From the IMG/VR virus record IMGVR_UViG_3300020434_000055: a stretch of DNA of 64,000 nt. One strand, 5' to 3'. Both the position numbers and the translations under genes were made by a program. Below, one piece after another: positions 1 to 64,000 of the stretch. Below the pieces are notes generated by a model. The model worked only from the letters and a program-made list of their open reading frames with translations, did not search any database and was not told where the DNA came from. The stretch's first letter is position 1, and the number at the start of each line of letters is the position of its first letter. The DNA is from a virus (Duplodnaviria > Caudoviricetes).

Positions 1-3000
1 ACTAGAAAGATTATCATTTTGGTAAGTAACTTTTTGTTTAAGGTCACCTACATTGTGTTTTGCCTTTACAAAACTTGTTTTAAATGCAAAATCTATTAAT
101 TTATTTTCGCTAAATGCATATCTTAAACTAGAAAAGAAAAGTTTGTTATATTCTACTTTTAAATCATCAACAAATATTTTATCTCGTAAAGTTTCTAAAA
201 TTGTTCTTGCTTCTATTACTGGTTGTCGATCATACAATACAGTATCATAACTAGTTGATTCATATCCTACAGTGCTTGAAGTAAAATTATATAAAGAATC
301 TTCAAATGCAATTGTACCATTTTGTCTTCCAACAGTTTTATAATTTACAGTATAATCTACATTAGGTTGATCATCTATTTTTTCTAATATTAACCATCCA
401 CCAGATCCTATATTTTCAATTTTTACTATATCTCCTACTTCATCAGATAAAGAATCTAACAAATATGATTGACTAATAGCATAATCTATTACTGTAAATT
501 GGCTGTATCCTACATCATACCAATCAACATATTTCCAATAAAGATCAACATTATATTTTTGTGATGATGTTCTATTCCAACTACTTAAATCTGTGTCATA
601 TGAATGTATTGCCCACTTACCAGCAATTCCAATATCACTGCTTACAAGTACACTAAATTTTCTAACAACAATTTTTGCCGCCGCAGTATAATTTTCTCCA
701 GAAGCTTTCACAATTGCACTAGTAATTTTTCCATCACCATCAATTGCTAATTCTATTACTGCACCTTTTCCATTATCACCTATAATTTCATACGTAGGAA
801 TAGTTTTATATGCTTTACCTGGATCAAGAATAGATACAGAAGTAACTTTTCCATTTTTAATAATTGGCATTAAAGATGCCTGTTTAACTTGGCTAACTCC
901 TACAAAGTCTAAATCTCCTACTACATCTACTGTTTTATCATAAAGTCTAGTATATGTTGAAGGTAAAGGATCAGATTTTGTTAAAGGAGATAAATCTAAT
1001 TCATCTACAATTAAATGAGTTAATAATACAGAATTAATTTTTTCTATTACTTGTTTAAATGCTTCTTGATGATTAATAAACCATCCTTGTCTAGGTTTGT
1101 GTAAAGTTCCATATCTAAGTTTAGGACTTAAACCTTTATCAGGTACACTATTAAAGTTTTCATCATATCCAATTAAACTATTAAACCAAACTTTTTCTAT
1201 TTCTTTAGAAGGCATACTAGTTTCTAATCCTTCTGCCATAATTTGATATTCATTATGAATATTAAGTTCTTGATTAGCTATTGTCCAATAACGAACATTA
1301 AGAACAGTATCTAAACCATCCAATTGTGAATCACAATTAACTAGTGCAAATTTATTATTACTAAAAAATGTAACATATTTGTAACCTTGACCTTTAGGAT
1401 TATCTATAAGTTTAGCAATAGATTCTGCACTAAGATTTCTATATTCAAGTTCTGGTACTGATTGTTTATTTTTTACCCAATAATAATATTTAGGTGTAGT
1501 TATTTGAGCTATTTTATCGTAAACATTTCTAGTTACATATGCATTATCTACATATTTTGTTGTTCCAGTTACACCTAAAGCTACACCTTCAGAAGTATCT
1601 TTATATTGATCCCATTCACTAGGTTTGTAATCTGATTCTACCCACTCATATACATCAATAGATGATCCTACAAATTGTTTATTCCAATAATTATTGTTGA
1701 ATATAATATTACTTTGATAAGGATAATAATATTTTGCAGTACTTAAATCCCACCAAAGTCTTCCTACTTGTTCTGACGCCCAATAATTATTTTCATCTAT
1801 TACAACACTTGCAGTCGCAGTATTATAAACTGCTGGATCATAATAAGTTTTATAATATAATTCTTCTTCAGCAACACCTGGTATTTTACCTAACACAGGA
1901 TCAATATAATCTAAATTAGTAGTAACAACATTTGTTCTTTTATTATAAATGAACACACTTTTAATTTTATCAACATCTACTTGATCTACACCTTCGGCTG
2001 TTTGTGTCCAACTTGAAGCTCCTTTAGTTTTTCTAAAATCTACTATTGTTCCTGCATTCTTATCAGGTAACGTAAGTGAAGGCAATCCAACATAAATGTG
2101 ATTATCTTTAACCAACAAATTATTTCCAAATTCTACAATACCATCATTAGCATATGCAAATTTTTCAGCGTATAATAAAGAATTTCCTGATATTTCAAAT
2201 AAATGAACTACGCCACTATCAGACATTATTTTGTAAAATGTTGTTGCTCCTGTATCAAAAACTGTAGTTGTAGAATCAAATGCTGTATTAACTTGCATAT
2301 CTCCTTTTAGACTTGTAACTGCTAAAGTAGTGCCATCAAATCCTAACTGATGACCAAAGTTTTCTGAATTTTCACTATCAGGACTTACTAAACTTTGATT
2401 TAATACAAATACACCGTCTTGTTGAAGATATGTATAAACTATTCCTGCATCTACAGAATTAACAAAATCTTTTTTCGGACTACCTATAGCTATTATTGTA
2501 CCATCCTTAGATATGCTTACACTATTAGCAAAATTAATATTAGGTGAAGAATCTTCTGGAGTAGTAATAGTTTGAGAATATGTATAATAACCATTTTGTA
2601 ATCTATATACAGCAACTTTTTGTGCATCATTACCGTATAATAAATTAGATACAATAACTGTTCCTGTTGAATTTATATCGAATTGTTCTCCAAACATTAC
2701 TAAATTACTTTGATTTAGAGTTGAATCGCCTTCTAATGTTAACCCTGTATCATTAGGAACATAACCAAGATAATCTGTACCAGTACTTTGTAGAGTCCAA
2801 AAACTTTCGTCCCAAGCATTTGGTGAAAGATTAGTTTTTGCTTTGTATAATTCTAAATTATAAATTACTAAATCTCCTTCAGCATATGTAAGGGTTGGAT
2901 CGAACACACCCATATATAATTCATTTGTTCCTAACCACCAATTTTTAGTATTACTTTTTTTAATAAAATAAATTTTTCCAGCATTATTAGATATTAAATT

Positions 3001-6000
3001 ACCTTTAGCTCCTACATAAGCAACAGTTTCATCACCTACTTTTCTTATTTCTATTTTACTACCTAATCCTAAATTATCTTTAGTATCAGGTACTATGTAA
3101 GTACCATTGTATTCAAAGTCTCCACTTGTACCAAGTTCATAAATTACATATGCTCCTTGATTACTTTTAGCACTTTTATATCCGTCTCCTGCAATAATGT
3201 TGTATACTTGAAGATAATTTTTATTAGTATTTCCAGGTATTTCAGCAGTTCTTGCCACACCATCTAATGTAGATTCATCCCAGAACCAATATTCTAAATC
3301 AAAATGTCTTACTTCTATATCTGCTAAAGTTGTTGATTTTAATGTTTTTCCAGAATCAAATACAAAGTATGGTCCTCCTTGACCTAATGTATCTATTTGA
3401 GCTTCTTTAAGAACTCCTACTTTTCTATTTGGTGTTCCTAATAAAATTATATCAGTTGGAGCACCTGCATCACTTCCTTGAAAGAAAATGCCTGAAGCAT
3501 TTTTAAGAAATAATTGTAATCTATTAAATTCAATTGTTTTAACATAAGTGACTTCTGCTGTAGATCCTGATGTATCATCTTTTATATTATCGCCGACTAT
3601 TGGTACATAAAAATTACCTAAATTATCTGCTTGAGCATCTACAGTTATCCAACCATTCCATACGTCATTTATTGTAAGCTCTTTATTAATGTCAGCAAAA
3701 TCTAATCCCATTATACTTGGAGAAAAAACACTATTTTGATTATCTCTTAAAGTGTTTAACCAAGCATTAACAGTATTTCCAGCAACTTTGCCAGTCATAA
3801 CTCCTGGGCCTACTCTTAAAAAGAATCTTGAATCGGTAATTAAACCTGTAACAACAGGCTGACCTTGAATACTATAAGTTTTTTCATAAGATAAAATTCC
3901 TATTTCTGATGTTCTTACAACACCTGGTGAAGGAGTATTTTGAGATATTCCTAAAACATTAAAGTATTCATTTAGTGTTCTAGTAATTCCTTGTCTAATA
4001 ATATCTTGTACTACAAGATACGGGTTTGTTTCAGCACCTAAACTAGTATTAATAGTTGCCCCAACATCTATTTTCCACCAGCCACCTACGTAAGCATAAT
4101 CTTCTGTGAATGCTCGTATATAAGTTCCTACATTTATAGATCCTGCTTTAAGACTATCTGTAGTTGAAAAATTACCTTTAACATTTTTTAAGTAAATTAT
4201 AGATTGTGTACCTTCTTGATGCACATATGCTACTGTACCATCTGCTGTATCTGTACTAACAGTCTCGCCTCCATAAAGGCTGTTTAAAGTATCTGGTACA
4301 TTTAAAATATCATCTATTTTTTCTTGAATTACTTGTGACCCAGTAAGTACTGCTGTTACGTTTGCATCTACGCCATTAAATGGTTCATACGCAGAACCAC
4401 TTGGTGGTACAAAAGTATTAAATCCATTCCATTTTAATTGTAACTTATCTCCTACTGCTGTACCTTGATATTGATCTAATGATGCTCTAATTAATAAGTG
4501 ATCTGTAGTAGTATTTGGAAAAATATAATTTCCTACAATGATACTAGATATTGGGTCATAATTTCCTGTATTTGAATCATACGTTGATTCTTTTGCATGA
4601 GCATGACTGTCAAACGTTGTAAAGTCTACTGAAGGATCTTCAGCTAATATCGGATTTACAACTCTCCATAATTGTTGTTTATATTTTACTATGTCTCCTA
4701 TGACATATGTATTTGCTACATCATAATCTCCTTTGTAATAAGTTTTAACATTACTTGCCTCTGGGGCACCGACCATAAGATATTTTCCATCAGAACTTAT
4801 TGCTACGCTAGATCCGTATTTGCTACCAGCATCGAATACTTCTAAACTATTCAATATAGAATCTTGTGTTGGACAATCAATTGCTTGAACTAAAGTTGCT
4901 GTTGTGGCATCACTTGGTCTTTTAAAAATATAAACTTTTCCATCAGATTCATTTGGAGCACCTACTACTAAAATAGTATTTGAATCATTAGCTGACAATA
5001 CTTGGCCAAACAAAGTGTTTACTGTTACATTAGGATTAGATATTTCTTGGTGTGTTTTATATACAAATTTATTATTTAATACAGCCCATTTTTCATTGTC
5101 ATTTTGATCTACCCAAAATTTCTCATTACTTTGTAAACCACTGTCATTAATTTTTGAATTTATATCACTAATAGTTGCAATTCTTGATGATACAAATCGA
5201 CTTATATATCCTACTGCAGGATCTACAGCTACAACTGATTCGTTCTCATCACAAGTTATTACATTTAATTCTACTTTGTTTGCTTTTAAAGTATATGTAG
5301 AGTCACCTACTCTAATAGTAAAAATTTCACCAACAGTTATTTCTGCATTATTTTGTGTGGTAACTTTAACTAACTTGTTACTATCTAAAGTAATTAAAGT
5401 TATTTTTTGTTTAGAGTTAGAAAACTTAACAACATTCCAAGTATTATTATGATCACCTATCCATATATAGTTTCCTTCTTTTAATACAGAAGTATCCATA
5501 GTTAAAATATCATCATAATTTGCTATAGTAAAATCTATATCACTAGGATCTACTGGACCTGCAGTACGCAAATACGTATCTTTAATATATTTGGTCGGGA
5601 AAGGCGTATGTGCATAACCTTCAGGTTTAAGATATGTTTCATTATCTTTTTGTCTTATAACAAGATCTGTAGTTGTTGAATCTATGGTGTTAGTTAATTC
5701 AATAGGTTGTGGATTAAGTCTAAATTTACTTTCATCTAAAATATATTCTACTTCTTCAAATCCTTGAGTTACACCATAATGCCCTTTTCTTATAGCCCAT
5801 TCTTCATAAAATTCTACGCTATCTTTATCTGCACTACTTAATGCATCAAATAATTTAGTTAATGAATTTTTAGTTCCTTTGTCTTGAATGAATCCTTGAT
5901 AAAATTTATATTGAGATACATCATCATTAATTATATTTTGTAAGTATTGTCTTTTTTGATATCCTATTAAATGTTGTGCCATTCTTTGTTGACTTGAATC

Positions 6001-9000
6001 AAAATTATCTGTATCCAAATCATAAAAATCTGCAAATTGATTAGTTTTGTATTCAAAATTAGGTAATAAATCTGCTTTAGGTCTACCTTCTAATTTGCTC
6101 CATTCCTCATCATCAAAAGTAGCTGATCCTTTTATTTTATTTCTAGCAGTATAATAATATTCTTTATGTTTAACTAAATCACTCATTGCATAATCAGTAT
6201 AAGGTACCCAATCAACAACTAGAGCGTGGTCGTAAATAAATCCTGGAATGTTTAATCCACCTGTCCAGTCTTCTGTAATATAACCAAGAATTTTTATTCT
6301 ATCTTGTCTATAACCTGTCTCTGGATTATATATTGTATCATTGAATACAGTTGTATTATCAATTAATGCAACGTGTTCTTTTTGAACTAAAGGAATCTTA
6401 GCATAATAAATTCCATTAATAGTATTTTTAGTTAACAATTCATAGTCATTATATTTTTTTACTACTCTTATAAATTCTTTATCAAATTTAGTTCCATCTT
6501 CTTTAAATAATGTATAGTCATAAAAATTATCAAATACATTATCTCCTACACTATATTCTGTTTTTAACGTTAATTTATTAGCTAATGGACTTAAAGATAT
6601 AACTGATCCTTCTCCCCAATTCTGTGTAGTCCAGAATAAAAATTCTTTAGCACTCAATTGCCAATTAGCAACAGAACCTATATCACGATTAAATTCATTA
6701 AATTGAAAACCTTTAGATTCAAGATATTTTCCATAACCTAAAATAAAATCAACAACATCTTGAATTTTTCTAAACAAAGTACCATATGCAATTTCAGATG
6801 TAGTAGTTTCGAAATTTTGAGAAAATCTTGCTGAAGATCCTCCTTCAACAGGTAACTCTTTTAATAAAATAAATTTTGTATCATCAAATGTTGTACCCGA
6901 CATATGTTGTTCTTTTGTAGAATAAAAATCATTACTAAATTTTGCAATCATTCCTACATCATATCTTTTATTTTCTGCCCAATTAACATAAGAAGCACTT
7001 ATACCTCCTATTGTAAATTCTGGATCCATTGATTTTGTTATAGGTGCAAAATATTTAAGAGTTGGATCATTTTTATCATAACCTTTAATTGTAAATCCAG
7101 ATGTTAATTTTTCTATAATCAATCCACTGTAAGTTAATATATCTATAGGAGAACTTGTATTATAAATGATTTGATAATTTTCATCTGGTACAAATACGCT
7201 ACCTGTATTTGTAGGAGATTTACTATCTAATAATAATTTAAATTTGTCTTTTTTAGTATAACCACGAATTTTAAATCCTAATTGATTAGTAATTTTTTTA
7301 ACATTATTTCTGTAATCAGTATAATTTGTTAATACGTCAGTTTCAATGTATTCAAAAATATAATTTATTAAACCTGATGTATGCACTACTGTTTTATCAT
7401 TAACTGAATTTGGAAATTTTAAATTAGCTAATTTAAATCTAGAACTTGTATCTTTATATACAATTTGTTTTGCACTATTTCTAATTACTCTTGATCTATC
7501 AAATCCTAAAGACATAACATGACTTGGTTGATTTACTAACCATGCTGTTATAATTGCAAAAGGGTAATCCGAACTTCTTCTCCAAGCATTTTCCACTGGA
7601 GAATGATCACCAAATTTAAAAGGATTTCGAGTAAATTCTTGAACATACTCCTGAGCAAAATTACTATCAAGAGGACTTATAACTTCTCCTGAAGAATTAA
7701 CAGGAATATGTTTTAATAAATCTGGTCTTTTATATTCATCTTTTATTACAACATTTTTATCAGGTTCTCTAATTACACCGTCTTGTAAATCTTGCCATAA
7801 AATTAAATTATCACTAGTATAAGGAGCTGACCCATATGTAGTGTCCCACCAAGTTGGTTTTCCCACAAAACCTAACATCTCCCAAGGATGTGTATGTGGT
7901 CTATCTGTATCATAAGCGTGTTTATAAACACCTCTCCAGTGTCCTAACAAAGGATTTCCATCTGGACTAGACATATATCCATAATTGTAAGTAAACGAAT
8001 CAGTTCCACTATGATATGAATTTGTCGTATAATCGATATTATCTACATATGATAACCAATTAGTAAAATCTATTAATAAACTTTTATTGATAGCACTTAA
8101 AGAATAATCTGTTTTTCTGTATTCTCCTGGAACAAAATCAGTTAAATTAAATATTTCTGTATCATATTTTACTTTAATATTATTGTAAATTCTTTTTTCT
8201 AATTCTAATAATAAATCATCTCTATAATCATCATATGCAACACTAATATTTCCATCATGACCTTGAATCACATTGACTGGAGTTATTGCTGTAGTGTCAC
8301 TATATTTTGATGGTATAAATTTAGGATATAAACCTAATTTTGTTGGTGTTGCAGGAATAAAGCAACCATTTGTTGATTCATATTCAACAATAGTAAGAAT
8401 ATCATTTAATATTAAAGTAGATTTAATTTTTATAAATCCTTCTGTTGTAAATGTGTAATCTGTATCATGCAATAATTGTGCATCATTTTTATAAATTAAT
8501 ATAGATTTTGAACTTAATTCATCTAATGAAAATACATTTGTTAATTGATAATATGGATTACCTGGATCTGTAATTGTAAATGTTGTTTTCTTTGCTCCAC
8601 CATATCCTATCATATCTGTAAAATAAAAAGGATATGTAATTTTTCTTTTATTTTTATTCAGTCTTTTAATTACTTCATCGACCATTTGAGCTGGTGTGCC
8701 GTCAAATCCTAAATTTTTTGCTTGTTCAACAAATAACCTTTTAAATTTTGTGTATTCATGTTGAGAATGTCTTATTGCTTTAACAATATTGGCTTCTTTA
8801 TTACAAAGATGATATAAAGCAAGATTTATTAATCCAGAATGTTGTAGAAATTTTCTTCCATATTTAGATACATTACCTAAATCTCTTAAATTATTGCTAC
8901 CTGGAAACGATCCTTCAAATCCTGGAACTTCATCTACCATTGAATTTACGTGATCTCCTACTTGGCCTAAAGTAAATGTAGACAATTTATCATTTAAAGG

Positions 9001-11289
9001 ATTAGACTCAAGATTTTTAGGAAATTCGTAATATCCATTTTTATTTTTTATTGTGGCGCTTTTTGTTTTTAAATGAACTATGTCTCCAGCAGTTAAATCT
9101 TTTGTAAATCTTATATATGCTATACTATTAATTCTATTAATAGCATAATCAGTTGTTAATTTTTTAATTTTATGATTAACAAAAACTGTAACATCTAGGT
9201 CATTTATATCACCACTTTTATCATATACATCTACTGCAAAATCATTAACTAGAGTAGATACATCATATTGTCTAATAACTCTTTGATAACTTTTAACATC
9301 AGCAGTTTCCCAGCCAGACACAACTTTAAAAGTAGTTAAATCTGAATATTTTCTTAATAATCCTGAATTAGTATTTGTTGTTAATACAGTATCCCCAGAT
9401 TGATAAGAAAATGTCTCATTAATTAAATTAAAATCAAAAACAATATCTCCTATATTAGAAACATTTTGATATGTTAAAGGAAATCCTAATTCTGTATCAT
9501 TACTTCCTGTACCTTCTTTATAACTAAAAATTTTATTTCCGAAAAAATTAGTACTTGTATATGTAGATGAATCTGAAAAACTAATACCACTATCATCAAA
9601 TAAATCAAATTTAGGAGACTCATTAACTTTAGTTTTAGCTTGAGTTACTTTCCATTTAGAACCTGTATAATAATACATTTTTCCACTATTAACAGTTCCA
9701 TTTTTAATTAACACAACATCATTAGTAGTTGGAGTGGTGTCCGTAGCTTCTTTAAGAGCAATTTGTTTTGTAACTACACCATCTACAGTAAAATCTATAA
9801 TGTTTACATCATAAATTTTATTATTAACAGTTGAGTCAGTATCAGCAGTAACTAATAACCTCGTACCATGTGCCAATAATGTACCATCTACATAATATCC
9901 TGTTGACCCTTCTATATCAGACATTACATCAGTTGTTTTTGTATCTATTAAAGTAACATTGTCTTTAGCACCAGTACCAAATTGATGTAATTTTAATCCT
10001 GCCTCAAATTCTATAATAGGACGTTGTGCTCTTAATGTTTCATCAAATGTAGGAATTTCTTTATTAATTATTGCACTTGTTTCTATAACTGATTTATGTG
10101 TCCATCTATTATAACGTGACCAAGGGTTTTTATCTGGTGAAGACTTATTAATTACAATATAATCTTTTACAACTGCATATGTTGTTGCTGTTCCAAACCC
10201 TACTCTATCAAATTTTTGAGAATCAAAAGGAACTTCAAAAGTTTGAGAATATACACTAGGAATTTCTAAATCTTTATCTTTAATTAATTTAATAGATTCT
10301 CCTACACCTTCAACATACCATTCATCTGTTTTATATTTGTCTGGTGTTACATTTCCTCTAAAATTAACTTTCATTCCATTTGAAAGTTTTGTTCCATCTT
10401 CAAAAATATAAGTTTTTTTACCTATAAAATCTGCATCTACATTTATAGAAGTGTTTTCACTAATATTATAAATTTTAAATTCACCAAATACATTAATATC
10501 ATTAGCACTACCATAATATAAAAGATCAGGTGCGTTTATAGGTACTGTAAAAGTTACTGTTCCTGATTCTACGTTTTGTGCAGAAACTCCGTCATTATAA
10601 AGATAATCACTACTTAAAGATCTAACAGTTTTAATTGTAAAAGGTAAACCTTGTGTTGATATATCAAAATTATAAGTTTGACCTCTATATAATTTTAAAC
10701 TAGGATTTTGAGTTAACCCATCTGGGGTAAACAAATATGCATAACTATCTACATTGTTTTTAATTTCTACAGTATAGGTACTTTGAACATTTTCTTGTTG
10801 TCCGGTAACACTTACAGTCAATGGACCGTATGTCATCCAATAATATTCTCTAAAATTATAAAATTTGTCCCAATGTATATGAGGTGCCCAAGCATAAAAT
10901 TCTTGTTTATTAAGAATGCTATGATTATCTACATTACCACCTAACGCTTTAATTTGATTAATATAATCAATATAATCTTTATAAAAAATCGTATTATCTA
11001 AATCATCTTTGATTACTGTTCCTGATTCTAATTTATAATTTTCTCTATCAGATGATACTTCAGGTACATAAACATCACTAGTAGTATATGCTTTACTACT
11101 TTTTCTACCATAATAAGCACTTAATTTTTGTACCGATCCTGGTGATAATAATTGATCTACAGTACTATGAAGAAATTTTTCATTTACAGGTGTTCTAAAA
11201 TACTTAGGTAAGAATGCCGCTGTCTGACGCTTTTTGGGATCTGATCCTGCAGGTAAAGGATATTCTTTTTGATTTTTATCGTATGCCAT
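1..11289 (-). CDS. Giant virion structural protein (>3763 aa, truncated by the left window edge), baseplate-associated, in the gp7 position after gp6
   Basis: ATG at 11289 overlaps the gp6 stop (TAATG) and reads MAYDKNQKEYPLPAGSDPKKRQT. The same frame is open at the window start (KHNVGDLKQKVTYQNDNLSS) and at the spots I checked; absence from the ORF track fits an ORF with no stop in the window. It contains FG-GAP-like repeats (FGQVLSANDSNTILVVGAP and YGSSVAISSDGKYLMVGAP at ~4741-5020) and W..Y..GD.V.Y repeats. Confidence 0.85.
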   Translation of the reverse strand, partial: MAYDKNQKEYPLPAGSDPKKRQTAAFLPKYFRTPVNEKFLHSTVDQLLSPGSVQKLSAYYGRKSSKAYTTSDVYVPEVSSDRENYKLESGTVIKDDLDNTIFYKDYIDYINQIKALGGNVDNHSILNKQEFYAWAPHIHWDKFYNFREYYWMTYGPLTVSVTGQQENVQSTYTVEIKNNVDSYAYLFTPDGLTQNPSLKLYRGQTYNFDISTQGLPFTIKTVRSLSSDYLYNDGVSAQNVESGTVTFTVPINAPDLLYYGSANDINVFGEFKIYNISENTSINVDADFIGKKTYIFEDGTKLSNGMKVNFRGNVTPDKYKTDEWYVEGVGESIKLIKDKDLEIPSVYSQTFEVPFDSQKFDRVGFGTATTYAVVKDYIVINKSSPDKNPWSRYNRWTHKSVIETSAIINKEIPTFDETLRAQRPIIEFEAGLKLHQFGTGAKDNVTLIDTKTTDVMSDIEGSTGYYVDGTLLAHGTRLLVTADTDSTVNNKIYDVNIIDFTVDGVVTKQIALKEATDTTPTTNDVVLIKNGTVNSGKMYYYTGSKWKVTQAKTKVNESPKFDLFDDSGISFSDSSTYTSTNFFGNKIFSYKEGTGSNDTELGFPLTYQNVSNIGDIVFDFNLINETFSYQSGDTVLTTNTNSGLLRKYSDLTTFKVVSGWETADVKSYQRVIRQYDVSTLVNDFAVDVYDKSGDINDLDVTVFVNHKIKKLTTDYAINRINSIAYIRFTKDLTAGDIVHLKTKSATIKNKNGYYEFPKNLESNPLNDKLSTFTLGQVGDHVNSMVDEVPGFEGSFPGSNNLRDLGNVSKYGRKFLQHSGLINLALYHLCNKEANIVKAIRHSQHEYTKFKRLFVEQAKNLGFDGTPAQMVDEVIKRLNKNKRKITYPFYFTDMIGYGGAKKTTFTITDPGNPYYQLTNVFSLDELSSKSILIYKNDAQLLHDTDYTFTTEGFIKIKSTLILNDILTIVEYESTNGCFIPATPTKLGLYPKFIPSKYSDTTAITPVNVIQGHDGNISVAYDDYRDDLLLELEKRIYNNIKVKYDTEIFNLTDFVPGEYRKTDYSLSAINKSLLIDFTNWLSYVDNIDYTTNSYHSGTDSFTYNYGYMSSPDGNPLLGHWRGVYKHAYDTDRPHTHPWEMLGFVGKPTWWDTTYGSAPYTSDNLILWQDLQDGVIREPDKNVVIKDEYKRPDLLKHIPVNSSGEVISPLDSNFAQEYVQEFTRNPFKFGDHSPVENAWRRSSDYPFAIITAWLVNQPSHVMSLGFDRSRVIRNSAKQIVYKDTSSRFKLANLKFPNSVNDKTVVHTSGLINYIFEYIETDVLTNYTDYRNNVKKITNQLGFKIRGYTKKDKFKLLLDSKSPTNTGSVFVPDENYQIIYNTSSPIDILTYSGLIIEKLTSGFTIKGYDKNDPTLKYFAPITKSMDPEFTIGGISASYVNWAENKRYDVGMIAKFSNDFYSTKEQHMSGTTFDDTKFILLKELPVEGGSSARFSQNFETTTSEIAYGTLFRKIQDVVDFILGYGKYLESKGFQFNEFNRDIGSVANWQLSAKEFLFWTTQNWGEGSVISLSPLANKLTLKTEYSVGDNVFDNFYDYTLFKEDGTKFDKEFIRVVKKYNDYELLTKNTINGIYYAKIPLVQKEHVALIDNTTVFNDTIYNPETGYRQDRIKILGYITEDWTGGLNIPGFIYDHALVVDWVPYTDYAMSDLVKHKEYYYTARNKIKGSATFDDEEWSKLEGRPKADLLPNFEYKTNQFADFYDLDTDNFDSSQQRMAQHLIGYQKRQYLQNIINDDVSQYKFYQGFIQDKGTKNSLTKLFDALSSADKDSVEFYEEWAIRKGHYGVTQGFEEVEYILDESKFRLNPQPIELTNTIDSTTTDLVIRQKDNETYLKPEGYAHTPFPTKYIKDTYLRTAGPVDPSDIDFTIANYDDILTMDTSVLKEGNYIWIGDHNNTWNVVKFSNSKQKITLITLDSNKLVKVTTQNNAEITVGEIFTIRVGDSTYTLKANKVELNVITCDENESVVAVDPAVGYISRFVSSRIATISDINSKINDSGLQSNEKFWVDQNDNEKWAVLNNKFVYKTHQEISNPNVTVNTLFGQVLSANDSNTILVVGAPNESDGKVYIFKRPSDATTATLVQAIDCPTQDSILNSLEVFDAGSKYGSSVAISSDGKYLMVGAPEASNVKTYYKGDYDVANTYVIGDIVKYKQQLWRVVNPILAEDPSVDFTTFDSHAHAKESTYDSNTGNYDPISSIIVGNYIFPNTTTDHLLIRASLDQYQGTAVGDKLQLKWNGFNTFVPPSGSAYEPFNGVDANVTAVLTGSQVIQEKIDDILNVPDTLNSLYGGETVSTDTADGTVAYVHQEGTQSIIYLKNVKGNFSTTDSLKAGSINVGTYIRAFTEDYAYVGGWWKIDVGATINTSLGAETNPYLVVQDIIRQGITRTLNEYFNVLGISQNTPSPGVVRTSEIGILSYEKTYSIQGQPVVTGLITDSRFFLRVGPGVMTGKVAGNTVNAWLNTLRDNQNSVFSPSIMGLDFADINKELTINDVWNGWITVDAQADNLGNFYVPIVGDNIKDDTSGSTAEVTYVKTIEFNRLQLFLKNASGIFFQGSDAGAPTDIILLGTPNRKVGVLKEAQIDTLGQGGPYFVFDSGKTLKSTTLADIEVRHFDLEYWFWDESTLDGVARTAEIPGNTNKNYLQVYNIIAGDGYKSAKSNQGAYVIYELGTSGDFEYNGTYIVPDTKDNLGLGSKIEIRKVGDETVAYVGAKGNLISNNAGKIYFIKKSNTKNWWLGTNELYMGVFDPTLTYAEGDLVIYNLELYKAKTNLSPNAWDESFWTLQSTGTDYLGYVPNDTGLTLEGDSTLNQSNLVMFGEQFDINSTGTVIVSNLLYGNDAQKVAVYRLQNGYYTYSQTITTPEDSSPNINFANSVSISKDGTIIAIGSPKKDFVNSVDAGIVYTYLQQDGVFVLNQSLVSPDSENSENFGHQLGFDGTTLAVTSLKGDMQVNTAFDSTTTVFDTGATTFYKIMSDSGVVHLFEISGNSLLYAEKFAYANDGIVEFGNNLLVKDNHIYVGLPSLTLPDKNAGTIVDFRKTKGASSWTQTAEGVDQVDVDKIKSVFIYNKRTNVVTTNLDYIDPVLGKIPGVAEEELYYKTYYDPAVYNTATASVVIDENNYWASEQVGRLWWDLSTAKYYYPYQSNIIFNNNYWNKQFVGSSIDVYEWVESDYKPSEWDQYKDTSEGVALGVTGTTKYVDNAYVTRNVYDKIAQITTPKYYYWVKNKQSVPELEYRNLSAESIAKLIDNPKGQGYKYVTFFSNNKFALVNCDSQLDGLDTVLNVRYWTIANQELNIHNEYQIMAEGLETSMPSKEIEKVWFNSLIGYDENFNSVPDKGLSPKLRYGTLHKPRQGWFINHQEAFKQVIEKINSVLLTHLIVDELDLSPLTKSDPLPSTYTRLYDKTVDVVGDLDFVGVSQVKQASLMPIIKNGKVTSVSILDPGKAYKTIPTYEIIGDNGKGAVIELAIDGDGKITSAIVKASGENYTAAAKIVVRKFSVLVSSDIGIAGKWAIHSYDTDLSSWNRTSSQKYNVDLYWKYVDWYDVGYSQFTVIDYAISQSYLLDSLSDEVGDIVKIENIGSGGWLILEKIDDQPNVDYTVNYKTVGRQNGTIAFEDSLYNFTSSTVGYESTSYDTVLYDRQPVIEARTILETLRDKIFVDDLKVEYNKLFFSSLRYAFSENKLIDFAFKTSFVKAKHNVGDLKQKVTYQNDNLSS

Positions 11290-14200
11290 TAGTATCCACT
11301 TCCACTACTGGCTCCTGTTGAACTCACCACTCCAGTACTGGTCGAGGATGTTGACGATACAACTTTGCCAGATGATTTAATTTTAGCCGCCGTTACAGCA
11401 TCTATAATTTCTATATTATCTAACGTTGTTCCACTAACAAAGATTTCATCACTTTCAGATTTAACTTCATAAAGACTACCGAAAGTTTGTGTTGTTTCAT
11501 TAGGTACAATAATGAAAATTGAAATATCTGGAGCTAATTGAGTCATTACGTAAGCACTCAATTCTGAGAAATAAAATGTTTCCCCAAAATCCCAATTATC
11601 TAATGCAAAAAATTCGTCAATAGCAAGTTTAATTCTACTTTTAATATCACTATCGTTAGTTACTTCACCTACATTTTTAACAACTTTAAATGAAGCCTGA
11701 AAATTAGTTTCTGCTTGTGATCCAAATAAAATTTTATATTTTACAGGATGATATATAATTTCATCACTAATAGATTTTACTGAAGCAAGTTCTGTACCAT
11801 AATTATTGAATAAACTAGAACTACTAGGAGGTAAAGGTTTTATAGAAAGTGTACCATCTAACCATTGTCTAAAATTAGTATTATAAGTTTTAGTTACTAC
11901 ATATAAATCCATAATATTAGTTGAACTAGGATCTAATCTAGTATCACCATCTACAGTATGTACGTATTGAAATTTAAGTTTATCTCGACCTATATGTTGT
12001 TTATAATCAGTTGTATCCGTAAGTGTATTAGAAGTACCGTTTACTATTTTAAATGCATCTTCATCTGCTAGATAAATTACGCTATCATCAACATAGGTAC
12101 TATATGCACCTATGGCACTTGTATTTTGTTTCACAATAATACTTTCTGTTGTTGCATCAACATATCTCCAATCTTCTACATTTGATGATGTATATCTTTT
12201 TTGAAAAATATATTTTGTAAGAGGATTGATAGAAGAAGCAACGACATCATCAAATGCTGTTGGATTATCTACAATACCGTCTTGATCTGAATCATAATGA
12301 GTTAATTCTATTTTTTTACTATCTACATAACCATTTACATCTCTATATTCTTTAGTAATATTAAATACGACTTCATTAGTCATTGGCGTTATTACATCAG
12401 GAGCAGTGTTTATGCTTAATACAGAAATTTTATCTTGTAATGTTTTTCCTGTTTTATAATCATAATTTCTATCTGCACTATCAAAAAAGAATCTAATTTC
12501 TTTGTCACTTTCAAATATATAACGCATACCTCTTGACGTCATAGTATATGTTTCACCATTATTGGTAAACAAAAGTATCCAACTAGAATCTAATTGCATA
12601 TTACTAGAGTCACCTGTTTTTCCTGTGCTAAATGTACCATAAATGTTAAGATTGTTTTCATCAATTACTTTCCAATTTCTTGATGATACATCATATCTTA
12701 AAGCAAAAGTTTTGTATGAATAAATTTGATCAATTAATTGAATTTTTATATCATTAGTAAGATATTTGTTAAATTTTGGAAGAATCTGTGTTAATATTGC
12801 ATTGCTTGGTATAATATCATTAAATTTAATTGCGCCTGATCCATCTGTATCGTTTGTTGTACCATCCCCTAAAACACTAACTACACCTGTCCATTTGTAA
12901 GTAGATGAACCACCATGATCGGCATCGCCCGCCATTAATGTTCCATCAGACATAAAATGATAACCTGTTGGCGCTTCAAATTTACAAAGTGCCCCTGCTT
13001 CTAAGTATTTTAATTGACTTGCTGTATATGAACCTACATCATATTTCGTTGCATTTGCATCTTGAAAATAACCTGTACTTAAATTTGTATCTTTAGTTAC
13101 TTGAGTCCACGTAGGAAGAAGATCAGTTAATAAAATTTTTGGAAATTTATCAGTATAAAAATTAAAAATTCGTTTAGTCGCCAATCCAGGTTCTATAGTA
13201 TTAATAATAACTCCGTCAATGTCTGTCCGTGTAGAAAAAGTAAAAGTACCTAAATCGTCTACATTTTCTTTATAAACTACTCCGTCATTACCATATAAAT
13301 TAGTATTACTATATTTTCCTGTAGCATCTAATAAATCAAAATATCTAGATATACCACTTGATGTTCTATTGACAGCTTTAATTTTTAAAATTTCTTGATT
13401 TTTTGTTAATGGTACAATATTATAATCTTCTCCTGTAATCATTCTATTTTGTGTATAATAAGTGGAAGGAGCATTTGTACGTATTTCTGCATTTGTTTCA
13501 GAAGTAGTTGCATTATCTACTGTATATTTTAATCCCATAGTTAATGATAATGTTTCTGTTTTATTATTTTCACTAACATAAGGAATATCAATTTGAATAT
13601 TTTGCATATCTTCAGGAATTATTTTAAATCTTCTATTATCACTTACTCTATAATAAACTTTAAATGATCCTTGAGGTAAATTCCCAAAAACTCCATCAGA
13701 AAATTGTAATCTTACTCTATCATCTGTTTTAGTAATAACAGAATATATATTTCTAATATTTTTAGCAGTACTATTATAAATTGCATTATTACCTTCAGTT
13801 GATGAAAGTTGTTCCCAAAGTGCGGTTTCTATATTAAATTCATTTACAGAATACAACCAAATATCTGTATTATTAATATTAGTAGAATCTATATCAACTG
13901 CTTGATTTGAACTAGGATTATCAATTGCATAATCTCCTGAATCTAAAACACCTTGTCTAAAATGCATAAAGAATCCAGTATTATTACTTCCATTACCTCT
14001 ACCATCATCTCTATGTACTAAAGATGTTTGTCTTCCGGCTAATGGAGCTTCTTCTGTTATAGTTAATTCATCTGTTGTAGTTGAAACTATTTCAAAATCA
14101 GTATTTTTACCATCTATATTTTTTGCAAAACTATACACTGGTACAAGACTTGATACAGAAGTAAATTTATATTGATGTGTTGGTATACCATCTATTGTTG

Positions 14201-14729
14201 TTTTTCGAACTGGTTTTCCAAATTTTTCATTAACTGGTAAAGCAACATTTAAAACTTTTATAAATTGTTCGTACCAATTAGCATTACTAGGATCATTCCA
14301 TGATACAGATTGATTTGATAAATTTAAATTATTACTATCTAATAAATCTTCTGTAGTTGATATTGCATCTATCTTAAGAATTCCATTTGCCGCTTGATTT
14401 CTTGTAGCATTATAACTGAGTAATCTTGCTAATCTTAAAATTGATTCTCTTCTTTCTGCTAATTCTAAATAATTTTCTCTTGCATTTAAATCTATTCTAA
14501 AAGCAATATTTTGACTTAAAAATGCAATCATATCTATTAATGCTAGATATTCACTACTTTCAATATAATCATTAAAATCTTCTGGATAATTTTGTCTTAA
14601 ATAGGTGATTAAAGTTCTTCGAATTGTATTAAAATCATAACTTTTAAATTCAGCATTTTTATAAGTCTGATAAATTCTTTTCCAATCTTCTGCTAATAAT
14701 AATCTATTTTGTCTATCTGTAGATGACAT
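11289..14729 (-). CDS. gp6: Baseplate wedge subunit, T4 gp6-like (1146 aa)
   Basis: N-terminal YDFNTIRRTLITYLRQNYPEDFNDYIESSEYLALIDMIAF and TQNRMITGEDY match gp6/baseplate-J-type motifs; adjacent to gp25. Confidence 0.8.
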   Translation of the reverse strand: MSSTDRQNRLLLAEDWKRIYQTYKNAEFKSYDFNTIRRTLITYLRQNYPEDFNDYIESSEYLALIDMIAFLSQNIAFRIDLNARENYLELAERRESILRLARLLSYNATRNQAANGILKIDAISTTEDLLDSNNLNLSNQSVSWNDPSNANWYEQFIKVLNVALPVNEKFGKPVRKTTIDGIPTHQYKFTSVSSLVPVYSFAKNIDGKNTDFEIVSTTTDELTITEEAPLAGRQTSLVHRDDGRGNGSNNTGFFMHFRQGVLDSGDYAIDNPSSNQAVDIDSTNINNTDIWLYSVNEFNIETALWEQLSSTEGNNAIYNSTAKNIRNIYSVITKTDDRVRLQFSDGVFGNLPQGSFKVYYRVSDNRRFKIIPEDMQNIQIDIPYVSENNKTETLSLTMGLKYTVDNATTSETNAEIRTNAPSTYYTQNRMITGEDYNIVPLTKNQEILKIKAVNRTSSGISRYFDLLDATGKYSNTNLYGNDGVVYKENVDDLGTFTFSTRTDIDGVIINTIEPGLATKRIFNFYTDKFPKILLTDLLPTWTQVTKDTNLSTGYFQDANATKYDVGSYTASQLKYLEAGALCKFEAPTGYHFMSDGTLMAGDADHGGSSTYKWTGVVSVLGDGTTNDTDGSGAIKFNDIIPSNAILTQILPKFNKYLTNDIKIQLIDQIYSYKTFALRYDVSSRNWKVIDENNLNIYGTFSTGKTGDSSNMQLDSSWILLFTNNGETYTMTSRGMRYIFESDKEIRFFFDSADRNYDYKTGKTLQDKISVLSINTAPDVITPMTNEVVFNITKEYRDVNGYVDSKKIELTHYDSDQDGIVDNPTAFDDVVASSINPLTKYIFQKRYTSSNVEDWRYVDATTESIIVKQNTSAIGAYSTYVDDSVIYLADEDAFKIVNGTSNTLTDTTDYKQHIGRDKLKFQYVHTVDGDTRLDPSSTNIMDLYVVTKTYNTNFRQWLDGTLSIKPLPPSSSSLFNNYGTELASVKSISDEIIYHPVKYKILFGSQAETNFQASFKVVKNVGEVTNDSDIKSRIKLAIDEFFALDNWDFGETFYFSELSAYVMTQLAPDISIFIIVPNETTQTFGSLYEVKSESDEIFVSGTTLDNIEIIDAVTAAKIKSSGKVVSSTSSTSTGVVSSTGASSGSGY

Positions 14730-14833
14730 TATTTCCCTTTTGGTCTTACAATTGTTTGCGTAGACCCATCTGTTAAAGTTACAGTTGTAATAGTGTAACT
14801 ATTGTTTTGTGTATATGTAAAACTGCTAATCAT
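14729..14833 (-). CDS. 34-aa microprotein MISSFTYTQNNSYTITTVTLTDGSTQTIVRPKGK (not in ORF track)
   Basis: ATG 14833, AGGA Shine-Dalgarno at 14844-14841 (7-nt spacing), TAAATA late-promoter core at 14860-14855, and a TAA stop overlapping the gp6 ATG (TAATG). Confidence 0.6.
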   Translation of the reverse strand: MISSFTYTQNNSYTITTVTLTDGSTQTIVRPKGK

Positions 14834-14854
14834 TAATATGTCCTATTTTAAGTA

Positions 14855-14860
14855 TATTTA
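14855..14860 (-). promoter_or_regulatory. T4-type late promoter core TAAATA
   Basis: TAAATA in the gp25-gp6 intergenic gap. The same core lies just upstream of many structural genes (15344-15339, 21360-21355, 26871-26866 and 28081-28076 on minus; 28032-39, 32011-16, 32917-22, 37155-60, 38682-87, 38975-80, 39556-61, 42143-48, 45090-97 and 59551-56 on plus). Confidence 0.6.
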
Positions 14861-14889
14861 TTTCCTCTCTATAACTACCCAGTTAATTT

Positions 14890-15333
14890 CTAAATTAAAC
14901 CAGCGGCCTCATCAAATTTCATCCTTAAACTTTCTGATATATTATAAGGAAGATAGGTTAAATTGCATTCAATTTGTATACCACTTTCATATGAAGTAAT
15001 TGCTATACCTTCAGCCTGAATTCTTGGGTCAAAATTGATTATGTTAGAAACATCTTCTTCTATAACTTCTTTTAATCTTTCTGTTAATGGTTCATGAAGA
15101 ATATCCCATATTATTGTCCCAAATTCTGGATTTTCTAATTTTTCTCCCTGCCTAATATGAAAATGATTAATTAAATCTTGTTTAATTAAAGCAATGTCGT
15201 GAAGTGTAAAACTATTATTATCAGAATTAGCCGTACTAATTCCTTTATAATGCCTTTGAAAAGCCGGTGCTTTAGGTTTTTCATTAGACTTAACACTAAT
15301 TTGTTTATATAAATCTTTTTCTTTTGTGCTCAT
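14890..15333 (-). CDS. gp25: Baseplate wedge / sheath-nucleating protein, gp25-like
   Basis: LIKQDLINHFHIRQGEKLENPEFGTIIWDILHEPL is a GPW/gp25 family signature. Confidence 0.85.
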   Translation of the reverse strand: MSTKEKDLYKQISVKSNEKPKAPAFQRHYKGISTANSDNNSFTLHDIALIKQDLINHFHIRQGEKLENPEFGTIIWDILHEPLTERLKEVIEEDVSNIINFDPRIQAEGIAITSYESGIQIECNLTYLPYNISESLRMKFDEAAGLI

Positions 15334-15341
15334 ATAATTAT

Positions 15342-15653
15342 TTAACCTCCTGCAAAAACGTTACTTGAACCTGTTGTAATATCTTCCGATCCATTATATT
15401 TTGAACCTAATGTAGCAACATTTAGATTATTAGCAAATACTGTAGGCTGATAATCCGCGTCTAGTGGCGGAGAATGAGATGGACACGGCGGTAATGGTGG
15501 CCAAGTATGTGTAGTAACTAAATCAGTTTTACGAACAACACCGATATTATTAGCAAATACGTTACCCGAACATTCATTTGTAGTTGTTGTTCCAGTACAC
15601 ACGTGATTTGTAGCTACTGTATCTGTTGTATCTCCTCTTGCTACTTTTGGCAT
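15342..15653 (-). CDS. PAAR-like spike-tip protein (gp5.4-like)
   Basis: MPKVARGD start, His/Cys Zn-ligand pattern (NHVC, THT, CPSH), VFANN repeats and C-terminal TGSSNVFAG; lies directly after gp5. Confidence 0.85.
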   Translation of the reverse strand: MPKVARGDTTDTVATNHVCTGTTTTNECSGNVFANNIGVVRKTDLVTTHTWPPLPPCPSHSPPLDADYQPTVFANNLNVATLGSKYNGSEDITTGSSNVFAGG

Positions 15654-15662
15654 ATATCTCCT

Positions 15663-17462
15663 TTAATAACTCGACCCTTTAGTTGATGTATTTAAAAAAG
15701 TATCTGGTATTGGCGTTAAGTCTTTATCATTTGTAACTGTAATTGCTCCTTCTTCTTTTTCAAACGCATCTCTATCTGTTAATGTAGTTTTAAATGCTAA
15801 TGGGTTTAAATTTTCGTGTTGATTCCAAGGTTCATGTTGTGGTGAACGTTGCACTAAAATTGGGTTTTCTTCATGCCCAGGTAATTTGTGAGTTGTAAGT
15901 GGTACAACTTCTAAAGATTTTTCAGCCTCAAGAGCCAAACCGGCTTCAGCGGCGGCAGGACCATTCATATGAATATTTGAAGCAGTTTCTATATGATCAC
16001 CACCCGACTTAATATGAGATGTTCCTCCTGATGTAATTTTTGTTTCTAAATCAGTATGAATATGAGTATTTCCACTTTCCGCAGTTAATTTATTATCTAT
16101 AACAGAAAGAACTTCAAAATTTTCTCCAGATGTAATTTTAGTTGTCTGTGTCGTATTAATATCTAATTCACCCAAAGTAGTCACTAGCATATCACCTGTT
16201 GTATGTGCTTCAAAATTTCCTGTTGTTGTAATATACATTCCATTTCCCACAAGTAAACTTGTTTCTGCATTTGATTCTAATTGTATTCTTCCTAATTTTT
16301 CTAAACTACCATCATCTTTTAAAGGACCTTTAAGTGTTTTATCTCCTGCATATTGACCACTTGCTTTAAGATTTATATTTCCTCCTGCTTCAATTGTTAC
16401 GTCTCTATCTGCTGTTAGATTAAAATCATTTTTTGTATGAAAACTTATACTATCTTCTGCAAATACATCCACTTTCCCATCAGAGCTTAATTCTACCCAA
16501 GAAGTTCCATTTGCATTACCAATATAAATTAAATCCTCAGAGTTATGAAAAAGAAGTTGGTGACCTGTTCTGGTTCTTATTCTAGTTAATTCATTATGTG
16601 GAACATCTACTTTTCCAGTTGATGGTTGATCACCTCGTTCTATATTAATATATTCAGAATGACCTTCACTTGCATTAGTTTTTCTAATAAATTTGTCATC
16701 ACCATCATCCATTACAAAGCTACTTCCACCTAATCTCGAATGAGGACGACCGTCCATTGAATCTCTATGTTTTTTATCTTTTGGTCCAGGTGTATTAATA
16801 CCAAATACAGCAGAAGGTACTTCACGTCTGGCACTTGACGTTGTTATGCCCCTTGTTTCATCTTCTAATAATCCTTGGGTTTCTAAAACAGTCTTAAAAT
16901 CTGAATTTACTGGTTTTGGAAGTCTAACATATTCTCTTACAGGATGTCCAGGCTTATTAAATGCCATTCTTATTTTATTATGTTCTCCTACAGGTAGTTT
17001 CTTTTTTTCTACATTAGTCCCATCAATATTACGAGTTGCAGTCCGACCATCTGGAACCATAAAATTCATTAATTCTTGTTGAACACATCCAATCCAATAA
17101 CCATTATTAAGTTGTCCTTCCACAAATATAACTAAAACCATATTTCCTACATCTGGTGGAACCATCCACATACCATAACTTTGTTGACTAGCTTTATATC
17201 CTGGGTTGCTTGTTAATCCTTTTTCAGATGTAGTACCATAAAAAGGATACAAATATTTTACAAAAGTTTTTTGTCCTGATCTTATTGGATTTCCTCCGTC
17301 TACACTTCTTATTAGTTCTACTTCAAGGGATCCTCCATAATTAGGATCTAAAACATTTGTAACAATTGCTTCAAATGGTCCCGAATCTCGATTTATCTTC
17401 CCTTTTTCTAATTGGTTAGAATCTCGTTTTACTATAGGTTTAAAATCATCAGCTTCAAACAT
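15663..17462 (-). CDS. gp5: Baseplate central spike, gp5-like (OB-fold plus beta-helix; no lysozyme domain recognised)
   Basis: N-terminal GPFEAIVTNVLDP...YGMWMVPPDVGNMVLVIF..G..NNGYWIG (Vgr/gp5 OB-fold), RIRTRTGHQLLFHNSED, then ~8-residue beta-strand repeats ending IHMNGPAA; PAAR gene follows. Confidence 0.8.
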   Translation of the reverse strand: MFEADDFKPIVKRDSNQLEKGKINRDSGPFEAIVTNVLDPNYGGSLEVELIRSVDGGNPIRSGQKTFVKYLYPFYGTTSEKGLTSNPGYKASQQSYGMWMVPPDVGNMVLVIFVEGQLNNGYWIGCVQQELMNFMVPDGRTATRNIDGTNVEKKKLPVGEHNKIRMAFNKPGHPVREYVRLPKPVNSDFKTVLETQGLLEDETRGITTSSARREVPSAVFGINTPGPKDKKHRDSMDGRPHSRLGGSSFVMDDGDDKFIRKTNASEGHSEYINIERGDQPSTGKVDVPHNELTRIRTRTGHQLLFHNSEDLIYIGNANGTSWVELSSDGKVDVFAEDSISFHTKNDFNLTADRDVTIEAGGNINLKASGQYAGDKTLKGPLKDDGSLEKLGRIQLESNAETSLLVGNGMYITTTGNFEAHTTGDMLVTTLGELDINTTQTTKITSGENFEVLSVIDNKLTAESGNTHIHTDLETKITSGGTSHIKSGGDHIETASNIHMNGPAAAEAGLALEAEKSLEVVPLTTHKLPGHEENPILVQRSPQHEPWNQHENLNPLAFKTTLTDRDAFEKEEGAITVTNDKDLTPIPDTFLNTSTKGSSY

Positions 17463-20146
17463 TATAAAAATCCTTTAATTTCTTTAACTTTTTGGTTCAT
17501 TTCATATAGTATTTGGTCCTCAGATTTCTTTTTTCCTTCAAGATCATATATTTTACCTATGTTTTCTGCTTTTTCTGAGTAAGAATATTTTTTTGGATCT
17601 ATTTTTTCTGAATTATCTTCTTTTTTAATAACTGCTTTAGTTGTCTTTTTAAGTTGTCCGACTGGTTGATTGTTTATTCTAACTAATGATAAAGTTTGTT
17701 CAAATTTACCATTAACAAATTGACTATTAACAAATATAACTCTCCATATTCCACTAAGAGCTTGTAAATTTTCTCCTTGACCACCTTTTAATGTTGATTG
17801 GTCTGAACTTGCCTTTTGAGTGGGGAAATCCATTCCTCCTTCATCATTATAATCTAATGGTGATCTAAATTCTAATACTAAACATACTTGTCCTAAAGTA
17901 AAAGGCGCTGTGTTATCATCATCTCTAAAACCTTCAGGCCTATTCCATTCGTCTGTTACAACATATTTTGCTTGATAATTGCTCAGCCCAGTATTAGGCA
18001 TCCAATAAACATCACCCATAATTTTTAGATCGCATACAGCCAAATCTACATTACTATTAAGTATCATGTCATTAAAATATCTTGCGATTCTTATAGAATT
18101 TGTTTCTGTTCCTTGACCAGTAAGACCAGCAACACTTCCATTTATTACTTGACCTCTAAATTGTCCAGAGCCTACCGCAGTACCGTCTTGGCTTACTCCA
18201 AATTGAGCTTTATCTTCCCAAATTCCTCCGGCCTTTACATTCATATGATTTTGCGGATAAGCACCGTCATCAGGTGGAACTTTTGAATAGAACGCCGCTT
18301 TAATATCAATATTAAAATCTAACACATCTTTGTTTATTCCTTTATAGAGATAGGTATATTTTTTATTACAAAGGTCTTTTAATTTTTCCATAGAATTAGC
18401 ATAATCACCTGGTGACAAAAACAAACCTTCTACTACTTCATGTTCGATTACTGAATATACATATATTTCAGGATGTCGTCCAGTTGCTTTTAAAATTGCA
18501 GAATCCGATAATTGAAATCTAGTAGGCACAATTTTAAACCAATCTACAAGACCAGTTTTTTTAAAATTAATTCTTTCTGGTAATTTTCCTGCCCATTCGC
18601 TTAATAATATTACTTGTTCTATTATAGTTGGAATAGGTGTTCCTCTTGCAAAACTAAAACTTCTTGCCTTAGGATCAAATGTTATAGCACCTCTGTTATA
18701 AGTATCAGTTTTTTTATCATATACAAGCATCACAGCTTTTCCAGCCATTGCAAATCGAACATCCGTTTGACCTTCGTCGATCTCCTGAGTTTTTTTACCC
18801 AAATTATTATAAAAAGTATTATCAGTCACTAATGGTGAATCACCTATTTCATTACCTGTAAAATTACCGTTTGAAAAATCATCTACATATTCCTTTTGAT
18901 TAAGTCTAAGTCCTGAATCATAATTAACGGAAGCATCTACACCTTTTCCAAAAAGCGATTTTACTTTTTTACCTATTTTGTATTTTCCTGCCGTAGATTT
19001 TATACCGGCTTCATATATGGTAGGAGAAATGTCCCCAGCCCATGGTTTGGCTAATTTTACTGTGGCTCCTTCAGAACCATCATGGTCCGGTGCATCATTA
19101 ATTGATTGTCCTAATAATTGATTACTTTTAGGAAAAAATATAGCAAAATCATAAGGTTTTCTTTTACCTATTTTTCCATACCCTTGTTCTGCTGTATAAA
19201 CACCAATATCTGGAGTTGGTGCAGAGTAGGTTTTTACAAATTTTACATTTAATTGTTCTTGTAAACTATTTTTACCCCATTGTAAAACTTCGCCTACAGT
19301 TCTTCCTGATAAATGAATTTCTTTTCCAATCTTTGCAATATGATTTGCAAAAATATGTTCATTATTTGCATATGCTTCTACTGAATATACTGCTCCTCCT
19401 TGATTTACAGAGAAATCCATACTCGCAACAGTGATGTGAATTATTCTTCTTAAAGGATGTATATCTTCTAATGTTAATTCTTCTTCTTGTTCACCTTTAA
19501 AATCTATTATAAGAGCATACTGGGCGTGTAAGTGACTTGTTCCTTTATATCCTCCAATATCATTATTAGCCGCTTCTGCCTTCAATTGCATTGCTTCTAA
19601 AGTTTTTCCTATGCTATAAGGTTCGTGAATTTTAAAATTTATAGCTGTTGCTTTTGAATGTCCGGTTTTTGGAGATTGACTTACATAAGCATTAACTTCT
19701 ACTTCATCTACATAAAGTTCTAATCCGTCATGAGCAGGAGCATACCCTCCTCCTGATTTGGCTATAATATGTTGGGGCGGTCGTTGTTTTAATACTGAAG
19801 GATAATTAATTTCCGTTTCTGTTAAAGCCGCAAAGGTAAAAATTGTATTAACAGCACTATACTTATGAAGAGAATTTCCTTGTAAATTATTACCTGCATT
19901 AACGTTTTTCTTTGCGCCATTTTCTTGACTTGTACTTTTAGAAGTAAAATTTTCATAAAGGGGAGCTACAAGTCCTATATCTCCTTCTGTAAGATTAGGT
20001 TTTACTACTGAAATATTACTATTAACTTTTATATTATTAAATGTTTTAAGATAAGAATTCGTACTTTGTTTTGTAGCTCTTTGAAGATTTAATCTTTCTT
20101 TTATAATGTTTGGCTCTTTACCTATTGTCCATGCTGGTTTGACCAT
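17462..20146 (-). CDS. Probable baseplate hub protein (gp27-like position), 894 aa
   Basis: Lies between gp53 and gp5 and is translationally coupled to gp5 (TAATG). C-terminal CDLKIMGDVYW...LSGIWRVIFVNSQFVNGKFEQTLSLVR resembles the end of hub/late-control-D proteins. Confidence 0.5.
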   Translation of the reverse strand: MVKPAWTIGKEPNIIKERLNLQRATKQSTNSYLKTFNNIKVNSNISVVKPNLTEGDIGLVAPLYENFTSKSTSQENGAKKNVNAGNNLQGNSLHKYSAVNTIFTFAALTETEINYPSVLKQRPPQHIIAKSGGGYAPAHDGLELYVDEVEVNAYVSQSPKTGHSKATAINFKIHEPYSIGKTLEAMQLKAEAANNDIGGYKGTSHLHAQYALIIDFKGEQEEELTLEDIHPLRRIIHITVASMDFSVNQGGAVYSVEAYANNEHIFANHIAKIGKEIHLSGRTVGEVLQWGKNSLQEQLNVKFVKTYSAPTPDIGVYTAEQGYGKIGKRKPYDFAIFFPKSNQLLGQSINDAPDHDGSEGATVKLAKPWAGDISPTIYEAGIKSTAGKYKIGKKVKSLFGKGVDASVNYDSGLRLNQKEYVDDFSNGNFTGNEIGDSPLVTDNTFYNNLGKKTQEIDEGQTDVRFAMAGKAVMLVYDKKTDTYNRGAITFDPKARSFSFARGTPIPTIIEQVILLSEWAGKLPERINFKKTGLVDWFKIVPTRFQLSDSAILKATGRHPEIYVYSVIEHEVVEGLFLSPGDYANSMEKLKDLCNKKYTYLYKGINKDVLDFNIDIKAAFYSKVPPDDGAYPQNHMNVKAGGIWEDKAQFGVSQDGTAVGSGQFRGQVINGSVAGLTGQGTETNSIRIARYFNDMILNSNVDLAVCDLKIMGDVYWMPNTGLSNYQAKYVVTDEWNRPEGFRDDDNTAPFTLGQVCLVLEFRSPLDYNDEGGMDFPTQKASSDQSTLKGGQGENLQALSGIWRVIFVNSQFVNGKFEQTLSLVRINNQPVGQLKKTTKAVIKKEDNSEKIDPKKYSYSEKAENIGKIYDLEGKKKSEDQILYEMNQKVKEIKGFL

Positions 20147-20148
20147 AA

Positions 20149-20445
20149 TTATAGACCTAATAGTTCTCTTAATTCAGGCCCTCGAGGAATATAAATTTCT
20201 ACACCAGGTTCTAAATCAAATATTGGATCTTTTAACACATCCATATTTCTTTGAGCAAATACCCACCATAACTTTGCATTACTATAAAGGTCATGAGCTA
20301 AAAGATCAGGTCTATGATTATATTGAGGTTCTACTGTATACAAATAATCTTCAGGATGAACAGGGACAGGTCTTATTGTAAGTGTTTCAAGGTGAATATC
20401 ATTTATTTCTGTAAGATGCCAAGGACTGGTAATTGTGTAAGACAT
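20149..20445 (-). CDS. gp53: Baseplate wedge protein, gp53-like (LysM-type)
   Basis: YTVEPQYNHRPDLLAHDLYSNAKLWWVFAQRN...DPIFDLEPGVEIYIP is the typical gp53 motif. Confidence 0.85.
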   Translation of the reverse strand: MSYTITSPWHLTEINDIHLETLTIRPVPVHPEDYLYTVEPQYNHRPDLLAHDLYSNAKLWWVFAQRNMDVLKDPIFDLEPGVEIYIPRGPELRELLGL

Positions 20446-20447
20446 AA

Positions 20448-21332
20448 TTAAATAAATCCTCTTTTATTACCACTATTATAATCGCCTTTAATAAAGTCAT
20501 TAAAGTTAAATTCAGAAATTTCTTTTCTAGTATATTGTGGAACAATTGATATTGTTAATAAACTCATTGTAGGAGCATATGAAACTTTTTCTGTGTCTAT
20601 GCCTCCGTTTCCACCTGGTGCTCCAGAAAATCTACTATTTTCATAGCCACAACTAATATAGTCTACATCTGCTGGAGAATCAAATGTAAAATCTTGAACT
20701 ATTACTGGCACATTATTAAAAATATGGTCCCCATAGGCATTAAATTTTACTCTAGGAGGTGGAGAACCAGCATCTGGTGTATTCCCACCATAATGCATTT
20801 TAGTTACACATCTTAAATAATGAATACACGCCACCCAGTATCTAGCCTCCATGGCATTTTGTACATAAAATTGACCAGTGATTGTTATTCGTCCTACGCT
20901 ACTATTTTGATAAGCCCAGTATGGATAATTTGTATGAACAGGCTGTAATGAATTATATTCAGCGTGTTGTTGAATCATTACTGTTGGATTTGTAGGATAT
21001 ACAAGTCCGCCAGAATGTTCTAATGGAGCCATTAAATCTCCTTCTTGAGGAGTGTCCCACTTCGCAGGAAAACTTAATTTTACTCTCCAATCTTTTGTAC
21101 CACTTGCGTTAACAAAACTTGCACCGGCATTTGATTTTGTAATAGTAGAAATTCCATCTTTCCAATTTTTCAATGAACTATACATTCTATTAGCCTTAGA
21201 TGAAAATTTTGACATATTGATTCCATCTTTGGAAACCACGCTTGACATATCTGCTTCTGTTACTATATTAGTAAGTGCAGTTGCTTTGTTAGTAACGTGG
21301 TTTTTGAGTGTTGTAAAAATATTCTCGGCCAT
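20448..21332 (-). CDS. Baseplate tail-tube initiator/cap-like protein (gp48/gp54-like)
   Basis: Start moved to ATG 21332 (AGGAGA SD 9 nt upstream, TAAATA at 21360-21355). GLVYPTNP...ITITGQF...PPPRVKFNAYGDHIFNNVPVIVQDFTFD is a tube-fold pattern; precedes gp53. Confidence 0.55.
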   Translation of the reverse strand: MAENIFTTLKNHVTNKATALTNIVTEADMSSVVSKDGINMSKFSSKANRMYSSLKNWKDGISTITKSNAGASFVNASGTKDWRVKLSFPAKWDTPQEGDLMAPLEHSGGLVYPTNPTVMIQQHAEYNSLQPVHTNYPYWAYQNSSVGRITITGQFYVQNAMEARYWVACIHYLRCVTKMHYGGNTPDAGSPPPRVKFNAYGDHIFNNVPVIVQDFTFDSPADVDYISCGYENSRFSGAPGGNGGIDTEKVSYAPTMSLLTISIVPQYTRKEISEFNFNDFIKGDYNSGNKRGFI

Positions 21333-21361
21333 ATGCCATAATCTCCTATGCAAATATTTAG

Positions 21362-21390
21362 TTGACAAAATTAACTACTATGTTTATACT
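21362..21390 (+). promoter_or_regulatory. Sigma70-type promoter for gp55
   Basis: TTGACA (21362-67), 17-nt spacer, TATACT (21385-90); back-to-back with the minus-strand late promoter at 21360-21355. Confidence 0.8.
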
Positions 21391-21411
21391 GTAGATAATT
21401 AATAATACTAC

Positions 21412-30276: not shown

Positions 30277-32013
30277 ATGAGTTGGAAAAAATATTTTACG
30301 CAAGTACCAGTTAAAAACGCTTCAACAGGACAGTTGAGTCCAGTAGGAAGTACAGCAGGTATGCCATCAGGTCCTGCTAGAACAAACTATTCATCTTTTT
30401 TACCAGATGTATATAGTGGTGCACCTAATAGAATTGAAAGATACGGTCAATACAATGTAATGGATCTTGATTCTGAAGTTAATGCGGCTTTAGATATCTT
30501 AGCAGAATTTTGTTCACAATTAAACAAACAAAACGATGCTCCTTTCATATTTCATTTTAAACAAAAAGCAACTAGCACAGAAATTCAAATTATAAAACAA
30601 TATCTACAACAGTGGTGTAAATTAAACAATTTTAACAAAAGAATGTTTAAAATATTAAGAAATGTATTTAAATTTGGAGATGCATTTTTTATTAGAGATC
30701 CAGAAACTAAAAAATTATTCCATGTAGACCCAGCAAAAGTTAGTAAAATAATTGTAAATGAAAGTACTGGTAAAGAACCAGAGCAATATATTGTTAGAGA
30801 TATTAATTTTAATTTTAAACATTTAGTTGCAACAACACCTTTTCAAACAACAGGTAACGTTACTGGTGGAGGTAGTGGTTATCTTACAGGTGGAGTTAGA
30901 GGAATGGTTGGAGCAAACTATCAAGACTCTCCAGGAACAAGATTTCAACATGGACAAAGAGAAATTGCTGTAGCCGCCGAACATATGTTACACTTATCAT
31001 TAAGTGAAGGCTTAGATAACAACTTTCCATTTGGAAATAGTTTACTTGAAGCAATATTCAAAGTTTATAAACAAAAAGAATTACTAGAAGATGCAATTAT
31101 AATTTATAGAGTACAGAGAGCACCGGAAAGACGGGTATTCTATATTGACGTAGGTAATATGCCAAGTCACCTTGCAATGCAATTCGTTGAAAGAGTTAAG
31201 ACTGAAATCCATCAACGAAGAATTCCATCAGCAACAGGTGGCGGGCAAAACGTCATTGATAGTGCATATAATCCTTTATCAATAAATGAGGATTATTTCT
31301 TCCCACAAACAGCAGAAGGAAGAGGATCTAAAGTAGAAACACTACCAGGTGGTACTAATTTAGGTGAAATAGATGATTTAAAATACTTTACAAACAAACT
31401 TGTAAGAGGTTTACGTATTCCTAGTTCATATTTGCCAACAGGCCCTGATGATTCACAACAATCATTTAATGACGGTAGAGTTGGAACAGCATATATTCAA
31501 GAATTAAGATTTAACAAATACTGTGAAAGATTACAAAATCTTATTGGAGATGACTTTAATGAAGAATTTAAAAAATATCTATTAGAAAAAGGTGTTAATA
31601 TAGATATTGCTATGTTTGATATTAAACTACAATTGCCTATAAACTTTGCAAGTTATAGACAAGCAGAAGTTGATAACAACAGAATATCTACATATGCACA
31701 ATTATCTGCTATTCCTTTTATATCTAAAAGATATGCTTTAGAAAGATTTTTAGGATTAACAAAAGAAGAAATGGCGGAAAATGAAAGATTGTGGAGAGAA
31801 GAAAATGATATAACACTCTCAACTAAACCTACATCAGCTTCGGGAGAATTAAGATCCGCAGGAATTAGTACAGCAGGAATACAAGCCGATCTAGCTGGAG
31901 CAGAAACAGAAGATCCTGAAGCAGGAGAGCCTGGTGCAGAAGGTCCTGCAGGTACTCCAACACCAACTCCAACTCCTGGAACAGCAGGTGGAACTCCGCC
32001 AGCAGGAGCATAA
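30277..32013 (+). CDS. gp20: Portal vertex protein, gp20-like
   Basis: RAPERRVFYIDVGNMP, EDYFFPQTAEGRGSKVETLPGG and ELRFNKYCERLQ are T4-type portal motifs. Confidence 0.95.
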   Translation: MSWKKYFTQVPVKNASTGQLSPVGSTAGMPSGPARTNYSSFLPDVYSGAPNRIERYGQYNVMDLDSEVNAALDILAEFCSQLNKQNDAPFIFHFKQKATSTEIQIIKQYLQQWCKLNNFNKRMFKILRNVFKFGDAFFIRDPETKKLFHVDPAKVSKIIVNESTGKEPEQYIVRDINFNFKHLVATTPFQTTGNVTGGGSGYLTGGVRGMVGANYQDSPGTRFQHGQREIAVAAEHMLHLSLSEGLDNNFPFGNSLLEAIFKVYKQKELLEDAIIIYRVQRAPERRVFYIDVGNMPSHLAMQFVERVKTEIHQRRIPSATGGGQNVIDSAYNPLSINEDYFFPQTAEGRGSKVETLPGGTNLGEIDDLKYFTNKLVRGLRIPSSYLPTGPDDSQQSFNDGRVGTAYIQELRFNKYCERLQNLIGDDFNEEFKKYLLEKGVNIDIAMFDIKLQLPINFASYRQAEVDNNRISTYAQLSAIPFISKRYALERFLGLTKEEMAENERLWREENDITLSTKPTSASGELRSAGISTAGIQADLAGAETEDPEAGEPGAEGPAGTPTPTPTPGTAGGTPPAGA

Positions 32014-32024
32014 ATATCGTTACA

Positions 32025-32264
32025 ATGATATTACGAGAGCTATTCTATTTTGATAAAGATTCTTTACAACCTGTAGATCAAAAAAACTACGAGGCGGGTG
32101 ATGATGATTCTATATTAGATATAGATGATACTAGAAAAACTAGACTAACTCTTAAACAAATCAACAAAGCACGAAGAGCCGGTGAGTTTCATAAAGAAGA
32201 ACAAGAGAAAGAATTAGATTTTGTTAGAACAATGTACGGCGCGGCAAATCAACCAGAGATGTAA
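32025..32264 (+). CDS. Hypothetical protein in the head module (79 aa)
   Basis: ORF directly after the portal with TAAATA 8 nt upstream; no function recognised. Confidence 0.7.
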   Translation: MILRELFYFDKDSLQPVDQKNYEAGDDDSILDIDDTRKTRLTLKQINKARRAGEFHKEEQEKELDFVRTMYGAANQPEM

Positions 32265-32267
32265 TCA

Positions 32268-32858
32268 ATGTCCATTGCTTTTGTATTAGGCAATGGTATG
32301 AGTCGGAAGGTAATTCCGCTAGAACCTTTGCGTGAAATAGGTAAACTCTACGGTTGTAATGCAATCTATCGAAATTTTACTCCTGACTATCTTATTGCAG
32401 TAGATTCTAAAATGGTGTTTGAAATCTGCGAAAAAGACATTCATCATAAAATAGAAACCTGGACTAATCCTAATAGATCATATAAACGATTCCAAAAATT
32501 AAATTTCTTTTCACCTAGCTTAGGTTGGAGCTCTGGACCTACTGCTCTTGGACTGGCTAGTAAGCATGGTCATAAGGTAATTTATATCCTAGGCTTTGAT
32601 TTCCACGGATCTCCTAGTGGTAAAATGAATAACATATACGCAGATAGTAAAAATTATAAAAAGAGTTCAGACGTAGCAACATATCACGGAAATTGGAACA
32701 GGCAAACTTGTATAACTTTACAAAAAAATCCGTCCAAAGAGTATATTAGAGTGGTCAGTGATAGAACATTAGAAGATTTTAAAACAAAAGATCTCGAAAA
32801 ATTTGCAAATTATCGAGAAATAACTGTCTCCAAGTTTAAAGAAAAGTACCATCTGTAA
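32268..32858 (+). CDS. MptE/Maf-like or sialyltransferase-like Rossmann-fold protein
   Basis: AFVLGNGMSR, YGCNAIYR, PDYLIAVD and WSSGPTAL..A...IYILGFD follow the DUF115/MptE-Cst-II-like pattern. Confidence 0.55.
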   Translation: MSIAFVLGNGMSRKVIPLEPLREIGKLYGCNAIYRNFTPDYLIAVDSKMVFEICEKDIHHKIETWTNPNRSYKRFQKLNFFSPSLGWSSGPTALGLASKHGHKVIYILGFDFHGSPSGKMNNIYADSKNYKKSSDVATYHGNWNRQTCITLQKNPSKEYIRVVSDRTLEDFKTKDLEKFANYREITVSKFKEKYHL

Positions 32859-32964
32859 AATTTGTTCAAAAAAGGGCCTTTTGGGCCTAAATCTACTCGT
32901 ATTTGCCCATTTAGAGTAAATAAATGGACGGACAGTCTAAAGAATCACTTAAAGGAGAAAACTA

Positions 32965-34038
32965 ATGTCAGATAAAAAAGAAACGGCTACTCCTGTTGAG
33001 TCAAAAAGCAAATTTGAGCAAATGCTCGAAAAAGTTGTTGCGGATGACAGAACAGGTGCGGACGACATATTCCACGAAATCGTGGTAGAAAAATCAAGAA
33101 AAATTTACGAAGACCTCTTAGAAGATGACATCAAAGAAGTTGATGTTCCTGAGGCTAGTAAGGACGAAAAAACAGCAGAAGCTACAACTACTGAAGCTAC
33201 AAAAGAAGACAAAGCTGAAGAAAAAGCAGATGCTAAAGAAGAAGATACAAAAGAAGCTACAAAAGAAGACGACAAGAAAGATGAAGAAGTAAAAGAAAAG
33301 TCTAAAGAAGATCAAAAAGACGAAAAAGCAACTTCAGAAACACTTGTTGACATTCAACCAGTAGAACAACCACAAAAGGTTGAACTGGCACCAGTAGCAA
33401 CACCAACACCAACAGAAGATGGCATAGGCGGTGACGCAACAGACGACATGGTCGGTGACATTGAAGTTGATAAAGACAATGGCGACGAAGCGCCTTCAGA
33501 TGGTGAAGACCTTGAAGATCGTGTAGTTGACCTTGAAGATGCAATTGACGAGCTAAAAGCTGAATTTGACGCAATGATGTCAGATGGTGGCGATGACGCA
33601 GAAGCTCCAGCAGACGACGAAGCTGGTGACGATGAAGAAGGCTCTGATGATGCAGAGGAAGAAGGTAATTTACCTACTTCCGAACTTGGAAGCGAAGAAC
33701 AAAAGATCGTTCCTAGAGTAGAAAGCAAACAAGCACAAGCTAAATCCCCTAGAGAAGAAATGAGAGAGTATGTTAATAAAGTATCAGCTAAAACATCTGA
33801 TGGTACAGACAATAGCAAATCTCCAGTTGCATCTAAAGGTGGAGCAAGTACAACTGAAGCTTCAGGTGTGAAAATATCTGGATCTGAAGAAAAAGGTGGA
33901 AAAGCGCCTAAGGCAAAACAAGAAGATGCTGGAAACGTTAATAAACCTGGTGCGAGTGCGGCTAAACTACACGCGGCCAAAGGCTCAACAGCTGACGGAA
34001 CTGATGGTTCTAGTAATAAATCAGCTATTGGCAGTTAA
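32965..34038 (+). CDS. Highly acidic prohead core/internal protein (gp67/gp68 position)
   Basis: D/E-rich low-complexity body with a K/S/G-rich tail, located just before the prohead protease; GGAG SD. Confidence 0.6.
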   Translation: MSDKKETATPVESKSKFEQMLEKVVADDRTGADDIFHEIVVEKSRKIYEDLLEDDIKEVDVPEASKDEKTAEATTTEATKEDKAEEKADAKEEDTKEATKEDDKKDEEVKEKSKEDQKDEKATSETLVDIQPVEQPQKVELAPVATPTPTEDGIGGDATDDMVGDIEVDKDNGDEAPSDGEDLEDRVVDLEDAIDELKAEFDAMMSDGGDDAEAPADDEAGDDEEGSDDAEEEGNLPTSELGSEEQKIVPRVESKQAQAKSPREEMREYVNKVSAKTSDGTDNSKSPVASKGGASTTEASGVKISGSEEKGGKAPKAKQEDAGNVNKPGASAAKLHAAKGSTADGTDGSSNKSAIGS

Positions 34039-34061
34039 TAAACTAGTAGGACATAGTATTG

Positions 34062-34694
34062 ATGATATCATTACGTGAGACGCTGACTTTCGACCAAGCT
34101 AAGATAGTCGTTGAAACGAAGGAAGAAAATAACGGGAAGTCCTTATACATGAAGGGCATTTGCATTCAAGGTGGTGTGAAAAACGCTAACCAAAGATTGT
34201 ACCCTGTAAGTGAAATCCATCGGGCTGTCAGTACACTTAACGACCAAATCGAGGGCGGTTATTCAGTGTTAGGCGAAGTGGATCATCCAGAAGGTCTTAC
34301 TATTAATTTGGATCGTGTTAGTCACATGGTTAATTCTATGTGGATGGACGGACCTAATGGTTACGGAAAATTAAAAGTATTACCAACGCCGATGGGACAA
34401 CTAGTAAAAACAATGCTTGAAAGCGGAGTTAAATTAGGAGTTTCATCGCGTGGTAGTGGTAACGTAAAAGAAGACGGCATGGGACCTTATGGTTCAGGTG
34501 AAGTAAATGACTTTGAAATTATCACAGTTGATATCGTAGCTCAACCAAGTGCTCCGGGAGCCTATCCAACTCCCATTTATGAGCATTTGTTAAATTCAAA
34601 AGGTGGATATAAGGCTTTAAATTTGGCAAGAGATAATGAGGCACAGAATTACTTAAAGGATAACTTGATTAATATAATCAACAAACTCCAATAA
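34062..34694 (+). CDS. gp21: Prohead maturation protease, gp21-like (U9/S80)
   Basis: NANQRLYP, LGEVDHP and LGVSSRGSG catalytic motifs. Confidence 0.93.
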   Translation: MISLRETLTFDQAKIVVETKEENNGKSLYMKGICIQGGVKNANQRLYPVSEIHRAVSTLNDQIEGGYSVLGEVDHPEGLTINLDRVSHMVNSMWMDGPNGYGKLKVLPTPMGQLVKTMLESGVKLGVSSRGSGNVKEDGMGPYGSGEVNDFEIITVDIVAQPSAPGAYPTPIYEHLLNSKGGYKALNLARDNEAQNYLKDNLINIINKLQ

Positions 34695-34714
34695 AAAAAA
34701 AGGAGACAACAATA

Positions 34715-35806
34715 ATGTTAGATGCACTGAAATCACTTTTTGAGAACGAAGCAATTTCGAAAGAGATCAGAGCGGAAATAGAATCAGCATGGGACAAAAA
34801 GATTGGTGAAAACCGTCTTGAAGTTACTGCGGAACTTAGAGAAGAGTTTGCAAAGAAGTATGAGCACGATAAAGCAACATTAACTGATGCCTTAGATGCC
34901 ATGGTTCAAGAAAAACTTGAAAAAGAAATCGCAGAGTTCGCCGATGACCGTAAACAACTTGCAGAGCAAAAAGCCAAGTATGCGGTTCATATGAAAGAAC
35001 ATTCAGATAGATTGAAAGCATTTGTTTTCGAACAATTAAAATCTGAAATTGCTGAATTACACGAAGACCAAAAAGTTATGGCAACTAATTTTGCTAAACT
35101 TGAGGACTTTGTGGTAGACGCTTTATCTAAAGAAATAGCGGAATTCCACGAAGATAAGAAAGACGTAACTGAAACAAAGGTACGTTTAATTCGTGAAGCA
35201 AAAGCACATTTTGAAAAAGTTAGACAAAAATTTATTCAGAAAGGTGCTTCAAAAGTATCAGAAATAGTTGGCAGACACTTGAAAAAAGAAATCAGCCAAT
35301 TAAAAGACGATATTGATGCATCACGTAAAAATGACTTTGGTCGTAGGTTGTTTGAGTCTTATGCACAAGAATATACTAATTCATTCTTGAATAGCAAATC
35401 TGAAACAGCTAAACTTTTAAAAGTTGTAGACGTAACAAAACAACAATTAGAAGACGCGAAAAGCACAGCCAACGAGAAAGAAAAAATCATCGATTCTAAA
35501 CAAGTTGAAATTGATGGTCTTAAAACTAAGGCTGAAAGAGAAGCTGTAGTTAACGAGTTAGTTAATCCGTTGAATACAGAACAAAAAGAAATAATGACAA
35601 ACTTACTGGAAAGCGTATCTACTGGAAAATTGCGTAAGCAATTTGACAAGTATATGCCCTCTGTAATAAATGGTAGGAGTCCAGCGAAAAAGGCAAGTTC
35701 AACTATAGGCACAGAAGTAACAGGCGACAAAATTCAAACAAACATTGGTAATGCGAGTCAATTCAATAGAAATATTGTAGATATAAAAAGACTTGCAGGA
35801 ATCTAA
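34715..35806 (+). CDS. gp22: Prohead scaffolding protein, gp22-like
   Basis: Coiled-coil, E/K-rich protein between gp21 and gp23. Confidence 0.8.
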   Translation: MLDALKSLFENEAISKEIRAEIESAWDKKIGENRLEVTAELREEFAKKYEHDKATLTDALDAMVQEKLEKEIAEFADDRKQLAEQKAKYAVHMKEHSDRLKAFVFEQLKSEIAELHEDQKVMATNFAKLEDFVVDALSKEIAEFHEDKKDVTETKVRLIREAKAHFEKVRQKFIQKGASKVSEIVGRHLKKEISQLKDDIDASRKNDFGRRLFESYAQEYTNSFLNSKSETAKLLKVVDVTKQQLEDAKSTANEKEKIIDSKQVEIDGLKTKAEREAVVNELVNPLNTEQKEIMTNLLESVSTGKLRKQFDKYMPSVINGRSPAKKASSTIGTEVTGDKIQTNIGNASQFNRNIVDIKRLAGI

Positions 35807-35822
35807 AAAGGAGAAAAATACA

Positions 35823-36986
35823 ATGTCAGAACTAACAGAAACTCGCTGGCAGGATACAAAGAGTGCGTTACTAGAAGGCCTATCAGGCAATAAAAAGTCT
35901 GTAATGGAAGCAACTTTAGAAAATACTAGAAAGTATATTTCTGAGGCGGCTACAGCTGGAGCAACTTCGGCTGGTAACGTAGCAACTTTAAATAGAGTGA
36001 TCCTACCGGTGATAAGACGGGTTATGCCGACTGTAATAGCTAACGAATTGGTTGGAGTTCAACCAATGACTGGCCCAGTTGGACAAATCCACACACTAAG
36101 AGTGAGATATGCTGATACAACAACAGGTGGTAGCACAACTACTACTGCTGGTGAAGAAGCACTATCTCCGTTTAAGATAGCAGAAGCTTATTCTGGAGCA
36201 AATCCATCTAATGCGGCATCAACAGCCACTTTAGAAGGTACTGCAGGTAAGAGGCTATCAATTCAAATCTTGAAACAGGTTGTAGAAGCCAAAACTAGAA
36301 AACTATCAGCTAGATGGACTTTTGAATCTGCTCAAGATGCTCAAGCACAACAAGGCGTTGACGTTGAAGCGGAAATCATGGCGGCATTAGCACAAGAAAT
36401 TACTGCTGAAATCGACCAAGAAGTAATAGGTTCTCTAAGAACTTTAGCTCCAACTGAAGAAACGTACAATCAAGCATCTGTATCAGGAACTGCTACATTT
36501 GTTGGTGATGAACACGCCGCTTTAGCTGTGTTAATTAACAGAGTAGCAAATAAAATAGCTCAACGTACAAGACGTGGTGCTGGTAACTGGACTGTTGTAA
36601 GTCCACAAGCACTTACAGTACTTCAATCAGCAACAACTTCAGCGTTCGCAAGAACAACTGAAGGAACTTTTGAAGCGCCAACTAACCAAAAATTAGTAGG
36701 AACTTTGAATGGCTCGATGAAGGTGTACGCTGACACATACGCGGCTGACGATACGGCTGTATTAGTAGGATATAAAGGCTCATCTGAAGCAGATGCCGCC
36801 GCTTTCTACTGCCCATACATTCCGTTAATGTCTTCAGGCGTTGTACTTGATCCAGGTACTTTCGAACCAGTTGTATCTTTTATGACTAGATACGGCTACG
36901 TAGAATTGTCAAACACTGCATCTTCACTAGGAAATGCGGCTGACTACTTGGGTGAAATCTCTGTAACAGGAGTTACATTCCAATAA
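35823..36986 (+). CDS. gp23: Major capsid protein, gp23-like (387 aa)
   Basis: Start at ATG 35823 after AAGGAG; VGVQPMTGP, RKLSARWT.E.AQD, EITAEIDQE, AFYCPYIPL and MTRYG motifs. Confidence 0.96.
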   Translation: MSELTETRWQDTKSALLEGLSGNKKSVMEATLENTRKYISEAATAGATSAGNVATLNRVILPVIRRVMPTVIANELVGVQPMTGPVGQIHTLRVRYADTTTGGSTTTTAGEEALSPFKIAEAYSGANPSNAASTATLEGTAGKRLSIQILKQVVEAKTRKLSARWTFESAQDAQAQQGVDVEAEIMAALAQEITAEIDQEVIGSLRTLAPTEETYNQASVSGTATFVGDEHAALAVLINRVANKIAQRTRRGAGNWTVVSPQALTVLQSATTSAFARTTEGTFEAPTNQKLVGTLNGSMKVYADTYAADDTAVLVGYKGSSEADAAAFYCPYIPLMSSGVVLDPGTFEPVVSFMTRYGYVELSNTASSLGNAADYLGEISVTGVTFQ

Positions 36987-37013
36987 GGATTGAGTAAATT
37001 AATTAAACAATAC

Positions 37014-37044
37014 GAAAAAAGGCGGCTTTATGTCGCCTTTTTTC
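37014..37044 (+). terminator. Intrinsic (probably bidirectional) terminator after gp23
   Basis: AAAAAAGGCGGC-TTTAT-GTCGCCTTTTTT stem with A- and T-runs. Confidence 0.85.
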
Positions 37045-37214
37045 ATGACTTCTTCATCAATTTCTAACATAGTTTTATACTAACATAATATTTTTATCCA
37101 TTAATTGCGGCATCTGTCAAAAATATAGTAGTTTTACTTCTAAAACTCTATACCTAAATAATGTCACGTTCCCAAGTTTTGGGAAAGTACTTTAAACGAA
37201 AAGGGAGGTCCATT

Positions 37215-37448
37215 ATGGATATTCTTAATAAAGTTAAAGGATGGGCAAAAGCATTAACCGATTTAGGCATAAGTTTACTTGCCATGGGAATCGTTTTTGA
37301 AATCCTATTCAACGGTCAAGGTATTCCGTTCTGGCCACACATTTCTGTGATAGGAAATGTTCAGGGCGTATTGCAAGGTTTTTCAGATCAAGGTCTGATG
37401 GGCTTGGTAGCAATATGGGTACTATATCATATCTTCAACAAGAAATAA
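37215..37448 (+). CDS. Small two-transmembrane protein (77 aa)
   Basis: ATG 37215 after GGGAGG SD; two hydrophobic stretches (LGISLLAMGIVFEILF; LMGLVAIWVLYHIF); late promoter at 37155-60. Confidence 0.75.
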   Translation: MDILNKVKGWAKALTDLGISLLAMGIVFEILFNGQGIPFWPHISVIGNVQGVLQGFSDQGLMGLVAIWVLYHIFNKK

Positions 37449-37475
37449 TATAGACATTTAGAATACTAACCTAAT

Positions 37476-37505
37476 CTTGGGTGGCGCTTCGATGTGCCAC
37501 CTAAG
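37476..37505 (+). terminator. Stable hairpin after the 2-TM gene (terminator or 3' stabiliser; no U-tract)
   Basis: CTTGGGTGGCGC-TTCGAT-GTGCCACCTAAG, a 12-bp stem including G-U pairs. Confidence 0.5.
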
Positions 37506-37624
37506 CCATTAATTATGATTACACTATTCATTTTATCTAAATTCGGAATCCAAATTTCAATATTTGTAATATTCACCAACATATTATCTAGCATATTAGG
37601 GTTTACTTTTTGGTAAATCAAAAC

Positions 37625-37652
37625 TTGACTTTTTACCAAAATACGTTATAAT
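37625..37652 (+). promoter_or_regulatory. Sigma70-type promoter for the lipoprotein-hemB pair
   Basis: TTGACT (37625-30), 16-nt spacer, TATAAT (37647-52); the ATG follows 6 nt later with no SD. Confidence 0.7.
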
Positions 37653-37658
37653 GTAACT

Positions 37659-37850
37659 ATGAAAACAATAGCTACATTATTTCTTTCATTGTTTGTACTA
37701 ACAGCTTGTTCAGTAAAAAATCCTGCATTAGATTTAGGCAAAAGATGTATGCAAAAAGGTGATCAAATTGTATATTCTTATCTTTGGGTTTATGACAAAG
37801 AAGCTGGAAATAAAGCAACAAAAGAAATGTGCGATCAAATCGCAGAATAA
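37659..37850 (+). CDS. Small lipoprotein (63 aa)
   Basis: Signal peptide MKTIATLFLSLFV with lipobox LTA-C17; two further Cys (possible disulfide). Confidence 0.8.
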   Translation: MKTIATLFLSLFVLTACSVKNPALDLGKRCMQKGDQIVYSYLWVYDKEAGNKATKEMCDQIAE

Positions 37851-37856
37851 AAATAA

Positions 37857-38666
37857 ATGGAATTAATCCAGCCCATCTTTGTCAACCAATCTGGTGAAAC
37901 ATATGAGGCTGGGTTAGGTCCAGACAATTCAAGTTATAGTCTTAAAGACATTAATAACAAAATTCAACAAGATATAAACGAAGGTGGAGAATCTTTTTTA
38001 CTATTCGTAGTCCCAAATAAAAAAACAAAAAATCCTGATTGGAAATTTAATGGTGAAGTAGTATCTCAAATTAAATCTAAATTTGGAAGTAAAGTAGAAT
38101 TGTTTACAGATATTTGTTTATGTTCTACAATGACAGATGGTCATTGTTGTGTAATAGATAATCCTAAAAAGACAGAAGAATTATTACAAAATCTTGCAAG
38201 TGTTTATTATAAAGCAGGTGCAGATTCTTTAGCCCCTTCTGATATGCAACCAAATACAGTTAAAAATATTAAACAAGAATTCCCTAAAGCTCACGTAACA
38301 AGTTATTCCACAAAATTTCGTAGTTCATTTTATAAAGGATTTAGACAAATTGCTGACAGTTCACCTAGTTCAAAAAGATTTTATCAATTAGATGTATCAA
38401 ATGCAGGAGCGGCCATTCAAAGTTCTATAAAATATGATAAAGACGGAGCAGATTTTTTAATGGTTAAGCCAGCAATGACATCATTGGATTTAATTGACAA
38501 AATAAAAATGGCTACACATAAGCCAGTAGGTGCATTTCAAGTATCTGGAGAGTATCTTGGACTAGCTGATGACGATCAATTGCTAGAAACCTATAAAGTG
38601 ATGAAAAGAGCCGAAATTGACTTTTTAATCTCATATGGTGCTAGAAAACTACTAAAACTGCTATAA
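37857..38666 (+). CDS. hemB: Porphobilinogen synthase (delta-aminolevulinate dehydratase), Zn-type, N-terminally shortened
   Basis: DICLCSTMTDGHC (CxCx7C Zn site), APSDM, SYSTKF (Schiff-base Lys 1), LMVKPA (Lys 2) and AFQVSGEY. Confidence 0.93.
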   Translation: MELIQPIFVNQSGETYEAGLGPDNSSYSLKDINNKIQQDINEGGESFLLFVVPNKKTKNPDWKFNGEVVSQIKSKFGSKVELFTDICLCSTMTDGHCCVIDNPKKTEELLQNLASVYYKAGADSLAPSDMQPNTVKNIKQEFPKAHVTSYSTKFRSSFYKGFRQIADSSPSSKRFYQLDVSNAGAAIQSSIKYDKDGADFLMVKPAMTSLDLIDKIKMATHKPVGAFQVSGEYLGLADDDQLLETYKVMKRAEIDFLISYGARKLLKLL

Positions 38667-38692
38667 TATTTTTATTGCTAGTAAATATTTGT

Positions 38693-38977
38693 ATGATACA
38701 AGAAATTGAAACAGAAGAACTATACAATCAGTATACAGAATACAGAAACAGACTAAATGTTTGGAAGAAAAACCATGGTTTGTTTATCAATGATATTATA
38801 AAATTAGAGAAGCACTTAGACAAATTATTAAATGAAAGACTAGATCATTTAATAATGTTAAGGCAAACTAAAAGACAAATGTACCAAGAACGTGCTGATC
38901 AAAAATTAATAGAAGCAATCAAATCCTTAAAATATTTCAGTAAAATAGAACTATTAGCCTCCCTTTCAAAGAACTAA
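38693..38977 (+). CDS. Hypothetical helical protein (94 aa)
   Basis: ATG 38693 lies 5 nt after TAAATA (38682-87); coiled-coil-like; no function recognised. Confidence 0.65.
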   Translation: MIQEIETEELYNQYTEYRNRLNVWKKNHGLFINDIIKLEKHLDKLLNERLDHLIMLRQTKRQMYQERADQKLIEAIKSLKYFSKIELLASLSKN

Positions 38978-39057
38978 ATACACTTGAACTAGACGCCTTG
39001 TCTGGTCTTATGCGGACAGAACCGCGTATAACATAGAACGTTAAAGGGAGAAAAAAA

Positions 39058-39495
39058 ATGGGAAGACCTCTAAGAGAAGCAAAAGTAGTAGTGGGAGACA
39101 CAGGTAGTACAACTAAAACTGGTCCAACAGGAACAGTATCAGTTGCAGGTGAACAAATTACTATGGACGCTCATATCGGTGGTAGCTCAGCGACAGCTAC
39201 AGCAATGACACAAGTATCAAGTCGTAGATTTAATATTACCAACGCTGGTGGTACTAAAGTTTGTACATTAACAGCAAAGGCATCAAATGCCATTGCGAAT
39301 GGTGAATGTATGCTTTTGCTAACAGATAGTCAAAGTAAAACATATTACGCAAGTAAAATTACGCAAAATTTTGTAACTATTGGCGCACTAGGTACAGGCT
39401 CACCAACTCAATTCGCAGTCGGTACTAGAGTAAAATGGGTAGATGATCAAACATCAGCAACAGTAGATGAAACTGTACAAGTTCCAACTGCTTAA
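39058..39495 (+). CDS. Putative virion protein (MGRP family, paralog 1)
   Basis: Late promoter plus GGGAG SD; T/S/G-rich beta-type composition; similar to 39581-39958 (MGRP start, S.RF, VC.L..K, E.xL). Confidence 0.6.
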   Translation: MGRPLREAKVVVGDTGSTTKTGPTGTVSVAGEQITMDAHIGGSSATATAMTQVSSRRFNITNAGGTKVCTLTAKASNAIANGECMLLLTDSQSKTYYASKITQNFVTIGALGTGSPTQFAVGTRVKWVDDQTSATVDETVQVPTA

Positions 39496-39523
39496 TAATT
39501 AATTTAAAATAGCAACACACTCT

Positions 39524-39552
39524 AAGGGGAAGTTTTTACACTTCCCCTTTTT
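39524..39552 (+). terminator. Intrinsic terminator
   Basis: AAGGGGAAGT-TTTTAC-ACTTCCCCTT followed by a T-run. Confidence 0.85.
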
Positions 39553-39580
39553 GCATAAATAAGTATAATATAATAAGAAT

Positions 39581-39958
39581 ATGGGTAGACCGGTTAATAA
39601 ACGTAATTTTGGACGAATAGATGGCTCAGACAATAATTTTGTTGTCACAGTCAAAGTCGGTTCAAATGCCGTTTCAGCCGTAGGAATTATTAAAAGACAG
39701 CGTGGGTCTAATAAATTTATGGTAGATGACGCAAATAATGATTCCGGTAATGAAGGAGTATGTAGGTTGGTAGACAAAGATATTAATGATTTGAATAATG
39801 ATGAAATGTCTTTAACAGGTTACATAGCTGGAGCCGGTAACGGAGTTAGACTTAGAAAAGTGTTTAATAGAACCGCAAGTGACTTTTCAGGTGTCCGTTA
39901 TAAGTGGTCAATAACAGATGATTCCACTTCTAGCCAAATGGTTTTAACAGCGGTATAG
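39581..39958 (+). CDS. Putative virion protein (MGRP family, paralog 2)
   Basis: TAAATA at 39556-61; paralog of 39058-39495. Confidence 0.6.
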   Translation: MGRPVNKRNFGRIDGSDNNFVVTVKVGSNAVSAVGIIKRQRGSNKFMVDDANNDSGNEGVCRLVDKDINDLNNDEMSLTGYIAGAGNGVRLRKVFNRTASDFSGVRYKWSITDDSTSSQMVLTAV

Positions 39959-39968
39959 GGATTTATAA

Positions 39969-40943
39969 ATGTCAAGATTTGTTACAGTACCAAATGGTGA
40001 TTATAAAATAAAAGTTCAATCTGGAGGAGAAATTACTTTAGATACTGGTGTAACAACTGGTGCTGTTAGAGTAACAGGTGACTTAATTATCGAAGGTACA
40101 AGAACTCAAGTAACGTCAAATGAATTATCTGTTAAAGATAATATTATAGAAGTTAACAGTGGTGAAAATGGCGTAGGTGTAACACTTCTTCAAGCAGGAT
40201 TAAGAATAGACAGAGGTAGTTTAGTTGATACTCAAATACTATTTGACGAACAATTATCTTGGAATAATCCTGATAATCAAACAGTTCAAACAGGTGCTTT
40301 TACATTTGTTGATGTAAATGGAGCATTACTAGGTTTAAGAACTAATAGTATTAGTACTGGTGGAGCACTTTATTTTCAACCAGGTGGAAGTGGTTCTATT
40401 AGAATAATTAAAACAAATTATGAAACTTACGTAACAGACAATAATGATATTCCAAATAAAAAATTCGTTGATGATGAAATTTTAGGTGCAATTCAAAATT
40501 TATCTTATCCATTTATTGCAAATCAAGATTCAGAAATAAGAATTACTGACGGTACAAATCTTTCAAGTGATATTAGCTTTAAAATTGATGGTGTATTAAA
40601 AGCTAAAATGACTGACAACTGGTTTCAAATGTATAATACTACAGTTGATATAGGTCAAATTAGAATAGAAGATAATATTATATCTAATACTGTAAGTAAT
40701 GGTGATTTAAAAATTCATGCACCAGGTACAGGTTCAGTAAAAGTAGATGACTCTTTCACAATTACACATACACCTGGCGTATTAGACCCTGCTACAGACC
40801 CAGCATATGATACTGAAGGTGTTAAATTATATGCTAAATTGCCAGCAGGCGGTAATACTGGGCTATATTATGTAAATACAAATAATGAAAGAGATGAAGT
40901 AATTGGTAGAAATAGATCATTGCTTTTTAGCATGATGTTTTAA
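39969..40943 (+). CDS. Virion structural protein (324 aa)
   Basis: Beta-rich; the IRIEDNIISNTVSNGDLKIHAPGTGSV motif is shared with the fibre proteins downstream. Confidence 0.65.
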   Translation: MSRFVTVPNGDYKIKVQSGGEITLDTGVTTGAVRVTGDLIIEGTRTQVTSNELSVKDNIIEVNSGENGVGVTLLQAGLRIDRGSLVDTQILFDEQLSWNNPDNQTVQTGAFTFVDVNGALLGLRTNSISTGGALYFQPGGSGSIRIIKTNYETYVTDNNDIPNKKFVDDEILGAIQNLSYPFIANQDSEIRITDGTNLSSDISFKIDGVLKAKMTDNWFQMYNTTVDIGQIRIEDNIISNTVSNGDLKIHAPGTGSVKVDDSFTITHTPGVLDPATDPAYDTEGVKLYAKLPAGGNTGLYYVNTNNERDEVIGRNRSLLFSMMF

Positions 40944-40952
40944 GGATAAAAG

Positions 40953-41324
40953 ATGGCTATAACAAATAATGAAATTACAGTAGGATCAACAGTAAACGTT
41001 TTACCAAATAATGCGGCAGTGCCGGCAGGTAAAAATTATGCAATTACCGGATTATTGTTAACTAATATTGGAGCAGAAGATCCAACTGGAGCCAACGATT
41101 CAGTATTCACAATCCACGCAATTGCAAGTGGTGGTGTAGGTGATGCTTCCAATTACATAGTTAATACAGCCTTACTTCCAGGTGCCGAAACATTTACATT
41201 AGATACAGAAAAAATAATATTAGGTGCAGGAGATCATATAGATATTAGTGTTGCAGGAACTGGTCAGGCAGGAAATACTGCGCCAAAAAATGTTTCAGCT
41301 GTTCTTAGTTATTTGGAGGTATAA
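40953..41324 (+). CDS. Small structural protein (123 aa), paralog-like to 48921-49250
   Basis: Similar layout (LxLTNI...N.IV....L......TL...KIIL..GD.I.....VSAVLSYLEV versus VVASYVELT). Confidence 0.55.
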   Translation: MAITNNEITVGSTVNVLPNNAAVPAGKNYAITGLLLTNIGAEDPTGANDSVFTIHAIASGGVGDASNYIVNTALLPGAETFTLDTEKIILGAGDHIDISVAGTGQAGNTAPKNVSAVLSYLEV

Positions 41325-42124
41325 TGAGATACCTAAAAAGACACAACACAAATAGAAGATTACTTCGTGGCAAAGGAATAGTATTTGATCAATACGAAAA
41401 TATCGAAGTACAATCCACAGGAACACTTCAAGTCCCAAAAGGAACAACATTAGAAAGACCCCCATTACCAGTTGTAGGTCAACTACGATATAATACAACA
41501 ACTAAAAATTTCGAAGTTTATGAAGACGTAGCGGCTGGTGGAACCATGTGGAAATCATTTAGATTAAGTGAACCATTTGGAATAACTGTTCAAGCATTAG
41601 GAAACGGAAATGACATCGAAATAAATTTTGGTGCATTAGATTCAAATGATGGTGGTATGAAACAAGAACCAACAACTGCTCAAGCAGTATTAGTAATGAT
41701 TGAAAACGTTTTACAAATTCCAACAACAAATTATATGCTTGTTCAAAATCCTTGTTCTTATGCCAGCTCTTATATAAAAGTAGTTCAAAATTATAATGCT
41801 ACAGGTGTTGGAGCATTTCAAAGTAAAGATTTAGGATTTGTTGATTGGGTAGCAGGTGGATATCATATAGGTCAAGATGTTGTAGTAACAGGAGCAGGTG
41901 TACAAAATAACAATGGAACATGGACAGTTACCGCTGTTACTCAAGAATATTTAAGCGTTGATCAATTACTTACTAATGACACTAATATAGGTAATGCTGT
42001 TTATAGTGTTGCAGGACAAAGTACAATAACAAGTTCGGCCTATCCAACAGGATTTTATCTTACATTTGGTACACCAGTTCCTACTGGAAAACCTATCACA
42101 GTTTTACACAACTTTGACAAATAA
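41324..42124 (+). CDS. Fibre/baseplate-associated structural protein (266 aa)
   Basis: VPKGTTLERP...GQLRYNTTTKNFEVY motif, which recurs in 42165-45050 and 45206-48913. Confidence 0.6.
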   Translation: MRYLKRHNTNRRLLRGKGIVFDQYENIEVQSTGTLQVPKGTTLERPPLPVVGQLRYNTTTKNFEVYEDVAAGGTMWKSFRLSEPFGITVQALGNGNDIEINFGALDSNDGGMKQEPTTAQAVLVMIENVLQIPTTNYMLVQNPCSYASSYIKVVQNYNATGVGAFQSKDLGFVDWVAGGYHIGQDVVVTGAGVQNNNGTWTVTAVTQEYLSVDQLLTNDTNIGNAVYSVAGQSTITSSAYPTGFYLTFGTPVPTGKPITVLHNFDK

Positions 42125-42164
42125 TTAATCCCACAAATACAATAAATACGTAAAAAGGAGTATT

Positions 42165-45050
42165 ATGCCTTATCCAACACAATACGGTAGAATATCGGGA
42201 CCATTACTTAGAGAGAATCTAACTAGATCTTCTGATCTAGCATTTGAAACAGATTTACTCTTTATAGGGCATACTAATGACAAAATAGGAATTAGAACAG
42301 ATGCTCCTACAAGAGAATTAACTATAGTTGGTACAACTAAAATTCCTCAAGATTTACTTGCAACAAATAGTACTACATTTGGCAATATGTTGTTTGACCA
42401 AGATGGTATTAGAGCTTTAACAGGACCTATTACAATATCAACTGGTGCTGGTGGATCTATAAATTATGATGAATTAAGAACAGAACATATTTCTTTTACA
42501 AATAGCACAATAAAAGCATTTAATACAAATTCAGATATTGAATTTCATCCAGGACCTGGAGGATTATTTAGAATTACAGGTGGACTTAAAACTATTAATG
42601 ATAGTGATATTCATGCTACAGGAGATATTACATTTGATGGTAATGTTTTTATAGGTGGAGATTCAGACGAAGATACTATAAAATTTGAAGGTGATATAAC
42701 TTCAAACTTAAATCCAGATCAATCATTAACATATGATATAGGTGAAAATTCAAAAAGATGGGGATACTTCCACGTAAAAAGTATGCCTAACTTAAACAAT
42801 ATTACTATTGATAACTTTATAAGTTTGAATGGTGTAGCTGTTAACTTAGGTATAACAAACAAATGGTATGTTACTACAGATGGTACTGATTCTTTATCAG
42901 GTACTCACCCTAACTTTGCATTTGGAACTATCAAACACACATTAGATCAACTAGAATCAAGTACAGGTGGCCCACATGAAATTCATGTTTTTCCAGGAAC
43001 ATATGAAGAAAATTTTCCAATGGAAATTCCTGAAAATGTTACTATAAAAGGTGTAGGTCAAGGAACTGTTCTTATAAAATCTCCAGTTATAACTGGTGAT
43101 ACAGCATTTTATTTAAATGATAATACTTCTGTACAAAATGTTACAATTGATGTTACTGGAAGTAACGCCGCTTTTAGATTTGCCACAGGAACCAGTTCTG
43201 TTATAAACACAGGACCTTACATAGCAGACGTTAAAGTAAAAGGTCTTTTAGGTGTTTTGAATGCTGAGCAAACTAATAGTGCTACCTATCCACCAGCACC
43301 AGGTTCTCAACCTAGTATAACATTTAAAAATGTTGATTGTAATTATGGTGGTGGTAGTGGCTCGGCAATTCTAGCATCAAATGGTGTACGAGTAGAAATG
43401 ATAGACTGTACTATTGAAAATGCTAACAGTGTAATTTCTGCATCTCATGGACTTTTTGGTTTTGGAAATTTTGCTTATTCAGGTAACCCTTCTCATGATA
43501 ATTCTGATCACATATATGGTACAGATATAAGAGCAGTAGGATGTATATTTCGAGATATAACAGATGCAGTAATTCAAGCAGGTTATCATGGCCATGTAGG
43601 TGATGATATTCTAATTAATCTTATTGGTTGTACATTTATTAATGTAGAACAAACTACATCAATAACTGAGTGTCTTGATAATAAGAATCCTATAATATAC
43701 ACAAACATATTTGATGATAAAGGTATTTTTAGAATGGGGCAGGAAGAAGTTACTATATCTTCTGGAGATATACCTACTCCATATAATTTAACAATAAGAG
43801 ATGATGAAACTACTTTTAAATCAAGTTCAATGACTTTAGAATATTCTCATATAAATTTTAGAGCTCCTGATAGTACATTCATTGCTAGTGATTGGGTAGA
43901 AGCAGGTGATTTTACTCTTACAGAAAATACAATCCAAAGTAATTTTGGAGATATGAATTTAAAAGCAACATCTGGAACAACTAATATTCAAACAGATACA
44001 AAAATTCATTCAGATCTAGATGTAACAGGAAATACTATAATAGGTGGATCAATGATTACTTTAGGTGATCAGCCAACAGATACTATTGATTTTTCTATGC
44101 AAATGACACAAGATTTAATGCCTACTGGAAGTACTGTACAAAATTTAGGATCAGCAACTAAAAATTGGTTTAAAACTAATTTTTCTACAGTAGATGTTGG
44201 AGACATTACTGCTTACAATAATGTTATGACTACAACTGTATCTAATGCTGATTTAGAAATGAGAGGCAGTGGTACTGGTAATGTTATTGCAGTTGATTTA
44301 ACATTTGGAACAGGAATTGATTCTCCAAATGATATAGTTTTAGATGCAGGATCATCAACAGTTACAATTGATAGTACATCAGCATTGAATCTTCCTACAG
44401 GTACATCTGCACAAAGACAAGCACTAACTAGGGAATTAAGATTTAATACAGACACAAATTTATATGAAACTCATTCAACAGGAGTAGCCCACGTTGGCGG
44501 CGTTAGAGATGCCGATTTAGACACATATATTGATGTATCTAGCAATAATGAAATGACATTTTATGGTGGTGGTAATAACATTGCTACTTTAGATGGAGCA
44601 GGAGTATTAACAGCAACAAAATTTAGTAGTCAAGATGAATTTGCACTTGACGGAAATTCAGTAACTGTTGGAAGTCCAGGAGCTGAAGCAGGATTAGAAG
44701 CAAATGGAAGTGGTAAAGTAATATTAGATACATCTAATTTTACAATGTCAGGAGGTGTACTTCTTAACACAGAAAGTGGTAGTGATACAGTTTTTACAGG
44801 AACAGGATTAAAAATAGATAGATCTATTAAAGTTGACGCTCCAGCAATAAAATTTGGTAGTGGTACATCAGCAGAACAACAACAAAAAGCTGATTTAAGA
44901 CAGGGTGAATTGTTCTGGAATACAGATGTTAGTATTCTTCAAGTTTACACAGGAGTAGATTGGAAGTCTGCAACAGGGCAAGAAGAATCTCAAATAACCA
45001 TCGAAGATTTAGAAGCAATTAACTTAACATATAACTTAATAATTAATTAA
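42165..45050 (+). CDS. Tail fibre/appendage-like protein with a right-handed beta-helix region (961 aa)
   Basis: N-terminus GRISGPLLRENL..DLAFETDLL is paralogous to the next gene; WYVTTDGTDSLSG....AFGTIKHTL then VFPGTYEE beta-helix entry motif; PTGTSAQR/RFNTDT repeats. Confidence 0.65.
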   Translation: MPYPTQYGRISGPLLRENLTRSSDLAFETDLLFIGHTNDKIGIRTDAPTRELTIVGTTKIPQDLLATNSTTFGNMLFDQDGIRALTGPITISTGAGGSINYDELRTEHISFTNSTIKAFNTNSDIEFHPGPGGLFRITGGLKTINDSDIHATGDITFDGNVFIGGDSDEDTIKFEGDITSNLNPDQSLTYDIGENSKRWGYFHVKSMPNLNNITIDNFISLNGVAVNLGITNKWYVTTDGTDSLSGTHPNFAFGTIKHTLDQLESSTGGPHEIHVFPGTYEENFPMEIPENVTIKGVGQGTVLIKSPVITGDTAFYLNDNTSVQNVTIDVTGSNAAFRFATGTSSVINTGPYIADVKVKGLLGVLNAEQTNSATYPPAPGSQPSITFKNVDCNYGGGSGSAILASNGVRVEMIDCTIENANSVISASHGLFGFGNFAYSGNPSHDNSDHIYGTDIRAVGCIFRDITDAVIQAGYHGHVGDDILINLIGCTFINVEQTTSITECLDNKNPIIYTNIFDDKGIFRMGQEEVTISSGDIPTPYNLTIRDDETTFKSSSMTLEYSHINFRAPDSTFIASDWVEAGDFTLTENTIQSNFGDMNLKATSGTTNIQTDTKIHSDLDVTGNTIIGGSMITLGDQPTDTIDFSMQMTQDLMPTGSTVQNLGSATKNWFKTNFSTVDVGDITAYNNVMTTTVSNADLEMRGSGTGNVIAVDLTFGTGIDSPNDIVLDAGSSTVTIDSTSALNLPTGTSAQRQALTRELRFNTDTNLYETHSTGVAHVGGVRDADLDTYIDVSSNNEMTFYGGGNNIATLDGAGVLTATKFSSQDEFALDGNSVTVGSPGAEAGLEANGSGKVILDTSNFTMSGGVLLNTESGSDTVFTGTGLKIDRSIKVDAPAIKFGSGTSAEQQQKADLRQGELFWNTDVSILQVYTGVDWKSATGQEESQITIEDLEAINLTYNLIIN

Positions 45051-45089
45051 GCAATATTCTAGCATACTACTACCTAATATCAAAATCCG

Positions 45090-45097
45090 TATAAATA
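45090..45097 (+). promoter_or_regulatory. Perfect T4 late promoter TATAAATA
   Basis: Exact T4 consensus, 108 nt upstream of ATG 45206. Confidence 0.8.
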
Positions 45098-45205
45098 GTA
45101 TTAATGTTTAAATTAGACCATATTTTAGACAGGACAAACTGTGGTTCAACCCGCAAGGTAATGTGGTTGGTGGGACAAGATCCCCGTGCTATAAGGAGAT
45201 AGAGA

Positions 45206-48200
45206 ATGGCCGTTGGTCGAATTTCGGGACAGCTCTTAAAGTCCAACTTGCTTCGTAATGGAGTAAACCTGGCCTTCGAGACTGATCTTTTATACATTGA
45301 TGTTAATAATTCTCGAATAGGAGTGAAAACTGCTACTCCTCAATATCCATTAGACATAAATGGAACAGCACGTACAACAAATTTAGAAGTCACAAATCAA
45401 GCAGTAATCAACAATATCACAATTGGTGCTAATACAATATCAACTACTGCATCAGTTCTTAATATTACTTCACCAGACAGTATATTATACAATAATAAAC
45501 TAGTAATAGATGACCTTATAATTGAAGGTAACACTATTACAGCCACAGAGTCTAATCAAAATTTTGAAATTATAACAAGTGGTACAGGTATTGTACACGT
45601 AGATGCTGATATGAGAGTGGAAGGTAATATCCACGCTACAGGAGATATCAGAGCAGATGGTGATATTCAAATAGGTGACGCAGATACAGATTCAATTTCT
45701 ATTGCGGCAGATTTTACAAGTAATATTACTCCAGATTTAACTGACACATATAATATGGGTTCCGCAGGAAAAAGGTGGAATGACGTATTTGCAAATAATT
45801 TAATTGTAGATAATCTTACATTGAATGGTAACATTACTGTACAAGGTCTTGACTTAACAGCCAGACCAGGTAAAATTTATTATGTTGCAACTAATGGTGA
45901 TGATGCTAAAACAGGAACTCACCAAAATGATCCTTTTGAAACAGTTAAAAAAGCAACAGAAACAGCAACAAATGGAGATTTAATTTATGTTTATCCGGGA
46001 ACATATGTAGAAATTTTTCCATTAACAATTCCATCTGGAGTATCAATAAGAGGAGATGGAGTTAGAGCAGTTTTAATTACACCACATCCAAGTGTAATAG
46101 ATAAAGATGCATTTCTTCTTAATGGTGAAACTACTATAGAAGATTTAACTGTTACAGGTTTTCGTTATGATAGTGCAGGTAATACAGGACACGCATTTAG
46201 ATTTAACACAGGTGCAGATAGCACTTATTTTGCACTTACTAGTGATATTCCTTTAATTAAAAATGTTTCAGTTATTACAGAAGGATCTGTAACGTCAGAG
46301 TCTGATCCAAGAGGATTTGATCAAGGAGATGCAGGAAAAGCCGCATTACTTGATGGATCAGTTATTTCAGGAGCTGACTTAGAACTTAGAGTTAGATTTC
46401 AAAATTGTACATTTATTACTCCAGGTATGAATGCATTAACAGTAACAAATGGTGTAAGAGTAGATTGGATTAATTCATTTACATATTTTGCAGATGAAGG
46501 AATTAGAATTGAAGATGGTCCTACAGGAATAGCGGCGGCAGGAGAAACAAAAATAAAATATGCACAATTAGTAGGATCTACTCCAACGGCTACTGAAACA
46601 ATTACTTACTATGATACAAATGGATCTACAAAATTAGGAGAAGCAACAATTAATTCAATTGATGGAAATGGAACATTACATATTACTGGAAAATCTACAG
46701 GATTTGCACTAGCATCTACAAGAACAGTTAAAAAAGTTATACCAACAGGAACTACAATAGATTCTTCAACTAAAAAATATGGAAGTGGAAGTTTTAAAAA
46801 TGGTTTTATAAATGCAAATACAGATCATTTAAAAGTTGAAGGACATACAGATTTTGGTTTTGGTACTGGAGATTTTCAAATAGAAGGATGGTTTAATCCA
46901 TCATCAGTACAAAGTAAAACTTTATTTAAAATAGGTAGACTTGAAGTTGATTTAAGTGGTAATGCTCCAAGAGTTAGACTTGATGGAAATGTTGTTGTAA
47001 CTTCTGGAACAGGTCTTAATATTAATTCTTGGACACATTTAGTTGTAATGAGACAAAGTGGTAACTTAAGAATGTTCATTGGTGGTAATAATGAAGTAGA
47101 TCAAAATGGTTGGAGTGCAGATTTAAAAAGTGCAAGTCCAGTTTATATTGGAAATAATGATATTTTTACTTCAGCTTTTTATGGTCATATAGATGATATT
47201 AGAATAATCAACGGTAGTACAACATATACAGCAAATTTCACACCGCCTAGTTCACAATTAGTTAGTACAGATGTTTCGCAAGAAACTGTATTAATGTTAA
47301 ATGGTAATGACTTTTCAGACAATGGAACTAGAGGACAAGACATTAGATTTTCAGGTGGTTCAACTGCTTCAGAAATTACTTTAGCTGATTATTCAGACTT
47401 TGGATCAGATTTTAGAAGTATGTCGAGTACATCTGTTTATGGAAATAAAGGAATTGTTGCACAAGGTCCTGGTGCAAATGTAACTTTAGTTAATCATAAT
47501 TTTGCATATATAGGTAGCGGTAAAAGTTATGAAAATGATGATACAGCGGCTATTCAAGCAAATGAAGTTGTAGCAACAAATAGTGCAAAAGTAAATTACA
47601 ATTCAACTGATCAAAGTGGTGATTTTAGACTTGGTGAATTATTTCATGTTAATCAAAAAACAGGTGTAGTAGAATTTAAAAGTGCTGATATAAGAATAGA
47701 CACTGCAGGTTCTATGACAATTAATAATGGTTCAGACGCAACAGTAATAGATTCAACAAAAATAGAAACAAATAAATTAAGAATGAGTGGACAAACTATT
47801 CAAAGTCTTGCAGGGGATCTTAATCTTAATTCATCTAGTAATTTAATTAATATATTGAATAATGTTAATATTCAAGGTCATTTAGAAGTTGTAGGTAATA
47901 TAACAATAGGTGGTAACATAACAATAGGTGATGAAACTACTGATACTGTTACTATTACAGCAGGAATAGGAAGTGATATGACGCCTGCAATAGATAATAC
48001 ATATAATCTTGGTAGTTCAATTAATAGATGGAATACATTATTTGCAAATCAAATGCAAATAGATAGTATTAATATTACTAATAATGTAATAACAACTACA
48101 GACAGTAATGCTGATTTAGAATTAAGAGCAAATGGAACTGGCGGAATTAGATTAGAATCATTTAGATTTGATCAAAGTACTATTACTAATGATTCAGGAG

Positions 48201-48913
48201 ATATGACACTTACTCCTGCATCTGGAGTAGCAAGAGTTGATGGTACTGGAAGTATAAGAATTTCTTCAGGTACAACTGCACAAAGACCTGGAACTCCTGT
48301 TGCAGGTATGATACGTTATAATACAGATACAAGTTTATTTGAAGGTTATGATGGATCTATTTGGATAGCACTAACAGGTGTATATGACATAGATAGAGAC
48401 ACTTACATAACAGCAGAACTTACACCAGGTGCAGATGATGATACTATTAGATTTTATGCTGGTGGAACTTTAGTTGCAAATGTAAATTCTACAAGATTTG
48501 ATATAACAAAATTAATAGTAGATGACATAGAAATTAGTGGAAATACCTTAAAAACTACTGGGGTAAACCAGGATTTAATATTGAATGCAAACGGAACAGG
48601 TAGTATTAGGATTGAAGACTTTAAATTCGAAGGAAATACGATAACTAATACTATATCGGACCCTATCGTAATAAGAACGAGTGGAAATGGGTATGTAGAC
48701 GTTTCAGATGCTGGAGGATTTGTACTTCCTTCAGGAACTGTAGTAGATAGACCTGCTGTTGCAGAGTTGGGTATGACAAGATACAATACTCAAGATAGCA
48801 GGGTAGAACTTTATGATGGAAATCAATGGGGTTCTATTGCAGGTTCTTCTGGTGCAATTAGTGTATTAGATGCTACTGAAATTTCAATAACATACGCGAT
48901 AGCTTTAGGATAA
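45206..48913 (+). CDS. Tail fibre/appendage-like protein with beta-helix and LamG/ConA-like lectin domains (1235 aa)
   Basis: YVATNGDD...DPFETVKKA / YPGTYVE beta-helix entry; DFGFGTGDFQIEGWF...WTHLVVMR...FYGHIDDIRI LamG-like motifs; GTTAQRP..GMIRYNT repeats. Confidence 0.7.
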   Translation: MAVGRISGQLLKSNLLRNGVNLAFETDLLYIDVNNSRIGVKTATPQYPLDINGTARTTNLEVTNQAVINNITIGANTISTTASVLNITSPDSILYNNKLVIDDLIIEGNTITATESNQNFEIITSGTGIVHVDADMRVEGNIHATGDIRADGDIQIGDADTDSISIAADFTSNITPDLTDTYNMGSAGKRWNDVFANNLIVDNLTLNGNITVQGLDLTARPGKIYYVATNGDDAKTGTHQNDPFETVKKATETATNGDLIYVYPGTYVEIFPLTIPSGVSIRGDGVRAVLITPHPSVIDKDAFLLNGETTIEDLTVTGFRYDSAGNTGHAFRFNTGADSTYFALTSDIPLIKNVSVITEGSVTSESDPRGFDQGDAGKAALLDGSVISGADLELRVRFQNCTFITPGMNALTVTNGVRVDWINSFTYFADEGIRIEDGPTGIAAAGETKIKYAQLVGSTPTATETITYYDTNGSTKLGEATINSIDGNGTLHITGKSTGFALASTRTVKKVIPTGTTIDSSTKKYGSGSFKNGFINANTDHLKVEGHTDFGFGTGDFQIEGWFNPSSVQSKTLFKIGRLEVDLSGNAPRVRLDGNVVVTSGTGLNINSWTHLVVMRQSGNLRMFIGGNNEVDQNGWSADLKSASPVYIGNNDIFTSAFYGHIDDIRIINGSTTYTANFTPPSSQLVSTDVSQETVLMLNGNDFSDNGTRGQDIRFSGGSTASEITLADYSDFGSDFRSMSSTSVYGNKGIVAQGPGANVTLVNHNFAYIGSGKSYENDDTAAIQANEVVATNSAKVNYNSTDQSGDFRLGELFHVNQKTGVVEFKSADIRIDTAGSMTINNGSDATVIDSTKIETNKLRMSGQTIQSLAGDLNLNSSSNLINILNNVNIQGHLEVVGNITIGGNITIGDETTDTVTITAGIGSDMTPAIDNTYNLGSSINRWNTLFANQMQIDSINITNNVITTTDSNADLELRANGTGGIRLESFRFDQSTITNDSGDMTLTPASGVARVDGTGSIRISSGTTAQRPGTPVAGMIRYNTDTSLFEGYDGSIWIALTGVYDIDRDTYITAELTPGADDDTIRFYAGGTLVANVNSTRFDITKLIVDDIEISGNTLKTTGVNQDLILNANGTGSIRIEDFKFEGNTITNTISDPIVIRTSGNGYVDVSDAGGFVLPSGTVVDRPAVAELGMTRYNTQDSRVELYDGNQWGSIAGSSGAISVLDATEISITYAIALG

Positions 48914-48920
48914 AATAGAG

Positions 48921-49250
48921 ATGGCAACATATTTTAAAAATGCAATAGTAAAAAACATTGGAACACTACCGGTGACAATTTATACGCCACCTGTAGGAAC
49001 TAATGCAATTGTGTTGGGTCTTAATCTTGCAAATTTAATATCTAGTGTAGTAAAAGTTAGTGTAACATTACAAGACCTTACTAGTGCGTCAGGATTTCTT
49101 ATTAAAGATGTAATGATTGCACCTAATTCGAGTTTAAGAGTTTTAAGTGCTGGAGAAAAATTAATAGTAGCGGCTCAAAGCACGTTATCAGTAAATTCTG
49201 ATATTACTGATTCTGTAGATGTAGTCGCAAGTTATGTGGAGTTAACGTAA
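48921..49250 (+). CDS. Small structural protein (109 aa)
   Basis: Beta-rich ORF in the fibre operon; paralog-like to 40953-41324. Confidence 0.6.
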   Translation: MATYFKNAIVKNIGTLPVTIYTPPVGTNAIVLGLNLANLISSVVKVSVTLQDLTSASGFLIKDVMIAPNSSLRVLSAGEKLIVAAQSTLSVNSDITDSVDVVASYVELT

Positions 49251-49251
49251 A

Positions 49252-49710
49252 ATGAGTGCAATAGGACAAGGAGTATCAGCATATTTAAAAGCCGGAGTTA
49301 AAGATAGATATTTTTACGGTTTAAGAAGAACTGATGAAGGTGAACTATATATAGGAAAAGTTGACCAAATGTTAACTGGCGATGGTGTATCAGTTAATGT
49401 TCCTGGAGATCCTGCAAAGAATTTTAGTGAGTTTGACCAAGGACAAGATTTTTATGAAGGCAGAGGACCTAACCATGATAAGGTTTTTGCAAATTTAAAA
49501 TATGAACAATTTAGATGGGATGATGTTAATTTAAATTATTATGTTAATAGTGAAGGAGAACTAGTAGTAAGAATTAATAGCCAACAAACTGATGGAACAG
49601 TGGCATATCCTAATACAGATGAACAAGTTGTATATGATAAAACTATATTTTCTTTTGATAGAGACGTATACTACTTTGATAGTAATGAAGTAACATTTGA
49701 CAAACATTAA
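49252..49710 (+). CDS. Small fibre-associated protein (152 aa), paralog of 52329-52676
   Basis: Shared RYFYGLRRT.EGEL.I.KVD...YEQ..WD....YYVN.EGELV.RIN. Confidence 0.7.
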   Translation: MSAIGQGVSAYLKAGVKDRYFYGLRRTDEGELYIGKVDQMLTGDGVSVNVPGDPAKNFSEFDQGQDFYEGRGPNHDKVFANLKYEQFRWDDVNLNYYVNSEGELVVRINSQQTDGTVAYPNTDEQVVYDKTIFSFDRDVYYFDSNEVTFDKH

Positions 49711-49730
49711 GGAGACATGGGAGCAAACAA

Positions 49731-52322
49731 ATGACAAAACAGATAATACAAGATGGTATAATACCTAATGACGGTCAAGGTGACAGTCTTAGAACAGGTG
49801 CACAGAAAATAAACACAAATTTTGATGAGTTATATACTGCACTAGGAAATGGTAGTGCTTTAACTTCTATTTCAGATAATTTATTTAATTCAACAGGTTC
49901 TAACAAGATTGCGTTTCACTTTGATACGCTAGGAGATTTACCAGATGCCACAACCTATCACGGAATGTTCGCCCATGTACATAGTGAAGGTACAGGTTAT
50001 ATGTCTCATGCAGGAGCCTGGGTTAAACTCGTAGATGCAAATAAATCTATTGATGCTTTAGCAGATGTTAATACAACTAACACTACACCAACAGATGGAC
50101 AAGCATTACTTTGGGATAACGCAAATAGTTATTGGAAACCAGGTGACGTACAAGCATCAGGTGGTGGAACTTTTGTTTCATTATCAGATAGTCCTTCTAC
50201 TTTTTCTGGAGCAAATAATAAATTTGTAACAGTTAATAGTGGAGCAAGTGCTATAGAATTTACAACTCCAGTTATTGATAAAATTGGAGATGTAGATACA
50301 ACTACAACACCTCCAACAGCTGGTCAAGTATTAAAATGGAATGGATCTAATTGGGTTCCGGCTCAAGATTCTACATCAGGTGGAAGTGGATCAGACGCTG
50401 ACACATTAGATGGTTTAGATAGTCCATATTTTTTAGATTATAATAATTTTACTAATAAACCAACATCTTTTGGTAAATCTTTTAACGTATCTGCCGCAAC
50501 ATATACAGCCGCGTCAGGTATAATGCAATTAACTATTGGAGCACACGATTTAGTAATTGGTGACAATATTAAAATTGCTCCATTAAGTTTAACATTTTCT
50601 TGCGACATGGATAATCATGCTACTAATACGCAATATCCAAGAGCAACTGGAAGTGCCGCACCTGGTGGAATGGATTATGTATATAATAAACCAGTTGCAA
50701 TTACGGGTGCAGATGCAACAACAATTACAATGAATGTTGGAACTGGAAATCTTAAATCTTTTACTCCAACAGCCGCAATATACACACCAGCAACAGGTGT
50801 AATGGAATTAACTATTGGTACACACAATTACATAGCTGGTAACAAAGTTAGTATTACTACAGAAAGTTTAACTTTCACTTGCGCCTTAGATGGTCATTCA
50901 TCACAAAAAGCATATCCAAGAGCAACAGGTTCAGCCGCTCCAGGTGGAGCTGACTATGCCTACGAAACACTACAAACTCTTACATCAGTAAGTGCAACAA
51001 CAATTACAATGAATGTTGGAATATCAAGTAATACATCTGCACATACATTTGTAAGTGCTTCTGCTGGTGCTATAACAAGTTCAAATATTCATACATTTAT
51101 AAGTGCTACTTCTAATTGTATAACATTTGCAAAAAGATTTACAGAGTTATCAGATGCTCCATCTAGTTTTAGTGGATATGGAGATTATTATCTTAAAGTA
51201 AACACTGGTGGAACAGCTTTAGAACTTGTAACAAAACCTGGCGGAGCAACTAATTTATCAGGACTTTCTGATATAACAACATTAGGAAATTATTACAATA
51301 CATCAAATGCAGTATATACACCTGCGACAGGAGTAATAGTATTAACTATTGGACAACACAATTTACAAGTTGGTCACAATGTAAAAATTGCTTCAAACAG
51401 TTTAACATTTACTTGTGCAATGGATAGTAATGCAACAGAACATACATATCCAAGAGGAAGTGGATCAGCATATGCAGGTGGAAAAGATCCTGCTTATACT
51501 TCAGCAAGTACAATTACGGCAATAACTGCAGATTCAATTACTGTAAATGTTGGAATATCAAGTAATACAACAACACACACATTTATAAGATCTACTGAAA
51601 ATAATATATCAGTAGTTGATCAATCTTACAGTACATCAAATGCAACATATACACCTAACACAGGACAATTGCAATTAACTATCGGAAACCATGCCATACA
51701 GGCTGGACATTCTGTTATGATTGCCGCAAATAGTTTAACATTTACCTGCGCCTTAGATAGTAATACTACACAATCAACTTATCCAAGAGCAACTGGATCA
51801 GCGGCACCAGGTGGAATGGACTATGCTTACGAAAGACCTGTATTAATTACAGCCGTAAGTGCGACAACAATTACAATGAATTGTGGTGTATCAAGTAATA
51901 CATCAGCACATACATTTGTAAGTGCTGTTGCAAATAATATAAAAGTTGCACCAACACAAGGTGATTCATTGTACTTCAATGGAGTATCATGGTTAAGAAG
52001 AAACGGACCAGTATCAAGATATGAAATAATAAATGACAGTAGCAATAACTTTACTTGGACAGGACCTGGTTTAACATCAGCAACTAATGATCCAGTAATG
52101 TATATGAACAGAGGTCATACATATTATTTGATTAATCAAGCAGGAAGTTCTCATCCTTTAGAAATAAGAACTAGTAATGGTGGTAGTGGATATACATCAG
52201 GAGTAACAGGTAGTCAATCAGGTACACAAATATTTGAAGTACCAATGGATGCACCTGCTACATTGTATTACCAATGCACAATTCATTCTGCAATGGGTAA
52301 CACAATTAACATATTGAGTTAA
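49731..52322 (+). CDS. Baseplate-anchored fibre: gp9/gp10-type N-terminus, four repeat modules, C-terminal cupredoxin-like domain (863 aa)
   Basis: NDGQGDSLRTGAQKINTNFDELY is the T4 gp9/10/12 N-terminal motif; modules at 50478-51941; C-terminal SHP...YYQCTIHSAM. Confidence 0.75.
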   Translation: MTKQIIQDGIIPNDGQGDSLRTGAQKINTNFDELYTALGNGSALTSISDNLFNSTGSNKIAFHFDTLGDLPDATTYHGMFAHVHSEGTGYMSHAGAWVKLVDANKSIDALADVNTTNTTPTDGQALLWDNANSYWKPGDVQASGGGTFVSLSDSPSTFSGANNKFVTVNSGASAIEFTTPVIDKIGDVDTTTTPPTAGQVLKWNGSNWVPAQDSTSGGSGSDADTLDGLDSPYFLDYNNFTNKPTSFGKSFNVSAATYTAASGIMQLTIGAHDLVIGDNIKIAPLSLTFSCDMDNHATNTQYPRATGSAAPGGMDYVYNKPVAITGADATTITMNVGTGNLKSFTPTAAIYTPATGVMELTIGTHNYIAGNKVSITTESLTFTCALDGHSSQKAYPRATGSAAPGGADYAYETLQTLTSVSATTITMNVGISSNTSAHTFVSASAGAITSSNIHTFISATSNCITFAKRFTELSDAPSSFSGYGDYYLKVNTGGTALELVTKPGGATNLSGLSDITTLGNYYNTSNAVYTPATGVIVLTIGQHNLQVGHNVKIASNSLTFTCAMDSNATEHTYPRGSGSAYAGGKDPAYTSASTITAITADSITVNVGISSNTTTHTFIRSTENNISVVDQSYSTSNATYTPNTGQLQLTIGNHAIQAGHSVMIAANSLTFTCALDSNTTQSTYPRATGSAAPGGMDYAYERPVLITAVSATTITMNCGVSSNTSAHTFVSAVANNIKVAPTQGDSLYFNGVSWLRRNGPVSRYEIINDSSNNFTWTGPGLTSATNDPVMYMNRGHTYYLINQAGSSHPLEIRTSNGGSGYTSGVTGSQSGTQIFEVPMDAPATLYYQCTIHSAMGNTINILS
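50478..51941 (+). repeat. Four copies of a ~105-aa coding module (one nested, two tandem)
   Basis: Consensus YTPATGxMxLTIGxH...IAxxSLTFTCxxDxxxxxxxYPRATGSAAPGGxDYxY...TTITMNVG...HTFVSA. Copy 1 is 50478-50756 plus 51081-51125 around copy 2 (50757-51080); copy 3 is 51291-51611; copy 4 is 51624-51941. Confidence 0.9.
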
Positions 52323-52328
52323 TAATTT

Positions 52329-52676
52329 ATGAGTGGTGAATTAGATATAGAACAAATAACAGAGACACTTGGTAACTCTAGATATTTTTATGGACTTAGA
52401 CGTACTAGTGAAGGTGAATTGTTTATTTCAAAAGTAGATTTACTAGAATTAAAAGATGGTGTACAAGTTAATAGACCTGGTGCAGTGTCAGATAATTTTA
52501 ATGATTTTTCTAGAGGCGTAGATTTTTTTGATGGAAGAGATGGACAACATAGAAAAAATTATAAAAATTTAGTTTATGAACAATATAAATGGGATGGCAG
52601 AAATATTTTTTATTATGTTAATACTGAAGGTGAATTAGTTTTAAGAATTAACGAACAATATACATACGAAGCATAA
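52329..52676 (+). CDS. Small fibre-associated protein (115 aa), paralog of 49252-49710
   Basis: Same RYFYGLRRT motif set as 49252-49710. Confidence 0.7.
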   Translation: MSGELDIEQITETLGNSRYFYGLRRTSEGELFISKVDLLELKDGVQVNRPGAVSDNFNDFSRGVDFFDGRDGQHRKNYKNLVYEQYKWDGRNIFYYVNTEGELVLRINEQYTYEA

Positions 52677-52711
52677 AATGGAGAAAATAAATACTTTAGG
52701 GATATAATTCG

Positions 52712-55700
52712 ATGGCAGATTTCAAAATAGATAGGATACGATTTAGATGGAGAGGTGACTGGGTAGCAGGTACTTCTTACATTAAAGATGATATCGTTAG
52801 ATATGGTGCAAAAATATTTGTCTCTATCGAAATGCATACAGCAGATGCTAACTTTTATAATGATTTAGATAATATAGTTCCAAGATGGTCACAAATGATG
52901 GATGGTCAAAGTTGGACTGGTAATTGGAAAACAAGTAATTTTTATAAAGTAGGTGAAGTAGCAAAAGTTGGAGCGGCAGTTTATAAATGTATAGAAGGTC
53001 ACTTATCAAATGCAAGTGAAGCCAATGGATTATTAGGTGATGAAAATAAATGGGTTTACTTTGCAAGAGGTGAAAAATGGACATCTTTATGGCAACCTAA
53101 TACACTTTATAACGTTGGTGAAACAATTGTTTATGGTGGATCAGTTTGGAAATGTATAACATCACATACTTCTTCAACTACAGCCGCAGGTATAGAATAT
53201 CATCAAGCCAATTGGGTTCAATATCATAGATCAGATTTTTACAGAGGTTATTGGGCACCAAATATAAGATATTATCCAGATGATATAGTAAGAAATGGTG
53301 GAGTAATTTACAGAGCTGTAACAGGACATACAAGTGCCGCAGTAGATTATTGGAACGATTTAGATAGTACAGATTATACAACAAATTCATCAAGTGGTTC
53401 TGGTGCAGTTATAAATGTTTTCAGAGTTGGCACAACTTATTATGTAAAATTTACAAATGCAGGAGTAAACTTTGCGGCGGCAGAAACTATTTCTATAGTA
53501 GGTAGTAAAATTGGTGGAGCCGATGGTACAAATGATTTATCAATCACTATTAATACAGTAAACAGTGGAGCAATAGCAACGACATCTGCAAATGGTACTG
53601 CTGTTTCAGGTAGTGCAGGTTTAGAAGCCGATCAAGCAAAATGGGAAATAGTTCTTGATGGTATTGAATATGAAGATGATTGGGCATACGGAAAAAAATA
53701 TAATAAAGGTGCTCTTGTATCTTGGAGTCCGGGAATTTGGCAAGTAACTACTAGTCACTGGTCAATAACGGATTACATGAATGAAGCTAATTTTTCATTA
53801 TGGGTTCCAGGTGCAGAATACGAAGGAACTTACTCTACTACACAATATTATCAAAAAGGTGACGTTGTACATTATGGTGGTTATAGTTATGTTGCTTTAG
53901 TAAGCAATACAAATATTATTCCAGGGGTTACAGATAGTACAAATACTTGGGAATTAATTCAAACAGGTTATAATTTTAGAAGCGAATGGAATAGTTCAAC
54001 TGCATATAAAACAGGAGATGTAGTTAGAGCAGGTGGTAACTTATTCATAGCAGTACAAGATAGTACTGGAGCAGATCCTGATACAACTTTTATCTATGAT
54101 CCAGGTAGTGATGCTCCTGATCCTTGGCAATTATTAGTAACTGGTAAAGCATTTAAAGGTTCTTGGAAAGAAAGTGATTCCAACGGAGCAATTACTTACT
54201 TTGTAGGTGATGTAGTTACAGTAGCAGGAACAGTATACGCTTGTATTAAAACACATGAGTCATCATCATCTGATTCTAAACCAACTTTAGATGAAGAAAG
54301 TGAAAATGTCGGTCCTTATTGGGTAATGATAGCCAAAGGTAATGAACCAGGCGCTTTAGTACTTGAACAAATAGGTGACGTAAAAAGTTTTGATACAGAA
54401 AAAACAAGAATAGGTTTAGGAACAGTAGGACAATTATTTAAAGGCAATGCAACTGGTGATTATCCAATATGGGGTGATCATGATGTAATAAAAAATGTAT
54501 TTTTTGTTTCACCTTATGGAACAGACACTCCTACTAGTGGTAAAAGTGTTGCAGGACCTTTTAAAACAATCAAATATGCTTGTGATTTTGTAGCGGCAGA
54601 TTTAGCCGAACGAACACCATGTACTATAGCAATTAAAACTGGTGTATATGAAGAAATATTACCTATTACGGTCCCAAGAGATACACACATTTGGGGAGAT
54701 TTTACAAGACGTGGTGTGAACGTTAGACCTAAAGCAGGTTATACAACAACAGATATGTGGCGTGTAAACAATGCCTGTGGTATTGCAAATATGACAATGC
54801 AAGGAAAAACAGGTGGATTAACTGCCGCAAATGAATATGGAACAAAAAGAACAACAGGTGGAGCATATGTAACTTTAGATCCAGGTAGTGGACCTGCAGA
54901 TACAAGTGTTCATATTTTAACAAAATCACCTTACATTAAAAACTGTTCAATATTTGGAACAGGATGTACTGGATTAAAAGTAGACGGAGACTTACACGAT
55001 GGTGGTCTCAAATCTTTTGTTGCTAATGATACTACACACTTTATTGAAAATGGAATTGGCGCTCATGTTAATGGAGATGCTAGAGTAGAATTTGTTTCAG
55101 TATTTGCCTATTACGCCCACATAGGATATTTGGCAACAGGCGGTGGAAAATTTAGAGCAACAAATGGAAATTCATCTTATGGTGATTTTGGTTGTGTTGC
55201 AGAAGGACAGTTAGCGGCAGAAACTCCAACAACTGGAAAAATTAATAACCAATCACAAGAAGCACAGGTAGATGCAGTTTATAATGATGAAAATGAAATA
55301 TTTGCTTTTGCATATGATCACGCAGGACAAAATTATTCATCAGCAACAATTAATATTTTCGGTTCAGGAGAAGGAGCCGCGGCAACATTAGGTTACGATC
55401 AAATTAGAAATGGTGGAGTAGGTAAAGTAAGAATTAAAGGATTAGGTGATTCATCTACAGCTGGTGGTTCAAATTATACTAGTGAAATAGCACCTTCACA
55501 AGGTGGTGATGCAACATCAATTAAATTAGCACAACAATACGAAGGTACGCCAGCCGAAACTGTAGGACAAAGAATTTATATATGGGAAGGTACAGGTAGA
55601 GGTCAGTATGGATATGTTCATACTTACGACTCAGGTACAAAAGTTGCAACTATTAAAAGAGAATTTGATGATACAGATGGTTGGCAACACGTGATGGGTG

Positions 55701-58700
55701 GTTTCCCTATTGAAACTTTACTTAATGCATCTACAAAATATTCTATAGAACCTAGAATTACATTTACAGATGGACCTTATAATAAATCTACTCCTTCTTT
55801 TGGAACTACAGGAGAAATGTTAGTATCTGCATCAGGAAGAGTTGGAGCATCTGATGTTACAGTATTACTTGGTAATGGTAAAGGAAATAGAACAACAGAT
55901 GGTTCAAACTGGACTGCTGTTAGTGGAGTTCCTTTAGCTGACTGGATCGGAATGACTAGAACAGAAAATTATTTTATAGCAGTAGCACAAGATGGAACAA
56001 CTGCTAGATCCGCCGACGGTGCAACATGGACTAATATCACAACAAGTCAATATAGTACAACAGGAGGAACATATACACCATCTACAGGAGAATTAGTATT
56101 AGAAATTGGAGCACATGAAGTAGGTCAGACTTATAGTACAACAAGTGCAACATATACACCAGCAACAGGTGTAATGGAATTAGGTATAGAAAAACATACT
56201 CCTGGAGCACAATTTACTCCATCAGCCGCAACATACACTCCGGCAACAGGAGTATTAGAATTAACTATAGGATCACATAGTTTAGTAGCAGGTAATAAAG
56301 TTAAAATTGCTCCAAATAGTTTAACATTTACTTGCGCCTTAGACAGTCACGCTACTGAAAAAACATATCCAAGAGCAACTGGAAGTGCCGCACCAGGCGG
56401 AGTAGATTATTTCTACGAAAAAGCAATAACTCTTACGTCAGTAGGTGCAACAACAATTACAATGAACGTTGGTGATACTAGTATATCAGGCAATAACTCA
56501 ACACACACATTTGTAAGTGCTACTTCTAATTCTGTAACAGAACAAGTTATTGGAGCACACAATTTACATATTGGTAATGAAGTTAAGATTGCACCAACAA
56601 GTTTATCTTTTACTTGTTCTTTTGATGATCATACTGCTCAAACAGCCTATCCAAGAGCAACTGGATCTGACGCACCGGGTGGTTACGATTATTATTATTA
56701 TAGCCCAGTAGAAATTACAGCCACAACAGCATCAACAATTACAATGAATGTTGGTAAAGGAAATATTAAAAATTATACTGTAACAGACGCGGCTTATACA
56801 CCAGCAACAGGAGTAGTAATATTAACTATTGGTGATCATAATTTAGTAGCTGGTAATCATATTGACATTGCTCCATTAAGTTTAACATTTACTTGTGCCC
56901 AAGATAGTCATGCAACAGAACATAGCTATCCAAGAGCAACAGGTTCAGCCGCTCCAGGTGGTTATGATTATTTTTATAATAAACAAATAGAAATTATTTC
57001 AGCAGGTGCAACAACAATTACTGTAAATGTTGGAATATCAAGTAATACAACAGCACATACATTTATAAGTGCTCTTGCTGACGGTGTATCAAATTCAAAT
57101 ACACATACATTTGTAACTGCTCTTGCAAATAATATAACATTAGCAGGTCAATTTGTTATGATTGCTCCAAACAGTTTAGGTTTTACTTGTTCTTTTGATA
57201 ATAATGTATCAACTCATACATATCCAAGAGCAACAGGATCAGCGGCGCCAGGTGGAATGGATTATTTTTACGATACACCAGTTGAAATTCAAAGCAGAAC
57301 AGCAACAACAATTACAATGAATGTTGGAAAAGGAAATATTAAAAGTTACACTCCAACAGCCGCAGTATATACACCTGCATCAGGAGTAATGGTATTAACC
57401 ATTGGAGCACATAGTTTAATAGCTGGTAATTATGTTGATATTGCTACAGACAGTTTAACATTTACTTGCGATCAAGATAGTCATGGTAGTAATCATACAT
57501 ATCCAAGAGCAACTGGAAGTGCCGCACCTGGTGGTTATGATTATTATTACGAAAAACCAATAAGAGTTGAGTCAGTAGGTGCAACAACAATTACTCTAAA
57601 TGTTGGTATATCAAGTAATACAACAGATCACTTATTTGTAAGTGCGACTGCTGATTGTGTAACAAATTCAAATGCACACACATATGTAAGTGCTACTGCG
57701 AATAATGTATCTTATTATTCTGTTCCTGTTGATGTAATGTCAGGTATTGCATATCGTAATGGAACTGTAATAATTGCATCAGAAACAGGAATGGTTTATA
57801 AATCAACTGATGACGGTTCTAGTTTCTCAGCTGATCAATTAGAAGTTTATGATGGTTCAACATCGATATTCACATATATTGCCGCTGGAAATGGATTATG
57901 GATAGCAGGTAATGGAACTGGAAAAACTTATGAAAGTCAAGATGAAGGAACAACTTGGTCATTAGGTTCTAATATTGGAGACAAATTAATGGATATTAAC
58001 GGTGTTCTTAAATCTGTTCACAGATATGATGTAACATCATTAATATTTGGTGGTGGTAAATTTGTAGCAACAGTAATAGACGCTCCAGGAGATGAAAGTA
58101 CAGTTATTAGTAAATTTATGATATCAAATGCTACAGGACAAGTTGGAGCTTCTGAACAAACAGCTACAAGATGGACAGAAAGTGAAACACCTCCACACGC
58201 AGGACCTTACATTGGAGTTGCATATACTGAAGGTACATATGTTGCAATATCGGCCGGTGGAGATCTTGCTTACAGTTATGACGCTTGGTCTTGGAAAATA
58301 TTAGATTCTGCATTAACAGGAACGTTTTCAAGTATAGGTAGTGGTAAAGCTGGCGGTGGACATTTTGTTCCTTTACAAACTGGTAGTACCGGTACAACAT
58401 ATTTGTTAAGAAAAGGTTCAAGACCTTTAGCAAGAGCAATTACAAGTTCTCAAGTAATTACAAAATTACAAATTTTATCTCCAGGTAGTGGATATTCAAC
58501 TGCACCAGCAGTTACAATAACTGACAATAAAGCTACAACTGATGCAAGTCTTGAAGCAAGAATATTTGATGGAGTATTAGGTCAACCAGAATTTTCAAAT
58601 AGAGGTTCAGGATTTATGAATGTATCTGCAACATTAACAGGAGATGGTTTTGCAGATGAATATCAAATTGGTCCTTATCTTCAAGTAAAAGATATGAACG

Positions 58701-59533
58701 GAAAACCAGGACCAGGTGCAATTTTATATATAAATGGACTTGAAGATCAAGTTTATAGAATAACTCAGGTTAATAATGTAACAGGAAATTCTCCTAACAT
58801 TGCCGCTCAGTTTAGAATAACACCTAGACTAAATGCAAATGAATCTCCTGATCATGAAACAACAATAGAAATAAGAGAAAGATACAGTCAAGTTAGAATA
58901 ACTGGTCATGATTTCTTAGATATTGGAACAGGTAATAAATCTACAACTAATTATCCAGGTTTATACACTAGTGGTTATACACCAGGTTATGAACGTAAAC
59001 AACAAAATGAAACTGTATCAAATGGAGGAGGTAGAGTATTTTATACTTCTACTGACCAAGATGGAAATTATAGAGTTGGAGAATTATTTGAAGTAGAACA
59101 ATCTACAGGAATAGTAACATTAAACGCAGATTTATTTGACTTATCAGGTTTAACAGAAATTACCTTAGGTGCAGGTGGAGTTGGTGGTACTGATGTTAAA
59201 ATTAATGAATTTAGTACAGATCCAACGTTGAAGAAAAATTCAAATAGTGTGATACCTACACAAAAAGCAATTGCTACATTCGTTGGCTCTAGAGTTTCTG
59301 GAGGAGGTGCAAATCTTATTACTAATGAAGTTAGAGCAGGACAAATAAAATTTGCTAATGATCAAATATTTAATGAAGCATTTCCGGCGGCTGGACAAGT
59401 TGTATTTGCCGCTACAGTAAATATTTCAAATGTTTCTGGGCCTATGTTAGCACAATCATACTTTTTTGGCTCTAATGTTAGAGATAGCTGGGATGAAGGT
59501 GGAGTAGAACGGGACACATTGTATGGAAATTAA
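52712..59533 (+). CDS. Very large tail fibre/appendage protein (2273 aa)
   Basis: N-terminal W...Y..GD.V.YGG..Y.C...H.S repeats (CBM5/12-like), beta-helix region, BNR/Asp-box-like propeller (SADGATW, STDDGSSF, SQDEGTTW) interrupted by five nested modules, and PGSGY..AP repeats. Confidence 0.8.
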   Translation: MADFKIDRIRFRWRGDWVAGTSYIKDDIVRYGAKIFVSIEMHTADANFYNDLDNIVPRWSQMMDGQSWTGNWKTSNFYKVGEVAKVGAAVYKCIEGHLSNASEANGLLGDENKWVYFARGEKWTSLWQPNTLYNVGETIVYGGSVWKCITSHTSSTTAAGIEYHQANWVQYHRSDFYRGYWAPNIRYYPDDIVRNGGVIYRAVTGHTSAAVDYWNDLDSTDYTTNSSSGSGAVINVFRVGTTYYVKFTNAGVNFAAAETISIVGSKIGGADGTNDLSITINTVNSGAIATTSANGTAVSGSAGLEADQAKWEIVLDGIEYEDDWAYGKKYNKGALVSWSPGIWQVTTSHWSITDYMNEANFSLWVPGAEYEGTYSTTQYYQKGDVVHYGGYSYVALVSNTNIIPGVTDSTNTWELIQTGYNFRSEWNSSTAYKTGDVVRAGGNLFIAVQDSTGADPDTTFIYDPGSDAPDPWQLLVTGKAFKGSWKESDSNGAITYFVGDVVTVAGTVYACIKTHESSSSDSKPTLDEESENVGPYWVMIAKGNEPGALVLEQIGDVKSFDTEKTRIGLGTVGQLFKGNATGDYPIWGDHDVIKNVFFVSPYGTDTPTSGKSVAGPFKTIKYACDFVAADLAERTPCTIAIKTGVYEEILPITVPRDTHIWGDFTRRGVNVRPKAGYTTTDMWRVNNACGIANMTMQGKTGGLTAANEYGTKRTTGGAYVTLDPGSGPADTSVHILTKSPYIKNCSIFGTGCTGLKVDGDLHDGGLKSFVANDTTHFIENGIGAHVNGDARVEFVSVFAYYAHIGYLATGGGKFRATNGNSSYGDFGCVAEGQLAAETPTTGKINNQSQEAQVDAVYNDENEIFAFAYDHAGQNYSSATINIFGSGEGAAATLGYDQIRNGGVGKVRIKGLGDSSTAGGSNYTSEIAPSQGGDATSIKLAQQYEGTPAETVGQRIYIWEGTGRGQYGYVHTYDSGTKVATIKREFDDTDGWQHVMGGFPIETLLNASTKYSIEPRITFTDGPYNKSTPSFGTTGEMLVSASGRVGASDVTVLLGNGKGNRTTDGSNWTAVSGVPLADWIGMTRTENYFIAVAQDGTTARSADGATWTNITTSQYSTTGGTYTPSTGELVLEIGAHEVGQTYSTTSATYTPATGVMELGIEKHTPGAQFTPSAATYTPATGVLELTIGSHSLVAGNKVKIAPNSLTFTCALDSHATEKTYPRATGSAAPGGVDYFYEKAITLTSVGATTITMNVGDTSISGNNSTHTFVSATSNSVTEQVIGAHNLHIGNEVKIAPTSLSFTCSFDDHTAQTAYPRATGSDAPGGYDYYYYSPVEITATTASTITMNVGKGNIKNYTVTDAAYTPATGVVILTIGDHNLVAGNHIDIAPLSLTFTCAQDSHATEHSYPRATGSAAPGGYDYFYNKQIEIISAGATTITVNVGISSNTTAHTFISALADGVSNSNTHTFVTALANNITLAGQFVMIAPNSLGFTCSFDNNVSTHTYPRATGSAAPGGMDYFYDTPVEIQSRTATTITMNVGKGNIKSYTPTAAVYTPASGVMVLTIGAHSLIAGNYVDIATDSLTFTCDQDSHGSNHTYPRATGSAAPGGYDYYYEKPIRVESVGATTITLNVGISSNTTDHLFVSATADCVTNSNAHTYVSATANNVSYYSVPVDVMSGIAYRNGTVIIASETGMVYKSTDDGSSFSADQLEVYDGSTSIFTYIAAGNGLWIAGNGTGKTYESQDEGTTWSLGSNIGDKLMDINGVLKSVHRYDVTSLIFGGGKFVATVIDAPGDESTVISKFMISNATGQVGASEQTATRWTESETPPHAGPYIGVAYTEGTYVAISAGGDLAYSYDAWSWKILDSALTGTFSSIGSGKAGGGHFVPLQTGSTGTTYLLRKGSRPLARAITSSQVITKLQILSPGSGYSTAPAVTITDNKATTDASLEARIFDGVLGQPEFSNRGSGFMNVSATLTGDGFADEYQIGPYLQVKDMNGKPGPGAILYINGLEDQVYRITQVNNVTGNSPNIAAQFRITPRLNANESPDHETTIEIRERYSQVRITGHDFLDIGTGNKSTTNYPGLYTSGYTPGYERKQQNETVSNGGGRVFYTSTDQDGNYRVGELFEVEQSTGIVTLNADLFDLSGLTEITLGAGGVGGTDVKINEFSTDPTLKKNSNSVIPTQKAIATFVGSRVSGGGANLITNEVRAGQIKFANDQIFNEAFPAAGQVVFAATVNISNVSGPMLAQSYFFGSNVRDSWDEGGVERDTLYGN
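56048..57712 (+). repeat. Five recursively nested copies of the coding module
   Basis: A[56048-56128 B[56129-56209 C(56210-56539) 56540-56770 D(56771-57091) 57092-57139] 57140-57343 E(57344-57664) 57665-57712]. Confidence 0.88.
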
Positions 59534-59581
59534 AGATTTAACGGTAATGATAAATAATATACAACAAAGGATTATATAAAA

Positions 59582-62500
59582 ATGGCTGAGTTTAAACTAG
59601 GTAGAATTAGATTTGTTTGGAAAGGTTCTTGGGTAACTTCAACATCATATTACGTCGATGACGTTATAAGATATGGTGGAAGAACCTATAATTGCGTATC
59701 AAATCACATTGCTAACGCAGATTTCCAAGTAGACTTATCTGCTGAAAACTGGCAATTAATGTCCGATGGTCAAGAATGGAAAAGTGACTGGTCATTAAAC
59801 ACAGTTTACAAACCAAATGATGTTGTAAAATATGGTGGTTACATTTATATTTGTAACACAGGACACACATCTGCCGCAACGGTAGAACTTGGCTTAGAAA
59901 ATCATCAATCTTATTGGGATTTATTTGTAGAAGGATTTGATTGGAAATCTGATTGGACAATTTCTACTAGATATAAAGTAAATGATTTAGTAAAATATGG
60001 TGGATCAGTTTATCTTTGTATAGAAGAACACACATCAGATACAACAACAGCAGTTGGCTTAGAAGGAAAACAAAGCAAATGGGAAATTTTTGGAAAAGGT
60101 TTTGTTTGGTTAGGCGACTGGGCAATTAATACTAGATACAGAGTAAATGATACAGTTAGATACGGTGGACAAATTTATATTAACATAACTGGACATACTT
60201 CAGCGGCAACTATCGCAGATGGTTTAGAAGCCAATCAAGCACAATGGCAAGCCTTACACAAAGGAATAGAATATTTAGGTGCTCACGCGGCAACAACAAG
60301 ATATAAAGTTAATGATGTAGTAAAATATGGTGCAAATATTTGGATTGCTACAGCGGCACATACATCAACAACTTCTTTAGCGGCTGACGAAGGTAATTGG
60401 TCAGTTTTAATTCCAGGTTTAGAATTTGAAGATACTTGGGATTCTTCAACACAATATCAACCAGGTGACTTTATTACTTACGGTGGATATAGTTATGTTT
60501 CAAATACAAATAACGTTAATAAAAATCCACCTCTTAATTCAAGTGATTGGACATTATTTGTAACAGGATTTAATTTAAGAGGCGACTATAATGCCGTTAC
60601 TGCATACAAACAAGGTGACGTTGTTAGAGTTGGAGGTTTTACATATCTCGCAATTGCAGACACAACAGGTAATAAACCACCAAGTGTTTTACACTGGGAT
60701 AAACTTAATGAAGGTTTATATTGGAAAGGTAATTGGGCAAATGCAACTGAATTCGACAGAGGTGATATAGTAAGAGGAACTACTAACACTAATACAAGTT
60801 ATATTTGCGTAACAGGACACACATCAAATAATGTTGGACCAAGTACAATTAATCAACCAGACTATCCACCAGGAGCAGGTGTCGATACTAGTGTTTGGTC
60901 ATTATTAGCATCAGGAACAGAAAACGCTGTACTATCAGTAAAAGGTGATCTTTTAATTTATGGTCAATCAGGACCAGCTAGATTGCCAATTGGTAAAGCA
61001 GGACAAACTTTAATTGTAAACTCAGCAGGTGATCTTCCTGAATGGGGATACTTTGGAGCTGTAGATCAAGTTTATTATGTTTCAGAAACAGGAACAGATG
61101 TTCCAGCACCTGATTCAGGACCAACACTTGACAAACCTTGGAAAACTTTAAGATATGCTTTATGGCAAATTGAACAAGGACCAAGAAATCCTCAAGGAAC
61201 TTACATGATGGAAAGAAACAAAGCATTTATTCAAGCAGAAATTATAGCTTGGATTAACGCTCAAATTTCTGGAAACATTTCACCTTTCACATCAGGTTAT
61301 ACATACGACGCGGCAAAATGTACAAGAGACTCTGGATTAATGATTGATGCAGTTCTATGGGATTTAAGACATGGTGGAAATGAAAAATCAAGATATGCAA
61401 CACTTAGAATTTCAACTCAAACAGAATTTGTAAATAATTCTGCTGAATTACAAGCCTATCTTACTAGATTAGTTTATATTACACAACAAGTTACAGCCAA
61501 CAATGCAGGTTATTCTGCAGGACAAGGTACAATAAATCAAGTTGTTGATAACAATTATACTGCGGAGCCGGCTGTTAATGGAGAAATTGCAAGTTATATA
61601 CAAATTGCAATAGATTGTCTTGCGGCAGGTAATACATCTGGAGTACCTATAGAAGAAATAGCACAAACTACATTATTTGTTAAAACAGGAACATACGAAG
61701 AAGTGTTACCTCTTTCAATAAGAAAAGGAACAGCACTAGTAGGAGATGAATTAAGATCAACAGTTATTAAACCAGCGGGACAACAATCTTCAGTAAGCGA
61801 CACAGCATTTACATTACAAGGTATTGGTAGAATGCAGGCAATTTTGTCTGACATAGTTCAGAACGTTGCTGTAACACCAACACCTGTAGGAGGTGTTACA
61901 TTTTTAACAACACCTGCACCAGATTTAGGTTTTGTTAATGGAACTTACACTAACGTTGCAGTAACAGGTGGAACTGGAACAGGATGTACAGTAGATTGTA
62001 CTGTTTTATCATTTGCAATTACGGCTTTGTCTATAAATTCACCAGGACAGAATTATGTAGTTTCTGATGCATTAACAATTCCAGCGGCAACAATTGGAGC
62101 AGATGGAGTTTCAACTGTAACAGGAGTTACAACAGGAAATAATTTAACTCAAAATACAGATCTTCCTGTAGGTTCAGCGGCGGCAGGTACAGCGGCGGCG
62201 GCAATTGGACAAAATATTATAGATCATATAACTTACAAAGTTAATGCAACTGGATCTGATCCAGCATTAACTGGTGTTAATAGTGCAGATTCAACTGCAG
62301 GTTTCACAGATGCAAGATTAAGACTATTAGCAAATAAAGAATTTATTGCATTAGAAGCCGCGGAGTTTGTACAAAGAGCAAATCCAACTCATAGTAATTT
62401 TAAAGAAAAATGTTTGAATGATATTAGAATATATGTTCAAACAATTATGGACGACTTAGAATATACCGGCAATTATAAATCATTGAAAGCCTCAGATGCC

Positions 62501-64000
62501 TACATTAATTCTAGACTTGCAAAAGGTTCTAGTGCAAATGATATGTTCTATGTTAGAAATGCTTCAGGAATAAGAAATGTAACAGTAGAAGGTTTAATAG
62601 GAACATTAGGTACTACTCAATTCTCTACAACAGCGGCAACATACACACCAGCAACAGGTGTAATGGAATTAACTATTGGATCACATAGTATTGCTGTTGG
62701 TGAAAAAGTAATGATTGCTTCAAATAGTTTAATCTTTACTTGCGATCAAGATACTCACGCTACTCAACATAGCTATCCAAGAGCAACTGATCCTTATTAC
62801 AATAAAGAAATTTTAGTTACAGGTGCGACAGCGACTACAATTACAATGAATGTTGGAATATCAAGTAATACAACAGGACATACATTTGTAATGGCTACTG
62901 AAGATAATGTAACATTAGCTACTGCAAATGAATATGGAACAAAAAGACCAACAGGTGGAGCATATGTATCATTAGATCCAGGTTGGGGACCAGCACATGA
63001 AGAAGTATGGATTAAGTCTAAATCACCTTATATCCAAAATGTAACAACTTGGGGAGAAGGTTGTGTTGGAGTAAAAGTAGACGGTGCATTACACGATGGT
63101 GGTTTTGATTCTATCGTTGGAAATGACTTTACACAATTATGCGATAATGGTATTGGTGCTTGGATTACAAATTTAGGTAGAGTAGAACTTGTATCAGTAT
63201 TTTCTTATTATGCACACATAGGTTACCTTTGTGAAAATGGTGGAAAACTTCGTTCTACAAACGGAAATTCATCTTATGGTGATTTTGGTTGTGTTGCAGA
63301 AGGAACAGATGCAAGTGAAACTCCAATAACAGCAACAATAGATAATAGAAGTACAGATGCAGTTATTGACAATGTTATAACAGATGCTAATCAAATATTA
63401 GCATTTGAATATGATAATGCAGGTAGACAATATAGTAATGCAACATTTACTATATCTGGACCTGGTTATGGAATTGCTGGAACAACTCCAACTTATAATA
63501 CTGGTGGTGTTTACAAAATTAGATTAATAGAAACTAATCAAGAAGTAAGTGATCAAGGTGGATCAACTTACATGACTGCACTTAATACTGGACAAACAGG
63601 TGACACTACATCAATTACTATAGCTAACGCAGATAGTAATGCCTCAGGGGCTTATCCTGGAATGGCAATATGGATTGTAGAAGGAAAAGGTGTAGGACAA
63701 TATGCATATATTAATACTTACAATGCAACAAGTAAAGTTGCAACTGTTAAAAAATATTCAAATGCCGCAGACGGTTGGGAAAGACTTGGCGGTTTAGCGG
63801 TAGAGGCAACATTAGACAATACAACAAAATATAGTATTGAACCGAGAGTAGTTATTGCGGCTCCTCAAGATGATGGAAGTACAGCAGTTAGACAAGCAGT
63901 TGCAAGAGCAGTTGTTACAACAGAAAAAATTTCCAAAGTAAAAATTATAGATTGCGGAGCAAGTTATACTTCAGCACCTACTGTAACATTTACTGATCCT
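59582..64000 (+). CDS. Paralog of the 2273-aa fibre protein, truncated by the right edge (at least 1473 aa)
   Basis: MAEFKLGRIRFVWKGSW versus MADFKIDRIRFRWRGDW; same repeat set and beta-helix (NGNSSYGDFGCVAEG); TAAATA at 59551-56; absent from the ORF track, consistent with no stop in the window. Confidence 0.85.
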   Translation, partial: MAEFKLGRIRFVWKGSWVTSTSYYVDDVIRYGGRTYNCVSNHIANADFQVDLSAENWQLMSDGQEWKSDWSLNTVYKPNDVVKYGGYIYICNTGHTSAATVELGLENHQSYWDLFVEGFDWKSDWTISTRYKVNDLVKYGGSVYLCIEEHTSDTTTAVGLEGKQSKWEIFGKGFVWLGDWAINTRYRVNDTVRYGGQIYINITGHTSAATIADGLEANQAQWQALHKGIEYLGAHAATTRYKVNDVVKYGANIWIATAAHTSTTSLAADEGNWSVLIPGLEFEDTWDSSTQYQPGDFITYGGYSYVSNTNNVNKNPPLNSSDWTLFVTGFNLRGDYNAVTAYKQGDVVRVGGFTYLAIADTTGNKPPSVLHWDKLNEGLYWKGNWANATEFDRGDIVRGTTNTNTSYICVTGHTSNNVGPSTINQPDYPPGAGVDTSVWSLLASGTENAVLSVKGDLLIYGQSGPARLPIGKAGQTLIVNSAGDLPEWGYFGAVDQVYYVSETGTDVPAPDSGPTLDKPWKTLRYALWQIEQGPRNPQGTYMMERNKAFIQAEIIAWINAQISGNISPFTSGYTYDAAKCTRDSGLMIDAVLWDLRHGGNEKSRYATLRISTQTEFVNNSAELQAYLTRLVYITQQVTANNAGYSAGQGTINQVVDNNYTAEPAVNGEIASYIQIAIDCLAAGNTSGVPIEEIAQTTLFVKTGTYEEVLPLSIRKGTALVGDELRSTVIKPAGQQSSVSDTAFTLQGIGRMQAILSDIVQNVAVTPTPVGGVTFLTTPAPDLGFVNGTYTNVAVTGGTGTGCTVDCTVLSFAITALSINSPGQNYVVSDALTIPAATIGADGVSTVTGVTTGNNLTQNTDLPVGSAAAGTAAAAIGQNIIDHITYKVNATGSDPALTGVNSADSTAGFTDARLRLLANKEFIALEAAEFVQRANPTHSNFKEKCLNDIRIYVQTIMDDLEYTGNYKSLKASDAYINSRLAKGSSANDMFYVRNASGIRNVTVEGLIGTLGTTQFSTTAATYTPATGVMELTIGSHSIAVGEKVMIASNSLIFTCDQDTHATQHSYPRATDPYYNKEILVTGATATTITMNVGISSNTTGHTFVMATEDNVTLATANEYGTKRPTGGAYVSLDPGWGPAHEEVWIKSKSPYIQNVTTWGEGCVGVKVDGALHDGGFDSIVGNDFTQLCDNGIGAWITNLGRVELVSVFSYYAHIGYLCENGGKLRSTNGNSSYGDFGCVAEGTDASETPITATIDNRSTDAVIDNVITDANQILAFEYDNAGRQYSNATFTISGPGYGIAGTTPTYNTGGVYKIRLIETNQEVSDQGGSTYMTALNTGQTGDTTSITIANADSNASGAYPGMAIWIVEGKGVGQYAYINTYNATSKVATVKKYSNAADGWERLGGLAVEATLDNTTKYSIEPRVVIAAPQDDGSTAVRQAVARAVVTTEKISKVKIIDCGASYTSAPTVTFTDP
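62618..62914 (+). repeat. Single copy of the coding module inserted in a beta-helix region
   Basis: QFSTTAATYTPATGVMELTIGSH...LIFTCDQDTHATQHSYPRATDPYY...HTFVMATEDNVT, flanked by AACATTAG at 62602-09 and 62911-18. Confidence 0.88.

What the first reader, a model, noticed from the sequence alone, without database searches (positions are those of the whole stretch)
56048..57712. Russian-doll protein: a ~105-aa module inserted recursively into itself, three levels deep
Seen: the 555-aa block parses cleanly only as nested copies. A is split at site 1 (after IGAHEV) by B, and at site 2 (after MNVGKGN) by E. B is itself split at site 1 by C and at site 2 by D. Each interrupted copy resumes exactly where it broke (LAGQFVMIAP; IGAHNLHIG; SNxHT(F/Y)). 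The same site-2 nesting (MNVGTGNLK-[copy]-SNIHTF) occurs in another gene at 50478-51125, and the whole block interrupts a BNR-type propeller. The module therefore has two permissive loops, giving a binary-tree architecture rather than a tandem array. Inference: a mobile in-frame domain whose N- and C-termini are adjacent, able to build branched, fractal-like fibre surfaces. I know of no named system with this recursive architecture.
Basis: partly seen in the sequence, partly recalled or inferred. Interest (0 to 1): 0.88.

Follow-up and report, generated by a model that had tools for sequence, protein, structure and literature searches.

The report
Self-nested beta-barrel modules in cyanophage fibre
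A tail-fibre-like protein of a marine T4-like cyanophage really does carry five copies of a ~100-residue beta-barrel module nested inside one another like Russian dolls. The same module nests up to ten deep in related phages, an apparently undescribed and extreme case of a design already known from the cyanobacterial RNA polymerase Si3 arm.

Summary
Observation confirmed. A profile built from six intact copies maps the 555-aa block as profile positions 1-25 | 2-24 | 1-107 | 18-88 | 1-107 | 91-107 | 26-88 | 1-107 | 91-107, that is A1[B1[C]B2[D]B3]A2[E]A3, with linkers of 0-5 residues.

The module is a 6-7-stranded beta-barrel (AlphaFold2 pLDDT 97). It has no Pfam or NCBIfam model. It resembles, only distantly, the inserted barrels of E1 enzymes (FCCH) and of phage endosialidases.

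The window's simpler nested pair, in the gp10-like gene, folds confidently as two complete barrels (pLDDT 94, pTM 0.74).

Nesting is family-wide in marine cyanomyovirus structural proteins:
- 204 order-discriminating piece closures are last-in-first-out, against 12 apparent crossings.
- There are at least five insertion hot spots, all in predicted loops.
- One relative parses as a balanced ten-level nest.

Signature residues are as conserved in split copies as in intact ones. Orthologues and paralogues show filled and empty sites.

Mis-assembly is unlikely: at least 12 independent full-length variants keep the architecture.

This scan has also noted self-nesting of other modules on other DNA. 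Function (a rigid, branched, possibly glycan-binding projection) is inferred. The 555-aa block itself could not be folded.

The parts
52712..59533 (+). Host gene: 2273-aa tail-fibre-like protein. It has N-terminal CBM_5_12-type repeats, a beta-helix-like middle part, a propeller-like region that holds the block, and a conserved C-terminus.
   Evidence: ORF list. Pfam CBM_5_12 E=4.6e-29; PHROG 9851 'tail fiber protein' E=3e-162. Orthologues are annotated as tail fibre in P-SSM2, S-SSM7 and S-CAM1.
56048..56122 (+). A1: N-terminal segment (strands 1-2) of outermost module A
   Evidence: HMM positions 1-25
56123..56200 (+). B1: N-terminal segment of module B, inserted at site 1 of A
   Evidence: HMM positions 2-24
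56201..56548 (+). C: intact module inserted at site 1 of B (depth 3)
   Evidence: HMM positions 1-107, 179.5 bits
56549..56770 (+). B2: middle segment of B. It repeats the IG.H motif, so B is split before the conserved His.
   Evidence: HMM positions 18-88, 94.5 bits; site-1 sub-types
56771..57088 (+). D: intact module inserted at site 2 of B (depth 3)
   Evidence: HMM positions 1-107, 181.1 bits
57089..57139 (+). B3: last strand of B
   Evidence: HMM positions 91-107; dedicated c-strand HMM 14.8 bits
57140..57343 (+). A2: middle segment of A
   Evidence: HMM positions 26-88, 87.1 bits
57344..57664 (+). E: intact module inserted at site 2 of A (depth 2). This is the copy folded with AlphaFold2.
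   Evidence: HMM positions 1-107, 185.3 bits; model pLDDT 97.4
57665..57712 (+). A3: last strand of A
   Evidence: HMM positions 91-107; c-strand HMM 13.9 bits
55769..56047 (+). Propeller-like flank before the block, with two D-G-x-x-W type motifs
   Evidence: Sequence; DUF6242 E=0.006, below cut-off
57713..58501 (+). Propeller-like flank after the block, with two Asp-box motifs at aa 1698 and 1742
   Evidence: Regex scan; BNR E=0.011 and DUF6242 E=0.003, both below cut-off; feature similarity 0.97 to DUF6242_C clusters
50472..51131 (+). Nested pair in the gp10-like baseplate gene 49731-52322. The outer module is split at site 2 by a complete inner module (50757-51077).
   Evidence: HMM 1-89 | 1-107 | 93-107. 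AlphaFold2 pLDDT 94.2, pTM 0.74. Outer and inner barrels are each matched by the same known barrels. The pair is a clean indel among orthologues.
51294..51947 (+). Two intact tandem modules in the gp10-like gene (51294-51614 and 51624-51947)
   Evidence: HMM positions 2-108 and 1-108. Orthologues carry 0, 1 or 2 of them.
62618..62914 (+). Single module inserted in the beta-helix-like region of the paralogous downstream fibre gene (59582-64000, open at the window's end). The paralogous site in the host gene (about 54797-54829) is empty.
   Evidence: BLASTP of the paralogues. Junction repeat AACATTAG at 62602-62609 and 62911-62918; removing one repeat-to-repeat unit restores the paralogue's length.

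Best explanation
The block is five copies of one ~100-residue beta-barrel module, joined by recursive domain insertion rather than in tandem. Module A sits in a loop of a propeller-like domain. A carries B in its strand2-strand3 loop and E in its strand6-strand7 loop. B carries C and D in the same two loops.

Shown: the parse; the fold of the single module; the confident two-barrel model of the window's simpler nested pair; and the last-in-first-out order of piece closures across the family. Also shown: split copies keep the signature residues as well as intact ones do, and all insertion hot spots lie in predicted loops.

Inferred, step 1: because each guest leaves and re-enters its host through one short loop, every inter-domain joint has two covalent connections and 0-5-residue linkers. 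The array would therefore be a stiff, branched projection whose two chain ends return to the same point. That lets an arbitrarily large array be grafted into one loop of a baseplate or fibre protein without disturbing the host fold.

Inferred, step 2: the arrays grow and shrink by in-frame, short-homology recombination between the many diverged copies in the phage genome, and by duplication of already nested composite units. Selection then keeps only the events that fall in permissive loops.

Inferred, weakly: the barrels act as spacers or multivalent glycan-binding units in host recognition, by analogy with the inserted barrel of phage endosialidases. The near-invariant His (segment a), invariant Cys (segment b) and near-invariant His (segment c) may bind a metal that staples the three segments together.
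For: Parse: and again with a 137-sequence profile.

Single module: AlphaFold2 pLDDT 97.4, pTM 0.88.

Nested pair of the gp10-like gene: pLDDT 94.2, pTM 0.74. The outer last strand has pLDDT above 90 and is scored as a strand. Phage phi92 endosialidase barrel 4hiz_A aligns over model range 1..220 with 73 residues at 2.0 A, Z 7.4; this is the outer, discontinuous barrel. UBA1 FCCH 4p22_B aligns to 93..204, Z 7.3; this is the inner barrel.

Family-wide order: 388 closures are last-in-first-out, 204 of them discriminating, against 12 crossings. P0007 residues 119-1792 form a balanced ten-level nest, closed in exact reverse order using five site classes.

Hot spots lie in predicted loops.

Conservation in 905 unique intact copies: Cys41 100%, Pro53 100%, His88 99.8%, Gly13 99.7%, His22 95%. 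Split pieces show the same: Cys 98.6%, Pro 99.9%, His88 98.4%.

Gain and loss: gp10-like orthologues carry 0, 1, 2 or 4 modules, and the nested pair is a clean 221-aa indel. The paralogous fibre genes show a filled versus an empty site with an 8-bp junction repeat. Composite ab[F]c units share conserved junctions across 21 diverged examples.

Assembly: 12 or more full-length 2273-aa variants, differing by 2-52 residues, all keep the architecture. The DNA is present in 20 runs from 10 studies. Copies are only 66-79% identical in DNA, and the longest shared exact tract is 39 nt.
Against: - The 555-aa block itself was not folded, because MAFFT piles all homologous rows on one copy. The three-level structure is therefore extrapolated from a two-level model and from sequence logic.
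- Within the block alone, the piece order does not distinguish nesting from a crossed pairing of A and B. Both are open at site 1 at the same time.
- No coordinates were available, so the N-to-C distance, loop geometry and the proposed Cys/His site were not measured.
- Fold matches to known barrels are moderate (Z 6.6-7.4, 9-19% identity). The glycan-binding analogy is accordingly weak.
- Public short contigs break at the shared tracts of 30 nt or more and do not span the block. No long reads were examined.
- Junction microhomology was seen in one event only.
Confidence: 0.85

Rival explanations
1. The block is a mis-assembly of diverged repeats, so the nested order is an artefact of wrong paths through shared tracts.
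For: Module copies share exact tracts of up to 39 nt. Logan's k=31 contigs from four independent runs break at those tracts and do not bridge the block.
Against: At least 12 independently assembled full-length variants are on record, from ENA, JGI, NCBI and Tara, on contigs up to 355 kb. They differ by 2-52 residues yet keep the length of 2273 aa and the identical piece order. Copies are only 66-79% identical in DNA. A wrong jump between homologous tracts would unbalance the a/b/c count, which is exactly 5/5/5. The same grammar is found in cultured phage genomes (P-SSM2, S-SSM7) and in hundreds of other proteins.
Confidence: 0.02
2. The pieces pair in a non-nested way. Examples are A1 with B2/B3 and B1 with A2/A3 (crossed), or complementation in trans between chains of a trimeric fibre, so that the 'dolls' are domain-swapped rather than nested.
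For: Inside this block A and B are both open at site 1, so order alone cannot tell which 'b' belongs to which 'a'. Many phage fibres are intertwined trimers. Only a monomer was modelled.
Against: Wherever hosts are broken at different sites, closures are last-in-first-out: 204 against 12, and a ten-level example closes in perfect reverse order. A crossed pairing would need linkers that span a whole domain, whereas the observed linkers are 0-5 residues. A1 ends at profile position 25 and A2 starts at 26, an exact complement. The monomer model of the nested pair is confident, with both barrels complete.
Confidence: 0.06
3. The split pieces are decayed leftovers of unequal recombination between tandem copies. 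On this view they serve only as linkers, and only C, D and E are real domains.
For: The short 'a' and 'c' pieces score weakly on their own (4-17 bits). Host copies A and B are more diverged (51-62% identity to the others) than the leaf copies are from each other (67-71%).
Against: Signature residues are as conserved in split pieces as in intact modules. A and B keep Tyr, Gly, His, Cys, Pro-Arg and His-Thr-Phe/Tyr. Piece counts are balanced and complementary. The outer split module of the nested pair is modelled as a complete barrel with pLDDT above 84 in every 10-residue block.
Confidence: 0.05
4. The module is an actively mobile genetic element, an in-frame 'domain transposon' or homing cassette, rather than a passively duplicated domain.
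For: Filled and empty sites occur in paralogues and orthologues. An 8-bp direct repeat flanks one insertion. The module occurs in several unrelated host domains: itself, a beta-helix-like region, a propeller-like region and gp10.
Against: The ~300-nt unit encodes only a beta-barrel, with no Pfam, NCBIfam or PHROG nuclease or recombinase signal. Copies are old and diverged (66-79% DNA identity). Composite nested units are inherited and duplicated whole. One 8-bp repeat has a chance expectation of roughly 1%, but it is a single case.
Confidence: 0.05

Closest known systems
Si3 insertion of cyanobacterial RNA polymerase beta' (nested sandwich-barrel hybrid motifs, SBHM)
   Same: Homologous small beta domains are inserted into one another. 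In the Thermosynechococcus Si3 crystal structure, four of the eight SBHMs are built from distant chain segments (PMC10895346). The arrangement is described as six-level recursive insertion with bifurcating nodes (PMC13114784). The whole array is grafted into one loop of a host (the trigger loop) and forms an elongated arm.
   Different: The fold is different: no RNA polymerase or SBHM hit appeared among the top structural matches. This is a virion protein, not a cellular enzyme. The copy number and depth are larger (up to ten levels). The copy number also varies strongly between close relatives.
Inserted beta-barrel of phage endosialidases (Pfam End_beta_barrel PF12195; phi92 4hiz, K1F 1v0e)
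   Same: It is the best or joint-best structural match (Z 6.6-7.4, rmsd 2.0-2.1 A over 72-73 residues). It too is a small barrel inserted in a propeller-type domain of a phage tail protein. Three of 137 module copies give weak PF12195 hits.
   Different: Sequence identity is 12-19%, and no copy in the window reaches any Pfam threshold. The endosialidase barrel is a single copy and is not self-nested. Sugar binding is not shown here.
FCCH domain of ubiquitin-activating enzyme E1 (Pfam E1_FCCH PF16190)
   Same: Equal structural score (Z 6.8-7.3), and this is itself an inserted barrel. Pfam E1_FCCH is precomputed on several homologues and on viral Atlas clusters that hold the module or a related barrel.
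   Different: Matches are below threshold (best E 0.002, 3 of 137 copies). The function is unrelated.
Duplication of small His-box domains in T4-type tail-fibre adhesins (gp37/gp38). This comparison rests on my own knowledge, not on a check made here.
   Same: Host-range proteins of T4-like phages change by in-frame duplication and exchange of short modules at short homologies.
   Different: Those duplications are tandem. Here the copies are placed inside one another.
Self-nested modules noted elsewhere by this scan (CBM_4_9 inside its paralogue, e1-2587456; a ~70-residue barrel in GH54 enzymes, e1-2406839)
   Same: A surface-protein module is inserted in a loop of its own paralogue.
   Different: Other folds, other organisms, and shallower nesting as described in those notes. 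Not checked here.

Membership tests
Recursive self-insertion architecture (type example: SBHM array of cyanobacterial RNA polymerase Si3) | A complete guest domain lies inside a loop of a homologous host domain, and the host's flanking segments complement each other exactly | tested here: met
   Profile coordinates 1-25/26-88/91-107 for A and 2-24/18-88/91-107 for B. The two-barrel model of the nested pair.
Recursive self-insertion architecture (type example: SBHM array of cyanobacterial RNA polymerase Si3) | More than one level, with a guest that is itself a host | tested here: met
   B is a guest of A and the host of C and D. Relatives nest up to ten levels.
Recursive self-insertion architecture (type example: SBHM array of cyanobacterial RNA polymerase Si3) | SBHM (barrel-sandwich hybrid) fold | tested here: not met
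   The top structural matches are FCCH, endosialidase and FNR/EF-Tu-type barrels, with no RNA polymerase chain among them. It works like Si3 but is not a member of that domain family.
Pfam E1_FCCH (PF16190) / End_beta_barrel (PF12195) | Sequence match above Pfam's gathering score | tested here: not met
   The window copies give no hit at E<=0.1. Only 3 of 137 copies hit each family, with best E 0.002-0.003. The profile search against PDB sequences found nothing significant.
Pfam E1_FCCH (PF16190) / End_beta_barrel (PF12195) | Same barrel fold | tested here: inconclusive
   Z 6.6-7.4, rmsd 2.0-2.5 A over 71-79 residues. Foldseek TM by query is 0.50 for 4hiz. The tool's own note says Z under 8 is common for unrelated models.
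BNR/Asp-box beta-propeller (host of the block) | Repeated Asp-box motifs on both sides, and a Pfam BNR or propeller-family match | tested here: inconclusive
   Two D-G-x-x-W motifs before the block and two S-x-D-x-G-x-x-W/F motifs after it. BNR E=0.011 and DUF6242 E=0.003-0.006, all below cut-off. Atlas feature score 0.97 to DUF6242_C clusters. The flanks were not folded.
T4 gp10-like baseplate wedge protein (gene 49731-52322) | N-terminal T4_gp9_10_N domain above the Pfam cut-off | tested here: met
   PF07880, 26.9 bits against a cut-off of 25, E=6e-6. PDB gp10 chains match residues 3-46. PHROG 677 E=2e-75.
Autonomous mobile element (intein, homing cassette, transposon) | Encodes or is associated with a nuclease or recombinase, with consistent target-site duplications | tested here: not met
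   No such domain in Pfam, PHROGs or NCBIfam. One 8-bp junction repeat only.

The most novel reading that the evidence does not exclude
A phage-specific beta-barrel has evolved to be both a universal guest and a universal host. It has five or more permissive loops and one metal-ligand-type residue in each of its three separable segments. Cyanophages could then build rigid, branched 'trees' of any size (up to ten nested levels, deeper than the six-level case highlighted in a 2026 survey of 2.7 million domains) from a single loop of a baseplate or fibre protein. They could re-tune those trees quickly by recombination, as a way to vary the reach and valency of host recognition.
Probability: 0.35. 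Interest if true: 0.78.

Novelty: new variant of a known kind. Interest (0 to 1): 0.6.

Why it matters
These proteins belong to the T4-like phages of Prochlorococcus and Synechococcus, among the most abundant viruses in the sea. Their giant structural proteins have been sequenced since 2005, yet they remain 'hypothetical' or 'structural protein'.

Recognising a ~100-residue module with no Pfam model, together with its nesting grammar, explains a substantial part of their length. It also explains why domain-finding tools return confusing partial hits.

The family may be the deepest natural example of recursive domain insertion (ten levels). It offers a natural map of loops that tolerate a whole-domain insertion, which is useful for protein engineering. 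It is also a test case for structure predictors and domain parsers on discontinuous domains.

If the arrays are the variable, host-facing part of the baseplate and fibres, their gain and loss between close relatives is a candidate mechanism of host-range change in the ocean.

Tried and rejected
1. Folding the 555-aa block. MAFFT places all homologous rows on one copy or on the wrong c-strand (local tests). A correct alignment could not be built with the tool, so the second fold job went to the window's nested pair, for which 20 same-architecture rows exist.

2. Megablast of the gene against phage records: no match. The window's own assembly is not held.

3. PDB sequence searches, with the block, with a flank, and with the 137-row profile: nothing significant.

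4. Looking for an 'empty propeller' allele. The orthologues in P-SSM2, S-SSM7, S-CAM1 and the Pelagibacter phage Mosig lack the propeller-like region altogether and carry their modules elsewhere or not at all. The closest metagenomic relatives have the parts in another order.

5. Scan of bacterial and archaeal genomes. The single-module scan found no relative, but it detects only close relatives.

6. Read-level check. Only Logan contigs could be laid. They tile the block but break at shared tracts, so this neither confirms nor contradicts the order.

7. Literature searches for 'Russian doll', 'matryoshka', nested or self-insertion in phage fibres, and cyanophage cryo-EM found no description of this module. 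They did find the RNA polymerase precedent.

8. Rejected: a tandem array of circularly permuted units. The piece order a a abc b abc c b abc c is not periodic.
Full report
**What is there.** The finding lies in a 2273-aa ORF (52712-59533, + strand) in the structural-gene region of a T4-like marine cyanophage. Its neighbours include a gp10-like baseplate wedge gene (49731-52322; Pfam T4_gp9_10_N above cut-off) and a paralogous giant fibre gene (59582 to the window's end). The protein has CBM_5_12-type repeats at its N-terminus. It matches PHROG families annotated as tail fibre or virion structural protein.

I built an HMM from six uninterrupted copies found in the window and scanned all six-frame ORFs. 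The 2273-aa ORF gives nine consecutive hits with profile coordinates 1-25, 2-24, 1-107, 18-88, 1-107, 91-107, 26-88, 1-107 and 91-107, separated by 0-5 residues. With a = strands 1-2, b = the core and c = the last strand, the order is a a abc b abc c b abc c. That reads as A1[B1[C]B2[D]B3]A2[E]A3.
- The counts are balanced (5/5/5), and the order is not periodic. This excludes a tandem array of intact or circularly permuted units.
- The gp10-like gene has the simpler ab[abc]c, followed by two tandem copies. The downstream fibre gene has one copy.
- One refinement: A is split just after the conserved His, and B just before it. These are two sub-sites that recur across the family.

**What the module is.** No Pfam or NCBIfam model matches it, and no solved structure matches by sequence.
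- AlphaFold2 on copy E, with 137 diverse copies as the alignment, gives a seven-strand barrel with pLDDT 97.4 and pTM 0.88.
- Structural neighbours are moderate. UBA1 FCCH domain: Z 6.8. The barrel that phage phi92 endosialidase carries inside its propeller: Z 6.6, TM by query 0.50. FNR/EF-Tu-type barrels rank below these.
- A few family members give sub-threshold Pfam hits to E1_FCCH and End_beta_barrel. Viral Atlas clusters that hold the module or a related barrel carry E1_FCCH in 19-74% of their members.
- I therefore call it an FCCH/endosialidase-like inserted barrel, not a member of either Pfam family.

**Distribution.**
- The exhaustive profile search finds only 567 representative proteins among 1.84 billion.
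- tblastn with one module hits 327 of 50,697 phage records. All are Synechococcus or Prochlorococcus myoviruses, or marine single-cell virus records.
- BFVD and Atlas structural hits are likewise cyanophage proteins.
- A close-relative scan of bacterial and archaeal genomes found none.
- Split pieces are present in the published genomes of P-SSM2 (a 5195-aa ORF) and S-SSM7 (a 3001-aa ORF).

**Is it nesting?** Within this block, A and B are both open at the same site, so order alone cannot exclude a crossed pairing. The family settles the question.
- I parsed 270 module-bearing proteins with a stack parser: a piece starting at profile position 1 opens a domain, and a later piece must continue an open one.
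- 388 continuations fit the innermost open domain. In 204 of these the outer open domains were broken at a different site, so the test is discriminating. Only 12 were true crossings.
- P0007 residues 119-1792 form a balanced nest ten levels deep. Its nine back-to-back closing pieces match the opening pieces in exact reverse order across five site classes.

**Where the breaks fall.** Break points cluster at profile positions 25-28, 43-46, 55-56, 70-72 and 79-85. Every cluster lies in a loop of the predicted barrel. The third cluster is also where the window's copies carry an 8-residue loop expansion.

**Are the split copies real domains?** Across 905 unique intact copies, Cys41 and Pro53 are invariant, His88 is 99.8%, Gly13 99.7%, Tyr8 97% and His22 95% conserved. 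Split pieces show the same values within about one to four percentage points. They are under the same selection as intact copies and are not decayed remnants.

**Structural test.** A correct alignment for the five-copy block cannot be made with MAFFT, because homologous rows all pile on one copy. I therefore folded the window's own nested pair (gp10-like protein residues 248-467). For this pair, 20 diverged same-architecture rows align cleanly and 99 single modules fall on the inner copy.
- Result: pLDDT 94.2, pTM 0.74, and no residue below 70. The outer last strand is modelled as a strand with pLDDT above 90. The strand pattern of the outer copy mirrors that of the intact module.
- In an exhaustive structural comparison, the phi92 endosialidase barrel aligns to model range 1..220 with 73 residues at 2.0 A (Z 7.4). 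This can only be the outer, discontinuous barrel.
- UBA1 FCCH aligns to 93..204 (Z 7.3), which is the inner barrel.
- Both barrels are therefore complete in the model.

**Evolution.**
- gp10-like orthologues form a series with 0 modules (485-487 aa), 1 module (530-534 aa), 2 tandem modules (642 aa) and 4 modules (862-863 aa). The nested pair is a clean 221-residue indel.
- The downstream fibre gene is a paralogue of the host gene. Its single module sits where the host gene has none. It is flanked by AACATTAG on both sides, and removing one repeat-to-repeat unit restores the paralogue's length.
- Composite ab[abc]c units share conserved junction motifs across 21 diverged examples. Already nested units are therefore also copied whole. 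A and B in the block both look like such composites.
- Leaf copies C, D and E are 68-70% identical to each other, whereas the hosts A and B are 55-61% identical to any other copy of the block.
- This pattern fits passive recombination-driven accretion filtered by foldability. Nothing suggests an autonomous element.

**Assembly.**
- The 90% cluster of the protein holds at least 12 full-length 2273-aa variants from several sources. They differ by 2-52 residues and all have the same piece order.
- The DNA is found in 20 runs from 10 studies.
- Copies are 66-79% identical in DNA, with shared exact tracts of at most 39 nt.
- Logan's short contigs tile the block but break at those tracts, so they do not prove the order independently. 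Long reads were not examined.

**Context of the block.** Asp-box-like motifs flank it, two before and two after. Both flanks give sub-threshold DUF6242/BNR hits, and feature similarity to DUF6242_C clusters is 0.97. The propeller reading is plausible but not established.

**What is known.** Recursive insertion of homologous small beta domains has a solved precedent in the Si3 insertion of cyanobacterial RNA polymerase. It has eight SBHMs, four of them built from distant chain segments, forming a 150-A arm grafted into the trigger loop (PMC10895346). A 2026 survey of 2.7 million domains highlights that case as six-level nesting (PMC13114784).
- I found no paper describing this phage module or its nesting.
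- This scan has noted self-nesting of other modules on other DNA.
- The finding is therefore a new and extreme variant of a known design principle, not a new principle.

**Mechanism (inferred).** A guest enters and leaves through one loop, so each joint has two short covalent links. An array of any size returns both chain ends to the same point, which allows grafting into a single host loop and should give stiff, branched projections. The structural kinship with the endosialidase barrel suggests multivalent glycan binding. The single invariant Cys plus two near-invariant His, one in each separable segment, suggest a metal staple. Both ideas are untested.

Noticed in passing
window 62602-62918 versus 54797-54829: The downstream fibre gene is a paralogue of the host gene (53% identity over 317 aa). 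It carries one module at a site that is empty in the host gene. The insert is flanked by AACATTAG, which encodes T-L on both sides.
   Followed up: yes
window 49731-52322 and relatives P0273-P0300: gp10-like baseplate orthologues form a length series of 486, 532, 642 and 863 aa. The series is explained by 0, 1, 2 and 4 modules.
   Followed up: yes
all module copies, e.g. window 57344-57664: There is one strictly invariant Cys (905 of 905 copies) and two near-invariant His. One of these three residues lies in each of the segments that insertions separate. This may be a metal site that clamps the split barrel. It was not testable without coordinates.
   Followed up: partly
window copies, e.g. 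57512-57535 in copy E: Nine of the ten window copies carry an 8-residue loop expansion (G-S-A-A-P-G-G-x) after Y-P-R-A-T. This is exactly where relatives insert whole modules (profile position 56/57). The copy at 62618-62914 lacks it.
   Followed up: partly
window 56365-56394, 56932-56956, 57023-57044, 57499-57534: Public k=31 contigs from four independent runs all end at the same short tracts shared between module copies.
   Followed up: partly
protein P0002 in the protein collection: The exact 2273-aa sequence is recorded on 12 contigs, the longest of 355,620 bases. That is larger than typical T4-like cyanophage genomes (170-250 kb). It may be a concatemer, a mis-join or an unusually large phage.
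   Followed up: no
P0007 residues 119-1792 (metagenomic relative): A balanced ten-level nest of the same module. Cluster mates of up to 7387 aa show the same depth.
   Followed up: yes
window 52712-54700 (N-terminal third of the host protein): Five CBM_5_12-type repeats (E=4.6e-29), a chitin/carbohydrate-binding motif family, lie at the N-terminus of both paralogous fibre proteins.
   Followed up: no

Follow-up and report, generated by a model that had tools for sequence, protein, structure and literature searches.

The gene P0001 lies at the 3' end of a 64,000-nt stretch of viral DNA (the window) and carries, within its conserved C-terminal domain, a module of 103 codons that is bounded on both sides by the same 8-nt word, AACATTAG. 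The question raised by this arrangement is whether the repeat is the footprint of a mobile element, the substrate of a deletion in relatives, the trace of an ordinary recombination event, or an accident of codon usage. We addressed it by comparing filled and empty forms of the gene, the sequence of the joints and the history of the flanking DNA.

An in-frame insert in a tail-fibre-like gene

P0001 begins with CBM_5_12 repeats (Pfam), matches PHROG tail-fibre families and ends in the conserved beta-rich domain that bears the insertion; full-length filled orthologs measure ~2026 aa. Profile searches with the host domain gave no Pfam match (E up to 5) and no PDB sequence match, and the Atlas pointed weakly to two families with the pectin-lyase fold, DUF1565 and PF12708. 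An AF2 model of the host domain together with the module has a pLDDT of 47.5, too low to place the barrel or to judge how close its termini lie.

The initial annotation of this DNA had described an in-frame module between two copies of an 8-bp direct repeat, together with a paralog that lacks the module and is matched once a single repeat-to-repeat unit is removed. Both descriptions are borne out by our analysis. As shown in Table 1, the two copies of AACATTAG stand 309 nt apart and share one reading frame, xxA ACA TTA Gxx, translated as T-L-(G/A). In a repeat search over the window the match between the two copies grows to 12 of 13 nt (AACATTAGGTACT versus AACATTAGCTACT). The host ORF around the insert reads ...EGLIGTLG / TTQFS...EDNVTLA / TANEYGTKRPTGG, and the paralog P0002 (52712-59533) reads ...QGKTGGLTAANEYGTKRTTGG at the same site; P0001 minus one 309-nt unit aligns with P0002 free of gaps. 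The limits of the insert were set by alignment to the empty orthologs and the paralog and by the HMM match of the module, and owing to the repeat they can slide left by up to 10 nt.

Table 1. Features of the insertion locus and of related module copies in the window
Feature	Position	Strand	Description
Module copies in P0003 (49731-52322)	50500..51950	+	Four copies; T-T-L-G with AACATTAG at 51278 before the third
Homologous empty site in P0002	54800..54871	+	Reads ...QGKTGGLTAANEYGTKR...; no module
Module array in P0002	56051..57712	+	Complete copies, and copies split by others nested inside them
Host gene P0001	59582..64000	+	Giant tail-fibre-like protein; runs off the window at its 3' end
Left AACATTAG copy	62602..62609	+	Codons G-T-L-G; host-native
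Inserted unit	62612..62920	+	309 nt (103 codons); P0001 residues T1011-A1113; one complete short-loop module, predicted beta-barrel
Right AACATTAG copy	62911..62918	+	Codons V-T-L-A; V-T is the conserved ...N-[V/I]-[T/S] end of the module
Paralog-like tract right of the insert	62924..62968	+	44/45 nt identical to 54827-54871 in P0002

The inserted unit and its relatives

Judged from its sequence, the inserted unit is a member of a family of beta-barrel repeat modules found in the fibre proteins of marine T4-like phages. It is modeled by AF2 as a compact all-beta domain of 103 aa with a pLDDT of 96. The core motifs Y-x-P-x-T-G, T-I-G-x-H, F-T-C-x-x-D, Y-P-R, N-V-G and H-T-F are all found in the inserted copy, and the invariant or nearly invariant columns of the module are Y11, G16, G23, H25, F42, C44, D47, Y55, P56, R57, N80, G82 and H90. 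The module matches PHROGs 5342, 701, 1276 and 18802 and is present in 527 representative protein clusters, mainly as multi-copy arrays. No match to the module was obtained in Pfam even at E up to 5, among PDB sequences, or in a Foldseek search of the PDB at E ≤0.001; at less significant E-values Foldseek gave weak leads to 7w1c and 8bke (E 0.08) and to 4y9v (E 0.23), with TM ≤0.41.

The initial annotation also pointed out that this copy lacks a GSAAPGG loop and inferred that the module moves between unrelated host domains. The loop is indeed absent; among 581 domain matches, however, 315 have the short form of the loop and 7 the long form. The short loop is thus the norm of the family, and we rejected its absence here as a mark of deletion in this copy. 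The module does occupy unrelated contexts, which include at least two other loops of the host protein, tandem and nested arrays, and gp7 of P-SSM4. Within the window itself, the array in P0002 is one possible pool of donor sequence in the same genome. A donor copy was looked for and not found, the closest copies elsewhere being only 55–65% identical to the insert.

The empty state is ancestral

Five orthologs of P0001 are filled (the window and the ocean viral contigs L001, L002, L007 and L008), and four are empty (L004-6 and L009). The empty orthologs are exactly 103 aa shorter and have a single copy of AACATTAG each, and the two forms coexist at 79–93% identity. Of 233 host-gene relatives found, 80 were kept for analysis. 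Beyond the orthologs, ~70 more distant homologs are all empty and mostly have G-[T/S/A]-L-G at the site; of 75 empty homologs, 55 have GTLG, GSLG, GALG or GVLG as the four residues ahead of xAN. The site is empty as well in 80 of 80 P0002-type loci examined. Since empty forms are found among both orthologs and distant homologs, and since G-[T/S/A]-L-G is conserved in them, the empty state is ancestral and the insertion derived, and the left copy of AACATTAG belongs to the host gene. The opposite history that the initial annotation had entertained, with an ancestral module lost from the paralog and ragged boundaries left behind, is not what the alignments display.

The window stretch recurs in public marine data, namely in 20 runs of 10 studies. 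In three runs, Logan contigs span the two junctions with the module in place. The joints listed in the contigs stem from other module copies in arrays.

Comparison of the filled alleles A and B gave a dS of 0.45 for the module, with 0.51 and 0.27 for the flanks, and a module dN/dS of 0.32. The similar dS of module and flanks together with the low dN/dS indicate one old insertion under selection, and, within the protein, the module is subject to purifying selection.

Histories of the filled and empty alleles

Although the site was originally empty, the empty orthologs closest to the window (lineage C) could be empty for a second time. According to this scenario, A, B and C inherited the module from a shared ancestor, and C lost it by precise deletion between the two AACATTAG copies through slippage or recombination, in which case the repeat served in the deletion. 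We consider this unlikely, but several observations favor it. A tree of the flanks (~1.5 kb, leaving out 360 nt around the site) nests empty C among the filled alleles as ((B,C),A) with support of 100/99, and for the flanks a clade of the filled alleles fails an AU test (p 0.009). No history is more parsimonious on this tree than a gain followed by a loss, and a crossover at AACATTAG(G/C)T would yield the sequence of C exactly. At a second insertion site of the host protein (site 2), empty forms likewise fall within the filled group and retain a loop of 6 residues, a possible scar, and a deletion inside the module is found in L003.

The sequence adjoining the insert tells against such a loss. 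Right of the site, B and C are identical at 47 of 60 nt, and instead of the paralog-like tract that is common to filled alleles A and B, C carries the native type that is also found in the outgroups. With these 13 differences, C is not the product of a simple excision from a B-like allele. Sites that support A with B are enriched near the insertion (27 of 65, versus 191 of 1315 gene-wide), and the local 360-nt tree groups A with B, as (C,(A,B)), with support of 91/93 and an AU p of 0.088 for the alternative; this tree support is moderate, the 360-nt segment was picked after the pattern had been seen, and gene conversion from the paralog could mimic the grouping. Contigs from four runs contain no form with the 309-nt skip, although contigs are blind to rare forms.

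A comparable pattern is observed at site 2, where the filled L044 and the empty L018 are 97–100% identical except in ~600 nt beside a 333-nt indel, in which identity falls to 81–90%. Because filled and empty alleles reside in such locally divergent patches, both appear to have been spread by homologous recombination. On the tree, the state must have changed at least twice at the present site (site 1), three times at site 2 and once at site 3.

A probable recombination joint at a short overlap

We propose, with a probability of about 0.68, that the locus is a clean case of ordinary recombination-driven domain shuffling, which proceeded by duplication, joining at an overlap, selection and homologous spread. 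One module copy of a fibre gene would have been duplicated into the loop G-T-L-G / x-A-N of the host C-terminal domain. Illegitimate recombination, or a template switch, would have made the joint at A-ACA-TTA-G, a short stretch present by chance both in the target loop and at the donor module's 3' end, so that the insert ended up with a copy of it on either side. Being in frame and foldable, the product would then have been retained under purifying selection, with the barrel probably acting as an extra surface or ligand-binding knob. A single origin of the filled allele would have been followed by passage of filled and empty alleles between related phage backbones via homologous recombination in the flanks. 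T4-type recombination genes (SbcCD-like and RusA-like) are present in the window.

The joint itself is the main reason to favor an overlap. A single AACATTAG is found in empty alleles and two, 309 nt apart, in filled ones. The left T-L-G is native to the host and the right copy overlaps the module's own end, which together support a microhomology reading of the repeat. We infer the end of the donor from the consensus end of the module, ...N-[V/I]-T, and from another module copy in P0002 that ends ...NNITLA and has the same 8-mer there, at 57136. Between the mechanisms offered by the initial annotation, microhomology-mediated recombination therefore fits best, whereas a transposon-like target-site duplication is not supported. 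The repeat could nonetheless be a duplication of the host's own 8 nt, given that a donor ending in ...ACATTAG is presumed and that the L-A after V-T of the inserted module is not conserved among module copies. Discovery of a donor copy ending in ...GTAACATTAGC beside unrelated sequence would favor overlap-mediated joining.

A further possibility is that the join involved no overlap and that the repeat merely reflects the favored codons ACA TTA for T-L. The initial annotation itself had cautioned that the repeat may be partly chance. On the + strand AACATTAG occurs 9 times versus ~2.7 expected from composition, and since its six copies in three fibre genes all use the same T-L codons, it is itself a common word. 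Eight families of short direct repeats lie within 521 nt surrounding the site, and the junctions at the other insertion sites show nothing clear. However, in simulated random in-frame 'insertions' into the same codon-biased coding DNA, junction homology of ≥8 nt arose at a frequency of 8.3e-4, in a test that was chosen post hoc once the repeat had been seen; a chance origin of AACATTAG at the exact indel spacing is thus unlikely. Given also the 12 of 13 nt matched in the window and the exactly one copy in the empty site, we regard a coincidence of codons as improbable.

The junctions at the other sites were also inspected. Independent single-module insertions are found at two other sites of the host protein (sites 2 and 3). 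The site 2 junction, with diverged flanks, has a repeat of ≤6 nt at the indel spacing. At site 3 the 9-nt AGTGCAACA recurs at a spacing of 291, a match found upon scanning many spacings; removing that unit does not recreate the empty relatives. Neither of these two insertions, which are older, thus has a junction repeat that can be interpreted. Among the nested P0002 junctions, GGTCA flanks one unit and ATTGGAGCACA another, and these were set aside as junction evidence because homology among module copies explains such matches.

It is also conceivable, though to our minds very improbable, that the module is a dedicated 'plug-in' cassette whose conserved coding ends bias template switching toward T-L-G-like loops. 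The recurrence of the module at ≥3 loops, its self-nesting and its repeated gain and loss fit this idea and chance insertion followed by selection equally well. If the idea were true, phage fibres would have a semi-programmed way of adding, nesting and removing binding domains, and would diversify host range at the level of domains, unlike systems that act by point mutation such as diversity-generating retroelements.

No sign of a mobile element or intein at the insert

The suggestion of the initial annotation that the module is a selfish, self-mobilizing cassette was not upheld. A selfish element inserted with a true 8-bp target-site duplication by a dedicated enzyme, or an intein-like removal, is scarcely tenable: filled sites do have a direct repeat whose 8 nt match perfectly, empty sites have it once, and the module is found at several unrelated sites, but terminal inverted repeats are absent from the insert boundaries (there are only weak internal or offset pairs), the module codes for nothing but a 103-aa structural barrel that is kept by purifying selection and serves as an array building block in the 527 clusters, and the T of the right-hand joint is explained by the module's own consensus. 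The search for a mobilizing enzyme, which the initial annotation had recommended, covered the window's 26 largest ORFs, those of 3763 aa and 1146 aa and the smaller ones excepted, and none of them matched a PHROG for a homing nuclease, transposase or integrase. The transposon and retroelement readings were rejected, as the insert is without any defining feature of either. The first residues of the insert are T-T-Q (or G-T-T) and its last are ...N-V-T-L-A, after which comes T; it has no His-Asn at the C-terminus, nor does a Cys, Ser or Thr follow an Asn. As these splice motifs and any Hint/intein Pfam match are missing, and as the fold is a barrel like those of FCCH and endosialidase, the intein reading was likewise rejected. 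The finding is no evidence for a new kind of mobile element.

Comparison with known systems

The nearest solved folds to the module are themselves inserted barrels. The top structural match is the FCCH domain of the ubiquitin-activating enzyme E1 (PF16190; 9mc4, 4p22, 2v31), with Z 8.5 and an rmsd of 2.5 A over 76 residues, and in one Atlas cluster with the module's fold PF16190 is annotated for 28% of members. FCCH is a barrel inserted into another domain, as is the case here, but its biology is unrelated and the likeness is one of fold only. The barrel of the phi92 endosialidase (PDB 4hiz residues 256-338), which is nested in a beta-propeller, follows with Z 8.4 and an rmsd of 2.1 A over 78 residues. 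This too is an inserted tailspike barrel, at 14% sequence identity to the module, and a Z near 8 may reflect a mere shared arrangement. In the endosialidase of K1F the barrel has a sialic-acid binding site and is a hotspot of host discrimination (PMC12632334).

Insertion barrels, of the six-stranded type, are also known from tailspike depolymerases, namely gp57 of Klebsiella phage KP34 (residues 103-203), LKA1 gp49, phi297 gp61 and AP22 gp54, where the barrel has been proposed to be horizontally acquired and to shape the sugar-binding pocket (PMC10653864). As is predicted for P0001, an all-beta barrel of ~100 residues interrupts a conserved receptor-binding or enzymatic domain of a tail protein, and these proteins are the top weak Foldseek matches for the module, with no sequence relationship. 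Their host domain is a right-handed beta-helix whose groove is completed by the barrel; for the P0001 host domain such a fold is at most hinted at by the weak Atlas leads. The module described here differs further in that it also forms long tandem and nested arrays and in that filled and empty alleles occur among close relatives.

Most domain insertions have been deduced by comparing anciently diverged proteins whose joints have eroded. In P0001 and its orthologs the filled state, the empty state and the sequence of the joint have all survived, which makes the locus a natural case for studying how abundant ocean phages gain and lose modules in their receptor-binding proteins. The data also place the domain in other loops of the protein and suggest that alleles are exchanged between phage backbones that are almost identical. 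The natural, isogenic-like pairs with and without the module could be used to test the effect of the barrel on adsorption and host range.

It is established for tailed phages that tail-fibre genes become mosaic through illegitimate joining at short homologies and subsequent homologous exchange, and in T4 deletions and duplications occur at short direct repeats. The insertion in P0001 resembles fibre-gene mosaicism in its short overlap at the joint, the lack of a dedicated enzyme among the ORFs scanned, in-frame selection and apparent homologous spread. It differs in that a single domain has entered a loop of another domain, in place of a swap of a whole gene or a C-terminal tip, and in that both the empty and the filled state have been kept among orthologs.

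Insertion of the module and its flanking repeat

The stretch has a G+C content of 33% and is the part of a T4-like marine myophage genome that encodes structural proteins, with PHROG matches to portal, prohead protease, major head protein, baseplate hub and wedge proteins, a late sigma factor, an SbcCD-like recombination nuclease and a RusA-like resolvase. Three fibre-like genes follow one another consecutively. P0001 and P0002 are paralogs, with N-terminal CBM_5_12 repeats and a conserved C-terminal beta-rich domain common to both.

Positions of the features discussed
Feature	Position	Strand	Size
SbcD-like and SbcC-like (T4 gp47/gp46 type) nuclease genes and RusA-like resolvase gene	22327-25895		
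P0003, fibre-like gene	49731-52322	+	863 aa
P0002, fibre-like gene	52712-59533	+	2273 aa
P0001, fibre-like gene	59582 to window end	+	>1472 aa
Extra block of P0001 (residues ~740-985)	61700-62530		~250-270 residues
AACATTAG, left copy	62602-62609		8 nt
Module insert in P0001	62612-62920		309 nt
AACATTAG, right copy	62911-62918		8 nt
AACATTAG at end of a P0002 module copy	57136		8 nt
Shared tract, P0001	62924-62968		45 nt
Shared tract, P0002	54827-54871		45 nt

P0001 reads ...EGLIGTLG, then 103 residues, then TANEYGTKRP..., and P0002 at the matching place reads ...QGKTGGLTAANEYGTKRT.... As the initial annotation had claimed, the paralog lacks the module here, and P0001 aligns to it without a gap once one unit is removed. 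The in-frame insertion and its 8-bp direct repeat were likewise confirmed: the two copies of AACATTAG are spaced 309 nt apart, similarity between them reaches 12/13 nt, and both stand in the frame xxA ACA TTA Gxx, encoding T-L and then G or A. The caveat that AACATTAG also occurs elsewhere holds, with 9 copies on the + strand against ~2.7 expected; all its copies within the fibre genes are read as T-L, in favoured codons. The telling point is that two copies match at precisely the distance set by the indel. This exceeds chance expectation in a post hoc test, junction homology of at least 8 nt having a frequency of 8.3e-4 among 400,000 simulated random in-frame insertions in the window's coding DNA.

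An IMG/VR search gave nine orthologous loci in three lineages. Lineage A (the window and L001, 99% protein identity to the window) and lineage B (L002, L007 and L008, ~79%) are filled, as is L003 of lineage B apart from a 233-nt internal deletion, while lineage C (L004, L005, L006 and L009, ~79%) is empty. Measured from stop to stop, filled proteins have 2031 aa and empty ones 1928 aa, a difference of exactly 103. Comparing the junctions, as had been proposed, we found exactly one AACATTAG in the empty site (GGA ACA TTA GGT TCT GCA, G-T-L-G-S-A) and one at both junctions in all filled alleles. A host-family profile search, from which 80 more loci were fetched (of 233 relatives), showed site 1, the insertion point in P0001, to be empty in all except those of lineages A and B. 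Before x-A-N-x-[Y/F]-G-T-K-R most empty loci read G-[T/S/A]-L-G (GTLG 31, GSLG 17, GALG 6), and the corresponding site of the P0002-type paralog was empty in 80/80 fetched loci. It follows that the empty state is ancestral, that the insertion is derived and that the left T-L-G is the host's own.

Locus L003 (5700-6060; IMG/VR contig 3300003937_000005) has a single nucleotide difference from L002 over ~6 kb outside its deletion, which is out of frame and splits the fibre gene, module residues 27-103 being lost along with the right junction. The breakpoint (CATAGT/TGCAAAT) has no overlap, and its left side falls directly after T-I-G-S-H-S, the hairpin where the nested copies of P0002 sit. Either the variant is defective or the contig was misassembled. 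The stretch recurs with hardly any change in 20 public marine metagenome runs belonging to 10 studies. In three runs contigs span the two junctions, in the filled form; no 309-nt skip was seen among assembled contigs, which would not reveal rare forms.

A short overlap as the probable joint

The right copy of AACATTAG sits in ...E-D-N-V-T-L-A. Because the module's conserved end is ...N-[V/I]-[T/S] and a second module copy, in P0002, ends ...N-N-I-T-L-A with AACATTAG, at least the V-T of the right copy appears to be module-native; the left copy is host-native. We propose that the repeat is the overlap used in illegitimate recombination or template switching: synthesis would leave the host after ...AACATTAGGT, copy one module period and re-anneal through ...AACATTAGCT at the same host word. 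The joint does not look like a duplication from a staggered enzymatic cut. Of the two mechanisms initially offered for the insertion, the microhomology reading holds, and a transposon-like target-site duplication is not supported. Three points keep the overlap-mediated step an inference: no close donor of the inserted copy was found, identity to other copies reaching 55-65% at best; the L-A that follows V-T lacks conservation across the module family; and no junction repeat that could be interpreted was seen at the older insertions into two other sites of the host protein (sites 2 and 3).

A tract identical at 44/45 nt in both paralogous fibre genes begins 6 nt past the insert's right repeat; ectopic recombination with P0002 may have been part of the insertion event.

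A probable single insertion followed by exchange

Gene-wide, B and C are sisters. Nucleotide identity is 87-99% between B and C and 70-91% between A and either, informative sites number 926 for B+C, 191 for A+B and 198 for A+C, and the tree of the flanks away from the site is ((B,C),A) at 100/99, with the AU test rejecting a filled clade (p 0.009). From ~225 nt upstream to 90 nt downstream of the site, A+B sites rise to 27/65. A local 360-nt tree, its window picked after this site pattern was seen, gives (C,(A,B)) with support of 91/93, and the AU test falls short of rejecting B+C (p 0.088). Within the 60 nt that follow the insert on the right, the sequence is of the paralog type in A and B and of the native type, found in outgroups, in C; A matches its own paralog at 57/60 positions and B matches C at 47/60. 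Locally, the filled and empty states belong to separate haplotype blocks. Gene conversion by the adjacent paralog is clearly active here and could give A and B their likeness even if the allele were not inherited from a common ancestor. For the module, comparison of A with B gives a dN/dS of 0.32 and a dS of 0.45, close to that of its flanks (0.51 upstream, 0.27 downstream), which indicates that it diverged together with them, under selection.

The simplest account is a single insertion, after which filled or empty blocks would have been transferred between backbones by homologous recombination. T4-like phages replicate through recombination, and such exchange is expected; the SbcCD-like and RusA-like genes of the window are general recombination machinery that would perform it. 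A precise, repeat-mediated loss of the module in C would agree with the place of this empty lineage beside B in the flank tree, but we consider it unlikely, as the native tract right of the insert differs too much from that of B for C to be a simple excision derivative of a B-like allele. We assign in-frame insertion at a short overlap, then homologous exchange, a probability of about 0.68, and the initial interpretation is partly supported overall.

The insertion is neither a transposon nor an intein. The former, and with it the suggestion of a selfish element, was rejected because the insert has no terminal inverted repeats and encodes the barrel only, and because the proposed check for a mobilising enzyme, a scan of the 26 largest ORFs in the window, revealed neither a transposase or integrase nor a homing nuclease; protein splicing fails on the absence of intein hallmarks from the insert.

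Other insertions in the host protein

Single modules were inserted independently at two more sites. Site 2, ~35 residues downstream of site 1 between W-I-x-x and G-G-R-S-P-Y, is filled in 13 loci (L042-L045, L049, L051, L060-L063, L086-L088), and site 3, ~350 residues upstream of site 1 and directly before ...P-A-E-I-V-A-N-D-T-L-F-V-K-T-G, in 7 (L023-L025, L029, L031-L033). A more distant homolog, L064, has two module copies. The minimum numbers of state changes on the host-domain tree are 2, 3 and 1 for sites 1, 2 and 3. Site 2 repeats the local-divergence pattern of site 1 with greater contrast: identity between L044 (filled) and L018 (empty) is 97-100% across most of 5 kb and falls to 81-90% in ~600 nt next to a 333-nt indel.

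Among the carriers of a site-2 insert are nested empty forms that retain a 6-residue loop (A-L-N-G-A-G), which never-filled lineages lack and which may be a scar of loss. At site 3 a 9-nt direct repeat, AGTGCAACA (S-A-T), occurs at L023:1433-1441 and 1724-1732, 291 nt apart, and also in L025, L029, L031 and L033, one copy lying in the host flank left of the insert and the other in the module's conserved ...F-V-S-A-T-S; many spacings were scanned here, and empty relatives are too diverged for comparison. Relative to P0002, P0001 and its orthologs also hold an extra block between ...L-R-S-T-V-I-K-P-A-G and ...D-M-F-Y-V-R-N, so the host domain tolerates other large insertions too.

Distribution and predicted fold of the module

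An HMM built from the window's own copies detects four modules in P0003, about five full and several split ones in P0002, and one in P0001. Parsed from sequence, the P0002 array consists of N-parts, complete copies and C-parts ordered as barrels nested in barrel loops. The nucleotide sequence of the P0001 copy has a match (72% over 158 nt) in the gene for the 7312-aa gp7 of Prochlorococcus phage P-SSM4, a protein with a long module array, and an exhaustive HMMER search found the module in 527 cluster representatives, with at most 24 copies per protein and proteins of up to ~7000 aa. The P0001 copy does lack the GSAAPGG loop, as first noticed, but this is no peculiarity, the short form predominating by 315 to 7 among 581 domain hits. 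Nearest to the inserted copy among the matches found, at 62% identity, is the C-terminal half of a module copy at residues 824-896 of P0067, an unrelated giant protein (1857-aa representative). Both have D-P-Y-Y-N-K-x-I-L-x-T-G...I-T-M-N-V-G-I-S-S-N-T-T, and the half-copy may be kin of the donor lineage.

The module matched no Pfam family and nothing in a PDB sequence search. AlphaFold2, with an 18-copy alignment, predicts a compact all-beta domain (pLDDT 96, pTM 0.86). Foldseek gave no PDB match at E 0.001 or better, its weak top matches being tailspikes with inserted barrels (7w1c, 8bke, 4hiz, 4y9v). The best VIA-align matches were the E1 FCCH barrel (Z 8.5) and the nested barrel of phi92 endosialidase (Z 8.4, rmsd 2.1 Å over 78 residues), in a range, Z near 8, where the tool warns of common arrangement only; the modelled likeness suggests resemblance, not membership. 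Conserved residues include H25, C44, D47, Y55-P56-R57 and H90. In the module alignment the two histidines, the cysteine and the aspartate are invariant or nearly so; together with the Y-P-R motif they form a set typical of a metal site or fixed binding pocket, here a candidate site only.

Comparison with known systems

In P0001 a barrel of ~100 residues breaks up a conserved domain of a receptor-binding phage protein, an architecture known from beta-helix depolymerases and endosialidases. In KP34 gp57-type depolymerases the inserted barrel completes an intra-chain sugar pocket, and its horizontal acquisition has been proposed (PMC10653864); in endosialidases sialic acid is bound by the barrel, which also tunes discrimination between hosts (PMC12632334). 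A place of the module in the KP34-type insertion-domain family is a possibility: its Foldseek matches are weak, and the C-terminal host domain of P0001 has no Pfam or PDB match and weak Atlas leads to pectin-lyase-fold families, the AF2 model of host domain plus module having a pLDDT of 47.5.

Mosaic evolution of fibre genes via short-homology joints and later homologous exchange is established. What sets P0001 apart is that close orthologs preserve the filled state, the empty state and the joint, that the module turns up again in several loops and within its own copies, and that there is evidence of its repeated gain, loss or exchange.
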